Notes under the pieces: generated by a model
What the model was told of the DNA's origin: nothing
The model's database searches: none
What the model saw: only the letters and a program-made list of their open reading frames with translations
Source: Chitinophagia bacterium
GTDB lineage: Bacteria; Bacteroidota; Bacteroidia; Chitinophagales; Chitinophagaceae
Assembly: GCA_021324175.1 (NCBI GenBank)
Contig: JAJPJP010000247.1
Coordinates: 8,149-72,148, forward strand
DNA: 64,000 nucleotides
Direction: 5' to 3'
Position numbers and translations under genes: made by a program
Shown: one piece after another, positions 1 through 64,000 of the stretch
Layout: the number at the start of each line of letters is the position of its first letter
Position numbering within the stretch: position 1 is the stretch's first letter

Positions 1-258
1 AATGAATTGCGAAGCCGCTATTACGGTGATAGCGTTGGTATTCCGTTTTGGTTGATTTTTGATAAAGAGGGGAACCTCCTCGCAGACTCAAAACTACGAT
101 CAGTGGGATCAGGACTAGAAGCGAAAGGAGATAATGTTGGCTGTCCGGCTGAAGAGACCGAGATCAGGTATTTTATTAAAGTTCTTCGGGAGACTTCCCG
201 TATCTCGCCGCAACAAGAGGATATGATTGTTAAAAGATTCAGACTAAACAAAGAGTAA
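1..258 (+). CDS. C-terminal part of a thioredoxin-like protein (truncated by window start)
   Basis: Frame is open from base 1; GIPFWLIFDKEGNLLADS resembles the cis-Pro/beta-strand end of thioredoxin-fold proteins. Confidence 0.55.
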   Translation, partial: NELRSRYYGDSVGIPFWLIFDKEGNLLADSKLRSVGSGLEAKGDNVGCPAEETEIRYFIKVLRETSRISPQQEDMIVKRFRLNKE

Positions 259-292
259 TTTATAGCACAATCAAAATTGTCCTTCCAGCAGC

Positions 293-1375
293 CTAAAGTG
301 TTACCAATTGATAACTGGCGCCAAGCCTGTCAAAATGCGTAGTTATTCGATCTCGATGTGAATCAGTGATCAGTACCTGCCCCCGGTTTTTTACGCATAC
401 TTCTGTGAGCAAATTTGACATTCGTCCTTCATCGAGCTTTTCAAAAACGTCGTCAAGCAATAATATAGGCGGGTATCCCTTATGAACGCGCAAGAGTTCG
501 AACTCCGCAAGTTTCAAGGCAAACAATAGGCTTTTTCTTTGGCCTTGCGAGGCTGTATTCCTGAAAAGTTGACCATGGAATATTACCTCGAGATCGTCCT
601 TGTGAATACCTGCATTCGTCCTTAACGATGAGATATCACGGCTTCGGTACTGCCTAAGTAATTCCTTAAAGTCATTCTGCGACAACTGGCTGACATATTC
701 AATTTCGATGGGTTCGATCGAACCAGCCAGGTCATTGTAGAGTTGCCTGATCATCGGTACTAACTGATGTAACAGTGTCTTCCTTGTCTCATAAACGTAA
801 ATACCGCTCCTGATCATCTGCTCATCATAAACTTCCAACAAATGGTTGTCCGTTCGGCCCCCTTCGGAAATAGATCTCAGTAGGCTGTTTCGTTGTTGGA
901 GCGTGCGATTATAGTCGATTAGTTGTTGAAGGTAATTGGCGTCAGTCTGGCAAAGAAGCGCGTCAATGTAGCGTCGACGGCTTTCACCTCCGCCGATGAT
1001 AATATAGACGTCATCAGGAGCAACAATTATACACGGAAACTTTCCGACGTGATGAGAAAATCGCTCATAAATTTTATCATCTAAAATGAACTCTTTTTTT
1101 CCATTTTCACGCATTATACAGATAGCAGTGCGCACTTCATTATTCAACACAAATTCGCCTTCGATCCGAAATCCTGATTCCCCGAATGATATGTTTTGCT
1201 GATCGGTCTTGGAGAAATAGCTTTTGGTAAAGCAGAGGTAATAAACAGCATCAAGAAGATTTGTTTTTCCAACGCCATTGACCCCTGTGATGCAGGTGAT
1301 TCTTTGATCAAAATGAAACAATGCCCGCGGGTAGTTCTTGAATTGAGTGATTGATATTTTGTCTATGCAGAACAA
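293..1375 (-). CDS. recF: DNA replication and repair protein RecF
   Basis: Walker A GVNGVGKTN, SQGQRKS signature, LLLDDVFEKLD Walker B, 360 aa. Confidence 0.95.
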   Translation of the reverse strand: MFCIDKISITQFKNYPRALFHFDQRITCITGVNGVGKTNLLDAVYYLCFTKSYFSKTDQQNISFGESGFRIEGEFVLNNEVRTAICIMRENGKKEFILDDKIYERFSHHVGKFPCIIVAPDDVYIIIGGGESRRRYIDALLCQTDANYLQQLIDYNRTLQQRNSLLRSISEGGRTDNHLLEVYDEQMIRSGIYVYETRKTLLHQLVPMIRQLYNDLAGSIEPIEIEYVSQLSQNDFKELLRQYRSRDISSLRTNAGIHKDDLEVIFHGQLFRNTASQGQRKSLLFALKLAEFELLRVHKGYPPILLLDDVFEKLDEGRMSNLLTEVCVKNRGQVLITDSHRDRITTHFDRLGASYQLVTL

Positions 1376-1597
1376 TTTTTAGTTTTTATTGTCAATGACC
1401 TGGCGGGTTCAATCGTTAAAAGTACGTTTCATATGAATGTTCGCCATGTTCATGAAAAGGAGACCCGGTTTCCATAGTCAGTATGTTCGATTTGCTGCGT
1501 AAACCCGGTCAGTCCATCGGTCACAATTCGCTCTTTTTGAATAAGAAGGAGCATTGGTTAGCCCGAAATTTTGGACCGAAGATTCGATCGTTACCCT

Positions 1598-1605
1598 TAT
1601 CTTTG
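1598..1605 (+). promoter_or_regulatory. Bacteroidota sigma-A -7 element (TATCTTTG) for pdhA
   Basis: Matches TAnnTTTG 19 nt before the GTG start; TTTG at 1570-1573. Confidence 0.6.
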
Positions 1606-1624
1606 CACACTCAAATTTTAGCAA

Positions 1625-2620
1625 GTGGCTTCTAAATTTTCGAAAGAAACCTACCTGTACTGGTACGAGTTAATGCAACTCATTCGTCAGTTCGAATTAA
1701 CGGCAGAAGAAAAATACAAAATGGAAGGGAAAATACGTGGATTCTTCCATGCTTATGTGGGTCAGGAAGCTATCGCTGCAGGATGTATGACGGCAACCAG
1801 GCAGGAGGATGCTTTTATTACCGGCTATCGCGATCATGGTTTGGCTCTGTCAAAGGGAGTAAGCGCTAATGCGTGCATGGCCGAGTTGTATGGTAAGGCA
1901 ACAGGTGCGGCTAAAGGAAAAGGGGGAAGTATGCATTTTTTTGGAATAAAGCAAAGATTCTTCGGAGGGCACGGTATCGTTGGAGGTCAAATCGGTATTG
2001 GGGCAGGTATCGCTTTTGCCGAAAAATATAAAGGAACGGATAATGTAGTATTGACGTTTTTTGGCGATGGTGCGGCGCGACAGGGCGTATTGCATGAAAC
2101 GTTCAACCTTGCGATGCTTTGGAAGTTGCCCGTCATTTTCATATGCGAAAACAATAACTATGCAATGGGTACCTCTGTTGAGAGGACTTCAAACGTGGTC
2201 GACATATACAAATTGGCGGACTCATACGAGATGCCCGGCGATACCGTGGATGGAATGAGTGCCGAGGCTGTTCATGATTCTGTTTCCAGGGCAGTCAAGC
2301 GGGCAAGGGGGGGCGAAGGCCCAACACTCCTTGAAATAAAGACATATCGATATAAAGGACATTCAATTTCCGATCCCCAAAAATACAGGTCCAAAGAGGA
2401 AGTTGAAGAATACAAGGGGCGCGATCCTATTAAGCAGGTTTTGGATACCATTTTAGCAAAAAAACTTGCTTCACAGGAGCAGATCGACGAAATCGACAAG
2501 CGAGTAAATGAAACAGTTGCGGCCTCCGTTAAGTATGCTGAGGAATCCCCCTGGCCGGACGACAGTGAGGTACTAAAAGACGTGTATGTAGATAAGAATT
2601 ACCCATTTATTACAGATTGA
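1625..2620 (+). CDS. pdhA: Pyruvate dehydrogenase E1 alpha subunit
   Basis: GFFHAYVGQEA, GKGGSMH, TPP motif GDGA...NN, YRYKGHSISDP. Confidence 0.95.
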   Translation: MASKFSKETYLYWYELMQLIRQFELTAEEKYKMEGKIRGFFHAYVGQEAIAAGCMTATRQEDAFITGYRDHGLALSKGVSANACMAELYGKATGAAKGKGGSMHFFGIKQRFFGGHGIVGGQIGIGAGIAFAEKYKGTDNVVLTFFGDGAARQGVLHETFNLAMLWKLPVIFICENNNYAMGTSVERTSNVVDIYKLADSYEMPGDTVDGMSAEAVHDSVSRAVKRARGGEGPTLLEIKTYRYKGHSISDPQKYRSKEEVEEYKGRDPIKQVLDTILAKKLASQEQIDEIDKRVNETVAASVKYAEESPWPDDSEVLKDVYVDKNYPFITD

Positions 2621-2661
2621 GATAATACTTTCTTGTCAAATCAATCAGAAATTTATTCATT

Positions 2662-3342
2662 ATGTCAGAAATCAAGCATCCGGCCCATTTAGAAAAAGAA
2701 ACCAACGTTATTGAAAAAGGCCAGCAATTCTGGGAAAAATACAATAAGAAAATTGTTTATGCGGTGACTGTTATTGCAATCGTAATCATAGCTTTTTTAG
2801 GATATAAGTATATGGTACAGGATCCTAATGAGAAAAAGGCAGAAGAATCGATGTTCCAGGCTGAGCAATACTTTGGCATGGACTCAATACGGCAGGCGCT
2901 AAACGGTGACAATATAAATGCAGGATTTGCGAAAATTGTATCAAAATACGGGGGTACAAAAGCTGGTAACCTCGCAAGATTTTACGCTGGGAGCTGCTAC
3001 CTTAAGCTGGGCGACTTCAACAACGCTGTAAAATACTTGAAAGATTTTAAGACTTCCGCCAGCCAAATTCAAGCCCGTGCATATGGATTGCTGGGGGATG
3101 CTTACTCTGAACTTAATAAAAAGGAGGACGCGGTCGACGAGTATAGGAAAGCGGGCACTCTTTCGGAAAAGGATGAAGTCATTTCACCAGAATACCTATT
3201 TCGCGCAGGTTACCTGTATGAGAGTATGGGTAAGACCAAGGAAGCAATTCAAATGTACCAGATGATAAAGGACAAATACCCCTCCTCCCAACGTGGCCTT
3301 GAAATCGACAAATACCTCGCAAGACTGGGAGTGACAAAATAA
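2662..3342 (+). CDS. Membrane-anchored tetratricopeptide repeat protein (YfgM-like)
   Basis: N-terminal TM helix followed by TPR-like helices; usual Bacteroidota neighbour of ribH and recF. Confidence 0.8.
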   Translation: MSEIKHPAHLEKETNVIEKGQQFWEKYNKKIVYAVTVIAIVIIAFLGYKYMVQDPNEKKAEESMFQAEQYFGMDSIRQALNGDNINAGFAKIVSKYGGTKAGNLARFYAGSCYLKLGDFNNAVKYLKDFKTSASQIQARAYGLLGDAYSELNKKEDAVDEYRKAGTLSEKDEVISPEYLFRAGYLYESMGKTKEAIQMYQMIKDKYPSSQRGLEIDKYLARLGVTK

Positions 3343-3407
3343 TTATCGAGGGTAGTTGATTTTTGAGTGAATTTTTGTCATCAAAAGGTTTCAAAACCTC
3401 CAATCTT

Positions 3408-3902
3408 ATGGCTGACGTAAGCGCAAGCAGATTGTATACTAAACCGGTAATAGAAGAAAATGTATGTATAGTAATCGTAAGGACCGAATGGAATGCCGAG
3501 ATCGTCGATGAATTGGAGTCGGGTTGCAAGCGTATACTTAGCGAGGCTGGTGTTCAAAAAATTCTCACTCTTATTGTGCCTGGTGCCTTCGAAATTCCCT
3601 TCGCGATAAAAAAGTTCTGGGAAAAGAAGAAAGAATCCAAAAACAAGCCGGATGCATTTATCGCACTTGGATGTGTTATTCGTGGCGGGACGCCACATTT
3701 TGAGTACGTTTGCCAAGCGATCACGGACGGCGTATTACGCCTTAACCTGCTAATCCCAGTGCCGACGATATTTGGCGTCTTAACTGTGGATAATCAGATG
3801 CAGGCAGAAGAAAGGCTTGGCCAAGTCCATGGGCACAAGGGCGAGGAAGCGGCGCTTGCAGCTTTGAAAATGATCAGCTTTATGCAAAATCTAAAAAAAT
3901 GA
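3408..3902 (+). CDS. ribH: 6,7-dimethyl-8-ribityllumazine synthase
   Basis: EWNAEIV, VPGAFEIP, GCVIRGGTPHFEYV, FGVLT motifs; ATG 3408 preferred over TTG 3363. Confidence 0.95.
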   Translation: MADVSASRLYTKPVIEENVCIVIVRTEWNAEIVDELESGCKRILSEAGVQKILTLIVPGAFEIPFAIKKFWEKKKESKNKPDAFIALGCVIRGGTPHFEYVCQAITDGVLRLNLLIPVPTIFGVLTVDNQMQAEERLGQVHGHKGEEAALAALKMISFMQNLKK

Positions 3903-3916
3903 AATAGCTGCTGAAC

Positions 3917-4636
3917 ATGATTGTGCAACTCTTTGTTCCCTGTTTTGTCGATCAATTGTTTCCCGACACCGCATTTAATATGATTCGGGTCCTTGAGAAG
4001 GCTGGATGCGCTGTACACTATAACCCCAACCAAACCTGCTGCGGCCAGCCGGCATTTAACGCAGGTTTTTGGCAGGATGCCAAGGAAGTATGCTCTAAGT
4101 TTATCGATGACTTTTCGGGGAATGAAATTGTGGTAACACCCAGTGCCTCATGTGCCGGATTTGTCCGAAACTACTATCAAAAGATTTTCGAAAATTCGTC
4201 TTTGCACAACGTCTCTCGTGACATGCAAAAAAGAGTCTTTGAGTTTTCGGAGTTTTTGATAAAAGTAATGAGAGTTGAAGATTTCGGCGCGGAATTTCAT
4301 GCAAAAGTTACTTATCACGATTCTTGCGCGGCACTTCGCGACTGCGGGATCAAGGATGAACCCCGACAATTACTTTCGTGCGTCAGGGGTCTCGAATTGA
4401 TTGAAATGGATGACAATGAAACTTGTTGTGGTTTTGGCGGAACCTTTGCGGTAAAATTTACGTCGATATCGGGTGGAATGGCTGAACAAAAGCTGGAGCA
4501 CGCAATCCAAACGGGTGCTCAATATTTGATATCGTCCGACCTTTCTTGCTTAATGCATCTTGATGGTTTTCTAAGGAAGAGGCATATGCCCCTCCAGACT
4601 ATGCATATTGCGGATGTGATCTCGAAATTTGTTTAA
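3917..4636 (+). CDS. CCG-domain Fe-S protein (LutA/YkgE family)
   Basis: LFVPCFVDQLFP, QTCCGQP, YHDSC, CCGFGGTF motifs. Confidence 0.85.
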   Translation: MIVQLFVPCFVDQLFPDTAFNMIRVLEKAGCAVHYNPNQTCCGQPAFNAGFWQDAKEVCSKFIDDFSGNEIVVTPSASCAGFVRNYYQKIFENSSLHNVSRDMQKRVFEFSEFLIKVMRVEDFGAEFHAKVTYHDSCAALRDCGIKDEPRQLLSCVRGLELIEMDDNETCCGFGGTFAVKFTSISGGMAEQKLEHAIQTGAQYLISSDLSCLMHLDGFLRKRHMPLQTMHIADVISKFV

Positions 4637-4681
4637 TCGTATTTTTCTATTAATCAATAAGTTATTTAGAATACGTTAAAT

Positions 4682-4718
4682 AAAAAACCATCTGTAATGC
4701 AAATGCACACAGATGGTT
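4682..4718 (-). terminator. Intrinsic terminator
   Basis: 10-bp stem aaccatctgt/acagatggtt followed by a T-run on the minus strand. Confidence 0.6.
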
Positions 4719-4883
4719 GAACCCTTAAAACAACCTGTCGCAAAACTTAAATACGATTAGGAACCTAGGTTTCTCAACTTATATACGGTAAATTCTCCGA
4801 CGCGGACTGTGAAAGGTCCAAATTTTTTTGCTGGAAGCCTTGAATTTGGCAGATTCATTCTTTGAATATCAGCCCAAAATTCC

Positions 4884-5672
4884 TCAGAGCCCCGCATAGT
4901 AGTCATATCCTCTTTCAAACCAATAATCCGGGGGCTTCTCATTGCTAAAAAAAATAGTTCCTATTCGCTTAATGCTCTTTATGCCGTATTTCACCGGTAT
5001 TATTAAGCGGAGGGGGAATCCCTGGTTCATCGGCAGCGGTTGCCGGTTCATTTCGTAACAGAGCAGAGTTTGGGGATGAAGGGCGCTCGGCATGTCAATT
5101 CCGACATAATATTCGTTACCGGGTGTGGTCATTCCCACGTACTTCATGGAGGACTCATTCTCCAAATGGTAGAATTTTATGAAATCGGCAAATCTGACGC
5201 CGCCCCACCAGGTGATCTGATTCCAGCCTTCTATGCATTTAAAATTGAATATGATCTCTGTCTTTGGCAGCCGCTTGAGATCCTCAATCGTAAAATAAGC
5301 TGTATCTCCGCTGCTCTTGACAACTTGCAATTTCCATTTTGTCGCATCAAAATTGTTTCCAAGGCCGATATTGCCATTAACCCGAACCCGTTTTGCCGCT
5401 TCTGAAACAGGATAAGTTTTGGCAAGATGTCCAGCGCTCTCAAGATTGCCAAAAACTTTTTCATTAAGGTTAAGAATGCTTCGAAATGGCTTCTGTATTC
5501 CCCCTTGGATACCGTTATCAAATGGTTGGTTCCAGAGCCATCGCCAGCTGAAGACCGCCACTATTGCCAATGTGATGAAGATGGTAAAAGAAATAAGCGT
5601 TTTTTTCGCGGCCTTATATTCAACGGACGTCTTGGAATAGTTGGCAAATAAATGTCTTGTTGTTTTTTTCAT
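4884..5672 (-). CDS. Molybdopterin-dependent oxidoreductase (sulfite oxidase/MsrP-like)
   Basis: KCIEGW (Mo-ligating Cys), GFPLRLIIPVKYGIKSIK, YWFERGY; N-terminal TM helix. Confidence 0.85.
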   Translation of the reverse strand: MKKTTRHLFANYSKTSVEYKAAKKTLISFTIFITLAIVAVFSWRWLWNQPFDNGIQGGIQKPFRSILNLNEKVFGNLESAGHLAKTYPVSEAAKRVRVNGNIGLGNNFDATKWKLQVVKSSGDTAYFTIEDLKRLPKTEIIFNFKCIEGWNQITWWGGVRFADFIKFYHLENESSMKYVGMTTPGNEYYVGIDMPSALHPQTLLCYEMNRQPLPMNQGFPLRLIIPVKYGIKSIKRIGTIFFSNEKPPDYWFERGYDYYAGL

Positions 5673-6343
5673 GCGGACTTCTTTTCGTTACCATCTTGGA
5701 CTATTTCGAAGCCCGATACAACGCTTCGGAAATTATTCCAACCTGCAAGAATCACTTGTATTATATGAACAATAAAAAATGTGGTATATCCGATGGTCAA
5801 TATAAAATGCAAAATTCGCGCAAAAGCGTAACCGCCCATCAGCTCACAAAGCCACCATAGTTGCACTGGCTTATAGATGGCTAAACCAGTCAATACAGAT
5901 CCCAGACCCATGATGATTATGCCGGAATAGGCAATTTTTTGCGCAGCGTTGTATTTTTTTTGCGGCGGGGCTGTCTTGCGTAGGTGAAGATCGTGGAGCA
6001 CGACGAGCCAAGCTTCTTTAAATGAATTCCTGTTTGGAACCAATTCGCGCCATTCTCCGGAAAATAAAGTGTATAGCACATATAAAAGGCCGTTGAGAAA
6101 GAATATCCACATAAAGACGAAGTGTACGGCCATTCCTTCTGCTAGTTTGTAACTGAGATGCAAAGCATCGTAAATTGACTGAGGGAAAAACTTTAGAAGC
6201 GTTGTGTTGCCCCACCCCAATCGATATATGTCATTTGCCCAGTAGATCATTAATCCGCTCCAAGTCATAATGATTAGGATTGGAAAGTTGATCCAGTGAA
6301 ACCAACGCATTGCCAGTGAATGTTTCGATACAATTTTAGGCAT
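5669..6343 (-). CDS. Cytochrome b/b6-domain membrane protein (YdhU/PhsC-like)
   Basis: RWFHWIN, KYNAAQKIAY, heme-ligating His residues in four TM helices; 4-bp overlap with the oxidoreductase gene. Confidence 0.85.
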   Translation of the reverse strand: MPKIVSKHSLAMRWFHWINFPILIIMTWSGLMIYWANDIYRLGWGNTTLLKFFPQSIYDALHLSYKLAEGMAVHFVFMWIFFLNGLLYVLYTLFSGEWRELVPNRNSFKEAWLVVLHDLHLRKTAPPQKKYNAAQKIAYSGIIIMGLGSVLTGLAIYKPVQLWWLCELMGGYAFARILHFILTIGYTTFFIVHIIQVILAGWNNFRSVVSGFEIVQDGNEKKSA

Positions 6344-6396
6344 AAATTAGGATCTTTGTCCGGCAATAAAATCGCATAACAAGGTACAAATAAAAT

Positions 6397-6428
6397 CAAA
6401 ATACCGGCAACTACGATGCTGCCGGTAT
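6397..6428 (-). terminator. Intrinsic terminator after the fasciclin gene
   Basis: 9-bp stem ataccggca/tgccggtat with a T-run on the minus strand. Confidence 0.6.
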
Positions 6429-6445
6429 ATGTCGCTTGAATCCAA

Positions 6446-7006
6446 CTAATTCTTAGGCAAAAGCACGTGATCGATTACATGAATTACGCCGTTGCTTTGG
6501 TAAACGTTCTTTATGGTTATCATTGCAGTGGTGCCGTTCTCATCTTTTAGAACAATTTTGTTTCCTTTCATCATAGCCCACAATTTCCCACCTGAAACCG
6601 TATTCAGCTCCGCGGTCCCATTGCCTGATTTGATCATATCAGCAATTTCTTTAGAACCAAGACTGCCGGCAACAACATGATAAGTGAGTATGCCACTAAG
6701 CTTCGCTTTGTTTTCGGGCTTGAGTAATGTTTCAACTGTACCTTTGGGGAGCATATCGAATGCCTCGTTCGTTGGTGCGAAGACTGTATAGGGTCCAGGA
6801 GTCTCCAGGGTTTCCACCAGCCCCGCGGCCTTTACGGCAGCCACGAGCGTAGTGTGGTCTTTGGAGTTGACAGCATTTTCCACGATATTTTTGGAAGGAT
6901 ACATTGCTGCTCCGCCCACTTCGACTGTTTTTTCCATCTGACCAAAGGCGAAGTTAAGCCCACAGAGCAATGCGACTGTTGTTGCAATAGATTTAAACGA
7001 TTTCAT
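6446..7006 (-). CDS. Secreted fasciclin (FAS1) domain protein
   Basis: Signal peptide from ATG 7006; TVFAPTNEAF, LTYHVV, NGVIHVIDHVLLP. Confidence 0.92.
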   Translation of the reverse strand: MKSFKSIATTVALLCGLNFAFGQMEKTVEVGGAAMYPSKNIVENAVNSKDHTTLVAAVKAAGLVETLETPGPYTVFAPTNEAFDMLPKGTVETLLKPENKAKLSGILTYHVVAGSLGSKEIADMIKSGNGTAELNTVSGGKLWAMMKGNKIVLKDENGTTAMITIKNVYQSNGVIHVIDHVLLPKN

Positions 7007-7177
7007 AATATTTTTTTGAATGTTATTTGAATCTTTGTCGCTACATGTAATCAACGCAAACACATACGAAGATTTTCGATTTGTTGGATTTAATCGTTTC
7101 AAATTTTTTTTTGAGAATGAGAAAGGTTGAGGAAATTTACAGGATACAATTATACGTCCATAAATAAATATTCCATC

Positions 7178-7588
7178 ATGGCATACTGGTTAGTAAAATC
7201 CGAACCTTCAACTTATAGTTGGGAACAATTACAAAAAGACAAAAAAACGACCTGGGACGGTGTCCGAAATTATGCAGCCAGAAATCACCTTAAGGCAATG
7301 AAAAAGGGGGAGGAAGTTTTTTTTTATCATAGCAATGAACGGAATGGCATCGTGGGGATCGCCAAAGTAGCGAAGGAATTCTTCCAGGATCCGACGACGG
7401 AAGATGAAGCCTGGGTTTCTGTTGAGCTTAAACCTTTCAAAAAGTTGAAGAATTCCGTATCTCTGGAAGCCATTAAAAACGACAAAAGACTTTCCGAAAT
7501 GGCGTTGGTCAGGATCGGGCGCCTATCTGTTCAGCCTGTTGCTGACAAGGAGTGGCAAATTATTTTGCAAATGTCACAAACGGCATGA
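7178..7588 (+). CDS. EVE domain protein
   Basis: YWLVKSEP, WDGVRNYAARN, FFYHS, RLSVQPV; ATG 7178. Confidence 0.92.
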   Translation: MAYWLVKSEPSTYSWEQLQKDKKTTWDGVRNYAARNHLKAMKKGEEVFFYHSNERNGIVGIAKVAKEFFQDPTTEDEAWVSVELKPFKKLKNSVSLEAIKNDKRLSEMALVRIGRLSVQPVADKEWQIILQMSQTA

Positions 7589-7628
7589 TTTGGAATTTCG
7601 GCGGCGGTTTTCAAATTAATATTATTCA

Positions 7629-8324
7629 ATGCGAAAAAAAAAGTTGGTGGTGCTATCCGGTGCAGGAATTAGTGCTGAAAGCGGGCTAAAAACTTTTCGC
7701 GACAGTGATGGCTTGTGGGAGGGCTTTCCGGTCACTGAAGTGGCTACGCCAGGCGCCTGGAAACGAAACCCGCAACAGGTTTTGGGTTTCTATAATATGC
7801 GTCGGAAAAATGTTTTGGAAGCCAAGCCGAATATGGCGCATTTTGGACTTGCTGCGCTCGAGTCGGACTTTGAGGTCACTATAATTACGCAAAATATTGA
7901 TGACCTACATGAACGATCCGGGTCAACAAAGGTAGTTCACCTGCATGGTGAAATATTCAAAATGCGTAGCGAAGACACATTGGATCTTATTTATGATATC
8001 CGAACGGATATAAAATGGGGTGATTGCGCGGCTGATGGTAAGCAACTTAGACCTCACATAGTATGGTTTGAAGAACCGGTCCCAATGATTGAAATAGCGA
8101 CCGACATCGTTCGTCAGGCCGAAATATTCGTCGTTATTGGAACGTCATTAGTAGTATACCCCGCCGCCGGCCTGATAAACTACACAAGGCCGGGTATTCC
8201 TAAAATTATCATCGATAAGCGAATTCCTTATTTGGCAAAAATTGAAAATATTATTACAATAGAGAAAACAGCTTCGGAAGGAGTAGCTGAGCTAAGTAAC
8301 CTTTTGCTCTCAAATCATCTTTAG
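7629..8324 (+). CDS. cobB: NAD-dependent protein deacylase (Sir2/CobB family)
   Basis: GAGISAESGLKTFRD, TQNIDDLHE, HLHG, RPHIVWF, GTSLVVYPAA. Confidence 0.9.
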   Translation: MRKKKLVVLSGAGISAESGLKTFRDSDGLWEGFPVTEVATPGAWKRNPQQVLGFYNMRRKNVLEAKPNMAHFGLAALESDFEVTIITQNIDDLHERSGSTKVVHLHGEIFKMRSEDTLDLIYDIRTDIKWGDCAADGKQLRPHIVWFEEPVPMIEIATDIVRQAEIFVVIGTSLVVYPAAGLINYTRPGIPKIIIDKRIPYLAKIENIITIEKTASEGVAELSNLLLSNHL

Positions 8325-8370
8325 AAATTCTGTAACAAACTGTTGCTTATCATTGCACAAAGTGATTGAA

Positions 8371-9690
8371 ATGAAATTCCGCTGGATCCTGATCTTTGTA
8401 TCGATTGCCTGCGGCAGGTGTATCGCACAATCTGATCCCAACTTGCAGAAACTTCGGTCGTTTTCGTTGAAATATGTGCCTCGCGGCTATGATTCCACCT
8501 TAAGCTTTATTTCTTATGCGCCCGGGGGCAATCTAAATTACCTATTTCCCCTGTACCAATTTTTTAAGCAGCCCGTGAAGTTTCACTCATTATTGGGGAT
8601 TGCATTCTATGATCGGCTGAGCGAGGCAGTTTCATTTGTGGAAGACTATCACAGTTCGCTCGAAATAGAGGAAAAAAGCTACGAACCAGTTGAGGATGCC
8701 ACGCAAATAACGATCCAAAAAACAGTTGCTGAATTTAGAGGAATTCAACACGTAGATGCAAGGCGATATATTTCTTTTTTAGCCAAGCAATTTCGTGTAA
8801 TAATGCTTAATGAATCGCCTTCAAAACCTGTTCACCGGGCATTTGCGATTTCCTTGCTTGAAGATTTGCGTAACAAAGGATTTAAGTATCTCGCGATGGA
8901 AATGTTGAACAATTTCGCCGGGCGCGCTCGAGGGAGGCTTGATGCCGGCAGCGGCGACTTTACCGCCGAGCCAATAGCAGGAGAATTGGTGAGGCGTGCG
9001 CTTGAGCTTGGTTTTACGCTAGTTCCGTATGAAGATACGCTAGGATTATCGGGCCAGCATGATGCCAGGCAACGGGACTCAGTTCAGGCAGAAAATATCT
9101 TCTCGATCATCAAAGGCGATTCGGCTGCAAAGATTTTTGTTTATGCAAGCTACGGACACATCGCTAAATCAGCTGCCGACTCCAGCTTTCGTCCAATGGC
9201 TCTAGTGTTCCGGCAGATTTCGGGAATTGATCCGCTGACAATCGATCAAACTGCCATGACTGAGGGCAGTAACTTTGCATATGGCGATGCGCTTTATAAG
9301 TCATACACAGAAAAATATTATTTATCGAGCCCGTCAATCGCAATGATAAATGGCGATGCTGTAAATATTTGTAACGATAAAAGTGTTGATATTTCTGTCA
9401 TCCATCCACCGACAGTCTATCGAGATGGCCGCCCCGAATGGCTTTCATTGAATGGTCTTCGCAAACCCATTCTCATTAACCCTCACACCAAAGATGCTTT
9501 TCTTATCCAGGCTTACTACCAGCGCGAAGCAGACCTGGAAGGCCCGGGGAAAATAGTACCGGCGGACCAAAGCTACATACCGACTCCAAGTGGGTCCTAT
9601 CTGCTGTATTTAAGACCCGGAAGGTATACGATCATTTATCGAAGCCTGGGTTATCACCTCATTGGCAAGTTGAAAATTAATGTAGAATGA
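8371..9690 (+). CDS. Secreted hypothetical protein, possibly EreA/ChaN-like fold
   Basis: Signal peptide; VIMLNE...HR...GFKYLAME and YGHI pattern. Confidence 0.6.
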   Translation: MKFRWILIFVSIACGRCIAQSDPNLQKLRSFSLKYVPRGYDSTLSFISYAPGGNLNYLFPLYQFFKQPVKFHSLLGIAFYDRLSEAVSFVEDYHSSLEIEEKSYEPVEDATQITIQKTVAEFRGIQHVDARRYISFLAKQFRVIMLNESPSKPVHRAFAISLLEDLRNKGFKYLAMEMLNNFAGRARGRLDAGSGDFTAEPIAGELVRRALELGFTLVPYEDTLGLSGQHDARQRDSVQAENIFSIIKGDSAAKIFVYASYGHIAKSAADSSFRPMALVFRQISGIDPLTIDQTAMTEGSNFAYGDALYKSYTEKYYLSSPSIAMINGDAVNICNDKSVDISVIHPPTVYRDGRPEWLSLNGLRKPILINPHTKDAFLIQAYYQREADLEGPGKIVPADQSYIPTPSGSYLLYLRPGRYTIIYRSLGYHLIGKLKINVE

Positions 9691-9699
9691 TTTTGGTTA

Positions 9700-10998
9700 T
9701 TATTCAAGAGAGCCGGCAGAAATTCTGTGCGTACTTTCTTTGAATATAATGTCGTGTTCTTCCAATTCTTTGAGGACGGGTCTATAGATTTCCGGTTCCA
9801 CAGGTATCCTTACACCTGGGAGCTTGAATTTCTCCATAAGAACAAGTTTAGCCGCGATACCTAAGGGTAATCCAACAGTTTTAGCCATGGCCGTATGGGA
9901 ACTGTCTTTCCCCTTGACAACTAGCGAACTTTGAACGCTGCATTTTTCATTGTTAGCGCTGTACTCCACTTCATGCAGCATCACGATCATATCCTTGTCC
10001 GTTGGTTCCATGGCGAGTTTTCTTTCCATAAGGTACTGCAATACGTCGGCTGATGTCTTTGCGGATGCTGGCAACCTTTTATCACTGAAAAGCCCAAGGA
10101 ACTCATAGGCTTCGATGTTCCGGTTATCGATAAATCGCATAATCGCAGCAGACCAGGTTTTGAAAGTAAGGGAATTTGGGTCTTTGAGGAAAGTGTCGTC
10201 TGCTAATTTGGCCGCGACCACGCATTTCCAAAGCTGGCAAAATTCGGGGTATCGCAAAGTAGTGCGAATAAATGTATCCACATCTTCTAGTCCATAAAGT
10301 GGCATATACTCCAGGGAATTTCTGTTTGGGTAATAGTTCAATTCCCCCAGGCCGTCGATATAAACTGGCCTGCACTCCTCAAACAATTGGCGATATTCGA
10401 TTTTTCTGGTTTTCCCATTTTCCCTGAAAGTCGCCCCTGTTGAACCGGCGAGCACGACATTGCGGGGATTCCAGCTAATCTTATATCGCCACGGATTATT
10501 GTCACTTTCAGGCGCAACCAGCCCTCCCGTATGCGACTTGAAGGAGGTAACCTTTCCTTCTTGAGATCGTATACGCGTAACCAGACTCATAACACTCATA
10601 TGATCAATTCCCGGATCCAAACCAATCTCACACAAAAAAATCAACCCATACTTCGAAACTTCCCCTGAGAGAGCGCGAATATACTCGTCGACATAAGAAG
10701 CAGTTAAAAGATTTTTCCGGTAATGAAGACAATCCACGGCGACAAGCCTATGAAATGACGGCGGGAGTAATGAAATGACAATATCAGATTTACTGATTAG
10801 ATCGCGCCTTGGAATTTCGTCTTGGATGTCAATCGCAACCATGGTTACCCATTCTACTTCCCTTGTCTTCGACCTGATAATCGTCAGGTCATTGGCACCA
10901 ATAGTTAGATGCCAGCCTTGCTTTCGCGATTCGTCCGTCAAATATTCTATCAAGGATATCGCTGATTTACCCGCCCCAAAAAGTAGAATGTTTCTCAT
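9700..10998 (-). CDS. Saccharopine dehydrogenase family protein
   Basis: Rossmann GAGKS, EIGLDPGIDH, WRYKISWNPR, MAKTVGLP. Confidence 0.9.
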   Translation of the reverse strand: MRNILLFGAGKSAISLIEYLTDESRKQGWHLTIGANDLTIIRSKTREVEWVTMVAIDIQDEIPRRDLISKSDIVISLLPPSFHRLVAVDCLHYRKNLLTASYVDEYIRALSGEVSKYGLIFLCEIGLDPGIDHMSVMSLVTRIRSQEGKVTSFKSHTGGLVAPESDNNPWRYKISWNPRNVVLAGSTGATFRENGKTRKIEYRQLFEECRPVYIDGLGELNYYPNRNSLEYMPLYGLEDVDTFIRTTLRYPEFCQLWKCVVAAKLADDTFLKDPNSLTFKTWSAAIMRFIDNRNIEAYEFLGLFSDKRLPASAKTSADVLQYLMERKLAMEPTDKDMIVMLHEVEYSANNEKCSVQSSLVVKGKDSSHTAMAKTVGLPLGIAAKLVLMEKFKLPGVRIPVEPEIYRPVLKELEEHDIIFKESTHRISAGSLE

Positions 10999-11033
10999 CG
11001 TTTTATTGGGGAGCAAGATAACAAAACACCAAT

Positions 11034-11061
11034 AAAAATGGCTGACTTTAAAAAGTCAGCC
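11034..11061 (-). terminator. Intrinsic terminator
   Basis: Stem ggctgactt/aagtcagcc with a T-run on the minus strand. Confidence 0.6.
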
Positions 11062-11100
11062 GCCTAAATTAACCGTCCTAACAATATCTTAGAGACGCCG

Positions 11101-11331
11101 CTATTTACCTTTTATGGCGATGTTCAGGATTCTCGGTTGGAACATACCGTTATAGGGCCTGTTCAAAACCGTTACTGACAGAGAATCATCAGAATTTAAA
11201 AGCATTGCATTTCTAACCTTTCTTACCGGTAAATCCTGAACCCGGTTAGATGAATTTCGCATTATTTTAATAGCGTGCATACTTGTAATTGCCATCAGTA
11301 AAAAACACAACTGGACAGAACCCTTCTTCAT
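11101..11331 (-). CDS. Small hypothetical protein, possibly secreted
   Basis: ATG start with MKK plus a hydrophobic stretch; fills an intergenic gap and is followed by a terminator. Confidence 0.4.
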   Translation of the reverse strand: MKKGSVQLCFLLMAITSMHAIKIMRNSSNRVQDLPVRKVRNAMLLNSDDSLSVTVLNRPYNGMFQPRILNIAIKGK

Positions 11332-11468
11332 GTTGTTTCAAACTATTTCTGGTCTTTAAATCGTATTGGGACATTCTATTGGGTTAGGGATATCAATCTA
11401 AAAGCCCAAGTTACATGCCAATGCAAAAAATTGTGGAAAATTTCGAAATGTTTTTTGCAAACTCATGG

Positions 11469-12878
11469 TTAATTGGTCGAGTATGAAAGCCCTGTTTCTT
11501 TGGAATTTATAAGTGCGATCTTGTATTGAATTTTTATTCCACGGGGACTTTTCGGCGCCTCCAGCATTGTAGCCGAGCCCGCGCCGATGTTGTGAAAATA
11601 AATATTCTCTGTCTTAAATACTTTCTTGTTAGCTTGTATATACTGTACTTCAACGACGACTAATTCCAGAGGATGAACTGACCGATTACTTACGGTTATT
11701 TGCAAGTTGGAAATGCCCCCGAAAGTTCCAACGCTATAATTGTTTGCCGTCACGCCTATCAATTCAAGTAAATTTGCTTTTGGAACAGTACTTTCGGAAA
11801 TTTGGTCGTCACGGTGAGCACTTGTTCTTTGAGGAACCGATGCTTGCTGGTTTGTAGTGGGTTGGTCGCTTCCGTCGTCGGCTTCTGAGATGGCAGGAAG
11901 CCTCTTGGGGAATAAATCCTTCGCCGGTTTATCGACTTTTTTTCCAGAGTGGCGGTTAACGAGAATTGACTGAGTCTGCTCGGCCAATTTATTTGCATCT
12001 TCGGTGCCAATTGATCCAAGCGCCTGTTGATTCGTCGACTTGAGAGCTGGTGTCTTTTGTAATTCAATATTTTTGGAACTTGGATTCGCCTGGGTTATAG
12101 AAGCTTGGTTTGGATTGTCAACCAATTTTTGGGATTCGACCAAAGAACTATTAGCTTGTTGTTGAACATTGGCTGCCTGCGCATTGTTCGATTTGTTCTG
12201 CGGCAAGGTCGCTTTCTGCGTGGAGGAGGCAGGTACTATATTTTTTTCAATATTCAGGCCGATCAATATACCCAGACCGATTAATACAAGTACACCAAAT
12301 CCTGATAAGCTGAAAATGAATAATTTCCTTCTCATGAGGGTATTTGGTTGTAGCTTTTTTTCTACAGGTTGATTCTTTTCCGCCACATTAGCAGCCAGTA
12401 GTTCGGACCCGAATGCCATTTTATTAGCCGGGGCTTCTTGCCTAATACTAAGGTCATCCGGAAGATTTGTACGCTCTTCAGCAAGGCTTCTTTTAAAAGG
12501 AATCGCAGCTGGTGCATAATTCCTTGCAGGCAGTGTTACGTATATTTTCTTATCTCCTCTAGCAACGGGCGCTACTTGCCGTTCTATTTGCGGGGAAGTT
12601 GCAATCTCAGGTTGAGATTTTTGAGAATCCTTGGGAAACTGTATGGCACTATTGGCTTTGTTCTCAGAGTTTGGCCTTTTAAAAAAGCGGTCAAAGGGCT
12701 GTTCTTCGACAACGGGAGCAAACGCTTTCAATTCGTCAATTTCCGAGGGATATCGCCACGCCGCGCTCTTGCCTTCAACCCATACCAAATCGTAAGCCTT
12801 GAATCCTTTTTGGGTTAGTCCTTCCAGAGTAAGGGGACCAAATTGTTTATTATCGCGGAGCAAAAGGTAAGTAACCAT
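11469..12878 (-). CDS. Single-pass membrane protein with N-terminal GYF_2-like domain and C-terminal Ig-like domain
   Basis: YLLLRDNKQFGPLTLE...LVWVEG...W pattern, low-complexity linkers, one TM helix, beta-rich C-terminus. Confidence 0.65.
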   Translation of the reverse strand: MVTYLLLRDNKQFGPLTLEGLTQKGFKAYDLVWVEGKSAAWRYPSEIDELKAFAPVVEEQPFDRFFKRPNSENKANSAIQFPKDSQKSQPEIATSPQIERQVAPVARGDKKIYVTLPARNYAPAAIPFKRSLAEERTNLPDDLSIRQEAPANKMAFGSELLAANVAEKNQPVEKKLQPNTLMRRKLFIFSLSGFGVLVLIGLGILIGLNIEKNIVPASSTQKATLPQNKSNNAQAANVQQQANSSLVESQKLVDNPNQASITQANPSSKNIELQKTPALKSTNQQALGSIGTEDANKLAEQTQSILVNRHSGKKVDKPAKDLFPKRLPAISEADDGSDQPTTNQQASVPQRTSAHRDDQISESTVPKANLLELIGVTANNYSVGTFGGISNLQITVSNRSVHPLELVVVEVQYIQANKKVFKTENIYFHNIGAGSATMLEAPKSPRGIKIQYKIALINSKETGLSYSTN

Positions 12879-13160
12879 TCGATTAGGTTAAAATAAAAAA
12901 AACCATCTATTCATTCGTGCGGATTACCTAATTAACGTCAAATTTAGGTGCTTTTTTGTGAAAGCTTAGTTATAAATCAAAAGGGGCAGAGATCTGATGG
13001 CGTAAATTTAATAATTATTGCAATAATTAAATGCTGCCGTCCAAATTAATTTGATTGGCATGATATTAATTTTAAAGCTTAGCAAGGAGATTTGCTAGTT
13101 ATGACAATCTTCCCGAAATTAGTTTCTTTATCGCCGGCACCGAAGCTAAACAATATTACA

Positions 13161-14885
13161 ATGGACAATGCCATCCAGCAAAAAGTGGATATGTGGTTGA
13201 ATGGAAATTATGACCACGACACCAAAGAAGAAATCAGAAAACTAGAACTGGAAAATCCATCTGAATTGACGGAAGCGTTCTACAAAAACCTCGAATTTGG
13301 TACTGGAGGGTTGCGCGGACTTATGGGAGTGGGGACAAACAGGATGAACAAATATACCGTAGGAATGGCGACGCAGGGCTATGCAAATTATCTTAAACAG
13401 TCGTTTTCAGATCAGCCTAAAGTTGCCATTGCATACGATAGCCGCAATAACAGTAAATTTTTTGCTGAAACAGCCGCAAAGGTATTTGCTGCTAATGGCA
13501 TTAAAGTTTACCTCTTTCAATCTTTGCGACCTACCCCTGAATTGAGCTTTACAATCCGTCAACTCGGGTGTCAGGGAGGCGTTGTTTGCACTGCATCTCA
13601 CAACCCCAAAGAATACAACGGATACAAGGCTTATTGGAATGATGGTGGACAACTGGTGCCACCACATGATGAAAATGTAATAAAAGAGGTAGAAAAAATT
13701 GGTTCCGTTGAGGAAGTAAGATGGGCAGGAGGAGAAAATAATATCTCGATAATTGGCAAAGAGATGGACGAGGCATATTTGAGCATGGTAAGAAGCCTTT
13801 CTGTATATCCAGAAATCATCGAAAAACAGCATAATCTTCGGATAGTCTATACACCGATACACGGTACAGGGATAAAACTTGTGCCCGAAGTATTGCAAAG
13901 GTTCGGTTTTACCAATGTCCATGTGGTGGATGAGCAGGCGACCCCTGATGGAAATTTTCCAACCGTCGTTTATCCTAATCCGGAGGAGAGTGAAGCTATG
14001 AGCATCGGCCTTAGAAAGGCCAAAGAACTTGAAGCAGACATCTTGTTGGGAACTGATCCTGACGCTGATCGTGTTGGTATCGGCGTTAAAGATAATTCGG
14101 GTAATTGGGTACTGATGAATGGAAACCAGACAGCTGTGCTGGCATTTACCTATCTGATTGAAGCACGAAAAGCAAAGGGAATCGCCCAGCCCAATGATAT
14201 GGTAGTAAAAACCATAGTGACCACAGACATGATCGACGAAATTGCTAAACAAACCGGCATTAAATGCTATAATGTCTTAACGGGCTTTAAATGGATCGCC
14301 GAACTAATCAAAGAAAAGGAAGCTGATGAGAATTATGTAATTGGGGGTGAGGAGAGCTATGGTTTGATGATTGGCGCAAAGCTGCGCGATAAGGATGCCG
14401 TAAGCGCTGTAGCAATTCTCTGCGAAATGTCGGCTTATGAAAAGAGCCAGGGTAAATCACTCTATGATAAATTGATTAGCCTTTATGTCAAATATGGGTT
14501 CTATAAAGAGCGTCTAATATCCATTACGAAAAAAGGAATGAACGGCCAGAAAGAGATTGCCGACATGATGGAATCCTATCGTCAAAACCCGCCTAAAACA
14601 ATTAACAATTCTCAGGTCGTACAACTTTTCGATTATGAATTGAGGAAAGGTAAGAATCTGCATTCCGGCGAATCATTTGAAATTACGCTGCCTAAATCAA
14701 ACGTTTTGCAATTTATTTTGGCTGACGGAAGTAAAATTTCTGCACGTCCTTCGGGTACGGAGCCAAAGATAAAATTTTACTTCAGTGTTCATACTACATT
14801 AAACGAAGGGTCCAAATTTGAAGACACAAAAAAAACCCTCGATGCTAGGATTGATGGGATAATTGCTGACATGCGGCTGCAATAA
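13161..14885 (+). CDS. pgm: Phosphoglucomutase/phosphomannomutase
   Basis: FGTGGLRG, TASHNP phosphoserine motif, DPDADR, GEES, RPSGTEPKIK; ATG 13161. Confidence 0.9.
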   Translation: MDNAIQQKVDMWLNGNYDHDTKEEIRKLELENPSELTEAFYKNLEFGTGGLRGLMGVGTNRMNKYTVGMATQGYANYLKQSFSDQPKVAIAYDSRNNSKFFAETAAKVFAANGIKVYLFQSLRPTPELSFTIRQLGCQGGVVCTASHNPKEYNGYKAYWNDGGQLVPPHDENVIKEVEKIGSVEEVRWAGGENNISIIGKEMDEAYLSMVRSLSVYPEIIEKQHNLRIVYTPIHGTGIKLVPEVLQRFGFTNVHVVDEQATPDGNFPTVVYPNPEESEAMSIGLRKAKELEADILLGTDPDADRVGIGVKDNSGNWVLMNGNQTAVLAFTYLIEARKAKGIAQPNDMVVKTIVTTDMIDEIAKQTGIKCYNVLTGFKWIAELIKEKEADENYVIGGEESYGLMIGAKLRDKDAVSAVAILCEMSAYEKSQGKSLYDKLISLYVKYGFYKERLISITKKGMNGQKEIADMMESYRQNPPKTINNSQVVQLFDYELRKGKNLHSGESFEITLPKSNVLQFILADGSKISARPSGTEPKIKFYFSVHTTLNEGSKFEDTKKTLDARIDGIIADMRLQ

Positions 14886-14938
14886 ATAGTTCGCCACTGC
14901 CGCTAACATAAAATTCCACACTAAAATTCAACTTGCAT

Positions 14939-16918
14939 ATGAGAATATTTGTCCTTTCCGTTTGTTCTTTATTTCTATTTTTTACTGGTAATTGCAACGT
15001 GCGCTTGCCGAAACTTTTCGCTGACAATATGGTACTGCAAAGGGACCAACTGATACCCGTCTGGGGTTGGGCTGAACCTGGGGAACGGATTACATTGCAG
15101 TTCGACAAACAAACAAAAACTACAAGAGCTGATAAGAGCGGAAAGTGGATGATAAAACTAGACGCACACCCTGCAGGGGGCCCATTTCAACTGGTTGTTC
15201 GTGGCAAAAACGTCATAAATCTGGGAAATATCCTCATAGGCGAAGTTTGGCTATGCTCAGGCCAGTCGAACATGGAGATGCCAATAGAGGGCTGGGGAAA
15301 GATCAAGAATTATGAACAGGAAATTGCCAACGCCGAATATCCGGAGATTCGTCATATCAAAATTCCTAATAGCGTAAGTTCGGAACCAAAGGAGGACGTG
15401 GGCTCAGGAACCTGGGAGGTATGTAGCCCTCAAACTGCGGCTGAATTCTCTGCGACGGCTTATTTTTTTGCCAGGGAGCTTTACCAGCGATTGCATGTGC
15501 CCATCGGCCTTATCAACTCATCTTGGGGTGGTACAATGATAGAAACATGGATAAGCAGGGCCGCATTCGAAGGAGATAAATATTTTAAGAAGATGATTGA
15601 CAGCATGGCTACGGGAAGCATGGAGGAACTCGCCCGGCATAAAAAAGAGAGGCTCATGGAGATTATTCGCGGACTACAAGGTATATATAAAGAATTATCC
15701 AATACCGCTTCCTGGAAGGAGGCGGATTTTGATGACAAGGCATGGCCGAAAATGAAACTGCCGGGGCTTTGGGAGCAACAGGGGATCGGACTTGAGGATT
15801 TGGACGGGCTAGTCTGGTTTCGTAAGACGGTCATTATCGATGATATTGATGCGGGGAGGCCTGGCACCCTTGACTTGGGGAAAATTGACGATTCAGATGA
15901 AACTTATGTCAATGGCATTAAGATTGGAGAGATGAAAAACAAGTATAGTGAAAAGCGGCATTACATCATACCCGCAGGAATATTGAAGCCGGGCGCGAAT
16001 ACAATTTCAGTTAAAGTGGAGGACACCGGCGGCGGCGGAGGTTTCTATGGTGAATCCACCGACATGAAACTCGTAACCGGTAGTAAATCCATCAAACTGG
16101 CTGGTGAATGGCTGTTTAAGATTGCCACAGTATTTGAGACGTCAACTGGAAATGGCCCAAATAGTTTTCCAACCCTTTTGTTTAACGCCATGATAAATCC
16201 ACTAATACCCTACGCAATCAAGGGTGCTATCTGGTATCAGGGCGAATCGAATGCCAGTCGCGCCTATGAATACCGGAGAGCTTTCCCCTTAATGATAACG
16301 GATTGGCGCAATCATTGGCATCAGGGTGATTTCCCTTTCTATTTTGTTCAACTGTCGAGTTTTAATGCGGGAAATGGCAATAGCGAATTGGGAAGTAGCT
16401 GGGCCGAGTTACGGGAAGCCCAGACAATGACTCTCTCTCTCCCAAATACGGGGATGGCAGTGACCACCGATATCGGCGATGCTAATGATATCCATCCAAA
16501 AGACAAACAGGATGTGGGAAAACGCTTGGCCGTGGTTGCACTCGACAACCTTTACCAGCAACCCATGGAATATTCAGGACCGCTTTACCAATCAGTCAAA
16601 TTTGAAGATAATAAGGCTATTCTAACATTTACCCATCTGGGCGATGGTTTGATGATAAAGGATAGATATGGCTATCTCAAAGGTTTCGAGCTGGCTGATC
16701 AACAAAAACACTTTCATTACGCCAAAGCCGAAATTGAAGGTGATCATTTAATAGTTTACCAGGATGGCGTGAACAATCCGTCGGCAGTTAGGTATGCCTG
16801 GGCCGATGACGCGCTCGAGGCAAACCTATTTAACAAAAACGGACTACCTGCCTGCGCTTTTCGGACGGACTCCTGGGACGGACTGACTGCAGGAGCGAGA
16901 TATGCGATAGGACAATGA
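14939..16918 (+). CDS. Sialate O-acetylesterase family protein
   Basis: Signal peptide; GEVWLCSGQSNM, WYQGESN, DIHP motifs; inserted beta-sandwich domain. Confidence 0.88.
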   Translation: MRIFVLSVCSLFLFFTGNCNVRLPKLFADNMVLQRDQLIPVWGWAEPGERITLQFDKQTKTTRADKSGKWMIKLDAHPAGGPFQLVVRGKNVINLGNILIGEVWLCSGQSNMEMPIEGWGKIKNYEQEIANAEYPEIRHIKIPNSVSSEPKEDVGSGTWEVCSPQTAAEFSATAYFFARELYQRLHVPIGLINSSWGGTMIETWISRAAFEGDKYFKKMIDSMATGSMEELARHKKERLMEIIRGLQGIYKELSNTASWKEADFDDKAWPKMKLPGLWEQQGIGLEDLDGLVWFRKTVIIDDIDAGRPGTLDLGKIDDSDETYVNGIKIGEMKNKYSEKRHYIIPAGILKPGANTISVKVEDTGGGGGFYGESTDMKLVTGSKSIKLAGEWLFKIATVFETSTGNGPNSFPTLLFNAMINPLIPYAIKGAIWYQGESNASRAYEYRRAFPLMITDWRNHWHQGDFPFYFVQLSSFNAGNGNSELGSSWAELREAQTMTLSLPNTGMAVTTDIGDANDIHPKDKQDVGKRLAVVALDNLYQQPMEYSGPLYQSVKFEDNKAILTFTHLGDGLMIKDRYGYLKGFELADQQKHFHYAKAEIEGDHLIVYQDGVNNPSAVRYAWADDALEANLFNKNGLPACAFRTDSWDGLTAGARYAIGQ

Positions 16919-17028
16919 GTATCATGGATTCACCTTAAAATTTTCGTCTTAGTCCCGGATGATCAGCTAGCATTTTAGGTGAGGTCAAATCTTTCTAAAA
17001 TTTTGTTCGTTGGTTGACTGTAAAACAT

Positions 17029-17036
17029 TACCTTTG
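17029..17036 (+). promoter_or_regulatory. -7 promoter element (TACCTTTG) of rpmI-rplT
   Basis: Matches TAnnTTTG; TTTG at 17002-17005. Confidence 0.7.
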
Positions 17037-17052
17037 CGCTCCATTTTCATGG

Positions 17053-17134
17053 ACGATTCGGACGGCTATCGCCGAATCGTTTTTGCCCAAAAGGTTCCCC
17101 AAGAGTTCCGCAGGTGCGGAAACACCAGCAGGGC
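17053..17134 (+). promoter_or_regulatory. Structured 5' leader of rpmI-rplT (candidate L20 autoregulatory leader)
   Basis: Perfect 9-bp stem 17053-17061/17072-17080; stem ttccgc(a)/(t)gcggaa at 17106-17121; gccc/gggc closing pairs. Confidence 0.45.
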
Positions 17135-17155
17135 TTCATTTAAATTCTGATGGTA

Positions 17156-17353
17156 ATGCCAAAGGTCAAAACCAATTCCAGCGCTAAGAAGCGTTTTAAA
17201 GTGACCGGAACAGGAGAAATCACCTATCAGCGTGCATTCAGGCGGCATATCTTAACAAAAAAAAGTAAGAAGCGCAAGCGTAACTTGCGGAAAAAGGGCT
17301 TGATCAGCAAGCCAAACAGTGATTTTGTAAAGAGGTTGCTTCGACTTAGATAG
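17156..17353 (+). CDS. rpmI: 50S ribosomal protein L35
   Basis: [20 protein letters not shown]...RHILTKKS. Confidence 0.97.
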
Positions 17354-17418
17354 CAACGAACTTACCATCAGTTTCTGTTCATCGATCTCAACTAACACTC
17401 ATAAACTAGTTAAAAATT

Positions 17419-17763
17419 ATGCCACGCTCAGTAAACGCAGTAGCATCTAAGACGAGGAGGAAGCGGATCTTAAAGCAAGCCAAGGGATTCTATGGCAAAC
17501 GCAAGAACGTATACACCGTTGCAAAAAACGTTCTCGAAAAGGGCCTTACGTACCGATATGTGGGTCGCAAATTGAAAAAAAGGGAATACCGCGCGCTCTG
17601 GATAGTTAGAATTAATGCGGCCGTCAGGCCGGAAGGTTTGACTTATTCAGAATTCATCTATAAGCTAAACCAAAAGGGAGTTGGCCTTGACCGGAAGGTG
17701 CTTGCGGATCTTGCAATGAATGAACCTGCATCCTTCAAAAGACTGGTCGAGTCTGTCAAATAA
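17419..17763 (+). CDS. rplT: 50S ribosomal protein L20
   Basis: [27 protein letters not shown]. Confidence 0.97.
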
Positions 17764-17784
17764 AATTGGGCGCGCCAAATTGTT

Positions 17785-17818
17785 AAACCGGAATGCATTT
17801 GCTTCCGGTTTTTATTTT
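17785..17818 (+). terminator. Intrinsic terminator after rplT
   Basis: Stem aaaccggaa/ttccggttt plus T-tract. Confidence 0.75.
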
Positions 17819-17899
17819 GCCAAATTGTTCAAAAAATTACTTTTGCCATACTTTTGACCATCCAAATTTGCTTTTAAACGGGCCAATCTTTTTTTGCCG

Positions 17900-19300
17900 A
17901 TGAACAACAATACATATACCGATTTGGTACAGCAGACTTTCAATTTCCCTCAAGAAGATTTTGAGGTGCATGACAGCTACCTGCGATTTAACGGCGTTGA
18001 CCTTAAAGCACTCATCGACAAATATGGCACGCCGATGAAGCTCACTTATCTTCCCAAAATCGGCTCACAAATCAAAAAAGCAAAAAAAATGTTTGCGGCT
18101 GCCTTCAAAAAACACCGTTACGAAGGCAAATACTTCTATTGCTATTGTACCAAAAGCTCGCATTTTTCATTTATCCTGGACGAAGCTTTAAGCCACGATA
18201 TCCATATTGAGACGTCGTACGCTTATGACATGGAAATAGTAAAGAAGATGTATGAACGGAAGAAAATTACCAAAGAGACATTTATCATTTGTAACGGATT
18301 CAAACAGAAACCTTACATCAACCGAATTGCAGGAATGTTAAATAACGGCTTTAAGAACGTTATTCCCATTCTCGATAATAAAGAAGAGCTTCAGCAATAC
18401 AAGAAATCGGTAAAAGTGCCTTTCAAGGTTGGGATCAGGGTGGCCGCAGAAGAGGAACCGACTTTTCCCTTTTACACCAGCCGGCTTGGCTTTAGGCCAA
18501 GAGACGTATTGGAATTTTACGTTGACAAGATCGAAGGCAACGAAGATCGTTTTCAGCTTAAGATGCTCCACATTTTTCTAAATAAAGGCATCAAGGACGA
18601 TTTATACTATTGGAGTGAATTAAATAAAGTGATCAATCTTTACTGCCAGCTCAAGAAAATCTGCCCTGAACTGGATTCTATTAATATTGGAGGTGGCTTC
18701 CCAATAAAACACAGCCTGGGATTTGAATACAATTATCAGTTCATGATTAATGAGATCGTGAGCAACATTAAAAAGGCGTGTAAGCGGAATCACGTTACGA
18801 TGCCCAATATTTTTACCGAATTCGGCAGTTATACGGTGGGAGAGAGCATGGCCCATATCTATAGTGTCATTGGACAGAAAATGCAAAACGATAGGGAGAT
18901 CTGGTATATGATCGACTCATCTTTCATTACGACGTTGCCGGATACGTGGGGTATCGGCGAGCGATTTCTAATGCTTCCGATTAACAAATGGGATGTTGAA
19001 TACCAGCGGGTGGTTCTAGGAGGTATAACTTGCGACAGTCATGACTATTATGATTCCGAAGAGCACATCAACGAAGTCTTCCTCCCTAAGCTAAATAACG
19101 GAGAGCCATTGTACTTAGGTTTTTTTCATACTGGTGCCTACCAGGATCAAATCAGCGGATATGGCGGAATTAAGCATTGCCTTATCCCATCACCGAAACA
19201 TATTATTGTTGGGTATGATAAAAATGGCAAACTTGTCGATTGGGTATACGCCAAGGAGCAAACGGCTCAAAGCATGCTCAAAATACTAGGATACAAATAG
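17900..19300 (+). CDS. speA: Arginine decarboxylase (short Bacteroidota type)
   Basis: YCTKSS (PLP lysine), ICNGFK, NIGGG, ITCDS, GAYQ; -7 element TACTTTTG at 17838. Confidence 0.85.
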   Translation: MNNNTYTDLVQQTFNFPQEDFEVHDSYLRFNGVDLKALIDKYGTPMKLTYLPKIGSQIKKAKKMFAAAFKKHRYEGKYFYCYCTKSSHFSFILDEALSHDIHIETSYAYDMEIVKKMYERKKITKETFIICNGFKQKPYINRIAGMLNNGFKNVIPILDNKEELQQYKKSVKVPFKVGIRVAAEEEPTFPFYTSRLGFRPRDVLEFYVDKIEGNEDRFQLKMLHIFLNKGIKDDLYYWSELNKVINLYCQLKKICPELDSINIGGGFPIKHSLGFEYNYQFMINEIVSNIKKACKRNHVTMPNIFTEFGSYTVGESMAHIYSVIGQKMQNDREIWYMIDSSFITTLPDTWGIGERFLMLPINKWDVEYQRVVLGGITCDSHDYYDSEEHINEVFLPKLNNGEPLYLGFFHTGAYQDQISGYGGIKHCLIPSPKHIIVGYDKNGKLVDWVYAKEQTAQSMLKILGYK

Positions 19301-19304
19301 CAGG

Positions 19305-20576
19305 CTACTTATTTTTCAGTCGGTATTTTTTGCTGATTTTCGGATCGTCGAAGTATGCATTCAACTGTTCCTCTGTCATATTGCTATTTTCATCAATAGG
19401 CACGTCGATTAGCTGAATTTGAGTTTGCCGAAGTTCGTCTTTGAGCTTGCCCATCTTTTTTACAACGTCCATATCTTTATCTCCCATAAGACTGTTTTCA
19501 CGCAAGGTATAATCCAGTCGCTTAATTGAAGCGCGAATAAGCGACGCTGAATTCTGCTCGGCCGTTTGCTGAGGGGCGACCGTCTCCTTAACCGGAACCA
19601 ACGTCAATCCGGCGCTAGGAAGGATCTTCCCGGCATTCTGGGCACCAGCGGCGGATTCTGAAGACAAAACTGTCCCACTAAGTGCCGTGGTTGCAGTCGT
19701 TAAATCAAAGGTAGTCCGGGTGTTTTTAGTCTTTTTGACTCTTTTATCCAATTGCACGAAGGCGTACTTGAGTCGTAGAATATAAGTCGAAAGGTCCTTT
19801 ACAGTCTTGTTGTATTCCCTGAGCATTACGGGATAGTTGAGCGCATCCTTGACATAAATCCTGACCACCGCCGTATCGTGGATAAAAAATTTGTTTGTCC
19901 CGACAAAATCGAGAATTAGCAGTTTCTGTTTGGATGAATCGGTCTCTTTTACAAAATCATATGGTGGCGACCAAGTGAAATCATCATCACATTTCTTTAC
20001 GGAAGTATAATTCTTTATCGGAATGTTTGAAAAGAAATTTATGTCATCAATGGGAAAGCTACCCGCTTCACACTCAATTTTAAAGCTGATTGTATCACCC
20101 TCCTCAATGAAGAGAGTATTGCTGACCGTCGGCTTGACATGCGATTGAATAATTTCTGTTGTGAAGAAAACGATGGTAAATGATGTATCGACACGGAAAT
20201 TGGGATTGTTTAAATTCTGAACGCCTATTGAAACTTTATACGGATTGTCGTATTTCAATTTTCCCGACAAGAAATAGGACCTATCGGCCTTAAAGGTGAG
20301 GAGGCCGTTGTCCTTGTTTATTTTCAGGCCGATCGGCGAATTTTTAAGAAACCAAAAATATTGGTTCGGATCCTGATTGATTTCCAACTTATAGTTGAGA
20401 GTTGAATCAACATGCAGCGTAAAATATGGATTCAGGTTTCGAATTCTCAGAACTGTGTCTTCAATTTTCTTTACGGAGTCAGTATGAACAATTGGCGTCT
20501 GTAAAGTGGCATCCTGGGCGAACCCATTCATCATAAAGCCAATATACGCAATTATAAACCCTATGTAGTGGCGCAT
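19305..20576 (-). CDS. Secreted hypothetical protein with putative Ig-like domains and a C-terminal helical region
   Basis: Signal peptide; PIGLKINKDNGLLTF pattern typical of putative Ig (He_PIG) repeats. Confidence 0.6.
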   Translation of the reverse strand: MRHYIGFIIAYIGFMMNGFAQDATLQTPIVHTDSVKKIEDTVLRIRNLNPYFTLHVDSTLNYKLEINQDPNQYFWFLKNSPIGLKINKDNGLLTFKADRSYFLSGKLKYDNPYKVSIGVQNLNNPNFRVDTSFTIVFFTTEIIQSHVKPTVSNTLFIEEGDTISFKIECEAGSFPIDDINFFSNIPIKNYTSVKKCDDDFTWSPPYDFVKETDSSKQKLLILDFVGTNKFFIHDTAVVRIYVKDALNYPVMLREYNKTVKDLSTYILRLKYAFVQLDKRVKKTKNTRTTFDLTTATTALSGTVLSSESAAGAQNAGKILPSAGLTLVPVKETVAPQQTAEQNSASLIRASIKRLDYTLRENSLMGDKDMDVVKKMGKLKDELRQTQIQLIDVPIDENSNMTEEQLNAYFDDPKISKKYRLKNK

Positions 20577-20643
20577 TAGCAGAAGGAGTCATTTTTGAGT
20601 GGCCCAAAAAGTTTACCGCACGCGAAATTAAAGCATTAACGAT

Positions 20644-20680
20644 AAAAAAATATAATCCCCCTGTTTTTACCAGAGGGATT
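20644..20680 (-). terminator. Intrinsic terminator after hsp20
   Basis: Stem aatccc-ctg/cag-gggatt plus T-run on the minus strand. Confidence 0.65.
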
Positions 20681-20729
20681 ACCAACAAAAACCAACTGCT
20701 CACGAACCAAATTGAAGGAGCTAATGCGC

Positions 20730-21167
20730 CTAATTTATAGTTATTTGCTTGGTTGCTTCTTTGGTTTGTTCTTTCTTGGGAAGGTGTAACTTTAACAAAC
20801 CATTTTCATATTTGGCCTCGATCTTTTCCGCGTCTATTTTTTCATCCAAATTGAAACTGCGCTTAAAGCTGCGAAAAGAAAACTCCTTGCGAACGGTCTT
20901 GTAATCTTCCGTTTTATTTTCTTCCTTTTTTTCAAAGCTCACCGTCAAAAGGCCGTTTTCAATGTTTACTTTGAAATCGTCCTTTGCACGGCCAGGCACG
21001 CTCAGTTCCAAATGATATGCGTCAGGCGTCTCATGAATGTTTACCGGGGGGAACGTCCAACCCGACCATTCTCTGCCGGTAAAAGCAGGCAGTTCGTTAA
21101 AAAATTCATCGAACAAGTTGTTGAAGCCCCGGTGAACCGGTTGACTATTAAACTTTACAATTGACAT
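20730..21167 (-). CDS. Hsp20/alpha-crystallin small heat shock protein
   Basis: PPVNIHET, SFKRSFNL, AKYENGLLKLHLPK; ATG 21167. Confidence 0.95.
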   Translation of the reverse strand: MSIVKFNSQPVHRGFNNLFDEFFNELPAFTGREWSGWTFPPVNIHETPDAYHLELSVPGRAKDDFKVNIENGLLTVSFEKKEENKTEDYKTVRKEFSFRSFKRSFNLDEKIDAEKIEAKYENGLLKLHLPKKEQTKEATKQITIN

Positions 21168-21214
21168 AATAAAATGGTATTTAAGTTTTATAATTTTAAT
21201 GACAACTGAAGCGA

Positions 21215-21229
21215 TCAAACAATGTACCA
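21215..21229 (-). promoter_or_regulatory. sigma54-like -24/-12 promoter of hsp20 (TGGTACATTGTTTGA)
   Basis: GG-N10-GA spacing; parallels the element upstream of dnaK. Confidence 0.55.
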
Positions 21230-21397
21230 TTGCAACTTAAGAGACAGATCTGTGTAATTTCGACAAGTTGTGCGTCATTAATCAGACAGTTTTGCAGATC
21301 GGATTCAATATTGCTGCCGTTTATTCAGATTATTTTATTATGACGCTCGAACTTTTTTAATAGTTTTGCGTCATATAAGTGTCTAAAAAATAATATA

Positions 21398-21811
21398 ATG
21401 TATCCAGAACAGATCATTTCACCGATGAAAGAAGAGCTTACCGACAATGGGTTTCACGAATTGTTGACTGCAGACGAAGTTGACAAGCAGTTGCTGGAGA
21501 AGGGTACTACGCTTGTGATGATCAATTCGGTTTGCGGATGCTCGGCTGGTTCAGCAAGGCCGGGAGTTTTGATGGCGGTAGCGAATAGTTCCAAAAGGCC
21601 AGACTACCTTACTACAAGTTTCGCAGGTTTTGATATGGAGGCCGTCGAAAAAATTAGGGAACACTTGTTACCTTACCCTCCGTCATCACCTTCAATTGCG
21701 CTTTTTAAGGATGGCAGGCTCGTCCATATGATCGAAAGGCATCAGATCGAAGGCCGGCCGGCACAGGTCATTGCACACAACCTCATCGCGAGTTTCAATG
21801 AGTATTGTTAA
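21398..21811 (+). CDS. BrxA/BrxB family bacilliredoxin
   Basis: NSVCGCSAGSARP (CGC motif), PPSSPSIALFKDG, ERHQIEG; -7 element TAGTTTTG at 21361. Confidence 0.92.
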   Translation: MYPEQIISPMKEELTDNGFHELLTADEVDKQLLEKGTTLVMINSVCGCSAGSARPGVLMAVANSSKRPDYLTTSFAGFDMEAVEKIREHLLPYPPSSPSIALFKDGRLVHMIERHQIEGRPAQVIAHNLIASFNEYC

Positions 21812-21994
21812 TGGGCCTTGGGATATTTGAAATTAGTTTCGACATATATTAGCCGAAGTAAGCTGGCTGCTTGTCTTATGCGATTGCACGCGGTCCAATT
21901 AGGCATGTGTCTTTGAATTCTCTTGCCGGCAACGCCGCGCAATCAGGATTTTCGCTTAAACTTGCGCGACAAAAAATCAATCGGGTATAATTTT

Positions 21995-23197
21995 ATGTAT
22001 CCCAACCTATACTATGCTTTCAAAGACCTATTTCATGTTGACTGGGGCTTTCTGAAATTTGTCAACTCTTTTGGTTTTTTTGTAGCGCTGGCATTTATCG
22101 GTGCCGCCGTCACATTGTCGATGGAACTCAAGCGAAGAGAAAGAGACGGGCTCCTGAATAGCGAGGAACAAAAAATAATAGTAGGGAAACCCGCATCGCT
22201 ATCAGAGTTGCTGATCAATTTTGTCATTGGTTTTTTGCTTGGCTATAAATTCGTTGGCTTTTTTATCGCAAATCGCGGGCAGGAAATTGATCCCAGGCAG
22301 TACATGTTTTCTTCGAGTGGCAATTTAATTGCGGGATTGCTTGTCGGTGGGATCCTGGTCTTTCTGAAGTACAGAGAAAAAAGCAAATCCAAACTCAAAG
22401 ACCCCGAAGAACGAGTTGTTCGGATTTGGCCTCATGATAGAGTGGGAGATATGACCTTCTTCGCCTTTCTATTTGGATTCCTGGGTGCCAAACTTTTCGA
22501 TATACTCGAAAGCCCCTCCGATTTTATAGAATCAATCAGGGCGGTTAATCGAGGTTCGCAGGATTTCGCTTCGATTATTTTTAGCGGGCTAACTTTTTAT
22601 GGAGGGCTAATTTGTGCCGCATTGGCTATTTGGGTTTATGCCCGAAAGCATCATATCGGTTTTTGGGAATTGAATGATTCTGCAGCACCGGGCCTCATGC
22701 TTTCCTATGCGATAGGCCGGATTGGCTGCCAGGTGTCTGGTGATGGCGATTGGGGAATTGAGAATATGCATCCCAAGCCGATCAGCTGGCTGCCAGAGTG
22801 GATGTGGTCCTATCATTATCCTCACAATGTAATAAGCAAAGGAATTAATATTCCAGGCTGCTTTGACGCACAGTACTGCAGCCAACTGCCTGTTGGCGTC
22901 TACCCAACGCCTTTTTACGAGACAGTCATGTGTTTAATTTTGTTTGCTGTAATCTGGAGGTTGAGAAAAAAATTTACGATACCGGGAACTCTTTTTGCTT
23001 TTTATCTAATTCTGAACGGAGTGGAAAGATTCTTTATCGAAAAAATTAGAGTAAATGTGAAATATGACTTTCTGGGAATCCATCCTACTCAGGCAGAAAT
23101 TATTTCATTCTTACTGGTTATTATAGGCGCTGTCTTGTGGATCTGGCTTAAAAAGAGGAAAATAGCAGGCACTAACCATGCAAGAGCCGTCGAATAG
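21995..23197 (+). CDS. lgt: Prolipoprotein diacylglyceryl transferase
   Basis: GLTFYGG, GRIGC, GDGDWG, PTPFYE, RFFIEKIR; multiple TM helices. Confidence 0.88.
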   Translation: MYPNLYYAFKDLFHVDWGFLKFVNSFGFFVALAFIGAAVTLSMELKRRERDGLLNSEEQKIIVGKPASLSELLINFVIGFLLGYKFVGFFIANRGQEIDPRQYMFSSSGNLIAGLLVGGILVFLKYREKSKSKLKDPEERVVRIWPHDRVGDMTFFAFLFGFLGAKLFDILESPSDFIESIRAVNRGSQDFASIIFSGLTFYGGLICAALAIWVYARKHHIGFWELNDSAAPGLMLSYAIGRIGCQVSGDGDWGIENMHPKPISWLPEWMWSYHYPHNVISKGINIPGCFDAQYCSQLPVGVYPTPFYETVMCLILFAVIWRLRKKFTIPGTLFAFYLILNGVERFFIEKIRVNVKYDFLGIHPTQAEIISFLLVIIGAVLWIWLKKRKIAGTNHARAVE

Positions 23198-23200
23198 CAC

Positions 23201-25186
23201 CTATTTCATGGTGATTTTCATGGCCATTCCGCCCCCCGCGGAAACTTGAACATTTACAGTGTCTTTCGCAGTTACCGCCCTATTCTCCCTTTCCAGGTGG
23301 TTGGGATTCTTATTCGCGTCGTCAGCGTCGGTATATATTTCTGCCAAATATGTCCCCGGCCCTAGAAAAGACATTGGAATCTTCAATGTTCTTGGAGCGT
23401 GATTCGTGATTGTTCCCAAATACCAGTCGTTATTTTTTCTTCTTGCAATGGTTATATATTCGAAGGCCTTTGTTGGTTCAAGAACTTTGGTCTCGTCCCA
23501 GACTGTTGGTATTTGAGTTATGAACTCGAATCCAGCTTCGCCTTCATAAGCCGCGGGATAATCGCAGACCATCTGGAGGTAATTTTCAAGGACGACATAC
23601 ATTGCAAGCATGTGACATCTTGTTCCCAGAACAAGAGGCCTCGTGTATTGCGCCCTGAATGTCGATTGGGGAACTGCGCGAAACCCTCCAAGGTGATAAT
23701 CAGTTGAACCGGCGAGCATCCTGGTAAAAGGCATGTTTATATCGTGATCGGGAGATATCCCCTCATTATTCCATTTGTCTGCTTCATAATTAAGCGTGCC
23801 TTCCCGCGTAAATTCGTTTGGATAGGTTCTGCTGAGTCCGGTCGGCTTGTAGGCCCCGTGAAATTGAATATGGAGATGGTGAGCCGCCGCCTTTTGCAAT
23901 ATTTCAACCTGCATATTGACCATCTGTTGGTCATCCCGGTCCATGAAGTCAACCATCATCCCCTTCAAGCCCCATTTCTCGAATAATGCAAATGCGGTAT
24001 CGAGTTTTGGATACAAAGCGTAAAAGTGAACCCATACTCGTACGCCGACCCCTTTTGACTTGGCATAACTGCATATTTCCGCCATATCCAGACCCGGAAC
24101 GGGTGTAGTCACATCTGCATGCGCACCCGGTTGAAAATTAACTCCGTCATCCACATACCATTGATGTAACCCATATTCAACTACTGAATGATATTCCAAG
24201 TGGTTCCTCGCGCAGAAATCGATGTAGTAGCGGTTGGTTACAAAATTGTTGCCTGGCGCATTCAGGGTATCCGGTGTGACATTACCATTCCACCACGGGA
24301 AGGTAGTCTTTCCCGGTTTTAGCCATGTCAAGTCCGGGATTTTGCAAGGTTCGTTCAGATCGGTTATAATGTTGCTTTCAATTAGGTCACCTATTCGGTC
24401 GCTGATCAAAAGGACTCGCCAGGGAGTGTTATGCGGCAGAGTTGATTTTACTTTTATAGACGTTTGATGCGGCCATGGGGAGAGCCGGCTAACGAGTTCG
24501 TCGTTTCTTTTAGACAGATACATACCCGCATAGTCAACAAGTTCTGCTTCCGTAATGCCGACATAAATGTTTTTGGGAAATTCAAGGAGGACCGGGAGGT
24601 CCAAAAGCGTATCTTCCCTTAGCTTAAGAAAGGGAACAGTCTGATAAATGCCTTCATGGGAACTTGTATAGTTGCCGAACATCAGCGAATGAACCATTGG
24701 ATTTCCCGGAATTCGAAAATTTGTGTTTTCATCCAGGAGGGTGAACTCCGTCCACGTTGCTTGTTGCGGAATCTCATACCGGAACGCCAGGCCTCCGTTG
24801 AATGCACGAACCACCAGGTTTACGCGCGTTTTTTCAGGACCAGATGCTATTATCGGGATGGTTACTTCCTTATATGGATCATGGACTTTACGCGTCTTAC
24901 CTACAGGAAGTTCGTAATCTTCGACTGAATTGCGGAAAACAGCCCGACCTGAGTTGACTTCATCGCCGATTTCACCATTTGCAAATTGGAGGCCTAGCCC
25001 GGATTCGGCCACAATAGGAGTCCCTTTGAACAGCACATTGTATCTTGCTGAGCCGTGGCTAATCCGGAATGAAAAACTGAGTTTTCCGTCGGGTGAAAAT
25101 AAATGGACAAGTTTCTGTCCATGCAGGCGGCCAGGGATCAGAAAGATTTCTGCTAGCAGGAAGAATATTATTATTCTCATATGCAT
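23201..25186 (-). CDS. Glycoside hydrolase family 97 protein
   Basis: Signal peptide; TPWR, WLKPGK, VDFMDRDDQ, FHG..KPTGLSRTYPN, PFTRMLAG. Confidence 0.92.
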   Translation of the reverse strand: MHMRIIIFFLLAEIFLIPGRLHGQKLVHLFSPDGKLSFSFRISHGSARYNVLFKGTPIVAESGLGLQFANGEIGDEVNSGRAVFRNSVEDYELPVGKTRKVHDPYKEVTIPIIASGPEKTRVNLVVRAFNGGLAFRYEIPQQATWTEFTLLDENTNFRIPGNPMVHSLMFGNYTSSHEGIYQTVPFLKLREDTLLDLPVLLEFPKNIYVGITEAELVDYAGMYLSKRNDELVSRLSPWPHQTSIKVKSTLPHNTPWRVLLISDRIGDLIESNIITDLNEPCKIPDLTWLKPGKTTFPWWNGNVTPDTLNAPGNNFVTNRYYIDFCARNHLEYHSVVEYGLHQWYVDDGVNFQPGAHADVTTPVPGLDMAEICSYAKSKGVGVRVWVHFYALYPKLDTAFALFEKWGLKGMMVDFMDRDDQQMVNMQVEILQKAAAHHLHIQFHGAYKPTGLSRTYPNEFTREGTLNYEADKWNNEGISPDHDINMPFTRMLAGSTDYHLGGFRAVPQSTFRAQYTRPLVLGTRCHMLAMYVVLENYLQMVCDYPAAYEGEAGFEFITQIPTVWDETKVLEPTKAFEYITIARRKNNDWYLGTITNHAPRTLKIPMSFLGPGTYLAEIYTDADDANKNPNHLERENRAVTAKDTVNVQVSAGGGMAMKITMK

Positions 25187-25380
25187 GGATGTGAGGGTTG
25201 AAGGTAGTTCTATTCCTCAAAAAAATATCTCCTTCGACTCAGGGCGAGACTTAATACTTTTGCTAATTTCCCTGGATTTGCCGTTACATGGCTTAGTTTG
25301 AATAGTAATCGGTTCGAGAAATTTTACAAAAAAGTATGATGCAAATTTGCAAATGTTGATATCATTAAATTGCATTTTAT

Positions 25381-25842
25381 ATGGTCAAGGGCAATTTATA
25401 TTTTGAGGAATTTTTGATTGCTGGCATTTCTTTGCGAACGACAAATGAAGCCGACCAATCCCAAATGGACATTGGTAATCTCTGGTCTCGTTTCTTTCGT
25501 GACAAGGTGATTGAGACACTTCCTAGGAAGATTTCAGATGAGATTTATTGCTTGTATTCGGGGTATGACCCCGATCATCTGAATATATACGATACCACAA
25601 TAGGTTGCAGAATTGAAAGCGTGAAGAATTTGCCTCCTGGTCTGGTCATGAGAAAAATAAGTTCTGGAAAATACGCCCACTACATATCGGCCGGGAAATT
25701 ACCGCAATGTGTCGTTGCCACTTGGCGCGAGATTTGGCAGACCAGAAATGACAGAATATTTACCTCCGATTTTGACGTTTATGGGGAAAAAGCTCGGGAC
25801 ATGACTTTTGCTGAAGTGGAAACTTTTCTTTCAATAGTATAG
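25381..25842 (+). CDS. GyrI-like small-molecule-binding domain protein
   Basis: GISLRTTN, IGNLWSRF, WREIW, DFDVY pattern. Confidence 0.8.
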   Translation: MVKGNLYFEEFLIAGISLRTTNEADQSQMDIGNLWSRFFRDKVIETLPRKISDEIYCLYSGYDPDHLNIYDTTIGCRIESVKNLPPGLVMRKISSGKYAHYISAGKLPQCVVATWREIWQTRNDRIFTSDFDVYGEKARDMTFAEVETFLSIV

Positions 25843-25855
25843 CATTTTCGAACAG

Positions 25856-27166
25856 TTATTCAGCAGTCCAATTTTGCCTCTCGTCCGGACTAAACTTCCA
25901 CGGGGCGAAGTTGTTTTCAACATTGCTAAACATCGAATTCCACTCGGGCGGTGCGCTGCTTTCCTCCATTACCAGCGAACGCCTCAATTCTAAAATTATT
26001 TCTAATGGACTAATGCTCACGGGACACTCTTGGACGCAGGCATTGCAAGTAGTGCACGCGCGCAATTCCTCGACTGATATATAACTCAACAAATTCTTCC
26101 CATCGCTTTGAAAGACTCCATATTTATCAACAATTCTGCCGACTTCTTCAGCCCTGTCCCTCGTATCCATCATGATTTTCCGCGGTGAGAGTAGCTTGCC
26201 AGTTTGGTTTGCCGGGCAAGCAGCAGTGCATCGCCCGCATTCAGTGCATGCGTATGCATCAAGCAGATTCCGCCAACTTAACTCGAAGACGTCTTTTGCG
26301 CCAAAACCACCTGTTGGAGCAGCATCAGTGGGCGCTGACTCGGGATGCATGGCATATAACACTTCCTTTTGAATGGCTGGCATATTGCGCATTTTGCCAG
26401 GCGGGAAAAGTCGCGTGTAATAAGCATTAGGGAAAGCGAAAAGAATATGCAAGTGCTTGGAATAAGGGAGATAATTGAGAAATGCAAATATGCCTAGAAT
26501 ATGCAGCCACCAGCAAATTCTCTCCAGAACGGCCAATCCGGTATTGCTCATCGATATCAGCAGCGGATGAATCATTTTTGAAAAAAGAAAATCGCCGGTA
26601 GGGTGCGTTGCGAAGTGACTATAGCCCCGTGTTTGAAGAATTGTGTCGGCTGCATTCATAGTAAGAAATAATCCCATCAATATGATCTCTGCGATTAAAA
26701 TATAATTAGCGTCGCTTCTTGGCCAACCGTCCAGGTCTTTGCTTGCAAATCTTCTTAATTTCAAAATATTTCTCCTGCACAGAAAAAGAACACAGGAGAC
26801 CAAGACACCGACCGCCAGTAATTCGAACGCGTTTATTAGAATAACATACCCTCCTCCAAGAAATCTTGAAAAAAGGCGATGAGATCCAAATACGCCGTCA
26901 AGAAATATTTCGAAGACTTCAACATTAATAATTATGAATCCCGCATAAATAAAAAAATGTAGAATTGCCACGAGAGGGTTTCTGAACATTTTCTTTTGGC
27001 CTAAGGCAAGCAACAGCACATTTTTCCAACGTTGGCTGCGATTGTCGCCAAAGAATTCATCTTTTCCCAGCAGAATATTTCGACGAATTTTCGCAATATT
27101 TCGGGTAAAAAGGACTATGGCAAAAATAGCTGCCAGAATAAAAGCACCTTGTTGGATTAATTGCAT
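25856..27166 (-). CDS. Membrane Fe-S oxidoreductase (FadF-like N-terminal part)
   Basis: TM region, PYSKHLH, CTECGRCTAACP and CTTCNACVQECP 4Fe-4S motifs. Confidence 0.85.
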   Translation of the reverse strand: MQLIQQGAFILAAIFAIVLFTRNIAKIRRNILLGKDEFFGDNRSQRWKNVLLLALGQKKMFRNPLVAILHFFIYAGFIIINVEVFEIFLDGVFGSHRLFSRFLGGGYVILINAFELLAVGVLVSCVLFLCRRNILKLRRFASKDLDGWPRSDANYILIAEIILMGLFLTMNAADTILQTRGYSHFATHPTGDFLFSKMIHPLLISMSNTGLAVLERICWWLHILGIFAFLNYLPYSKHLHILFAFPNAYYTRLFPPGKMRNMPAIQKEVLYAMHPESAPTDAAPTGGFGAKDVFELSWRNLLDAYACTECGRCTAACPANQTGKLLSPRKIMMDTRDRAEEVGRIVDKYGVFQSDGKNLLSYISVEELRACTTCNACVQECPVSISPLEIILELRRSLVMEESSAPPEWNSMFSNVENNFAPWKFSPDERQNWTAE

Positions 27167-27322
27167 GGCCGACGCAAGTTAAAATTCTAATTTGAAACAA
27201 GAAAGGGGCAATTTTAGACTTTAGCATTTCCGTCGTCATTGAAGTCCTGTCATTTAGTTATAAATGGACCTTGTTGCATATTTTATATTCAGATACTCCG
27301 CTCCCGGCAGTATATTTGTTTT

Positions 27323-27817
27323 ATGCAAAAGAACTATATACTGACGACAGAAATCTCCCAACGAAAAATGCTCAGGATGGCATACGAAATTATAGAAAAT
27401 AATTTCGATGAGGACGAACTGATTCTCGCTGGAATTCGTGAGAGCGGTAGCGTGATTGCTCGAAATATTCAGACACTATTAGGCCAGATCACGAATATTT
27501 CGACAGACTTGATCATGGTGACGTTAGACAAAAAGGTCCCGCAGGAAGTGACTTTGAGCAGATCAGTGAATTTTGAAGGGAAAATCGTGATCCTAATTGA
27601 TGATGTGAGCAATAGCGGTAGAACCTTACTTTATTCGCTCAAGCCATTTCTTAATTTTCATCCCAAGAAAATCCAGACATTAGTATTGGTTGAGCGGACA
27701 CACAAGGCATACCCCATTAAACCCGACTATGTTGGATTATCAGTGGCTACCACGCTGCAGGAGCACATCTACGTCGAAGTCGATGGCGAAACAGTTAAAG
27801 GGGCGTGGCTGGAATGA
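27323..27817 (+). CDS. PyrR-like phosphoribosyltransferase
   Basis: RMAYEIIENN, PRPP loop ILIDDVSNSGRT, PIKPDYVG; ATG 27323. Confidence 0.85.
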   Translation: MQKNYILTTEISQRKMLRMAYEIIENNFDEDELILAGIRESGSVIARNIQTLLGQITNISTDLIMVTLDKKVPQEVTLSRSVNFEGKIVILIDDVSNSGRTLLYSLKPFLNFHPKKIQTLVLVERTHKAYPIKPDYVGLSVATTLQEHIYVEVDGETVKGAWLE

Positions 27818-28011
27818 AACAAAGCCCCAATATTGGCTCCTGATGGAAGTGCATTTATTTGAGTCAAGTAATCGTAAAAAAAACTAAAAATCTCGTTTCA
27901 AATTCGTCCAAAAATCTGCAATTTTCTTCCTGTTTATTGATGCAAATTTGGTAAATTTGCACTCCTTTCCACCGAACTTGAAAATCTGATTTTTTATAGC
28001 TATAAAAAAGT

Positions 28012-30573
28012 ATGGAAGATAATCTTACGCCAGAGCAGACCAGAGATGGTAATCGCATCGTCCCGGTGAATATCGAAGAACAAATGAAGACTGCCTACAT
28101 CGACTATTCAATGTCGGTAATCGTCGGAAGAGCCCTCCCGGATGTCCGCGACGGTCTCAAACCTGTACATAGGAGGATTCTGTTTGCGATGCACGAAATG
28201 GGCATGAATTTTAACAGGCCCACAAAAAAATGCGCCAGAATTGTGGGAGAAGTATTGGGCAAATATCATCCTCACGGTGATACGGCAGTTTACGACGCGC
28301 TTGTACGTCTTGCTCAGGAGTGGAACATGCGCTACATGTTGGTTGATGGCCAAGGGAACTATGGAAGCCAGGATGGGGAAGGACCAGCAGCAATGAGATA
28401 CACTGAAGCCAGATTACACAGGATTTCAGATTCGATGCTGGCAGACATTGAAAAAGACACCGTCAATTTTCAACTAAATTTTGACGATTCTCTCGAAGAG
28501 CCAGTCGTTCTACCCAGCAGGATACCCCAATTGATTATCAACGGTTCATCTGGAATCGCCGTGGGCATGGCCACGAACATGATGCCTCATAACCTATCTG
28601 AGGTAATTGACGCGTGCATAGCTTTTGTCGATCACCGCGAAATCACTATCGAGGAATTGATGCGGCATGTCAAGGCTCCGGATTTTCCGACAGGAGGGGT
28701 AATCTATGGGATTGAAGGAGTGAAGGCTGCAATGCATTTTGGTAGGGGAAGGGTCGTGCTTCGCGGGAAATTGCGGATTGACACTAAAGCAAGCGGAAGA
28801 GAGCAGATTATTATTACCGAAGTTCCTTACCAGGTAAGCCGGGACGTGTTGACCGAGCGGATCGGTCAATTGGTCAATGAAAAAATTGTGGAAGGAATTG
28901 CGCATGTGAACAATGAGTCCAATGATAAGGAGGGTACAAGGATTGTAATCGATTTAAAAAGAGATGCGATTGCTAACGTCGTGGTTAACCAGCTTTATAA
29001 AAACACTGAACTGCAAACATCTTATGGAATAAACAATGTGGCTCTTGTAAAGGGAAGGCCCAGGACGCTGAACATTAAGGAAATGATCAGTGAGTTCGTT
29101 GAATTCAGACACGAAGTCGTGGTTCGCAGGACTCAATTTGAACTAAGAGAAGCAGAAAAGAAAGCGCACATTCTAAAGGGTTATTTAATTGCACTTGATC
29201 ACTTGGATGAGGTGATTCAGTTGATCCGCTCGTCAGCGACACCAGACGCAGCCAAAGATAAGCTTATTCATGCTGACTGGGGCCTCGACGAGATCCAGGC
29301 CAAGGCGATATTGGAATTGCGTCTTCAACGGCTGACGGGGATGGAGCGAGACAAAATAAAGGAAGAATTCGATTCATTGACGAAATTGATCAGCGAACTT
29401 AAGGAACTGCTTGCCGATGAAGTGAAGCGATTCGATCTTATCAAACAAGAACTTCGCGAGGTCAAGGAAAGATTTGGCGACAAAAGAAAGACAGAAATAA
29501 CATATTTGGATAACGAAGTCCGAATTAAAGATCTTATTAAAGAGGAGGATGTGGTCATAACCATTTCGCACCTTGGCTATATTAAAAGAACTTCTGCCCG
29601 GGAATATCGGCAACAACGGCGAGGCGGACGCGGAGCTATCGGCGGAAAAACCAGGGAAGAAGATTACATTGAGCACCTGTTTGTCGCCTCTACGCATCAT
29701 ACCATGCTCTTTTTTACCGAAAAGGGTCGATGTTTCTGGCTAAATGTTTACGAAATCCCTGAAGGGGACAAAACGAGCAAGGGGCGCGCAATTCAAAACT
29801 TAATTCAACTACCGCAAGACGACAAGGTAAGGGCAATTATCGATGTTAAGGATCTTAAAGACGAAGCTTTTGTTAACTCGCACTATATCGTTCTATGTAC
29901 CAAGCATGGCATCATTAAAAAAACGTCGGTAGAAGAATTCAGCCGACCTAGGCTGACTGGAGTCAATGCCGTTACAATTGTGGAAGGCGATCAATTACTC
30001 GAAGCGAAACTCACAGACGGAAATAGTGAGATTATGATGGCTGTGAAAAGTGGTCGTTCGATTCGATTCGAAGAAGAGAAGGTACGCCCGACCGGTAGGG
30101 GGGCGATTGGGGTTGCGGGGATTGAAGTCGAAGGCACAGAAGACGGAGTAATCGGAATGATTTGTGTGAATAGAGAAGATAAAAGCCGGACGGTTCTTGT
30201 CGTCAGTGAGAAAGGCTACGGCAAAAGGACGTCAATTGAGGAATACCGTGTAACAAACCGTGGGGGGAAGGGGGTAAAGACCATCAGTGTTACCGATAAA
30301 ACCGGGGCGCTTGTCGGAATCTTAGACGTCACTGAGAAAGAGGATTTGATGATAACCTGTAAAAGCGGAGTCACTATTCGAATGGCAGTCGGCCAGATCA
30401 GTGAGCAGGGCAGAGCTACTCAGGGGGTAAAGTTAATCCGCTTAGATGAAGGCGATGAAATAGCGGCAATAACAAAATTGGATGAACACGTGGGAAATGG
30501 CAATGGTAACCATACCGATGAGCCCGGCATTCAGAGCGGAGAACAGCAATCGGAGAGTATCGAACCGGAATAA
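28012..30573 (+). CDS. gyrA: DNA gyrase subunit A
   Basis: RALPDVRDGLKPVHRR, YHPHGD, AAMRYTE (catalytic Tyr), GyrA box QRRGGRG; -7 element TAAATTTG at 27952. Confidence 0.97.
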   Translation: MEDNLTPEQTRDGNRIVPVNIEEQMKTAYIDYSMSVIVGRALPDVRDGLKPVHRRILFAMHEMGMNFNRPTKKCARIVGEVLGKYHPHGDTAVYDALVRLAQEWNMRYMLVDGQGNYGSQDGEGPAAMRYTEARLHRISDSMLADIEKDTVNFQLNFDDSLEEPVVLPSRIPQLIINGSSGIAVGMATNMMPHNLSEVIDACIAFVDHREITIEELMRHVKAPDFPTGGVIYGIEGVKAAMHFGRGRVVLRGKLRIDTKASGREQIIITEVPYQVSRDVLTERIGQLVNEKIVEGIAHVNNESNDKEGTRIVIDLKRDAIANVVVNQLYKNTELQTSYGINNVALVKGRPRTLNIKEMISEFVEFRHEVVVRRTQFELREAEKKAHILKGYLIALDHLDEVIQLIRSSATPDAAKDKLIHADWGLDEIQAKAILELRLQRLTGMERDKIKEEFDSLTKLISELKELLADEVKRFDLIKQELREVKERFGDKRKTEITYLDNEVRIKDLIKEEDVVITISHLGYIKRTSAREYRQQRRGGRGAIGGKTREEDYIEHLFVASTHHTMLFFTEKGRCFWLNVYEIPEGDKTSKGRAIQNLIQLPQDDKVRAIIDVKDLKDEAFVNSHYIVLCTKHGIIKKTSVEEFSRPRLTGVNAVTIVEGDQLLEAKLTDGNSEIMMAVKSGRSIRFEEEKVRPTGRGAIGVAGIEVEGTEDGVIGMICVNREDKSRTVLVVSEKGYGKRTSIEEYRVTNRGGKGVKTISVTDKTGALVGILDVTEKEDLMITCKSGVTIRMAVGQISEQGRATQGVKLIRLDEGDEIAAITKLDEHVGNGNGNHTDEPGIQSGEQQSESIEPE

Positions 30574-30635
30574 TTTTGGCTTTAATTCAATTGCAAAACA
30601 AAATATTTTACCTTTCAATAAATTTTAATGTAATC

Positions 30636-31919
30636 ATGAAATCAATTTTATTAACGGTATTTGTTTGTTGGTTTAGCCTAGGGCTTTCTGCTCAAAGTCT
30701 CGACAAGGCCAAAGATTTTCTGAAAGCCAATAAGTTGACAGACGCAAAAACGCAGATCGACGGATTTCTGGCAGATGCGAAGAATCAGAAAAACGGCGAA
30801 GGCTGGTACACTAAGGCAACAATCTATGAGGCAATTGCCGCCAATGATCAGCTAAAATCACAGTTTCCTGATGCCAGAGCACAGGCCCTCGATGCTCTTA
30901 AAAACTATGTTCAATTTGACGACAAAAAACTAATTCTTTTGATCGTTGACAAATACAAAGTGATTAACGAGATTTATCAGTCTTATTTTCAGACTGGCGC
31001 AGCGGACTACAATTCTGCGAAATATGCTGATGCTCTGGAAAATTTTAAGGGTGCTATAGCCGCGAGTTCGTTCATGATCCAACAGGGTTGGATAAACATG
31101 AAAATCGATACCACCAGCAATATTTATGCTGGAATTTCAGCGGAAAAAGCAAAAAAGAGAGATACTGCAGCAACCTATTATAGCCGACTGGCCGATGCAA
31201 AAATTGGAGGCACAAATATGGTTGAGATCTACAAATGGCTTGCAAACTATTACTCGTCCGATAAGAATGAAGAGTCGAAGGCCTTGAAATATATTGACTA
31301 TGGGAAGGAGCTTTATCCTAATGATTCATCATGGAAGGATCTTGAGGTGAGTGTTTATGAAAACCAGTTGGACATTTATCGAAAAAGCGGGAATAAAGAC
31401 TCCCTTTTTGCCGGTTATGATAAAATAATAAACAAGTTCCCCAACAATAATATTTTTCTATATAACTACGGATTGGAACTGTATCAGTATGCACAGGATA
31501 CTTCAACGAAACGCCCGGCAAATCCTGACGAATTAATTACCAAAGCCAAACAACTTCTCAACAAAAGCTTGGAAGTAAAACCGGATTATCCGCAGGCTGC
31601 TTTGGTCCTTGGTGAAATCTCTTACAATGATGGGGTTGAGCTGCAGTCAAAAGCGAGGACCCTGAAAGGAGCCACGCCGGATGTAGTCAAAAAGAAGACT
31701 GAAATGCGCGACCAAGCCATGAAGAGATATGAAGAAGCTATTCCATATTTCGAAAAAGTCGACCAGGATTTGGGTTCCAAGGGAAAGTTAAGAATGGACG
31801 ACAAAACTGCACTTAGGAATGCCTACGATAGCCTGATAACGATTTATGAGCAGAAAAAACAGAAAGATAAATCCGATGCTTATACCACAAAGTATAACAA
31901 TGTAGATAAAGATCACTGA
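30636..31919 (+). CDS. Secreted tetratricopeptide repeat protein
   Basis: Signal peptide from ATG 30636; TPR-like helices; usual gyrA neighbour in Bacteroidota. Confidence 0.8.
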   Translation: MKSILLTVFVCWFSLGLSAQSLDKAKDFLKANKLTDAKTQIDGFLADAKNQKNGEGWYTKATIYEAIAANDQLKSQFPDARAQALDALKNYVQFDDKKLILLIVDKYKVINEIYQSYFQTGAADYNSAKYADALENFKGAIAASSFMIQQGWINMKIDTTSNIYAGISAEKAKKRDTAATYYSRLADAKIGGTNMVEIYKWLANYYSSDKNEESKALKYIDYGKELYPNDSSWKDLEVSVYENQLDIYRKSGNKDSLFAGYDKIINKFPNNNIFLYNYGLELYQYAQDTSTKRPANPDELITKAKQLLNKSLEVKPDYPQAALVLGEISYNDGVELQSKARTLKGATPDVVKKKTEMRDQAMKRYEEAIPYFEKVDQDLGSKGKLRMDDKTALRNAYDSLITIYEQKKQKDKSDAYTTKYNNVDKDH

Positions 31920-31934
31920 TCTTATGTTTTACAG

Positions 31935-31966
31935 AAGCCCCGCAAAATTCGCGGGGCTTTATTATT
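31935..31966 (+). terminator. Intrinsic terminator
   Basis: 9-bp stem aagccccgc/gcggggctt plus T-rich tail. Confidence 0.8.
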
Positions 31967-31985
31967 TAGCTAACTAAATGTTCGA

Positions 31986-32438
31986 ATGCTAACTTGCTTG
32001 AGAACAGATGCCGAAAATGCGGACTTTATTGATCTGGTTGCCAAACTTGACGCTGATCTGAAAGCGAGGGACGGCGACGACCATACATTCTACGCAAAAT
32101 TCAATAAAATTGATCAGGTCAAATTTGTCATCCTGGCATATGAGGATGACAACCCAGTTGGGTGTGGCGCTATCAAGAAATTTGACGAGAACACAATGGA
32201 AGTGAAACGAATGTACGTCAACGTTTCATACCGTGGCAAGGGGATTGCTACAATGGTACTTGGGGAACTTGAATTGTGGGCGAAAGAAATGAATTTTGAT
32301 AAGTGCGTACTTGAAACCGGGAAACGACAGCCTGAAGCAGTAGCCCTTTATCTCAAGAATGGCTATAATGTCGTCAGGAATTTTGGCCAGTATGAAAATG
32401 TCGAAAATAGTCTTTGCTTCGAAAAGAATATACGCTAG
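31986..32438 (+). CDS. GNAT family N-acetyltransferase
   Basis: VGCGA, EVKRMYV, RGKGIA, LETG..QPEA..LY. Confidence 0.9.
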   Translation: MLTCLRTDAENADFIDLVAKLDADLKARDGDDHTFYAKFNKIDQVKFVILAYEDDNPVGCGAIKKFDENTMEVKRMYVNVSYRGKGIATMVLGELELWAKEMNFDKCVLETGKRQPEAVALYLKNGYNVVRNFGQYENVENSLCFEKNIR

Positions 32439-32658
32439 TTTAAGTTTAATCACTCTTCGACACTTCAAGCATTTATTGGCCACTTGAAAAAGCCGGGATT
32501 TTTTCTCTCCGTTAGGTGCTTACAACATACTTTTTGAATTGGCCGAAAATCGACAAGAGTTTAATCATGGTGCAGGACAGGCCATTGGATAATTTCCTTT
32601 CCTTAATAGGGCCGGGTAAAAAAATACAAAGAACGCCACTCCAGGTCTTTGAAGCGCT

Positions 32659-32687
32659 ATTTAACATAAAAGTATCTTATAAGACTT
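32659..32687 (-). other. dif-like site L (7-bp spacer)
   Basis: atttaacataa-aagtatc-ttataagactt; the first 11 bp are identical to the E. coli XerD arm. Confidence 0.7.
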
Positions 32688-32716
32688 CCGATTTCTTTTT
32701 CTCCTTTTTAAAAAAA

Positions 32717-32791
32717 GCCAATTGAGGCTATGCGATTTTTTTGCACTATATAAGGTTCTTTAAACAAAAAAATCGCATAGTCTCAATTGGC
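32717..32791. repeat. 27-bp inverted repeat (26/27 match) with 21-nt loop
   Basis: gccaattgaggctatgcgatttttttg (32717-32743) vs caaaaaaatcgcatagtctcaattggc (32765-32791). Confidence 0.95.
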
Positions 32792-32817
32792 ACTAAAGGA
32801 TTATGAAAAAGAATCGG

Positions 32818-32846
32818 TTGTTTTATAAGACTATATTATGTTATTT
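32818..32846 (+). other. dif-like site M (inverted relative to L and R, 7-bp spacer)
   Basis: ttgttttataa-gactata-ttatgttattt; XerD-type arm matches ttatgttaaat at 9/11. Confidence 0.6.
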
Positions 32847-33068
32847 AGCTCGGTTTGTGCCGCAAGCGTTTCGTAAGTTTTTCTCCAAACGAAACGCGGG
32901 CGGTGAGGGCAGGAAGCCAAGCGGATTTTTGTATTTGTTTTTTTCTAAGCAAACCGAGCCAAAGGCGAGGAAAAAAGTATCTTTTGAGCAAAGACAGCAA
33001 TACAATAAAGAATTTTTAGAAAAGAGAGGTCTCGGCCACACGTTTGTAAGAGAACCGGAGCGGCTTTA

Positions 33069-33335
33069 TTAGCCCTCTCCACTTACTTCGGGATCGTAAT
33101 CTGCATCATGCCCTTCTTTGTCTTTTAGATAATTGTTTACCTGTTCCAGAATAGAATATTCTGTTTCTAGCATTTTTTTGAAAGTTATCCAATATTGGCC
33201 TCGGCCAGAATCTTTCCCAGTTTCGACTTTTTCATAAAGTCGTTTAACTTCTCTAGATATAGTTATCTGGTTGCATAGTAATAGCTCTAGCAATTCCCTG
33301 TCGGTAAAATCGGTAAGCGAGTTTTTGATTGCCAT
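33069..33335 (-). CDS. Small soluble hypothetical protein (element cargo), 88 aa
   Basis: From ATG 33335 (or 33344): MAIKNSLTDFTDRELLELLL...; helical with an acidic tail. The upstream extension of the 160-aa track ORF is antisense to the next gene. Confidence 0.55.
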   Translation of the reverse strand: MAIKNSLTDFTDRELLELLLCNQITISREVKRLYEKVETGKDSGRGQYWITFKKMLETEYSILEQVNNYLKDKEGHDADYDPEVSGEG

Positions 33336-33357
33336 AAAAGACATTATTTTTAGGGCG

Positions 33358-33588
33358 ATGAAGTTATTGAATAATATCTGGGTAAAAGGTATAGCGGCAG
33401 TTATTTTCGTTGTCATCTTAGTTTGGGGAATTGATAAAATTCGCCCATTCATGGATGCCTTCATGCACTCCATACTGTATGCCTTTGGTGCCTTTCTTGG
33501 TATGTATGTTATCATACCAGTTTTGGTAATAGCAGTTCTGTATTTTATCATTAAAGCCTTGCAAAGGCTTTTTAAGAAGCGTGGCTAA
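33358..33588 (+). CDS. Small two-TM membrane protein (element cargo), 76 aa
   Basis: MKLLNNIWVKG..., two hydrophobic segments, basic C-terminus QRLFKKRG. Confidence 0.55.
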   Translation: MKLLNNIWVKGIAAVIFVVILVWGIDKIRPFMDAFMHSILYAFGAFLGMYVIIPVLVIAVLYFIIKALQRLFKKRG

Positions 33589-33633
33589 AAAAAACAAATA
33601 CAAAATATCCCGCTAGGGATAGCCCGAAGCGCT

Positions 33634-33661
33634 ATTTAACATAATATAAATTATAGGAAAT
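33634..33661 (-). other. Probable chromosomal dif site R (XerC/XerD)
   Basis: Minus strand reads atttcctataa-tttata-ttatgttaaat: perfect XerD arm, 6-bp spacer, XerC arm resembling B. subtilis acttcctagaa. Confidence 0.8.
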
Positions 33662-33747
33662 AAGGTTTTCTGAGTTTGGACAAGAAATGATACGCGTAAT
33701 TCGTTAATTTATATAATATTGACACGCAAACCACAAATTCTATCGCT

Positions 33748-35103
33748 TTGAAATTTAAATTGTCTTCCTCATTTTGGTTTCGAACGATATTTTTTACGCT
33801 CCTTAATCGATTTTCGCTCATAGTATTCGGCGTCCTTGGCTATATGCTCTTGGCAAAGGAAGTTTTTCCGACTGCCAATGAAATGGGTGTGTGGGGTGTG
33901 TTTTTGACCATTCTGTCCCAGGTTGAAACTGTAAAGCAAGGCCTTCTTCGTAACCCGATGATCAAATTCATGAGCGAACCGGAATATTCAGGTGACAAAA
34001 ATAAAGTTCAGTCTGCGGCATTGATAACCAATATTGGCGTTTCCATGCTGGCGATCTTGTTCATTGTTGTGCTTGGCAGGCCCTTTTGCAATTGGCTGAA
34101 CTTTCCTCAGCTGTATCCAATGATTCTCTGGGGTATTCTACTTGTGATTCTACTTATTCCTTTCAACCACTGTGAAGTATTGCTTCAGGCCCATTTTCAA
34201 TTCAAGTCAATATTCTTCGGGTATTTTTTACGCCAGGGGGTCTTTCTGGGTGGCATGTTGCTCCTTCTGGTCTTTTTTCGGAATCGATTGGATTTGATTA
34301 TGCTCGTAAAGCTTCAAATCGTCGCACTTTCGTGTAGTTCCATCCTCTTGGCTTTTGCGGCTCGCAAATTCTTCTTCAAAGGCCTGGTTATCGATGGGCA
34401 ACTTTTGAGGAAAATGCTTCACTTTGGCAAATATATTTTCGGAACAAATGTATTTGCTTCGCTTTCACGGTCGGCCGACCAATTTATCACGGCAAACCAA
34501 ATTCAATCTGAAGCGATTGTCGCGTATTACAATGTCGTTTCTCGAATTTATAATCTGATGGACGTCCCGTCTATGGCCGTTGCAGATGTCTTATTTCCAA
34601 AAAATGTCGAGGCTATGTCCATCAGCGGAACAGATAAAGTTCGCTATTACTTCGAACGGATGGTTGGCTCAATCATCAGTATCCTGGGGCCGGTAAGCAT
34701 CCTAATATTCCTATTGCCCCGGCTAATTATCAAAATAATTGCGGGGAACAAATACTTGCTGGCGGTGCCTATTCTTCAAACAGTGATTTTATTCAGCTTT
34801 TTACGGCCATTTGCTTACCAATTCGGGGCAACAATGGATGCAATTGGGAAGCCAAAAATAAATTTCTGGATCAATTTGCTAAATATGAGTTTGAATATCC
34901 TGTTCATATTCTTAGGGCTTTATTTTTTTAATTGGAGGGGAGCGGCCTACGGATCAGTCACGGGGCTTGTTGTCGGTACAGTAATCATGTACTTTGTATT
35001 GGTAAAAACCATCGGCGTTCGTTGGGACGAAATTATAGCTTACATTTTTGAGACCTATGAGAACGTTTTTAAGCTCATAAAGAAAACTTTGAAAGGACAA
35101 TGA
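33748..35103 (+). CDS. Oligosaccharide flippase (Wzx/MATE-like)
   Basis: About 12 TM helices; LRKMLHFG, DQFI...VAYYNV pattern. Confidence 0.85.
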   Translation: MKFKLSSSFWFRTIFFTLLNRFSLIVFGVLGYMLLAKEVFPTANEMGVWGVFLTILSQVETVKQGLLRNPMIKFMSEPEYSGDKNKVQSAALITNIGVSMLAILFIVVLGRPFCNWLNFPQLYPMILWGILLVILLIPFNHCEVLLQAHFQFKSIFFGYFLRQGVFLGGMLLLLVFFRNRLDLIMLVKLQIVALSCSSILLAFAARKFFFKGLVIDGQLLRKMLHFGKYIFGTNVFASLSRSADQFITANQIQSEAIVAYYNVVSRIYNLMDVPSMAVADVLFPKNVEAMSISGTDKVRYYFERMVGSIISILGPVSILIFLLPRLIIKIIAGNKYLLAVPILQTVILFSFLRPFAYQFGATMDAIGKPKINFWINLLNMSLNILFIFLGLYFFNWRGAAYGSVTGLVVGTVIMYFVLVKTIGVRWDEIIAYIFETYENVFKLIKKTLKGQ

Positions 35104-35633
35104 GCCTGAAAGAAATGCTTCTTCAGGAGCAATCAAAAAAACAATGCGACAAAATTGTTCGTTTCATCGGAAAGGATCGGAAGCGCTTTGCCGAATTGAT
35201 GAAACTATTCTTTGACGGTGAATATCGTCTCACACAACGGGCCGCGTGGCCGATGAGCTATTGTGTGCGAAAAAAGCCGGCTCTTATTTCACCTTATATA
35301 GGAAAGATTATTCGCAGTTTGCCAGATAGAAATCTACACGATGCTGTCATTCGAAATTCTGTAAGACTTTTGCAGTGGGTAGACGTCCCTCGGAAATTTC
35401 ACGGCGAGCTAATGAATTCTTGCTTTGCGTTTTTACAATCACCAGAAACAGCAATCGCCATTAAGGCGTTTTCACTCTCTATCCTTGAGAATCTTTCGAA
35501 CATCTACCCAGAAATAATTCCGGAAATAAAGGTCATCATTGAGGACCGATGGGATTATGAATCGCCAGCATTTAGGACCAGAGCCGGGAAATTTTACAAA
35601 ATGAATCCTGGCCCTCCTCAATCAATACAGTAA
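35100..35633 (+). CDS. Hypothetical helical-repeat (HEAT-like) protein
   Basis: QRAAW, IAIKAFSLSIL pattern; 4-bp overlap with the flippase gene. Confidence 0.7.
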   Translation: MSLKEMLLQEQSKKQCDKIVRFIGKDRKRFAELMKLFFDGEYRLTQRAAWPMSYCVRKKPALISPYIGKIIRSLPDRNLHDAVIRNSVRLLQWVDVPRKFHGELMNSCFAFLQSPETAIAIKAFSLSILENLSNIYPEIIPEIKVIIEDRWDYESPAFRTRAGKFYKMNPGPPQSIQ

Positions 35634-36860
35634 TCTTACTTTGATCGTCTGCCTGACGTCCTTCAACAATTGAAAGGCTTGGTTGGATAATTTTTTGTCA
35701 ATATCAAGCACGACATACCCAATATCATCATTGGTCTTTAAATATTGGGCTAAAATATTAATGTTGTTCGCAGAAAGCTGGGTATTTATTTCAGATAATA
35801 CCCCAGGCACATTCCTATGAATATGCAAAATGCGATGTGTCCCTTCCTGTGGGGGCAGGCTCAATTCAGGAACGGTATGAGAACCGGTTGTAATTCCCAT
35901 TTCGAGAAAATTAAACAACTTTGCGCTAACGTCCTCGCCAATGTTTTGCTGGGCTTCTTCGGTAGAACCGCCAATATGCGGGGTAAGAATGACGTTCGAC
36001 AAATTTTGCAGCGGACTTGTAAAAGGTTCGCCATTCTTTTCTGGTTCTACTGGGTATACATCAATAGCTGCTCCTGAAAGCCATCCCTCTTCGATTGCCC
36101 TCGCCAGTGCATCGAGATCAACGACCTCACCACGTGCGTAATTTATTAATATTGAACCTTTTTTGAACAATTTAATTAAATTTTTATTGATAAGATTTTT
36201 GGTTTGGTTGGTATCGGGCACATGCATAGTTATTATATCCGCTTCGCTCACCAATTCCTTGATGGTTCTCTTGGCAGTTGCATTTCCGAGAGGGAGTTTC
36301 GTCAAAACATCGTAATAAATTACTCTCATTCCCATTGCTTCGGCAAGGATGCTTACCTGGGTACCTATGTTCCCATAGCCTACTATTCCGAGTGTCTTTC
36401 CACGTAATTCATAGCTGCCCTTTGCTTCTTTTGCCCAAGTGCCTGCATGGGCAGCCTTGTTCTTATCCGGAATCCGCCGAATTAATATAATTGACAAACC
36501 AATCACCAACTCGGCTACCGACCGCGTATTGGAATATGGCGCGTTGAAAACGGCGACGCCGTGACTGGTAGAGCTTTTTAAATTAACTTGGTTAACTCCA
36601 ATGCAAAAACAGCCGATTGCCTGCAATTTTTTTGCAGATTCGAGGACAGCAGGAGTAATGTTTGACTTGGAACGAATTCCCAGTAAATGCACATCTTTTA
36701 CCTGCCTTATCAATTCATCTTCGGGCAGGGCGCCAGTTAGTTTCCTTATTGAAGAATAGCCTGCATCCTTGAATCTTTTGATCGCCGACTCACTGATGTT
36801 TTCAAGAAAAAGGATATTGATTTTTTCTTTGGGGTAGCTCGTGTTTTTCTTTTCAGCCAT
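35622..36860 (-). CDS. serA: D-3-phosphoglycerate dehydrogenase
   Basis: GIRS, CFCIG, NAPYSNTRSVAE, GYGNIG, TPHIGGSTEEAQ, C-terminal ACT domain. Confidence 0.95.
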   Translation of the reverse strand: MAEKKNTSYPKEKINILFLENISESAIKRFKDAGYSSIRKLTGALPEDELIRQVKDVHLLGIRSKSNITPAVLESAKKLQAIGCFCIGVNQVNLKSSTSHGVAVFNAPYSNTRSVAELVIGLSIILIRRIPDKNKAAHAGTWAKEAKGSYELRGKTLGIVGYGNIGTQVSILAEAMGMRVIYYDVLTKLPLGNATAKRTIKELVSEADIITMHVPDTNQTKNLINKNLIKLFKKGSILINYARGEVVDLDALARAIEEGWLSGAAIDVYPVEPEKNGEPFTSPLQNLSNVILTPHIGGSTEEAQQNIGEDVSAKLFNFLEMGITTGSHTVPELSLPPQEGTHRILHIHRNVPGVLSEINTQLSANNINILAQYLKTNDDIGYVVLDIDKKLSNQAFQLLKDVRQTIKVRLLY

Positions 36861-37009
36861 AATTAAGAGCGCATTTTTGCGTTATAACCTATGTTAAAAA
36901 GATGCAAATTTCAACATTAATCAATCAAAATAAAAATCATTTATTAGTGCTTGAGTTTGTTACCGATGAATTGACTTATTTTTGCAAGCAGTTCAAAAAT
37001 TTTTTCCTG

Positions 37010-38290
37010 TTGAAGACCATTATTTGTGCTTTTCTTACAGCCTCTTTGCTCTACGCGTGCGCGCAGCAACCGCAAAAACAAGCGAAAGTAGTCCAGGTCG
37101 CGGACTCGGCGAAAAGTCTGCCTGGCCTTCCCCAGCTTAGCGAAAACGAAATTCGTCGATATTCCCAGGCATCTGGCCATTTTTTTGATTCCCTTCTCGG
37201 CCGCGGATTCAATGGTTGCGTCTTGGTAGCAAAAAACAATGAAATTGTTTACGAACGGTATACTGGGTTTAAGAAACTAAGTCCAAAGAGGGATATAGGC
37301 GATACCTTGGATGCCCATACTCCAATTCATTTGGCTTCAGTCTCCAAGACGTTTACGGCTATGGCAATCTTGAAGCTTTGGGAACAGGGTAAACTCGATA
37401 TTCATGATGAAGTCTCCAAATACCTTCTGGGATTCCCGTTCCCTGGAACAACAATAAAATTGTTGCTCAGTCATCGCAGCGGTTTAAGGAACTATGTCCA
37501 TTTTATGGATCGCTCAAATTGGAATAAGAGAAATTTTCTTACAAACAATGATGTTTTGCAATATATTATCGCTCATCCCTCTGAAGTGCGTTCTGCACCT
37601 CCCGGAAGGCATTTTGAGTATTCTAACACAAACTATGCACTGCTGGCCTTAATAATTGAGAAAGCTTCGGGACAATCGTATGCCGATTTTATCACCCATG
37701 CGTTCTTCAAGCCGTTACAAATGCAAGATAGCTACGTCTTCAACTTGAATGATACGGCAAGATCAGAAAAATCATATAAAAGAAGTGGCAGACCTTTCCA
37801 GCTCGAATACCTTGACCAGGTATACGGCGACAAAAATGTATTCAGCACCACACATGATTTGCTAAAATGGGATATTGCGTTACGCTCAGGAAATATGTTT
37901 ACTCCGGCAACATTAGACAGCGCCTATATGCCTTACAGCTTTGAAAAGGCTGGGAAGAGAAATTATGGCTTGGGTTGGAGGATGTTATTAATTGGAAACG
38001 GCAAGAAATTGATTTATCATAACGGCTGGTGGCATGGAAACCGCACAGTTTTTATCAGGATGCTGGACGAGAACGCTACAATTATCGCATTAAGCAATAA
38101 CGACTATTCTAAAGTATATGCATCGAAAAAGCTGTGCGATCTATTCGGTGACTACAAACAAGGCCGTGACAGTTTCGACGACAGCGAAAATGAACCTGGC
38201 GGCAAATACGGGGAAAATCCCCCTCCCCGAGCTTACCATGGCCGGATGCGCCGTCATCACCGTTCCAGAAAAAAGCAGGCTACCGCGTAA
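37010..38290 (+). CDS. Serine hydrolase (beta-lactamase family) lipoprotein
   Basis: SVSK, YSN and HNG motifs; lipobox LYAC; TTG 37010 chosen because -7 element TATTTTTG lies at 36977. Confidence 0.85.
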   Translation: MKTIICAFLTASLLYACAQQPQKQAKVVQVADSAKSLPGLPQLSENEIRRYSQASGHFFDSLLGRGFNGCVLVAKNNEIVYERYTGFKKLSPKRDIGDTLDAHTPIHLASVSKTFTAMAILKLWEQGKLDIHDEVSKYLLGFPFPGTTIKLLLSHRSGLRNYVHFMDRSNWNKRNFLTNNDVLQYIIAHPSEVRSAPPGRHFEYSNTNYALLALIIEKASGQSYADFITHAFFKPLQMQDSYVFNLNDTARSEKSYKRSGRPFQLEYLDQVYGDKNVFSTTHDLLKWDIALRSGNMFTPATLDSAYMPYSFEKAGKRNYGLGWRMLLIGNGKKLIYHNGWWHGNRTVFIRMLDENATIIALSNNDYSKVYASKKLCDLFGDYKQGRDSFDDSENEPGGKYGENPPPRAYHGRMRRHHRSRKKQATA

Positions 38291-38459
38291 AAATTTTGAT
38301 CTTTCGTAATGCAGGAGTTTCCCGCCCACGACAGTTCCTCCTCTACTATTCTTCAGCCGTTCGAATTGAACAATCCAATCGCTTCTTGAGAACATTTATA
38401 TCCGATTGTTCGGAGCAAGTGAATTAAAATTGAACGAAAATTATTCAGTAAATTTCCTT

Positions 38460-39974
38460 ATGCAAATTCTTAGCGCTGAACAAATCAGGAAGTGGGATGA
38501 ATACACGATTTTGAATGAGCCGATTCAATCCATTGATCTGATGGAAATGGCAGCGACGAAATGTGTGGAATGGCTAAGGGATCGGGAGTATTTTAAAAGA
38601 AGCATTGTTATTTTTTGCGGCAAGGGGAATAACGGCGGAGACGGCCTTGCGATAGCGAGGCTCTTGTCGAACGAAGGATGCCAGGTTACGGTCGCAATCT
38701 TGGAACACGGGCATAGGGGTACCGAAGATTTTCAAATTAACCTGGCACGTTTGCATGAAACCTCTGTAGCTCTAAAGTTCATCCAGTCGGCCGAACATTT
38801 CAACGTGGTTGGCCCCGACAGTGTTCTCATAGATGCACTATTGGGATCGGGATTAAACAGACCATTAGACGGACTTACCGCACGATTAGTCGACTTTATG
38901 AATAAAGCCGGCAACGAAATTTTGGCAATTGACATTCCATCGGGTCTTTTTGCCGATAGTAACTCCCAGGGAAATATTATAATAAGAGCAAAGCATACGC
39001 TGAGCTTTCAGTGTTACAAGCTGTCCTTTCTTCTAGCCCAGAATCAGCATTTCATTGGTGATGTTCAAATTCTTGATATCGGCTTAAATCCAACGTATTT
39101 GACTAATGTTTCGGCCAAATATGAGCTAGTTGACAATAGATTGGCGCAACTTTTATTCAAACCCCGGTCAAATTTTTCCCATAAAGGGACCTATGGGCAT
39201 GCCGTCATCATAGCCGGCAGTTTTGGCAAAATGGGGGCTGCTGTATTGGCCGCAAAGGCGTGTTTAAAGGCGGGCGCAGGATTACTAACTGTTCATATCC
39301 CAGGTTGCGGATATACAATTATGCAAACTTTTCTTCCCGAGGCGATGGTACAATGTGACACAAATGATAAGATTATAACGGGAGTCAAAGACTTGCCACC
39401 CAAATGCAACGCATTGGGCGTCGGACCCGGAATTGGAACGAGCTCAGAGACGTTCGCCATGATTAAGGCACTCTTAGGCGAATTTCAAAAACCTATAGTA
39501 ATCGATGCGGATGGCCTGAATATATTGGCTTCGAATCCTGAACTACTTTCAAAGGTTCCCCCCTACTCTATTCTGACGCCTCATCCGAAAGAATTTGAAC
39601 GGTTATTTGGCAAATCGACAAATGAATTTGAACAGTTAGATCTTGCGATACATAAGGCTGATAAACTAAAATGCATCGTCATCCTGAAAGGCCATCGAAC
39701 GTTCATCGCTACTCCTGAAGGTAAGGGATACTTTAATTCCACCGGCAATGCGGGAATGGCGAAAGGCGGTTCTGGAGATATTCTTACAGGAATGCTAACC
39801 AGTCTTCTTGCACAGAATTATGAACCTTGGCAGGCGGCTGTTCTTGGCGTATTTCTCCACGGCCTTGCAGGGGATTTCGCGTCTGCTGCTGAATCGCAGC
39901 AATCAGTTCTGGCCTCTGATATAATTAATCATTTCGGAGATGCTTTTTTATTTATTCAAAGGAAAAGTTTATAG
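38460..39974 (+). CDS. nnr: Bifunctional NAD(P)H-hydrate epimerase/dehydratase
   Basis: GKGNNGGDG, DALLGSG, DIPSG, HKGTYG, DADG, LTPHPKEF, GGSGDILTG. Confidence 0.93.
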   Translation: MQILSAEQIRKWDEYTILNEPIQSIDLMEMAATKCVEWLRDREYFKRSIVIFCGKGNNGGDGLAIARLLSNEGCQVTVAILEHGHRGTEDFQINLARLHETSVALKFIQSAEHFNVVGPDSVLIDALLGSGLNRPLDGLTARLVDFMNKAGNEILAIDIPSGLFADSNSQGNIIIRAKHTLSFQCYKLSFLLAQNQHFIGDVQILDIGLNPTYLTNVSAKYELVDNRLAQLLFKPRSNFSHKGTYGHAVIIAGSFGKMGAAVLAAKACLKAGAGLLTVHIPGCGYTIMQTFLPEAMVQCDTNDKIITGVKDLPPKCNALGVGPGIGTSSETFAMIKALLGEFQKPIVIDADGLNILASNPELLSKVPPYSILTPHPKEFERLFGKSTNEFEQLDLAIHKADKLKCIVILKGHRTFIATPEGKGYFNSTGNAGMAKGGSGDILTGMLTSLLAQNYEPWQAAVLGVFLHGLAGDFASAAESQQSVLASDIINHFGDAFLFIQRKSL

Positions 39975-40115
39975 AATTGATAAATTGAACCATGTTTTGA
40001 TAATAATACATTATTGACTGCAAACAAACATCAATTCGCCTAATAAAATTCTGACGGCCAGAAAAATTCCCTAATTTGACGGATTAGTTGAATACAAAAC
40101 GAGATTGACCTGATT

Positions 40116-40847
40116 ATGAAATTGAACTGCGGGGGATTCCTTTTCCTTGTTTTTTTGATTATATCTGCACCTAAAGTCTCCGCCCAGGATTCGAGCCTGA
40201 TTCAAGCAGCAGCTTCTTCGGCTCTTGCTTTTTATTACAACTATATCGGCGAGGAAGCACATTTGTATGATGGTAGCGAACATGCTCCCTATGATTTTCG
40301 GATTAAAGGTCATCCTTATTTTGAGACAAACCTCTTGCAGAAAGGGAGTGTAAATTATAATGATATTGCTTACTCATCAATAGATCTTGCATATGATATC
40401 GTCAGGGACGAGCTGACGACAAACAGGTACAAGAACAATTTCAGGATGTCTCTTTTCAATGATAAGATCAAATCATTTTCAATTACGGGTCACTTTTTTG
40501 TCAGGATAGTTCAAGATACTATCCAAAAATCACCCCTCGAGACCGGATTTTATGAACTCCTCTATGATGGTAAAATGAAGGCATATGCCAAAAGAAGGAA
40601 GATCATTAACGAAAAGGTTACTGCTGACGAAGGAGATCGACTTTGGTTTGAGGAAACCGATTCATATTACGTTAAGCGCGATGAAAAATTTTACAGAATT
40701 AAGGAGAAAAAAGACCTTTTTACCTTATTCAAAAGTCAAAAGAAAGATTTGAGGAAATACCTTAGAAAAAATAAGATCAGATATAAAGAACAGCCTGGAA
40801 TGACAATTATTAAATCTATCGAATATATTGACCATTCAATAAAATAA
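40116..40847 (+). CDS. Secreted hypothetical protein
   Basis: Signal peptide; first gene of the TBDR locus. Confidence 0.75.
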   Translation: MKLNCGGFLFLVFLIISAPKVSAQDSSLIQAAASSALAFYYNYIGEEAHLYDGSEHAPYDFRIKGHPYFETNLLQKGSVNYNDIAYSSIDLAYDIVRDELTTNRYKNNFRMSLFNDKIKSFSITGHFFVRIVQDTIQKSPLETGFYELLYDGKMKAYAKRRKIINEKVTADEGDRLWFEETDSYYVKRDEKFYRIKEKKDLFTLFKSQKKDLRKYLRKNKIRYKEQPGMTIIKSIEYIDHSIK

Positions 40848-40849
40848 AG

Positions 40850-43633
40850 ATGAAATTTTGTTGGCGCCAATATTTTTCTTTTTTTGCTTTCTTATTAGTT
40901 TGCCAAGTCGTATTTGCCCAACCGGAGCAAATGATTACCGGAGACTTCTCAAATTTGAGCTTTGACCAGTTTATTCACCAACTTGAATCCGCTACACGCT
41001 ATCACTTTTTTTTTGATACTTCTCAAACAAACAACCTTACAGTAACACTTAAGATTAATGACAAACCTTTGCGCATAGTATTACAGCAATTGTTTAACAA
41101 GACAGATTTTCGTTTTGCTATCGATGAAGACCGAAATGTATTCATCACAAAAAAGATTCAAATTCAAACAACATTGCCTGACGGTTTTTTTGACCGGAGT
41201 TTTTCGCCCGATACTGCCGTTGCGGAATCAAATATGATCCCAACCGAAAGCGCTGAGGATATTGAAAGAGACAAATTAAGCGCATCGTTGGAGAACCGTC
41301 TATTTGAAATTGGTCAACGGACAAGCCAAATTAAACCTGGCCGATCAACCATCGCCGGTTATGTCAAAGACATGAAGTCTGGTGAACCAATCGCTGGCGC
41401 AGCCGTGTACCTTGAAAATACCCGCGCGGGGGTTGTGACGGATCAATTTGGATATTTTTCGCTGACTTTGCCGAGAGGACGGCATACGATTCGCATTAGC
41501 AGCGTAGGAATGAAGGATACCAAGCGCGAAGTAGTAGTCTATTCTGACGGAAAGCTCAATATTGAAATGCAAGATTTTGTGCAAAGTCTTAAAGCGGTTA
41601 TTGTAGGCGCCGAAAAAACTTCCAATATCAGAGGGCTTCAAATGGGAGTAGAACGACTTAACATAAAAATGATTAAGCAGGTTCCGGTGGTATTTGGCGA
41701 GGCAGATGTCCTGAGAACAGTATTAACGTTGCCTGGAGTAACATCTGTTGGCGAGGCGAGCACGGGTTTCAATGTTCGGGGAGGCTCAGCTGACCAAAAC
41801 CTAATTTTGTTCAGCGATGCGACCATATATAATCCATCTCATCTTTTTGGTTTTTTCTCTGCCTTCAATCCCGATGTTGTAAAAGATGTTGAGTTGTACA
41901 AGAGCAGCATTCCTGAAAAATATGGTGGGCGTCTTTCCTCAGTTCTTGATGTTACTGCAAGAGAAGGCAATAGAAAAAAGTTTTCTGGCGTGGGCGGCAT
42001 CGGCCCGCTCACAAGCAGATTAACACTGGAGGGGCCAATTGTTAATGACAAAACTTCCTTTATAATAGGTGGGCGAACGACCTATTCAGATTGGATTCTC
42101 AAAAATATTCCAAATGATGAATACCATAATAGCCGAGCGTCATTCTATGACTTAAATTTAAATATCAATCATGAGTTCAATTCGAAAAACTCCATCTATT
42201 TAACTGGATATTTGAGTCATGATCAATTTCGCTTGAATAGTGATACTACTTACAAATACAGCAACAAGAATTTGAATGTCAAATGGAAACATATTTTCAA
42301 TAACAAATTCTACAGCGTCTTCCTAGTGGGTCATGATCAATACGAATATTCTGTCTCAAGTACATTGAATCCCGTTAATGCTTTTAACCTTGCTTTTCAA
42401 ATTGACCAAACAAATGTCCGTGCCGACTTTACTTATGTGCCGTCCTCAAATCATACAATAGATTTTGGAATCTCATCATTGCACTATTCACTTCAACCCG
42501 GCTCTTTTACGCCTGTCGGGCCGCGATCGTTGGTGGTTCCAGACTTTGTTCAGCGTGAGCAGGCTCTTGAAAATGCCGCTTATATCGGGGACAAGTTTGA
42601 GATTAGTCCTGCATTGTCGGTGCAGGGAGGACTCCGCTACTCTTTTTATGGATACCTCGGCTCTCATGACGTTTATACCTATGCTGCCGGCCTACCCAAA
42701 AGTGTTGGAACAATCCAGGATACGCTTTCGTATGGGCCGAATTCAATAATTAAAACCTATGGCGGTCCCGAATACCGAATATCTGCCAGATGGACACTTT
42801 CAACTAATACATCGTTGAAAGCGAGCTACAATACCCTCAGGCAATATATTCATTTGCTCACCAATAGCACATCAATATCGCCAACGGACATTTGGAAATT
42901 GAGCGACCCGAATATTAAGCCACAGACTGGCGACCAATATTCCATAGGGTTGTATCAGAATTTCAAATCGAATACCATAGAAACTTCTTTTGAGTTGTAT
43001 TACAAGAACATTTGGCATTACCTTGATTATAAAAGCGGAGCTACTCTGGTTCTAAATAGTCATATCGAAACAGATGTTTTTAATACAAAGGGCAAATCTT
43101 ACGGTGCGGAATTCATGATAAAAAAATCAACCGGCAAGCTCAATGGATGGTTAAGTTATACCTATTCCCGAACTTTGCTTAAACAGGATGATCCGCTTGC
43201 AGGACAGACGATCAATAATGGCGACTTCTATCCGGCAGATTTCGACAAACCGCATAGTGTAAATTTCATTGGAAATTATCGTTTTTCTCATCGGTTCAGT
43301 GTGTCACTTGACGTAGTCTATAGTACAGGCCGTCCAATTACGCTTCCAGTTGCAGTATATTATCTGGCGGGCTCGCAAAGAGTTTTCTATTCGGAACGAA
43401 ATCAATATCGTGTGCCCGATTATTTCCGGACCGATCTTTCGATGAATATTGAGGGTAATCACAAGGTGAAAAAATTCAAACATAGTTCCTGGACGCTGGG
43501 AGTCTACAATCTTACAGCAAGAAAAAACCCATATTCAATATATTTTGTTGAACAGGGAGGCCTGATTCAGGGATATAAGCTTTCTATATTTGGCACCGCT
43601 ATACCATTCATCACTTACAACTTCAGATTCTGA
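40850..43633 (+). CDS. TonB-dependent receptor with N-terminal STN-like and carboxypeptidase-regulatory-like domains
   Basis: Plug motifs LPGV...GFNVRGGSADQN and YGGRLSSV; C-terminal YNFRF. Confidence 0.93.
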   Translation: MKFCWRQYFSFFAFLLVCQVVFAQPEQMITGDFSNLSFDQFIHQLESATRYHFFFDTSQTNNLTVTLKINDKPLRIVLQQLFNKTDFRFAIDEDRNVFITKKIQIQTTLPDGFFDRSFSPDTAVAESNMIPTESAEDIERDKLSASLENRLFEIGQRTSQIKPGRSTIAGYVKDMKSGEPIAGAAVYLENTRAGVVTDQFGYFSLTLPRGRHTIRISSVGMKDTKREVVVYSDGKLNIEMQDFVQSLKAVIVGAEKTSNIRGLQMGVERLNIKMIKQVPVVFGEADVLRTVLTLPGVTSVGEASTGFNVRGGSADQNLILFSDATIYNPSHLFGFFSAFNPDVVKDVELYKSSIPEKYGGRLSSVLDVTAREGNRKKFSGVGGIGPLTSRLTLEGPIVNDKTSFIIGGRTTYSDWILKNIPNDEYHNSRASFYDLNLNINHEFNSKNSIYLTGYLSHDQFRLNSDTTYKYSNKNLNVKWKHIFNNKFYSVFLVGHDQYEYSVSSTLNPVNAFNLAFQIDQTNVRADFTYVPSSNHTIDFGISSLHYSLQPGSFTPVGPRSLVVPDFVQREQALENAAYIGDKFEISPALSVQGGLRYSFYGYLGSHDVYTYAAGLPKSVGTIQDTLSYGPNSIIKTYGGPEYRISARWTLSTNTSLKASYNTLRQYIHLLTNSTSISPTDIWKLSDPNIKPQTGDQYSIGLYQNFKSNTIETSFELYYKNIWHYLDYKSGATLVLNSHIETDVFNTKGKSYGAEFMIKKSTGKLNGWLSYTYSRTLLKQDDPLAGQTINNGDFYPADFDKPHSVNFIGNYRFSHRFSVSLDVVYSTGRPITLPVAVYYLAGSQRVFYSERNQYRVPDYFRTDLSMNIEGNHKVKKFKHSSWTLGVYNLTARKNPYSIYFVEQGGLIQGYKLSIFGTAIPFITYNFRF

Positions 43634-43635
43634 CC

Positions 43636-44838
43636 ATGAGGATAGGAAGAGATTTTTTGCGCTTGTCGGCTCTTGTTGTGCTACTGCCTGCTTGCAGGCA
43701 GCCCTATTTCCCCAAAGTTGTGGCCGGCAATCTGGGATACCTGGTTGTTGATGGAATTATAGCAAGCGGGCAGGAATCTACAATTATCACGCTTTCCAGG
43801 ACGCAAAACCTTACAGACACGCTAACTGCTTTTACAGGTGAAACCGGTGCTCTCGTCAGCATCCTAGGACAAAATGGCGAGGTTTTTCCCATGGCGGATC
43901 AGGGAAATGGACGTTACCTGGCCTTGGAGCTAAATCTGAATTTTAGTGAACTTTACCAGTTAGGAATTACTACCACAAATGGCAAGGCTTATTTGTCTGA
44001 ACCGTTTCCGGTCAGGCAAACGCCTCCCATCGACAGCGTATCCTGGACGTATGACAGTTCGCTCGTTCATGTTTTTGTAAATACACACGATCCCGCGAAC
44101 AATTCGCGCTTTTATCGCTGGGAATATACCGAAACCTGGCAGTATCAATCGACATATTTCTCGCAACTGATTTATCAAAACGGGACGCTGCGAAAAAGAA
44201 CAGACTCCGAACAGATCTATAATTGTTGGACGACGACTAATTCAACTTCTATTTTGGTTGGAACTTCGGAAAATCTTAGCCGGGACTTGATTTATAATCA
44301 ACCCCTTTTTGTCGATTCGCTTTTCGTATATTATTATCCTGTTGACCATTCGCTGATTCTACCTGCTATGTCGCAGAAATTTGTTATGGAGTACAGCGTT
44401 CTGGTTTCTCAGTATGCGATTACTGACAGCGCCTACGCATATTGGCAAAATCTTAAAATGAACACGGAAGAATTAGGCTCACTGTTTTCCCCTCAACCGA
44501 ATTCGCAACTTGGGGGCAATATCCACTGCTTGACGAATCCAAATGAACCGGTAATCGGATTTATATCGGCGAGCACGCTTCAGCAAAACCGGATATTTAT
44601 CAACCATTATCAGCTTAGACGCGGTACTGCGCCCGAACCCGAAATCGGATGTTTTGAGCAGCTGTTTCCTCCCGATTCCCTCTCCTATTATTTGCCTTAC
44701 CAAGCTTTATATTCGCCTATAGACAGCGCATTTAATGTCGCTGGGGTCTTTATCGGAATTGATGCCGGACCAACCTATTGTGTGGATTGCAGGGCTGACG
44801 GCGGAACAACAATCAAACCCGGCTATTGGCCAAATTGA
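43636..44838 (+). CDS. DUF4249 family lipoprotein (paralogue 1)
   Basis: Lipobox LPAC, LVVDG, PPIDSV, YRWEY.ETW, GNIHC, CVDC...GGTT.KP.YWP. Confidence 0.85.
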   Translation: MRIGRDFLRLSALVVLLPACRQPYFPKVVAGNLGYLVVDGIIASGQESTIITLSRTQNLTDTLTAFTGETGALVSILGQNGEVFPMADQGNGRYLALELNLNFSELYQLGITTTNGKAYLSEPFPVRQTPPIDSVSWTYDSSLVHVFVNTHDPANNSRFYRWEYTETWQYQSTYFSQLIYQNGTLRKRTDSEQIYNCWTTTNSTSILVGTSENLSRDLIYNQPLFVDSLFVYYYPVDHSLILPAMSQKFVMEYSVLVSQYAITDSAYAYWQNLKMNTEELGSLFSPQPNSQLGGNIHCLTNPNEPVIGFISASTLQQNRIFINHYQLRRGTAPEPEIGCFEQLFPPDSLSYYLPYQALYSPIDSAFNVAGVFIGIDAGPTYCVDCRADGGTTIKPGYWPN

Positions 44839-44890
44839 ATTAGACGAGTTTTTCAGAAAATGACGATCTAAAAAGACTGAACTAAATGGC

Positions 44891-46045
44891 ATGAACAAGA
44901 ACTTGATTTATATTTTCATTTTTCTTATTATATCTGGCCTCATCGGTTGTGTTCAGCGATTTATCCCCCCCGTTAACCAATCTAACCCTAACTACCTTGT
45001 TGTGGATGGATCGATCGTGAGCGGGCAAGATTCAACAATTATTAATCTGAGTCGGACAACGAATGTGAATGATTCGTCGCAATATGTATTTAATCCGGAA
45101 TCTGGCGCCTTAGTTAGCGTCGTCGGTATTAACGGTGATGTTTATCCGCTCATCGAGCAAAGCCCGGGCAGATATGTGGTCGATCAGCTAAATCTGAATC
45201 AAAATGAACTTTACAAACTGCAGATTACGACGGCTTCCGGAAGCCAATATCTTTCTGACTCCATCGCTGTCTTGCCTACCCCTCCTATTGATAGTGTTTC
45301 CTGGGAATTGCAGGGCGACGGCGTGCACATTTATGTCAATACTCACGATCCGCAAAATAAGACCCGGTACTATCGCTGGAAGACGGTGCAGACCTGGGAG
45401 TACCATTCGTCCTATGACGCGCTGGTGCAATTTACTAATGGTACGGTAGAACCCGTGGATTCTAATGATCAGCAATTCAGGTGCTGGCTGAACGTTCCTT
45501 CCACTAACCTTATATTGGGTTCTTCTGCAAAACTCGCGCAAGACATAATTTACCAACAACCTGTCGCTTTTATCCCTTTGAATTCCCAACAATTGAGCGT
45601 AGAATACAGTATTGTCGTAACTCAATATGCACTTAGCCAGCAGGCTTATTCGTTTTGGCAGTTATTGCAACAAAATACTGAGCAACTGGGAAGCCTTTTT
45701 GATGTCCAACCCTCGGAGCAGACGGGTAATTTGCACAACGTGGCGAATCCCAGGGAACCTGTGTTGGGGTATGTTTCTATTTCGACGCCACAACAGCAAC
45801 GCATATTCATAAGCTACTATCAGGTACTGAATACATGGGCTTATCCATCACAGTTGGCAGACTGCCCTTTGAAAATTGTGCCATTGGATAGTCTTAATTA
45901 TTATTTCACTTCCGGATTCGTACCTGTCTATGCAGACGTTGATCAGTCGACTGGCCAGCTGATTGGTTATTATTCGGCTTATGACTATTGCGTCCGGTGT
46001 GTTGAAGGAGGTGGAACGACGGCAAAACCGCCCTTTTGGCCATAA
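44891..46045 (+). CDS. DUF4249 family lipoprotein (paralogue 2)
   Basis: Lipobox LIGC, LVVDG, PPIDSV, YYRW, CVRC...GGTTAKPPFWP. Confidence 0.85.
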   Translation: MNKNLIYIFIFLIISGLIGCVQRFIPPVNQSNPNYLVVDGSIVSGQDSTIINLSRTTNVNDSSQYVFNPESGALVSVVGINGDVYPLIEQSPGRYVVDQLNLNQNELYKLQITTASGSQYLSDSIAVLPTPPIDSVSWELQGDGVHIYVNTHDPQNKTRYYRWKTVQTWEYHSSYDALVQFTNGTVEPVDSNDQQFRCWLNVPSTNLILGSSAKLAQDIIYQQPVAFIPLNSQQLSVEYSIVVTQYALSQQAYSFWQLLQQNTEQLGSLFDVQPSEQTGNLHNVANPREPVLGYVSISTPQQQRIFISYYQVLNTWAYPSQLADCPLKIVPLDSLNYYFTSGFVPVYADVDQSTGQLIGYYSAYDYCVRCVEGGGTTAKPPFWP

Positions 46046-46057
46046 ATCTAAATTTCG

Positions 46058-48484
46058 ATGCGCATGGAGAACTATCTAAGATTGAATCGAAAAATTAATT
46101 GCTGGATTTGGGTTGTCATACCCACCTGCCTGTTAATACAATCGGCTAAGGGGCAGGGTTCTCCCTTAAGAAATGTGAAGTCTGCATTTGATACTTACCA
46201 GCAACAGGTTTATCAAGAAATGATTTACGTGCATAGTGATAAATCTTTTTATGTCGCCGGCGACATTGTTTGGTTCAAGCTCTATAATGTTGAATCGGAA
46301 ACAATGGTCCCAAGTGGTTTAAGCAAGATTGCATACGTAGAAATTCTAAACAAGGATTTGAAGCCGGTCCTACAGGGAAAAATCGCCTTATCTCGTGGAA
46401 TTGGAAGCGGCTCATTCTACCTGCCATTTTCGCTTAATTCAGGCAATTACTTGTTGAGGGCCTACACCGCCTGGATGAAGAACTTTTCGCCTAGTCAATT
46501 TTTTGAAAAAGAGATTACCATTGTTAATACGACAAAAAAGATGGGATTGATGCCAAAATCAGACACCACTGACTATGACATCCAGTTTCTGCCCGAAGGA
46601 GGTAATCTTGTTGAGGACATTCAAAGTAAAGTGGCATGCAAAGTCGTCGATAGAAGCGGACACGGCGTCGATTTTAGCGGTTATATTTTAAGTCAAGCCA
46701 ATGATACCTTGGTGCGATATGCATCGCAAAAATTTGGAACATCCAGTTTTTATTTTACACCGGAGTCGAATTCGCGATACAAAGGAGTTATCAAAACATC
46801 TGATGGAAAAGTTTCGACTGCGAGCCTGCCGGCTGCATTTCCCGAGGGATACGTCATGCACCTGACGGACTCTATTCCAGGACACATTGGTATCGCAGTT
46901 ATGGCAAGTGGTAAATACGCTAACCTCCCCGTGAACTTAATCGTTCACACAAGGAAAAAAATAAACTTGGCAAAATCTGCCCAACTTGAGAATGGCAAAG
47001 CGCTCTTCGATGTTGACAAAAATATCCTTAGGGACGGTATATGCAGCATAACCATTTTTGATGAGGCAAGCCGGCCTGTCTGTGAGCGGCTATACTTTAA
47101 ACGTCCAATCCATAAATTGGCACCCTCCGTCAAAACCGATGAAAATGCATATTCGAAACGCAAGAAAGTGACCCTTGATTTAAGTTTGGGTTGGCCAGGG
47201 CATACTGCTCCGCCCAGCGTCTCAATTGCTGTTTATCGCACCGACTCTCTTCAGGAGGTTGATGAAACTAATATTGTATCCTATCTGTACCTCACTTCAG
47301 AATTGCAAGGCAATGTCGAATCGCCAGGCTATTATTTTCAAAATAATGACAGTGCGGAAATTCAGGACGCAACGGAAAATTTAATGTTGACTCAAGGTTG
47401 GCGAAGGTTCAAATGGGAAGAAGTTCTGCAAAAAACATCCAAGGCATTCGAATTTGCACCTGAGTTAGAAGGCCACATCATTACGGGCAAAGTTATTAAC
47501 AAAAGTACAGGTGAGCCTGTGCCTGACGTTACCACTTTTTTATCCGTTCCATCAAGGCATTTTCAAATAGCAAGTGCAGTTAGTGATGAATCGGGAAATT
47601 TAAAGTTTGACATCAAAAATTTTTTTGGAACTGAAGAGATAGCTGTGCAAACAGCTAATGCTACGGATACTGGCTACCGGATCGAATTGGCAAATCCATT
47701 TTCCGAATTGCCCCCAATCGCCGCTTTACCCCCGTTCGACTATCCTATTCTGCAGTCTCATGCCCTTCTTACGCGCAGCATTGCTACCCAGGTTAGAAAT
47801 GTGTTCAATGCTGACAGCCTGCGTGCTTTTTACGCAAATAGTTCGTTTGATACAACGGCATTTTTCGGAGTTCCGGATCAGAAATATTTCCTTGATGATT
47901 ATACGCGATTCAATACTATGGAAGAAGTCATGCGGGAATATATAGGAAATATTCTTGTTCGAAGAAGTGAAGGGCATTTCCGGTACCGCGTTCTTAACTA
48001 TCCGTATAAATTATTTTTTGAAGATGATGCGCTGGTCCTAATGGATGGCGTGCCTGTATCCAATATTGACAAAATAATTGCGTTCGATCCCCTAAAAGTG
48101 CAAAAAATAGAGCTTATGAACCGGAAGTGTTTTCTGGGGCCCTATGTAGCCGACGGAATAATTAGTTATCGCACCTATACTGGCGATTTGGCGGGGTTTC
48201 AGCTTGACCCGAACGTCTTAATTTTAAAATATGACGGCTTGCAGCTTCAAAGAGAATTCTATTCGCCGAAATATGAAACGGAAGAGCAAGTTAATAGCCG
48301 CGAACCAGATTTCAGAAACCTGCTTTATTGGTCGCCTGTGGTCAGCTTCAGCACGACGGGAAACGCACGGCTTTCATTTTATACTTCTGATGTGGGCGGT
48401 AAATATGCCGTTGTCGTGCAGGGCTTGACGTCAGATGGTCAGCCCTTTGCGGGAACAGAGACATTTAATGTAGGTAATCCATAA
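46058..48484 (+). CDS. Large secreted protein with MG2 (macroglobulin-like) N-terminus and plug-like C-terminal region
   Basis: IYVHSDKSFYVAGDIVWFK, LRAYTAWMKNF, FLPEGG, LMLTQGWRRF, DFRNLLYWSP. Confidence 0.75.
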   Translation: MRMENYLRLNRKINCWIWVVIPTCLLIQSAKGQGSPLRNVKSAFDTYQQQVYQEMIYVHSDKSFYVAGDIVWFKLYNVESETMVPSGLSKIAYVEILNKDLKPVLQGKIALSRGIGSGSFYLPFSLNSGNYLLRAYTAWMKNFSPSQFFEKEITIVNTTKKMGLMPKSDTTDYDIQFLPEGGNLVEDIQSKVACKVVDRSGHGVDFSGYILSQANDTLVRYASQKFGTSSFYFTPESNSRYKGVIKTSDGKVSTASLPAAFPEGYVMHLTDSIPGHIGIAVMASGKYANLPVNLIVHTRKKINLAKSAQLENGKALFDVDKNILRDGICSITIFDEASRPVCERLYFKRPIHKLAPSVKTDENAYSKRKKVTLDLSLGWPGHTAPPSVSIAVYRTDSLQEVDETNIVSYLYLTSELQGNVESPGYYFQNNDSAEIQDATENLMLTQGWRRFKWEEVLQKTSKAFEFAPELEGHIITGKVINKSTGEPVPDVTTFLSVPSRHFQIASAVSDESGNLKFDIKNFFGTEEIAVQTANATDTGYRIELANPFSELPPIAALPPFDYPILQSHALLTRSIATQVRNVFNADSLRAFYANSSFDTTAFFGVPDQKYFLDDYTRFNTMEEVMREYIGNILVRRSEGHFRYRVLNYPYKLFFEDDALVLMDGVPVSNIDKIIAFDPLKVQKIELMNRKCFLGPYVADGIISYRTYTGDLAGFQLDPNVLILKYDGLQLQREFYSPKYETEEQVNSREPDFRNLLYWSPVVSFSTTGNARLSFYTSDVGGKYAVVVQGLTSDGQPFAGTETFNVGNP

Positions 48485-49508
48485 AGGGTTGGCTGCCCTC
48501 TGCGAACTCGATTCCCAGACCCGGCCGCTCCGATATTTTGACGGTGCCCCGATCAAACGAAAGACCGGTTGCGATGTCAGATGCCAATAGCAGCGGGCCA
48601 TCCATGTCAACATAGTCTAATTGTGGTAAAAATTGGGCTATGGCAGCACTTCCGACAGATGATTCGTTCATACTTCCCATCATGACCTGAAGACCCAGAT
48701 TCCGCGCGCTGATAATCATATCGAGTGCCGGAGTAATGCCACCACATTTGGTAAGCTTTATATTTATGCCATGAAAGGATTCTGCACATTTTTCTAGATC
48801 CTTTGGTCCTACGCACGACTCATCAGCAATAAGTGGTATACCAGATTGCTCTTTCAATATTTGCATATTTGTCCAATCATCTTTGCCCAACGGTTGCTCA
48901 ATTAATTCTATTCTTAATTTTTGCAATTGGTTTAGCATGAAGAGCGCCTTCTTCAGATCCCACCCTGCATTAGCGTCCACCCGAATGACCGCATCAGTAG
49001 CAGCTCTGAGCGATTGTAAGATATCGATGTCGTGGTTTGTGCCAAGTTTGATTTTATAAATCGGCCATTCCAATTCTTTTATTTTATGCTTCATTCGTTC
49101 GGGTGTGTCTATACCGATTGTATAGTCAGTCAGAACATTATGGCCAAACTGAGTCTTCCATAATCGATAAAGGGGTTCATTTCGCAGTTTGCCATAGAGG
49201 TCCCAACTGGCCATATCGAGTGCGCATGCTAAAAAAGAATTCGCGGGAATGAGGTGGTGAAGGAAGTGCCAGAATCGCTTGGGCTCCGTGTAGGCAAACC
49301 TCTCTATCTTGGACCTCACCACGACCAGGTCATGAAGCATTTTTTCAACAGGGATGCCATAATATGCGATTGCCGGGGCCTCACCATATCCCTTTAGGCC
49401 GAATTGTTCGATTTCCACTATTAAGCTGGGCTGGTGAGTCTTTGTCCCCTTCGAGATTGTAAAGGGATGTTTAAAAGGAAGGTTGTATGTCCAGCACCTT
49501 ATTTTCAT
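48465..49508 (-). CDS. Dipeptide epimerase (L-Ala-D/L-Glu epimerase, enolase superfamily)
   Basis: KIKLG, RVDAN, IEQP, ADES, NIKLTKCGG, DMDG. Confidence 0.9.
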   Translation of the reverse strand: MKIRCWTYNLPFKHPFTISKGTKTHQPSLIVEIEQFGLKGYGEAPAIAYYGIPVEKMLHDLVVVRSKIERFAYTEPKRFWHFLHHLIPANSFLACALDMASWDLYGKLRNEPLYRLWKTQFGHNVLTDYTIGIDTPERMKHKIKELEWPIYKIKLGTNHDIDILQSLRAATDAVIRVDANAGWDLKKALFMLNQLQKLRIELIEQPLGKDDWTNMQILKEQSGIPLIADESCVGPKDLEKCAESFHGINIKLTKCGGITPALDMIISARNLGLQVMMGSMNESSVGSAAIAQFLPQLDYVDMDGPLLLASDIATGLSFDRGTVKISERPGLGIEFAEGSQPFMDYLH

Positions 49509-49511
49509 ATT

Positions 49512-52235
49512 CTACCGCCCGGCTGAATGAATATGCACTTTAAGTTCTTCATTGAACTCCTTCTCATTGATGAGATCTTCAAGATGCATATGGAGGCGGT
49601 ATTTCCAGAAGTTTTTCGGATTGGCAGGCACGTTGATTCGTTCATCACATGGATTTTCTCTTCGGGTATCCTCGCTCATTCCGAGCAAATCTTGCATTTG
49701 AAAAATGCTCCACATGGCCGATGAATACAAGTGTTGAATGACAATAGCTTTGTTGATCCAGGGTTCACACAGGCAAGGCGCATCTCCCCATTGTCCAAGC
49801 TCGGTATTGAAAAATCGTTGGGTCTTACCACGGTCTTCTTCCCACCATCCCCTGATTGTACTCATATCATGAGTTGAGGGCGTTACAACCGACAAGTAGG
49901 GCGCGTCTGCAGGATGAAAGAATTCTTTCTTTGGGTCCTTGGGCATTCGCTGAATCTCGAGACTTAAAATGCCAGTTTGTTTCATCACATCCGGTACGCA
50001 ATCGGGTATCATGCCAAGGTCCTCTCCGCATACCAGCATATTTGTCGCTGCTTTCAGAACAGGCAATTTTTTCATAGCCTCTTCCGCCCAGAAATGGTCC
50101 TGGCGGCGATAAAAATAATCGTTGTAGAGGTCTTTCAGGAGTTGTTGAACGTGCCAGTCGAGATACCTGAATGATGAAGTTGTTTCCATCGAAATCCGGA
50201 AATGAAATAATTGACCATTTGACCCCGCAACCTCAAGAACAATGACATTGGAGATAAGTTCGAAAAGGCCCTGTTGGACTTTTCTGTTAAGTTCAGATTT
50301 CTCGTTTATCAGAAAATGCGCTTCAACTTTTCGCTGCGTGTTAAAATCGTCTTTTAATTCAAAGAAACCGCCTCCCAGATTGTTCAGGAAATTTTGTTTT
50401 ACTAGTTCGGAACTAGTCTCAAAAAGTTCCCATAACACGGCCTCATTTATGAATGGATTTATATACCGATGATAGTTAAAAGGTATATTCCGCTGGCTAA
50501 ATTCTGTGAGACTTATTGGAATGGCCGGCACAAAATATCCCATAACTCCCTCAACTGCGTGCATTGGAATGCTCCAAATGCGAAAAAAACCGAGAATATG
50601 GTCAATTCTAAAGGCATCAAAATATTTAGCCATCTGCTCCAACCTTTTTTTCCACCAGTTGAAGCCATCCTTAGCCATCTCTTCCCAGTTGTAGGTCGGG
50701 AATCCCCAATTCTGGCCTTTTACAGCGAATCCATCCGGGGGAGCGCCCGCCTGAAAATCCATATGGTATAACTCAGGTTCGATCCATGCATCGCAACTGA
50801 ATCTGTAAATGCCTATGGGGATGTCGCCCTTTACTATTAAGCCATGCTTGTGTGCATAATCCGTCGCTTCGCGAAGTTGCGCATGCAGGTGATATTGGGT
50901 ATAATAGTGTATGGCTACAGAGTCGTAATGACGGGCTTTCGCGGAAACGAATTTCTCAATTGCCTCCTTTTTGTACTTGCTGTATTGCTTCCATTGCGTA
51001 AAGTCGCTCGTGCCGTACTTGTCGCGAAGGCAACAAAAGGCGGCGTAAGGTATTAGCCAATGTTGATTCTTCTCAAAAAAATCCAAAAAATCCTGATCCT
51101 GAAGAAAGGTTTCTTTAATTGTAGTGAACAATTCCTTGATGACGGACAACTTGAGATTGCTCACTCGTGCGTAGTCGACGTCCGGTAATTCATTTAGCGA
51201 TCTGTATTTTTTATGAAGAGCTTTAATTAATGCAGCATTCGGTTTTCCCGCCATTTTCTCCAGGTTGATGTACACAGGATGTAATGCGAACGCCGATACC
51301 GCTGCATATGGGTATGAGTCTGCCCATGTGTGCGTTGCGATCGTGTCATTGACCGGCAATAATTGAATTAGTTTTAGGCCGCATTTGCTAGCCCAGTTGA
51401 CTAGCGGTTTTAAATCGAGAAATTCTCCCACGCCGAAGGAATTCTGACTTCTTAGACTAAAAACCGGGATAGCTACGCCCGCTCCATACCAAGTATTATT
51501 TGGGAGTTGAACAAAACCATCATGGACTATAGCAATCTTGTGTTCCCGGGCATCACCATGTAGCGACCTGTTATTGCCATTTTCAAAATGAATGAACTCT
51601 TTTTCCTTCGTGTTGAAGACTGCGTATTTGTAGTAAATGGGAAATGATTCACGGGGGAGATTCACCTTGCACGTCCACCAATTGTCTTGAAGGGACATAA
51701 ACGTAGCGGCATCAGGCTTCCACTCTCCCAGAGCCCCGCAACTACCCGAAAGGCATAGAACGTCGCTTTTCCGAAGTAATGGCGCTTTAACCTTGAATAT
51801 ATGTGTGAATTTTTTTACGAACTGCTGTTTTGTGGCTTTCTTAGAATGTTTCAGCAGTATTTGTTGATAAGGCGCAGTAAAAAATACATTTTCGTATTCG
51901 CCCGCATGATTCCAGGTGTCTACAGTTTGAATCTCTTCAATTCCCGATTTGGAAACATCGATGGACCGGTCATTACCCCATTCTATAACCTGTAATCCAT
52001 CTACATTCTTCAAAAAGTAGTGATACCTTATTTTGGGATGCAATCCAGCGTCAAATTCCACGCAACCTGTCCAAAATTCGCCATTGAGGTATTCGAGAGG
52101 ATGTGCTCTGCTGCTGTCGTCATTTCCCAATTCTTCAATATTTCCAGTAACAAACAGATTTTGACCCATTTGTGTATGAAACCGCAAGTAAAATTGAATT
52201 TTCATCTCACCAGAAAGATTAATTTCAAACGGCAT
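49512..52235 (-). CDS. malQ: 4-alpha-glucanotransferase (GH77, DPE2-like, two N-terminal CBM20); start may be ATG 52205
   Basis: GVAIPVFSLRS, KGDIPIG, GAPPD, RIDHILGFFRIW, GEDLG, STHD. Confidence 0.92.
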   Translation of the reverse strand: MPFEINLSGEMKIQFYLRFHTQMGQNLFVTGNIEELGNDDSSRAHPLEYLNGEFWTGCVEFDAGLHPKIRYHYFLKNVDGLQVIEWGNDRSIDVSKSGIEEIQTVDTWNHAGEYENVFFTAPYQQILLKHSKKATKQQFVKKFTHIFKVKAPLLRKSDVLCLSGSCGALGEWKPDAATFMSLQDNWWTCKVNLPRESFPIYYKYAVFNTKEKEFIHFENGNNRSLHGDAREHKIAIVHDGFVQLPNNTWYGAGVAIPVFSLRSQNSFGVGEFLDLKPLVNWASKCGLKLIQLLPVNDTIATHTWADSYPYAAVSAFALHPVYINLEKMAGKPNAALIKALHKKYRSLNELPDVDYARVSNLKLSVIKELFTTIKETFLQDQDFLDFFEKNQHWLIPYAAFCCLRDKYGTSDFTQWKQYSKYKKEAIEKFVSAKARHYDSVAIHYYTQYHLHAQLREATDYAHKHGLIVKGDIPIGIYRFSCDAWIEPELYHMDFQAGAPPDGFAVKGQNWGFPTYNWEEMAKDGFNWWKKRLEQMAKYFDAFRIDHILGFFRIWSIPMHAVEGVMGYFVPAIPISLTEFSQRNIPFNYHRYINPFINEAVLWELFETSSELVKQNFLNNLGGGFFELKDDFNTQRKVEAHFLINEKSELNRKVQQGLFELISNVIVLEVAGSNGQLFHFRISMETTSSFRYLDWHVQQLLKDLYNDYFYRRQDHFWAEEAMKKLPVLKAATNMLVCGEDLGMIPDCVPDVMKQTGILSLEIQRMPKDPKKEFFHPADAPYLSVVTPSTHDMSTIRGWWEEDRGKTQRFFNTELGQWGDAPCLCEPWINKAIVIQHLYSSAMWSIFQMQDLLGMSEDTRRENPCDERINVPANPKNFWKYRLHMHLEDLINEKEFNEELKVHIHSAGR

Positions 52236-52598
52236 GTCGCCGTTTCTTCAGGTTAGTCGACTTTCGGGCGAATTTAGTAAAACCTTCTTCATAGTGCTAA
52301 AAATATTTTTATCCTTATGGCTCTAACAGCCAGCGATATTCGTAAGATTTTTCAAAAATTACGTTTCCGATCTTTCCCAGACAAAAACGAATAATATCGC
52401 TATATGATTACCGGAGTTATGAATTGATAAAATTAGGTTTGTTGGAGAGGTGAGGCGTGGGCGGTCGGAAAAAAATTGCCGGCCTGTAGCAATATGCCAA
52501 TGAAACAAGGGAAATTTCCAGCTTCAGAAAGCGCTTAATTTGCATTGGCTCTTTTGCGGAATCGCTCAATTCTACTAAATTCGCCCAAAATCTGAAAG

Positions 52599-52754
52599 AT
52601 GGAAGAAACAAGAAAATCAACCGGCATTTACTGGATCCTGTTTATTTTGTCCGTTATTGCATTTTTCGGGCTCTACACAATTATCGGTGGCGTTTGCATC
52701 ATCACTCTTCCCTTTGTTTGCACTTTTTTTGCCAAGGCATTAGACATTATTTAA
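52599..52754 (+). CDS. 51-aa membrane protein absent from the ORF track
   Basis: MEETRKSTGIYWILFILSVIAFFGLYTIIGGVCIITLPFVCTFFAKALDII; A-rich start context; followed by a terminator hairpin. Confidence 0.65.
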   Translation: MEETRKSTGIYWILFILSVIAFFGLYTIIGGVCIITLPFVCTFFAKALDII

Positions 52755-52761
52755 TTTATCG

Positions 52762-52800
52762 AAAAAAAAATGCTACCGGTTAGCGGTAGCACTTTGGTTT
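52762..52800. terminator. Terminator between two convergent small genes (probably bidirectional)
   Basis: 8-bp stem tgctaccg/cggtagca with A9 on the left and a T-rich right side. Confidence 0.75.
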
Positions 52801-52814
52801 AGAACAATATTGTT

Positions 52815-53021
52815 TTAGAGCAGGTTTCTTTTGATAAGCTTCCTTGCAGATCTCATGTTGCGTTGAATATTCCAAAGGTCAACTATTCCAAAAGCACGGT
52901 TCTTATTTTTTGACAGGTTGATTTCCGTTGCGATTGTTTCCTTAACATCTGCGGTTGATAATAATTGTTCTAATTCTTCCTGTTCCATCTTTACAATGGA
53001 GGGCATGACATTGCTGTTCAT
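52815..53021 (-). CDS. 68-aa hypothetical protein downstream of a structured leader
   Basis: ATG in A-rich context, own -7 promoter (53153-53160) and terminator; acidic N-terminal half, basic C-terminal half. Confidence 0.65.
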   Translation of the reverse strand: MNSNVMPSIVKMEQEELEQLLSTADVKETIATEINLSKNKNRAFGIVDLWNIQRNMRSARKLIKRNLL

Positions 53022-53054
53022 AATCTATCTGTTTTTAATAATTACGATTGTTTG

Positions 53055-53144
53055 TTTTGAGCTGTTGGGCAGAACACCTAAAGAATCGTTAGAAAGAAGT
53101 GCTTAATTTAATCGCCGATTGCAAGTACTTACAAATGCTCAAAA
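53055..53144 (-). ncRNA. Candidate cis-regulatory RNA (riboswitch-like, possibly SAM-related)
   Basis: 8-bp closing stem ttttgagc/gctcaaaa, inner 8-bp helix with one non-WC pair and nested hairpins; begins 8 nt after the -7 promoter. Confidence 0.5.
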
Positions 53145-53152
53145 TTGAGACG

Positions 53153-53160
53153 CAAAAATA
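53153..53160 (-). promoter_or_regulatory. -7 promoter element (TATTTTTG)
   Basis: Matches TAnnTTTG with TTTG at 53180-53183 on the minus strand. Confidence 0.65.
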
Positions 53161-53253
53161 GCAAATATTTCCTGAATTGCAAACTATTCCTGTCAAATAT
53201 TAAAGGAAAAATGATTCCAAACGCGTATGTATGAGGCCGTTAGAATTTCAATG

Positions 53254-53276
53254 AAAAAAGCCCCTGTGGGGGCTTT
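53254..53276 (-). terminator. Intrinsic terminator after dnaK
   Basis: Stem aaagcccc/ggggcttt plus T-run on the minus strand. Confidence 0.75.
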
Positions 53277-53316
53277 ACGATTTTCGCATTTTTCACATTT
53301 CGAAAGGCCGGGAATG

Positions 53317-55224
53317 CTATTTCACTTCCTCGAATTCTGCATCGGTGACATTTTCTGAACCTGCATTTTGACCTTGTTGGGCGTTGCTGTTTGCACCGGC
53401 TCCAGCCTGCGCTCCAGCATTTTGAGTTGCCTTATACATTTCTTCGCTAGCGGCTGTCCATGCGGCATTTAATTCCGCGATGGCAGCGTCAATGCCAGCG
53501 ACATCCTGACTCTTTTGCGCATCCTTCAGCTTGCCAAGTGCTTTCTCAATTGGCGCCTTTTTATCTGGCGATACCTTATCCCCAAACTCCTTCAACTGCT
53601 TTTCAGTTTGAAAAACCATACTATCGGCCTGATTAACTTTATCTACTTTTTCGCGGGCTGCTTTGTCCGATGATTCGTTTGCCTTCGCTTCAGCCTTCAT
53701 TTTTTCAACCTCTTCTTTGCTTAACCCACTTCCGGCTTCAATCCGGATTTTCTGTTCCTTACCAGTGCCCTTATCCTTCGCCGTTACATGCAAAATTCCA
53801 TTGGCGTCGATGTCAAACGTAACCTCAATTTGAGGTACTCCGCGAGGTGCAGGAGGTATTCCATCAAGGTTAAACATACCAAGGCTCTTATTTTGATTAG
53901 CCATAGGTCTTTCTCCTTGCAATACATGAATCTGTACTCCTGGTTGACTATCACTGGCGGTTGAGAAAACTTCCGATTTTTTTGTCGGTATCGTGGTATT
54001 GCTGTCGATCAGCCTGGTCATCACTCCTCCCATGGTTTCGATACCCAATGACAGCGGAGTAACATCAAGCAGCAGTACGTCCTTGACCTCACCCGTTAAT
54101 ACGGCACCCTGAATTGCAGCTCCAATAGCGACTACCTCATCAGGGTTGACACCTTTATTCGGCTTTTTACCAAAAAATTTTTCAACGATTTCCTGGACCT
54201 TTGGGATACGAGTGCTTCCGCCCACCAAAATAACTTCATCAATCTCTGATGCGTTCAGGCCAGCGTCTTTCAAGGCCTGTTCACAGGGTTTCAGACATCT
54301 TTCAAACAACGCATCAGATAACTGCTCGAACTTAGCTCTAGTCAGTTTTTTTACCAGGTGCTTGGGCACTCCGTCAATAGCAGTGATATATGGCAGGTTA
54401 ATCTCTGTTTCGCTTGAAGATGACAATTCAATTTTTGCCTTTTCAGCTGCTTCCTTCAATCTTTGTAAAGCCATCGGATCTTTACGCAGATCGATGTTCT
54501 CATCCTTTTTGAATTCTTCGGCGAGCCAATCCATGATCAATTTATCAAAGTCGTCACCCCCGAGGTGAGTGTCTCCATTAGTTGATTTGACTTCAAAAAC
54601 TCCATCCCCCAATTCAAGAACCGAAATATCAAATGTACCTCCACCCAGGTCAAAAACTGCAATCTTTTCGTCTTTGTGCTTTTTATCCAAACCATAGGCC
54701 AACGCCGCGGCTGTAGGTTCATTAACAATTCTTCTTACATTAAGTCCGGCAATTTCACCGGCTTCTTTTGTTGCCTGCCTTTGTGCGTCATTAAAATAAG
54801 CCGGGACCGTAATGACTGCTTCGGAAACTTCCTGCCCCAGGTAGTCTTCTGCTGTTTTCTTCATTTTTTGAAGAATCATCGCCGAAATTTCCTGCGGCGT
54901 ATATTGCCTGCCTTCAATGTCAATTCGACAAGTATTATTGTCACCCCGCACCACATTGTAGCTCCAATGACTGATCTCGTTAGTAACTTCGTCATATCTC
55001 CTACCCATAAACCGCTTGACCGACATAATCGTGTTTCTTGGATTGGTAATCGCCTGCCGTTTTGCAGGGTCGCCAACCTTTCGTTCCCCATTCTTTAGGA
55101 ACGCCACTACTGACGGCGTAGTCCTTCGACCCTCATCATTGGCGATAACTACGGGCTCGTTGCCTTCCATCACTGAAACACAGCTATTTGTGGTTCCAAG
55201 GTCTATTCCGATAATCTTACTCAT
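53317..55224 (-). CDS. dnaK: Molecular chaperone DnaK
   Basis: [33 protein letters not shown]-terminal DAEFEEVK. Confidence 0.98.
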
Positions 55225-55269
55225 ATTATAGTCTCCTTTTTGGTTAGTATAATGTCGTATCCTTAATTG

Positions 55270-55284
55270 TCAATCATTATGCCA
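55270..55284 (-). promoter_or_regulatory. sigma54-like -24/-12 promoter of dnaK (TGGCATAATGATTGA)
   Basis: GG-N10-GA spacing; 45 nt before the ATG. Confidence 0.6.
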
Positions 55285-55399
55285 TCGGAATTAATGTGCA
55301 AAAATGGCAGAGATGGGCTTATTTCTGCAGTATCCAATGCCAATAACCGCCTTTTCACCAACGTCTTTTTGTCCAGTCTCCAAATTCCTGCCAGAAAAT

Positions 55400-56239
55400 T
55401 CATTGGAAAGTTGCAAAGCCTTCGATGAGGCGATAAGGAGTTTTAAAAAAGGAAAAAACAAGCGCGTTAAACTGGTCTTTTTTAAAGATTGGAGTAGAAT
55501 GACCCGAATTGGGTATGATCCACAAATTTGATTTGGCAATATTTTCCGCAATCAAAACTGTATGACGCACAGGGATGACGTCGTGGTCGCCGCCGATTAC
55601 GAGGGTCGGGCATTTTATCAAATGAAGTTGTTCCAGGCTAATGTGAGGTTGGTACAAATCAAGATCGGAAATCTTTAGTTCATTTCTGACTTTTTGCGTT
55701 TGTTCCTGTTTTATCAATCGGTCATTTCCGGACACAATTAAATGATAAACAAAAGGTGTTAGGCCCGTTGTATCGGGCCAGAGATTTGCGCCCGTGATCG
55801 CAAGTTTTTTCACTTTATTGGGATGACGGATAGCCAGCAGCAAGCCATTTATCCCTCCATCGCTCCAGCCTATGACGAATGCGCTATCAAGGTGCAATGA
55901 ATCCAAAAGAGCATTGAAATCATCTGCCATCATTTCAAACGTTAATGAATCGCCTTCATCAGTTGATTTGCCGTGAGCACGACTATCTATAGCTATAACG
56001 TGGTAGTAGCGGGCAAAAAAAGGAATATTGTTAGAAAAATTTCCTAAGGAGCCCCCATTGCCATGAATAAAAAGCAACGGCTCGCCCTGACCGTAGGTCT
56101 CATAATATAATTTGATTCCCCCGCTCGTGAGGTAATGACCGGCAGAGAGGTTGTCGCCGTACTTGATTTCAGCCAATTGACCCCGAGACTGCAAATTGAG
56201 CCCTGCTGCCAAGATGCAAAACAATATAACAATTTTCAT
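55400..56239 (-). CDS. Secreted alpha/beta hydrolase
   Basis: HGNGG, DSRAHGKS, nucleophile elbow GWSDG, GDHD, SGH; ATG 56239. Confidence 0.9.
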   Translation of the reverse strand: MKIVILFCILAAGLNLQSRGQLAEIKYGDNLSAGHYLTSGGIKLYYETYGQGEPLLFIHGNGGSLGNFSNNIPFFARYYHVIAIDSRAHGKSTDEGDSLTFEMMADDFNALLDSLHLDSAFVIGWSDGGINGLLLAIRHPNKVKKLAITGANLWPDTTGLTPFVYHLIVSGNDRLIKQEQTQKVRNELKISDLDLYQPHISLEQLHLIKCPTLVIGGDHDVIPVRHTVLIAENIAKSNLWIIPNSGHSTPIFKKDQFNALVFSFFKTPYRLIEGFATFQ

Positions 56240-56391
56240 GGCTGTAAAAGTTGTGATTTGATATAGGCTGACAATTTTTTTTGGCGGCAATATTAAGACG
56301 TAACTTTAAGATAAGACAAAAGAACCGGATTTAGATGACCGTTTTACAATTATTTATGGCATAGGATTTAATATTGAATGCTAAATAAGTT

Positions 56392-56808
56392 ATGAAAATT
56401 TCGAGGGAGATCTACAAACGAATTGTTGCCGGAAAAATATTCATCGACCGAAATTTCAACCAACCCATCGGTTTAGACGCAATCTCCAGGCATTCCTGCC
56501 TTTCTCGATTCTATTTCCATCGCGTATTCACATACATTTATCGCAAGACGCCGCATAGGTATCTAATGGAAAAGAGGATTGAAAGCGCAAAGCAAATGCT
56601 GTCTGCAAATGAATTGACAGTAGAGGAAGTTTGTAACACGGTCGGATATGAAAGCATTGGTTCATTTAGTATTCTCTTTAAGAAAGAAATTGGATTTGCG
56701 CCCCAGTATTATAGGAATCTCGCGCACGAAAGGCAGCAGCAGGCGAAAAATCAGCCAAAGTCCTTTATCCCTCATTGTTACATTGAAATTTACCACCTCG
56801 ACAAATAA
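56392..56808 (+). CDS. Single-domain AraC family transcriptional regulator
   Basis: SRFYFHRVF...TPHRYL...VGYESIGSFS.LFKKEIG..P..YR. Confidence 0.9.
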   Translation: MKISREIYKRIVAGKIFIDRNFNQPIGLDAISRHSCLSRFYFHRVFTYIYRKTPHRYLMEKRIESAKQMLSANELTVEEVCNTVGYESIGSFSILFKKEIGFAPQYYRNLAHERQQQAKNQPKSFIPHCYIEIYHLDK

Positions 56809-56872
56809 AGCAATATTCGATAACCGCGTTGGTGTGTAATCTTCCTATTTTTAGCTTTGCAAAAAAATTACG

Positions 56873-57529
56873 ATGGCCAATACTGTTGCACAAAAATTGA
56901 AAATACGACCAGGTGACATGCTTAAGGCGATAAATCCTCCAAGGGAATTTGAATCCGGCATTGGGGCTTTACCCGCCGGTGCTCGAATATCGTCCGATCC
57001 CTCTGCGCCAGACCAAATACATTGGTTTGTGCTTACTAGGGACCAAATGGAGCATGAGTTGGATGGGATATTCAGGATTTTGAAAAACGATATGATTTGC
57101 TGGATTTATTACCCGAAAGGGACTTCCAAAATTCAAACTGATTTAACGAGGGATAAAGGATGGGATAAACTTCTGAAAAATAAAAACTTGCAATGGCTGA
57201 GTCTAATTTCATTTGACAGCTGCTGGTCTGCGTTTGCCGTTCGGCTGAAAACTGGCTCCGATGAAAAAAAGGTAAGTAAATCGAAGGAAAGACCCATCTT
57301 ACAATATATTGATCCTGTGAAAAAAGAAGTGCATCTGCCTCGTGACCTGGGAACTGCCATGAAGGCGAATAAAAAAGCATTGAACGCCTTTAAAAATCTA
57401 TCATTCACCAATAAAAAGGAATATGTCGAATGGGTCGTGACAGCTAAAAAAGATGAAACCCGGCAGGAGAGGCTTAGGGGAACAATTGAGCGACTAGAAA
57501 AAGGTTGGAAAAACCCCAGGAATATTTAA
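56873..57529 (+). CDS. YdeI/OmpD-associated family protein
   Basis: WIYYPKGTS...DLTRD.GW; C-terminal KKEYVEWVVTAKKDETR. Confidence 0.85.
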   Translation: MANTVAQKLKIRPGDMLKAINPPREFESGIGALPAGARISSDPSAPDQIHWFVLTRDQMEHELDGIFRILKNDMICWIYYPKGTSKIQTDLTRDKGWDKLLKNKNLQWLSLISFDSCWSAFAVRLKTGSDEKKVSKSKERPILQYIDPVKKEVHLPRDLGTAMKANKKALNAFKNLSFTNKKEYVEWVVTAKKDETRQERLRGTIERLEKGWKNPRNI

Positions 57530-57616
57530 ACAAATCAGTAAAATTCGTAAAAAAGCAAATTTCGAGAACTCCCTCGGATAATGCCTCCTTACCTTCGAAC
57601 AAAATAAATTTATGAT

Positions 57617-58036
57617 ATGGTAACAAAGATGTCTCATGTGTCGCTTTTTGTAAGTGACCAGGAAAAAGCTTACGATTTTTACGTAACGAAGTTGGGCTTT
57701 GGAGTTCATACGGATGTCAGGATGGATAACGGAATGCGATGGCTTACACTTAATCCTCCTGAACAGCCTGACCTTGAAGTTGTCCTACTTGCGGCGGACG
57801 GCCCCATGTATCAGGATAAAGCGGTGACTGACGCACTTAAAGTCCTCCTTGAAAAAGGCGCGCTTGGAGCCGGGGTAATGCACACTCCTGATTGCTGGGC
57901 GACCTATGAAGAGCTCAAGGCAAAGGGCGTAGTATTCAAATGTGAGCCCAAGGAGCAATTTTACGGCATCGAGGCGATCATTACAGATGGCGTTGGAAAT
58001 TGGTTTAGCATGACGCAGCCGAAAGAAGGCGTCTGA
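57617..58036 (+). CDS. VOC (glyoxalase/bleomycin resistance) family protein
   Basis: VSDQEKAYDFYVTKLGF, RWLTL, YG.EA..DGVGNW. Confidence 0.9.
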   Translation: MVTKMSHVSLFVSDQEKAYDFYVTKLGFGVHTDVRMDNGMRWLTLNPPEQPDLEVVLLAADGPMYQDKAVTDALKVLLEKGALGAGVMHTPDCWATYEELKAKGVVFKCEPKEQFYGIEAIITDGVGNWFSMTQPKEGV

Positions 58037-58132
58037 CTCTCCCAGAATATCCGATCGCAACGAAGCACTATTTGTTTCTGCGCCGACCAACTCTGCATAA
58101 CAGTATTTGACTTTTATTTGGATTGTATGAAG

Positions 58133-58624
58133 CTACTGGCTGTCCAATTGTTCCACTTTGAATGTATATTTTTTCTGAGTGAGGTAGCTAAACGTTACGA
58201 CGATGATTGTCGTCAAGATCTTTGCAACTGTGGGATATACGTGGAATTGCTCCACAAAAAGTTTGATAAAAAGGTAGTTTAAAAGAATACATACAACTAC
58301 GAGGACAAAGTATCGGAACAGCTGGACTCTCCCGTGCAATGTAGATTCTGAAAAAACGACTTTGCGCATGAGCATAAAGCCTACGGGGAAACTAACGCAA
58401 AAAGCCATTAGAAAGGCGGCAATGTAAGGCTTAAAAACAAAAAAACCCAAGTCAAGGTTTTGCTTGTGTAGAACGTAATTATAGCTGATAAAAAATACGA
58501 AAATGTCCAAAAGGGTATTTGCGCCGCCGCATGTGGCATAGCGGAACGTTTGCAGGGGTAAAATGCGACTAAAGGGAGGATATACAAAATCAATAATCGA
58601 TATGATGAACTTTCTGAGCATCAT
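58133..58624 (-). CDS. GtrA family protein
   Basis: FRYATCGGANTLLD, four TM helices. Confidence 0.85.
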   Translation of the reverse strand: MMLRKFIISIIDFVYPPFSRILPLQTFRYATCGGANTLLDIFVFFISYNYVLHKQNLDLGFFVFKPYIAAFLMAFCVSFPVGFMLMRKVVFSESTLHGRVQLFRYFVLVVVCILLNYLFIKLFVEQFHVYPTVAKILTTIIVVTFSYLTQKKYTFKVEQLDSQ

Positions 58625-58736
58625 GCAATAAAATAGCGGCGAAGATAGGTAATCTCTTGTTGCCGACTCGTTAAAAAGTACTGCTGATCGAATATTTTAC
58701 TGCCCTTGTTGCCTTACTTTTGCCCATTCTATCAAA

Positions 58737-60524
58737 GTGACAGTATCCAGTAAAATTGAGCAGTTTGCACGGCAAGGCCTGATCGAACTCTTCCAGCGAG
58801 ACGAAGGAATTCCCATCCAGGTCAATGATACAAAACCGGAATTTGCTGGTGATTATACGGTGGTACTTTTTTCGTTGGTCAAGTCATTTAGAATTTCACC
58901 CGAGAAACTCGGAATTCAGCTGGGAAATAATCTGATAGAACGTAATCCCGAATTCTTCTCTTCCTATTCTGTTATCAAAGGATTCTTAAATCTGAGTATC
59001 GCTGACAGCGTATGGATAGATTTTCTATCATCGAGTTTTGATGATCATGAATATGGGAAGAAGAAAAGAATAGGTAAAAAGGTGATGATCGAGTATTCCT
59101 CTCCGAATACAAATAAGCCATTGCACCTTGGCCATTTGCGTAACATTTTTTTGGGATGGAGTGTCGCCGAGATTTTCAATATGAATGGATATGACGTAGT
59201 AAAAACGTGCATCGCTAATGACCGCGGAATTCATATTTGTAAAAGTATGATGGCATGGAAGCTATTTGCAAAGGGCGCTACACCGGCAAGTACCGGTATT
59301 AAAGGCGATCATTTTGTGGGCGACTATTATGTCCTGTTTAATGAAGAACTCAAAAAGCAGGTAGAGGAGCTTGTTTCAGCGGGATTAAGCAAAGAAGAAG
59401 CGGAAAAAGAGTCGCCGTTGATGAAGGGAGTTCAACAAATGCTCGTTGACTGGGAAGCGGGTTCTGCCGATATATTGGAATTATGGCAAACCATGAACAA
59501 ATGGGTGTATGCGGGATTTGATGCAACATATCGACGACTTGACGTCGACTTTGACAAGATATATTACGAGAGCAATACCTATTTACTTGGTAAGGACCTT
59601 GTTGAGTTTGGCCTGCGGCAAAGAGTCTTTTTTCAAAAACCTGATGCCAGCGTCTGGATTGATTTGACGGCTGAAGGACTTGACGAAAAAATCGTTCAGC
59701 GAAAGGATGGAACCGCTGTCTATATCACCCAGGACATCGGCCTCGCGCAACTGAAAGCAGAAGAGTATTCTCCCGATCTCAGCATTTATGTTGTTGGTGA
59801 TGAGCAGAATTATCACTTCAAGGTTTTAAAGTTGATTTGCCAAAAATTGTCGATTCCAGCCGCCGACAAAATATTCCATTTGAGTTACGGAATGGTGGAA
59901 TTGCCTTCTGGGCGGATGAAGACAAGAGAAGGTACAGTTGTGGATGCAGACGATTTATTAGATGAAATGCATAACGAAGCCAAAAGGAAGACCCAGGAGC
60001 AAGGTAAGACGGAAGGGATTGATCGCGCTGAATTAGAGACCCTTTATGAATTGATCGGCACAGGGGGCTTAAGGTTCTTTTTGCTTCGAGTTGATCCGAA
60101 AAAGAGAATGGTCTTTAATCCCGAGGAATCTATCGATTTGCATGGCTACACTGCGACTTTTGTTCAGTATGCATATGCGCGTATTAAAAGCATCCTTAGA
60201 AAAGATGGGGTACTTGAAGTCTTGCGTAATTCCTCGCTTGGACCAGGAAATCATTTGTTACCGTTAGAAAAGGCGCTCCTTGTGCAGATTGAAAAGTTTC
60301 CCGCAATGGTAGACCAGGCCTGCTTAGAAATGAATCCTTCGCTGATTGCGAACTTTGCCTTTGTGGTCGCCAAAACATTCAATTCGTTTTACGCGGAGCA
60401 TTCGGTTGCACAAGCTGAGACGCTTGAGAAAAAGGTTCTGAGGGTGCGGCTCGCGAATTTTACCGCAAACATTTTACACCGTTCTATGCGATTGCTTGGC
60501 ATTAATCTTCCTGAGAGGATGTAG
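58737..60524 (+). CDS. argS: Arginine--tRNA ligase
   Basis: EYSSPNTNKPLHLGHLRN (HIGH), KTREG, QYAYARI, C-terminal PERM; -7 element TACTTTTG at 58715. Confidence 0.96.
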   Translation: MTVSSKIEQFARQGLIELFQRDEGIPIQVNDTKPEFAGDYTVVLFSLVKSFRISPEKLGIQLGNNLIERNPEFFSSYSVIKGFLNLSIADSVWIDFLSSSFDDHEYGKKKRIGKKVMIEYSSPNTNKPLHLGHLRNIFLGWSVAEIFNMNGYDVVKTCIANDRGIHICKSMMAWKLFAKGATPASTGIKGDHFVGDYYVLFNEELKKQVEELVSAGLSKEEAEKESPLMKGVQQMLVDWEAGSADILELWQTMNKWVYAGFDATYRRLDVDFDKIYYESNTYLLGKDLVEFGLRQRVFFQKPDASVWIDLTAEGLDEKIVQRKDGTAVYITQDIGLAQLKAEEYSPDLSIYVVGDEQNYHFKVLKLICQKLSIPAADKIFHLSYGMVELPSGRMKTREGTVVDADDLLDEMHNEAKRKTQEQGKTEGIDRAELETLYELIGTGGLRFFLLRVDPKKRMVFNPEESIDLHGYTATFVQYAYARIKSILRKDGVLEVLRNSSLGPGNHLLPLEKALLVQIEKFPAMVDQACLEMNPSLIANFAFVVAKTFNSFYAEHSVAQAETLEKKVLRVRLANFTANILHRSMRLLGINLPERM

Positions 60525-60530
60525 GCAAAG

Positions 60531-61553
60531 TTACATGTCCATCTTTATCTCATGCTTGAGATTTTTCAATGATGGGTCCATTTCTATTGCTTTGTCGCAG
60601 AGTTGACGGCCCTTGGCGGTTTCCCCTTTTTTTTGATAGGCCATCCCGATCATGTATAGCGCTTTTGCATTTTCCTTGTCAAAGTAAAGGATCTTGTCCC
60701 AGTAGTCTATAGCTTCCTGGTATTTCTTTAGCCGATAATAGGTATCCGCGACGCTATAAAGCAGCACAAGGTCTGCTGGCTTTTTCTCCAATACTTTCAG
60801 CATCAGATCGAGACCTTTTTCCGCTTCACCTGCCGCGATATAAGAGTCCGAGAGATTTTCATAATAATCGTTATCAATTTTATAACCTTTTTGTGCCGCT
60901 AACAGGTAATATTGAATCGCCGATTTGTCGTCAGGAATCGTTGCAAAAGTCAAAGCGCATTCGTATATCCATTGAAATTTGCTTGAATCAAGGAAAATCG
61001 CTCTCTTAAAAAAAGCAATCGCAGCCTTGTAATTATTCATATCCACGAAACTGCGTGCCTGCAGGTATGGGATTTCCGCATTCGCGGTGTCATCTTTTGC
61101 AGCGGCCTGAAGATATTTAAACGAATTCCCGTAGTCTTCCTGTTGATAATAACTTTTCCCAATCATGTAGTTCCAATTTTTACCGACACTCATTTGCTGG
61201 GCTTTTTTTCCATATTCGATTGCTTCGGGCCATTGGTGAGTCCAGAAATAAAGATTCGCCAGATTCTCAACAGCGACCTTGTCATCCTTATTAATCTGTT
61301 CGACCATTTGGAAGGCCATTTCGGCGTTGTCATATTTTCTCAGTTCAAGAGAAGTGAGTCCGAGTTCCCGCTGGGCATCAGCGTTATCGATTCTGAATTT
61401 TGTGGATTTTTGTAAATCGTTAAAAGCAACCATGTACAGGTGATTCGACTTTTCTTCGAGACCCTTGCGATAATAGTAGTCGGAACTGTCGGATTGGCAA
61501 TAAGTATATCCAAAAGAGAGGGTGATCACAGCAAATACGAGTACGTTTTTCAT
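60531..61553 (-). CDS. Secreted tetratricopeptide repeat protein
   Basis: Signal peptide; multiple TPR repeats. Confidence 0.85.
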   Translation of the reverse strand: MKNVLVFAVITLSFGYTYCQSDSSDYYYRKGLEEKSNHLYMVAFNDLQKSTKFRIDNADAQRELGLTSLELRKYDNAEMAFQMVEQINKDDKVAVENLANLYFWTHQWPEAIEYGKKAQQMSVGKNWNYMIGKSYYQQEDYGNSFKYLQAAAKDDTANAEIPYLQARSFVDMNNYKAAIAFFKRAIFLDSSKFQWIYECALTFATIPDDKSAIQYYLLAAQKGYKIDNDYYENLSDSYIAAGEAEKGLDLMLKVLEKKPADLVLLYSVADTYYRLKKYQEAIDYWDKILYFDKENAKALYMIGMAYQKKGETAKGRQLCDKAIEMDPSLKNLKHEIKMDM

Positions 61554-61658
61554 AAAAGGGTTTGAATTATTTAATTTTCCCTATTTGCGTTGTTCTTATG
61601 ACGCTTTGCTTCATGCGATTCAAGCCCAAAACCTAAACAAACCGGGCGAATCACCCGG

Positions 61659-63683
61659 CTATTTCAAGACTATAGCTCCTAACGCTGGGAGATGAACATT
61701 TATTTCGTAGAAGTCCTGCTTTTTGTCTATCAATTTGACCTCTGGTTCGGGGTTAAAAACGTCTCCGGAACCCCAATATTTTTTGCTGTCGCTGTTGAAG
61801 ATTTCCCGCCACGCTGACTTGCCGTATGTGGCTATTTTCCAGTCTCGTCTTACTACCGGAGTCAGGTTAAGAATGATTAATATGTCATCTTCTGATTTCT
61901 TCCCTTTCCTTCGATAGCTGATCACGGTTTCGGCGCGGTGGTTCAAGTCAACCCATTCAAAGCCATGTACATTAAATTGGTTTTGATATAATGCTGGTTC
62001 ATTCCTAAGCAATAAATTCAGATCGCGTACACAATCTTTAAGCAGGCGGTGGGGATCGAACTGCAGCAAATTCCACTGAAGTTCGCTTTTGTAGTTCCAT
62101 TCATGCGTCGCACCGAACTCATCACCCATAAATAGAAGCTTGCCTCCCGGATGCGTAAACATATACGCGTACATCAATCTTAAATTGGCAAATTTCTGCC
62201 ACTCATCTCCAGGCATTTTATAGAGCATAGGCGATTTGCCGTGCACGATTTCATCGTGGCTTAAGGGGAGCATGAAATTCTCGTCGTAGAAATACATCAT
62301 GCTGAAAGAAAATTTATCCTGGTGATATTGCCGGTGAATAGGATCTAATTTGAAATAATCGAGAGTGTCATGCATCCAACCCATCATCCACTTCATACCG
62401 AAACCCAGGCCGCCGGCGTAAGTCGGTTTACTTATGCCCGGCCAATCTGTCGCTTCTTCCGCAATTGTCTGCGTGTCAGAAAAATCGCGGAACAACGTTA
62501 CATTGAGATCTTTGACAAATGCAATTGCTTCAAGGTTGCCATCTCCGCCAAATTCATTCGGCTCCCATTGGCCCTTTTTCCTGGAGTAATTCAATTTGAG
62601 AATTGAACTGACCGCATCGACGCGAATACCGTCGGCGTGGAACTTGTCCATCCAGAAACGCGCGCTACTGATCAGGAAAGATTTCACCTCTCCGCGCTTG
62701 TAATTAAAAATATAGCTGTTCCAGTCGGGATGAAATCCTTTACGCATATCTGCGTATTCATAAGTGTTCGTTCCATCAAACATAAAAAGACCGTGGGCGT
62801 CATAGGGAAAGTGAGAAGGTACCCAGTCAAGTATCACGCCGATGCCCTGCTGGTGAAAGGCCTCGACCAGTGCCATAAATTGCTGCGGGTTCCCGAATCG
62901 TGAAGTTGGCGCAAAATAACCCGTGCCCTGGTAGCCCCAGCTGCCGTCAAATGGATGCTCCATAATTGGCATCAGCTCGACGTGCGTATACCCCATTTCC
63001 TTCACATACGGAACAAGATTTTCCCGGAAAAAGTCGTAGCTGTTATATGTTTCTTCATCGTTGGGATCGGGACGCATCCAGCTCGCCAGGTGCACTTCAT
63101 AAACGCTCCATGGTGCCTCGAGCGAATTGGCGCCCTTTCTATCTTTCATCCAGTCTTTGTCCTCCCAGGAATAGTCCAGGTCCCAGGTAATTGAAGCAGT
63201 ATTCGGTCTTTTTTCCCAGTAATTTGCATAAGGATCACCCTTATCCAAATTGGCGCCCTTGAATCCATGAATATGAAATTTGTAAATTTCACCTTTGGGA
63301 AGGTTAGGAACAAATCCTTCCCAGATTCCTGATTTATCAAGCCTGACATATAAGGGATGAGCTTGATTATCCCAATGATTAAAATTTCCGACAACGGAAA
63401 CGTATGTCGCATTAGGCGCCCAAACTGAAAAATAATACCCATCCACTCCCAGAACTTCTAAACCGTGCGCACCAAAAAGGTCATAAATCGAGTAATGGGT
63501 ACCCTGTTGAAAGTCTTGAATGTCGATATCTTCAAAAAGGGAATAATTCCAAACAGGGCGGGTTGAATCGACAAAATGAATCTCCTCGTATTTAAGTTCT
63601 TCTAGCCGTGCATTATTTTCTTCAGCCCGCGAAGCCGCTGGTTTTGCAGGCTTTTTCGCATGTTTCTTTTTCTTTTCTGGCAT
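61659..63683 (-). CDS. glgB: 1,4-alpha-glucan branching enzyme
   Basis: FSVWAPNA, YEVHLASW, GSWGYQ, DWVPSHF, RVDAVSS, AEE, LPLSHDE. Confidence 0.95.
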   Translation of the reverse strand: MPEKKKKHAKKPAKPAASRAEENNARLEELKYEEIHFVDSTRPVWNYSLFEDIDIQDFQQGTHYSIYDLFGAHGLEVLGVDGYYFSVWAPNATYVSVVGNFNHWDNQAHPLYVRLDKSGIWEGFVPNLPKGEIYKFHIHGFKGANLDKGDPYANYWEKRPNTASITWDLDYSWEDKDWMKDRKGANSLEAPWSVYEVHLASWMRPDPNDEETYNSYDFFRENLVPYVKEMGYTHVELMPIMEHPFDGSWGYQGTGYFAPTSRFGNPQQFMALVEAFHQQGIGVILDWVPSHFPYDAHGLFMFDGTNTYEYADMRKGFHPDWNSYIFNYKRGEVKSFLISSARFWMDKFHADGIRVDAVSSILKLNYSRKKGQWEPNEFGGDGNLEAIAFVKDLNVTLFRDFSDTQTIAEEATDWPGISKPTYAGGLGFGMKWMMGWMHDTLDYFKLDPIHRQYHQDKFSFSMMYFYDENFMLPLSHDEIVHGKSPMLYKMPGDEWQKFANLRLMYAYMFTHPGGKLLFMGDEFGATHEWNYKSELQWNLLQFDPHRLLKDCVRDLNLLLRNEPALYQNQFNVHGFEWVDLNHRAETVISYRRKGKKSEDDILIILNLTPVVRRDWKIATYGKSAWREIFNSDSKKYWGSGDVFNPEPEVKLIDKKQDFYEINVHLPALGAIVLK

Positions 63684-64000
63684 ATAGAGATTTTTATCGA
63701 TCGCAAAAAGCTGTTTTCCTGATGGTAAAATTAAGAGATCATTGCTCGTTGTTGATTTTTTTGTTCAACATACGCATAGTTGTGCTCATCTGCTCTCACG
63801 TGTTCCGCCGTTTTGCATATGCGGCGCCGATTTGGATTCGGTTTCTTGGAAATGCCTCGAAGAATCCTGCAGATATGAGGAAGGTTTTGAAAATGCGCTT
63901 TTGAACAGCTAATGGAAGCAAAACTGATCTTCATCATTAAATTGCACGAACCTGGTTGCAATTTAGCCATCCTTCTAGCACTAATTTATCGCTTGTCATC

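What the first reader, a model, noticed from the sequence alone, without database searches (positions are those of the whole stretch)
32651..33661. Candidate miniature Xer-exploiting element at dif with three alternating dif-type sites and no integrase
Seen: site L (32659-32687, atttaacataa-aagtatc-ttataagactt), inverted site M (32818-32846, ttgttttataa-gactata-ttatgttattt) and canonical site R (33634-33661, atttaacataa-tataaa-ttataggaaat). A 19-bp direct repeat lies 975 bp apart, and the only cargo is two tiny unknown ORFs, set between housekeeping genes. Known: IMEXs such as CTXphi, VGJphi, TLCphi and the gonococcal genetic island integrate at dif using host XerCD, and Acinetobacter pdif modules have alternating sites. 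Inference: a non-autonomous ~1-kb satellite or cassette, or a reduced prophage. I know of no described equivalent in Chitinophagaceae, but could not search.
Basis: partly seen in the sequence, partly recalled or inferred. Interest (0 to 1): 0.85.

Follow-up and report, generated by a model that had tools for sequence, protein, structure and literature searches.

The report
Hairpin gene cassette stacked at dif
A 975-base piece of DNA with no recombinase gene sits in the chromosome's unlinking site (dif) and belongs to a family of swappable small-gene cassettes in soil Bacteroidota that likely fold as single strands and are likely inserted by the cell's own XerD enzyme, an integron-like route of gene capture that I did not find described.

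Summary
Confirmed and reinterpreted. R is the genome's only canonical dif. L and M are not two independent sites but the base of one 190-nt hairpin (z -10.6), and read as a 975-nt circle all inverted repeats nest. The same L-hairpin-M-cargo-dif layout, with unrelated cargo, recurs in 11 of 82 dif loci of the genus (58 plain), forms tandem arrays, and occurs in 6 tailed-phage records. M's spacer copies the host's own dif spacer next to the XerD arm (first 3 nt in 20 of 20 hosts); L's never does (0 of 20), and the XerC side is always mismatched. Best reading: a non-autonomous cassette integrated as a folded single strand by one XerD-side exchange, the mirror image of CTXphi, rebuilding dif each time. 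Weak points: one exchanged joint would be mismatched, no free circle or same-species empty site was seen, no replication helper was found, and no Xer activity was tested. Cargo: one real 88-aa orphan-family gene and one doubtful membrane ORF. This scan noted similar cassettes on other DNA before; eight paper searches found no description.

The parts
32670..33644 (+). The cassette as a 975-nt unit (predicted circle, opened just after the XerD-type arm)
   Evidence: Direct repeat spacing 975; circular fold nests all end stems; boundary placement is inferred
32651..32669 (+). Left copy of the 19-bp direct repeat: 8 nt of cassette-type right end plus the XerD-type arm of site L (32659-32669)
   Evidence: the 8-nt part matches right ends of other units
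32659..32687 (+). Site L: XerD-type arm, 7-nt spacer (32670-32676) unlike dif, XerC-type arm (32677-32687); 5' strand of the hairpin
32717..32791 (.). Inner inverted repeat, 27-bp arms (32717-32743, 32765-32791), 21-nt loop; structure kept, sequence variable across the family
   Evidence: perfect run of 16-32 bp in 34 of 36 units
32818..32849 (-). Site M: inverted partner strand of L; spacer (32829-32835) copies the first 4 nt of the host dif spacer; outer XerD-arm bases degenerate; followed by conserved AGC
32859..32904 (+). Left-end hairpin with conserved loop motif TAA-R-TTT (32874-32880); function unknown
   Evidence: motif in 24 of 36 units; one compensatory pair in a related contig (C32872T with G32891A)
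32927..32944 (+). Left arm of the far inverted repeat that closes the cargo loop
   Evidence: own-pair best in 18 of 24 units
33069..33335 (-). ORF A, 88 aa, all-helical orphan family; likely the real cargo gene (the frame stays open upstream to 33551)
   Evidence: 17 other hits up to E 0.001 plus one long-protein match, alignment, model pLDDT 86.5, no Pfam/PADLOC/PHROG/fold match
33358..33588 (+). ORF B, 76 aa, hydrophobic, doubtful; overlaps the upstream extension of ORF A on the other strand and ends in the conserved right end
   Evidence: only itself found; hydropathy
33588..33605 (+). Right arm of the far inverted repeat
33572..33633 (+). Conserved right end of the cassette (AGAAGC..GGCT, A/T tract, small hairpin, GCGCT)
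   Evidence: alignment of 26 right ends
33634..33661 (+). Site R: the chromosomal dif; XerD-type arm 33634-33644 (predicted to come from the cassette), 6-nt spacer and XerC-type arm from the host
32440..32658 (.). Non-coding left flank; possibly the decayed end of an older cassette (only the last 8 nt are clearly cassette-like)
   Evidence: similarity without the last 8 nt not above shuffles (74 of 300 as good)

Best explanation
This is a recombinase-free gene cassette lying in the chromosomal dif site, one of a family with conserved ends and swappable cargo, that is likely integrated as a folded single-stranded circle by a single exchange predicted to be made by the host XerD. Shown: the layout, the hairpin, the family, the arrays, the covariation. 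Inferred steps: (1) the + strand exists at times as a 975-nt circle in which the cassette's XerD arm, L's spacer and L's XerC arm pair with M to form one attachment site, held by the far inverted repeat; (2) XerCD synapses it with dif and XerD, probably switched on by FtsK as at any dif, cuts after the XerD arm; the dif spacer strand pairs with M, which sets host range; (3) XerC cannot finish because both cassette spacers differ from dif on that side, so replication resolves the junction; (4) the product is L - loop - M - cargo - rebuilt dif, so the next cassette goes in next to dif and arrays grow; (5) in duplex form L is unlike dif at both ends of the spacer, which would keep the cassette from being cut out during normal dimer resolution. 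How the single strand is made and moved is least known; tailed phages carrying these modules are the likeliest vehicles.
For: Hairpin z -10.6; nested circular fold. 40 distinct hairpin units found, 36 kept after dropping 4 of odd build. M spacer equals host dif spacer at nt 1-3 in 20 of 20 hosts and nt 1-4 in 18 of 20 (permutation mean 9.7, 0 of 100,000); by unit 22 of 24 at nt 1-3; in the genus alone 14 of 17 exact, 17 of 17 allowing G.T wobble. L equals dif at nt 1-3 in 0 of 20; L's last spacer base is G or C in 36 of 36 (the pattern left it free), dif's is A. L's XerD arm is host-like (34 of 36 are one of two dif variants), M's is degenerate outside the inner 6 nt. Far inverted repeat matches its own unit best in 18 of 24, mean 14.6 vs 7.5. 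GNA-triloop mini-hairpins in left ends: 21 on the + strand vs 2 on the - strand (18 vs 2 of 36 units). Four-unit array ending at dif in G059 with the same downstream genes; two-unit arrays in G111, G170, L090. Homologous cargo (70% aa) under different ends in L028 and L115. Intact end-to-end junction with paired far repeat in phage record L161. XerD, a second Xer-type gene and FtsK are in the genome on other contigs; no integron integrase over cut-off in 5 of 5 cassette-bearing genomes. CTXphi precedent for hairpin attP, one exchange, replication, and blocking by heterology: PMC3442271 (introduction read), PMC3089051 (passages).
Against: In CTXphi both attP strands track the target dif (PMC3089051, Tables I-II, passages); here only M does. 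L matches dif at spacer nt 1 in just 2 of 20 hosts, so one of the two exchanged joints would be ligated across a mismatch; L tracks dif only at nt 2 (4 of 4 vs 2 of 16, Fisher p 0.003), which hairpin pairing with M could also explain. The 19-bp repeat allows a crossover anywhere inside it. No circle or empty-site joint in the four runs laid, all contigs only. No Rep, relaxase or activator found in cargo. The arm assignment rests on 11 of 11 identity with the Vibrio XerD arm; PMC3091885 (passages) says dimer resolution was unstudied in this phylum in 2011. Hosts are related, 14 of 20 share one dif spacer, so only 6 are informative (6 of 6 at nt 1-3) and p-values overstate. This unit itself has no GNA triloop.
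Confidence: 0.68

Rival explanations
1. Same cassettes and same folded site, but an unlinked or phage-borne recombinase (integron-integrase-like) makes the crossover inside the shared XerD-type arm, whose ends resemble the attC core; dif is only the target.
For: Removes the mismatched-joint problem, since the crossover would lie in identical sequence. The genome holds 6 further tyrosine-recombinase hits; phage record G502 has two. The attC core resemblance is recalled, not tested.
Against: Does not explain why M's spacer tracks the host dif spacer exactly at the XerD cut side. No IntI over cut-off in 5 of 5 genomes. A complete 52.6-kb phage with the hairpin has no tyrosine recombinase (G504). 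No recombinase gene was seen beside the dif loci whose ORFs I listed.
Confidence: 0.14
2. A satellite of a not-yet-found single-stranded phage (or a duplex TLC/GGI/pdif-type module): it is copied and packaged by a helper, the conserved hairpins being replication origins, and the arrays are piles of satellites rather than a gene-capture platform.
For: Conserved inner stem, left-end loop motif and GNA hairpins look like single-strand origin signals. ssDNA phages of Bacteroidota are reported at dif, some with a third dif-like site (PMC3091885, PMC9719478, passages). Two phage copies are opened at a similar place in the 5' side of the inner stem (L037, L162). This is compatible with the best explanation for the integration step.
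Against: No ssDNA-phage-like record among the 6 viral records hit in 4 scans; all six have tailed-phage genes. Unit sizes run from 563 to 2,083 nt with unrelated cargo. A duplex pathway needs spacer homology between L and dif, which is absent.
Confidence: 0.13
3. A fixed terminus feature or a scar of local duplication and inversion of dif, without mobility.
For: No free form was seen; many loci hold only decayed pieces (5 partial, 8 right-end-only of 82).
Against: Patchy presence (11 of 82), different cargo under conserved ends, compensatory sequence change in the stems, arrays and phage copies.
Confidence: 0.03

Closest known systems
CTXphi-type IMEX (Vibrio cholerae CTXphi and RS1; folded attP(+))
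   Same: No integrase; two inverted dif-like sites on one strand fold into the attachment site; product is one rebuilt dif plus two non-canonical sites; spacer heterology on one side blocks the second exchange; tandem arrays (PMC3442271 introduction, PMC3089051 passages).
   Different: Homology to dif and the duplicated arm are on the XerD side, not the XerC side; only the partner strand tracks dif; no Rep, capsid or repressor; 0.6-2 kb; cargo is one or two unrelated small genes; ends pair around the cargo.
TLCphi and the gonococcal genetic island (XerD-first duplex IMEXs)
   Same: XerD-first chemistry at dif; degenerate outer XerD-arm bases (in M).
   Different: Those use a duplex attP and complete both exchanges, TLCphi with its own activator XafT and HUH Rep (PMC9226527, PMC6744903, passages). 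Here the site is a hairpin, the XerC side is mismatched and no activator or Rep is found.
Sedentary chromosomal integrons (IntI, attI, attC)
   Same: Small mostly single-gene cassettes of mostly unknown function, one preferred gene orientation, folded single-strand sites conserved in shape rather than sequence, newest unit inferred next to the platform site (integron features from my own knowledge; cargo).
   Different: No IntI; platform site is dif; hairpin is 150-190 nt with full Xer arms and leads the cassette; a second stem joins the two cassette ends.
Acinetobacter pdif (Xer) modules
   Same: Small cargo between Xer sites; a hairpin route has been proposed for them (PMC7399989, passages).
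   Different: There the two inverted sites flank the cargo on plasmids; here the inverted pair encloses a non-coding stem, the cargo lies outside it, spacers are 7 nt and the location is the chromosomal dif.
dif-integrated ssDNA prophages of Bacteroidota (Alpavirinae BMV1-7; phiCjT23-like)
   Same: Same phylum, same target, no integrase; BMV4-6 have a third dif-like site near one end (PMC3091885, PMC9719478, passages).
   Different: Those are 4.6-8.4 kb with Rep and capsid genes; side of exchange not reported in the passages I read.

Membership tests
IMEX (broad sense) | Inserted at the chromosomal dif with a canonical dif left on one side | tested here: met
IMEX (broad sense) | No recombinase of its own; host XerC/XerD present | tested here: met
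IMEX (broad sense) | Mobile: present in some relatives, absent in others | tested here: met
   11 complete, 58 plain of 82 loci; no same-species empty allele available
IMEX (broad sense) | Integration depends on XerC and XerD | not testable with these tools
   needs genetics or biochemistry
CTXphi-type IMEX | Two inverted dif-like sites folding into a forked hairpin | tested here: met
CTXphi-type IMEX | Spacer homology with dif next to the XerC cut, none next to the XerD cut | tested here: not met
   reverse pattern in 20 of 20 hosts
CTXphi-type IMEX | Both exchanged strands can pair with their new partners | tested here: not met
   M yes; L matches nt 1 in 2 of 20 and nt 1-3 in 0 of 20
CTXphi-type IMEX | Rolling-circle Rep in the element or its helper | tested here: inconclusive
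   none in cargo; helper not found, search limited
TLCphi/GGI-type IMEX | Duplex attP able to complete both exchanges; XafT-like activator (TLC) | tested here: not met
   L spacer differs from dif at both ends; no family hit for cargo, XafT itself not searched with a profile
Integron | IntI integrase | tested here: not met
   0 of 5 genomes over the TIGR02249 cut-off (G000 88% complete)
Integron | Array of small cassettes separated by folded sites | tested here: met
Integron | attC consensus (R/L boxes, extrahelical bases) | not tested
   no attC model run; resemblance of the arm ends to the core is recalled
pdif module | Cargo flanked by two inversely oriented 28-bp sites with 6-nt spacers on a plasmid | tested here: not met
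   chromosomal; 7-nt spacers; no match in 72,556 plasmids; M and R do flank the cargo in inverse orientation, the one feature shared

The most novel reading that the evidence does not exclude
Chitinophagales run an integron-equivalent with no dedicated enzyme: the housekeeping XerD, driven by FtsK, inserts folded single-stranded gene cassettes at dif by a one-sided, mismatch-tolerant exchange, a mirror class is loaded on the other side of dif by XerC, and tailed phages shuttle the cassettes (and may use the same hairpin to integrate themselves). This would be a fourth Xer-hijacking pathway and a living model of the step from Xer/dif to integron integrase/attC.
Probability: 0.4. Interest if true: 0.92.

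Novelty: new variant of a known kind. Interest (0 to 1): 0.78.

Why it matters
All folded-strand Xer hijackers in the papers I read use XerC, and the XerD-first ones use duplex DNA. A folded substrate with homology only on the XerD side would be a new pathway, and the family gives exact predictions (which strand, which bases set host range). The arrays behave like integron platforms without an integrase, which bears on how integrons arose from Xer, and they are an unexplored store of small genes (26 of 29 cargo proteins from other units have no Pfam hit; 3 are trypsin-like). A ~330-nt pair of ends that inserts cargo at dif could also become a tool for Bacteroidota genetics.

Tried and rejected
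Other copies in the own genome: none. Structured-RNA reading: Rfam gave 28 matches, all far below gathering scores, mostly miRNA hairpin shapes; GNA strand bias and Xer arms favour DNA. Annotated phages (50,697) and plasmids (72,556): no match. Strict pattern in viral contigs: 0. Phylum sample: 1 of 400 other genomes hit, and it is not a hairpin (-17.9 kcal/mol), so not found beyond the order in those searched; in the order sample 4 of 400 others. Sequencing runs: no RNA holder listed; contigs only, no joint for a circle or empty site, which is no evidence either way. ORF A function: Atlas hits under 0.9, no fold match; its one homologue in 400 order genomes has no dif-like site within 1.5 kb, so it is not cassette-specific. 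ORF B: Atlas gave no answer. Bacteroidota promoter motif (recalled) absent from this unit, present in 5 of 26 right ends. Left flank as an older cassette: not significant. I first read G013's right flank as a permuted circle; one search showed it is a separate mirror-type hairpin. KOPS-like counts were uninformative. A pair count on alignment A2 failed on a mistyped structure and was dropped. Three primary papers on CTX/VGJ base-pair rules were not held, so how much mismatch Xer tolerates rests on a review's passages; supplements were not read.

Full report
Observation. The three sites, their letters and the 19-bp repeat 975 bp apart are as described. The neighbours are gyrA, a TPR protein and a GNAT acetyltransferase on the left, and a polysaccharide flippase, a 177-aa protein and a gene I read as a phosphoglycerate dehydrogenase (by eye) on the right. 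R is the only canonical dif in the assembly, and a dif pattern finds one site in most of 83 of 104 genomes of the genus. The unit is 36.9% G+C against 42-44% for its flanks. Titled records that carry the same modules read Puia sp., Chitinophagaceae and Bacteroidetes, so the host is likely in that family.

L and M are the base of one hairpin: -52.9 kcal/mol, z -10.6 (the other strand z -9.4). It has paired XerD-type arms, a bulged spacer, paired XerC-type arms and a 27-bp inner stem. A separate exact 18-bp inverted repeat links the sequence just after M with the sequence just before R. Folded as a 975-nt circle, these stems nest into one rod with the cargo in the end loop. No Rfam family reaches its threshold.

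It is a family. DNA and pattern searches and a survey of 82 dif loci in the genus gave 40 distinct hairpin units; 4 of odd build (L094, L095, L112, L114) were dropped before counting. By script 10 of the 82 loci hold a complete unit, and G064 is an eleventh; 5 hold a partial one, 8 only a right end and 58 are plain (31 of these read for 4 kb or more, others for less). G001 has the same right-hand genes at the same distance from a single dif; G058 has the TPR gene 337 nt from a plain dif. G059 has four complete units in tandem ending at dif, before the same downstream genes as here. Units also occur in 4 of 400 other genomes of the order, 3 in another family, and were not found in a 400-genome sample of the phylum. 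Unit length is 563-2,083 nt; the main cargo ORF usually points away from the right end. Of 29 cargo proteins from other units, 3 are trypsin-like and 26 have no Pfam hit; PADLOC hits are only those protease domains. Two units share 70%-identical cargo under different ends.

What the spacers say. With one unit per host, M's spacer equals the host's own dif spacer next to the XerD-type arm at nt 1-3 in 20 of 20 and nt 1-4 in 18 of 20 (permutation mean 9.7, 0 of 100,000); L's does in 0 of 20. Only 6 hosts have a dif spacer other than the commonest, and all 6 match at nt 1-3; hosts are kin, so the p-value overstates. The misses seen (3 of 17 in the genus) are C for T, a G.T wobble. On the XerC side L ends in G or C in 36 of 36 while dif ends in A. 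L's XerD arm is host-like and M's is degenerate outside the inner six bases. The far repeat changes sequence from unit to unit yet matches its own partner best in 18 of 24. GNA-triloop mini-hairpins, which I recall as stable in single-stranded DNA, lie on the + strand 21 times and on the - strand twice in left ends, 13 and 4 in right ends; this unit has none.

Mechanism. The arm ATTTAACATAA is the reverse complement of the Vibrio XerD arm (PMC3089051 Table I, passages; PMC12715192, passages). By established Xer chemistry XerD cuts this strand right after that arm. Such a cut in a folded circle and in dif gives exactly L - loop - M - cargo - dif, with the repeat ending at the arm, the incoming dif strand pairing with M, and the XerC step blocked, so replication would finish. 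This is CTXphi's scheme (PMC3442271, abstract and introduction) with the two recombinases swapped. XerD (over cut-off), a second Xer-type gene and FtsK are encoded on other contigs; no integron integrase reaches cut-off in 5 of 5 cassette-bearing genomes. All of this paragraph beyond the layout is inference.

Against it. In CTXphi both attP strands change with the target dif; here L does not, so one joint would be sealed across a mismatch (L matches nt 1 in 2 of 20; it tracks nt 2, Fisher p 0.003). A crossover inside the shared arm by another enzyme would avoid that but leaves M's tracking of dif unexplained. No circle or empty allele was seen; the four runs were contigs only, and X1 may be the source of this DNA. 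X4 holds a related unit with one compensatory pair. No source of single strand was found.

Phage copies. Four viral scans gave six records, all with tailed-phage genes. L161 holds the whole end-to-end junction with a matching far repeat, the form predicted for the circle. L163-L165 hold short 59-94-nt hairpins; L163 lies in a complete 52.6-kb phage with no tyrosine recombinase. L037 and L162 hold M - cargo - junction, opened on the 5' side of the inner stem. Whether phages carry cassettes or use the hairpin to integrate is open.

Cargo here. ORF A (33069-33335, -) is an 88-aa helical protein with 17 similar-length homologues and no family or fold match. ORF B has no homologue and may be a shadow.

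Comparison and novelty. It works like a CTXphi-type IMEX and is arranged like an integron array, but fails a defining test of each (side of homology; IntI). Eight paper searches found CTXphi, TLCphi, pdif modules and dif-integrated ssDNA prophages of Bacteroidota, and no cassette family of this kind and no XerD-side folded-strand pathway; the library lacks most subscription journals. I saw passages of PMC9719478, PMC3091885, PMC9226527, PMC7062461, PMC12715192, PMC3089051, PMC7399989 and PMC6744903, the abstract and introduction of PMC3442271, and listings only for the rest. After I had logged my reading, look-ups showed that this scan had noted similar cassettes on other DNA; these are unchecked notes, used as a lead to the phage scans and not as support.

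Verdict. Real, mobile by comparative evidence, a new variant of Xer-exploiting element; confidence 0.68 in the XerD-side folded-strand mechanism, interest 0.78.

Noticed in passing
G013 (L011), G055 (L067), G073 (L040), G081 (L121), 0-600 nt right of dif: A mirror class on the XerC side: dif itself is the 5' arm of a hairpin with the same kind of inner stem, and the partner's spacer matches dif by 1-3 nt on the XerC side; G073 also has a far degenerate site 582 nt on. Likely XerC-loaded cassettes.
   Followed up: partly
L163:8007-8100 (record G504), L164:8007-8066, L165:3748-3807: Tailed-phage records with a shortened 59-94-nt hairpin that could extrude from duplex DNA; G504 is complete and has no tyrosine recombinase, so it might integrate at dif through the host Xer.
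   Followed up: partly
L037:2424-3031 and L162:7435-8007: Two phage copies are opened at a similar place just 5' of the conserved CGA motif of the inner stem, hinting at a second, nick-type site (n = 2).
   Followed up: partly
L034:1927-2718, L117:2553-3458, L003:1892-2749: Three cassettes carry trypsin-like proteases with hydrophobic N-termini that hit protease domains of defence models.
   Followed up: no
L051:228-468, L118:37-277, L098:824-918: AT-rich loci (L051 titled Flavobacteriaceae) with a 7-nt-spacer site and an inverted canonical dif 94-240 nt away, no cargo between.
   Followed up: no
L094, L095, L096, L112, L114: Hairpins with two perfect XerD arms and other spacer logic; L112 lies beside a Rep-like or virus-like gene block judged by eye. 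L094, L095, L112 and L114 were left out of the counts; L096 repeats L094.
   Followed up: no
G081:C86 and G013:C67, right of dif: Near-identical mirror hairpin ends in two genomes whose dif spacers differ, suggesting recent transfer.
   Followed up: no
window 28012-30573: gyrA lies 3 kb from dif; the gyrA-TPR block is also beside dif in G105 and near an inverted site pair in L114.
   Followed up: no
window 33069-33551: ORF A's frame is open for 72 more codons up to an ATG just inside the right end, where cargo genes of other units start, antisense to ORF B; which of the two is used is unresolved.
   Followed up: partly
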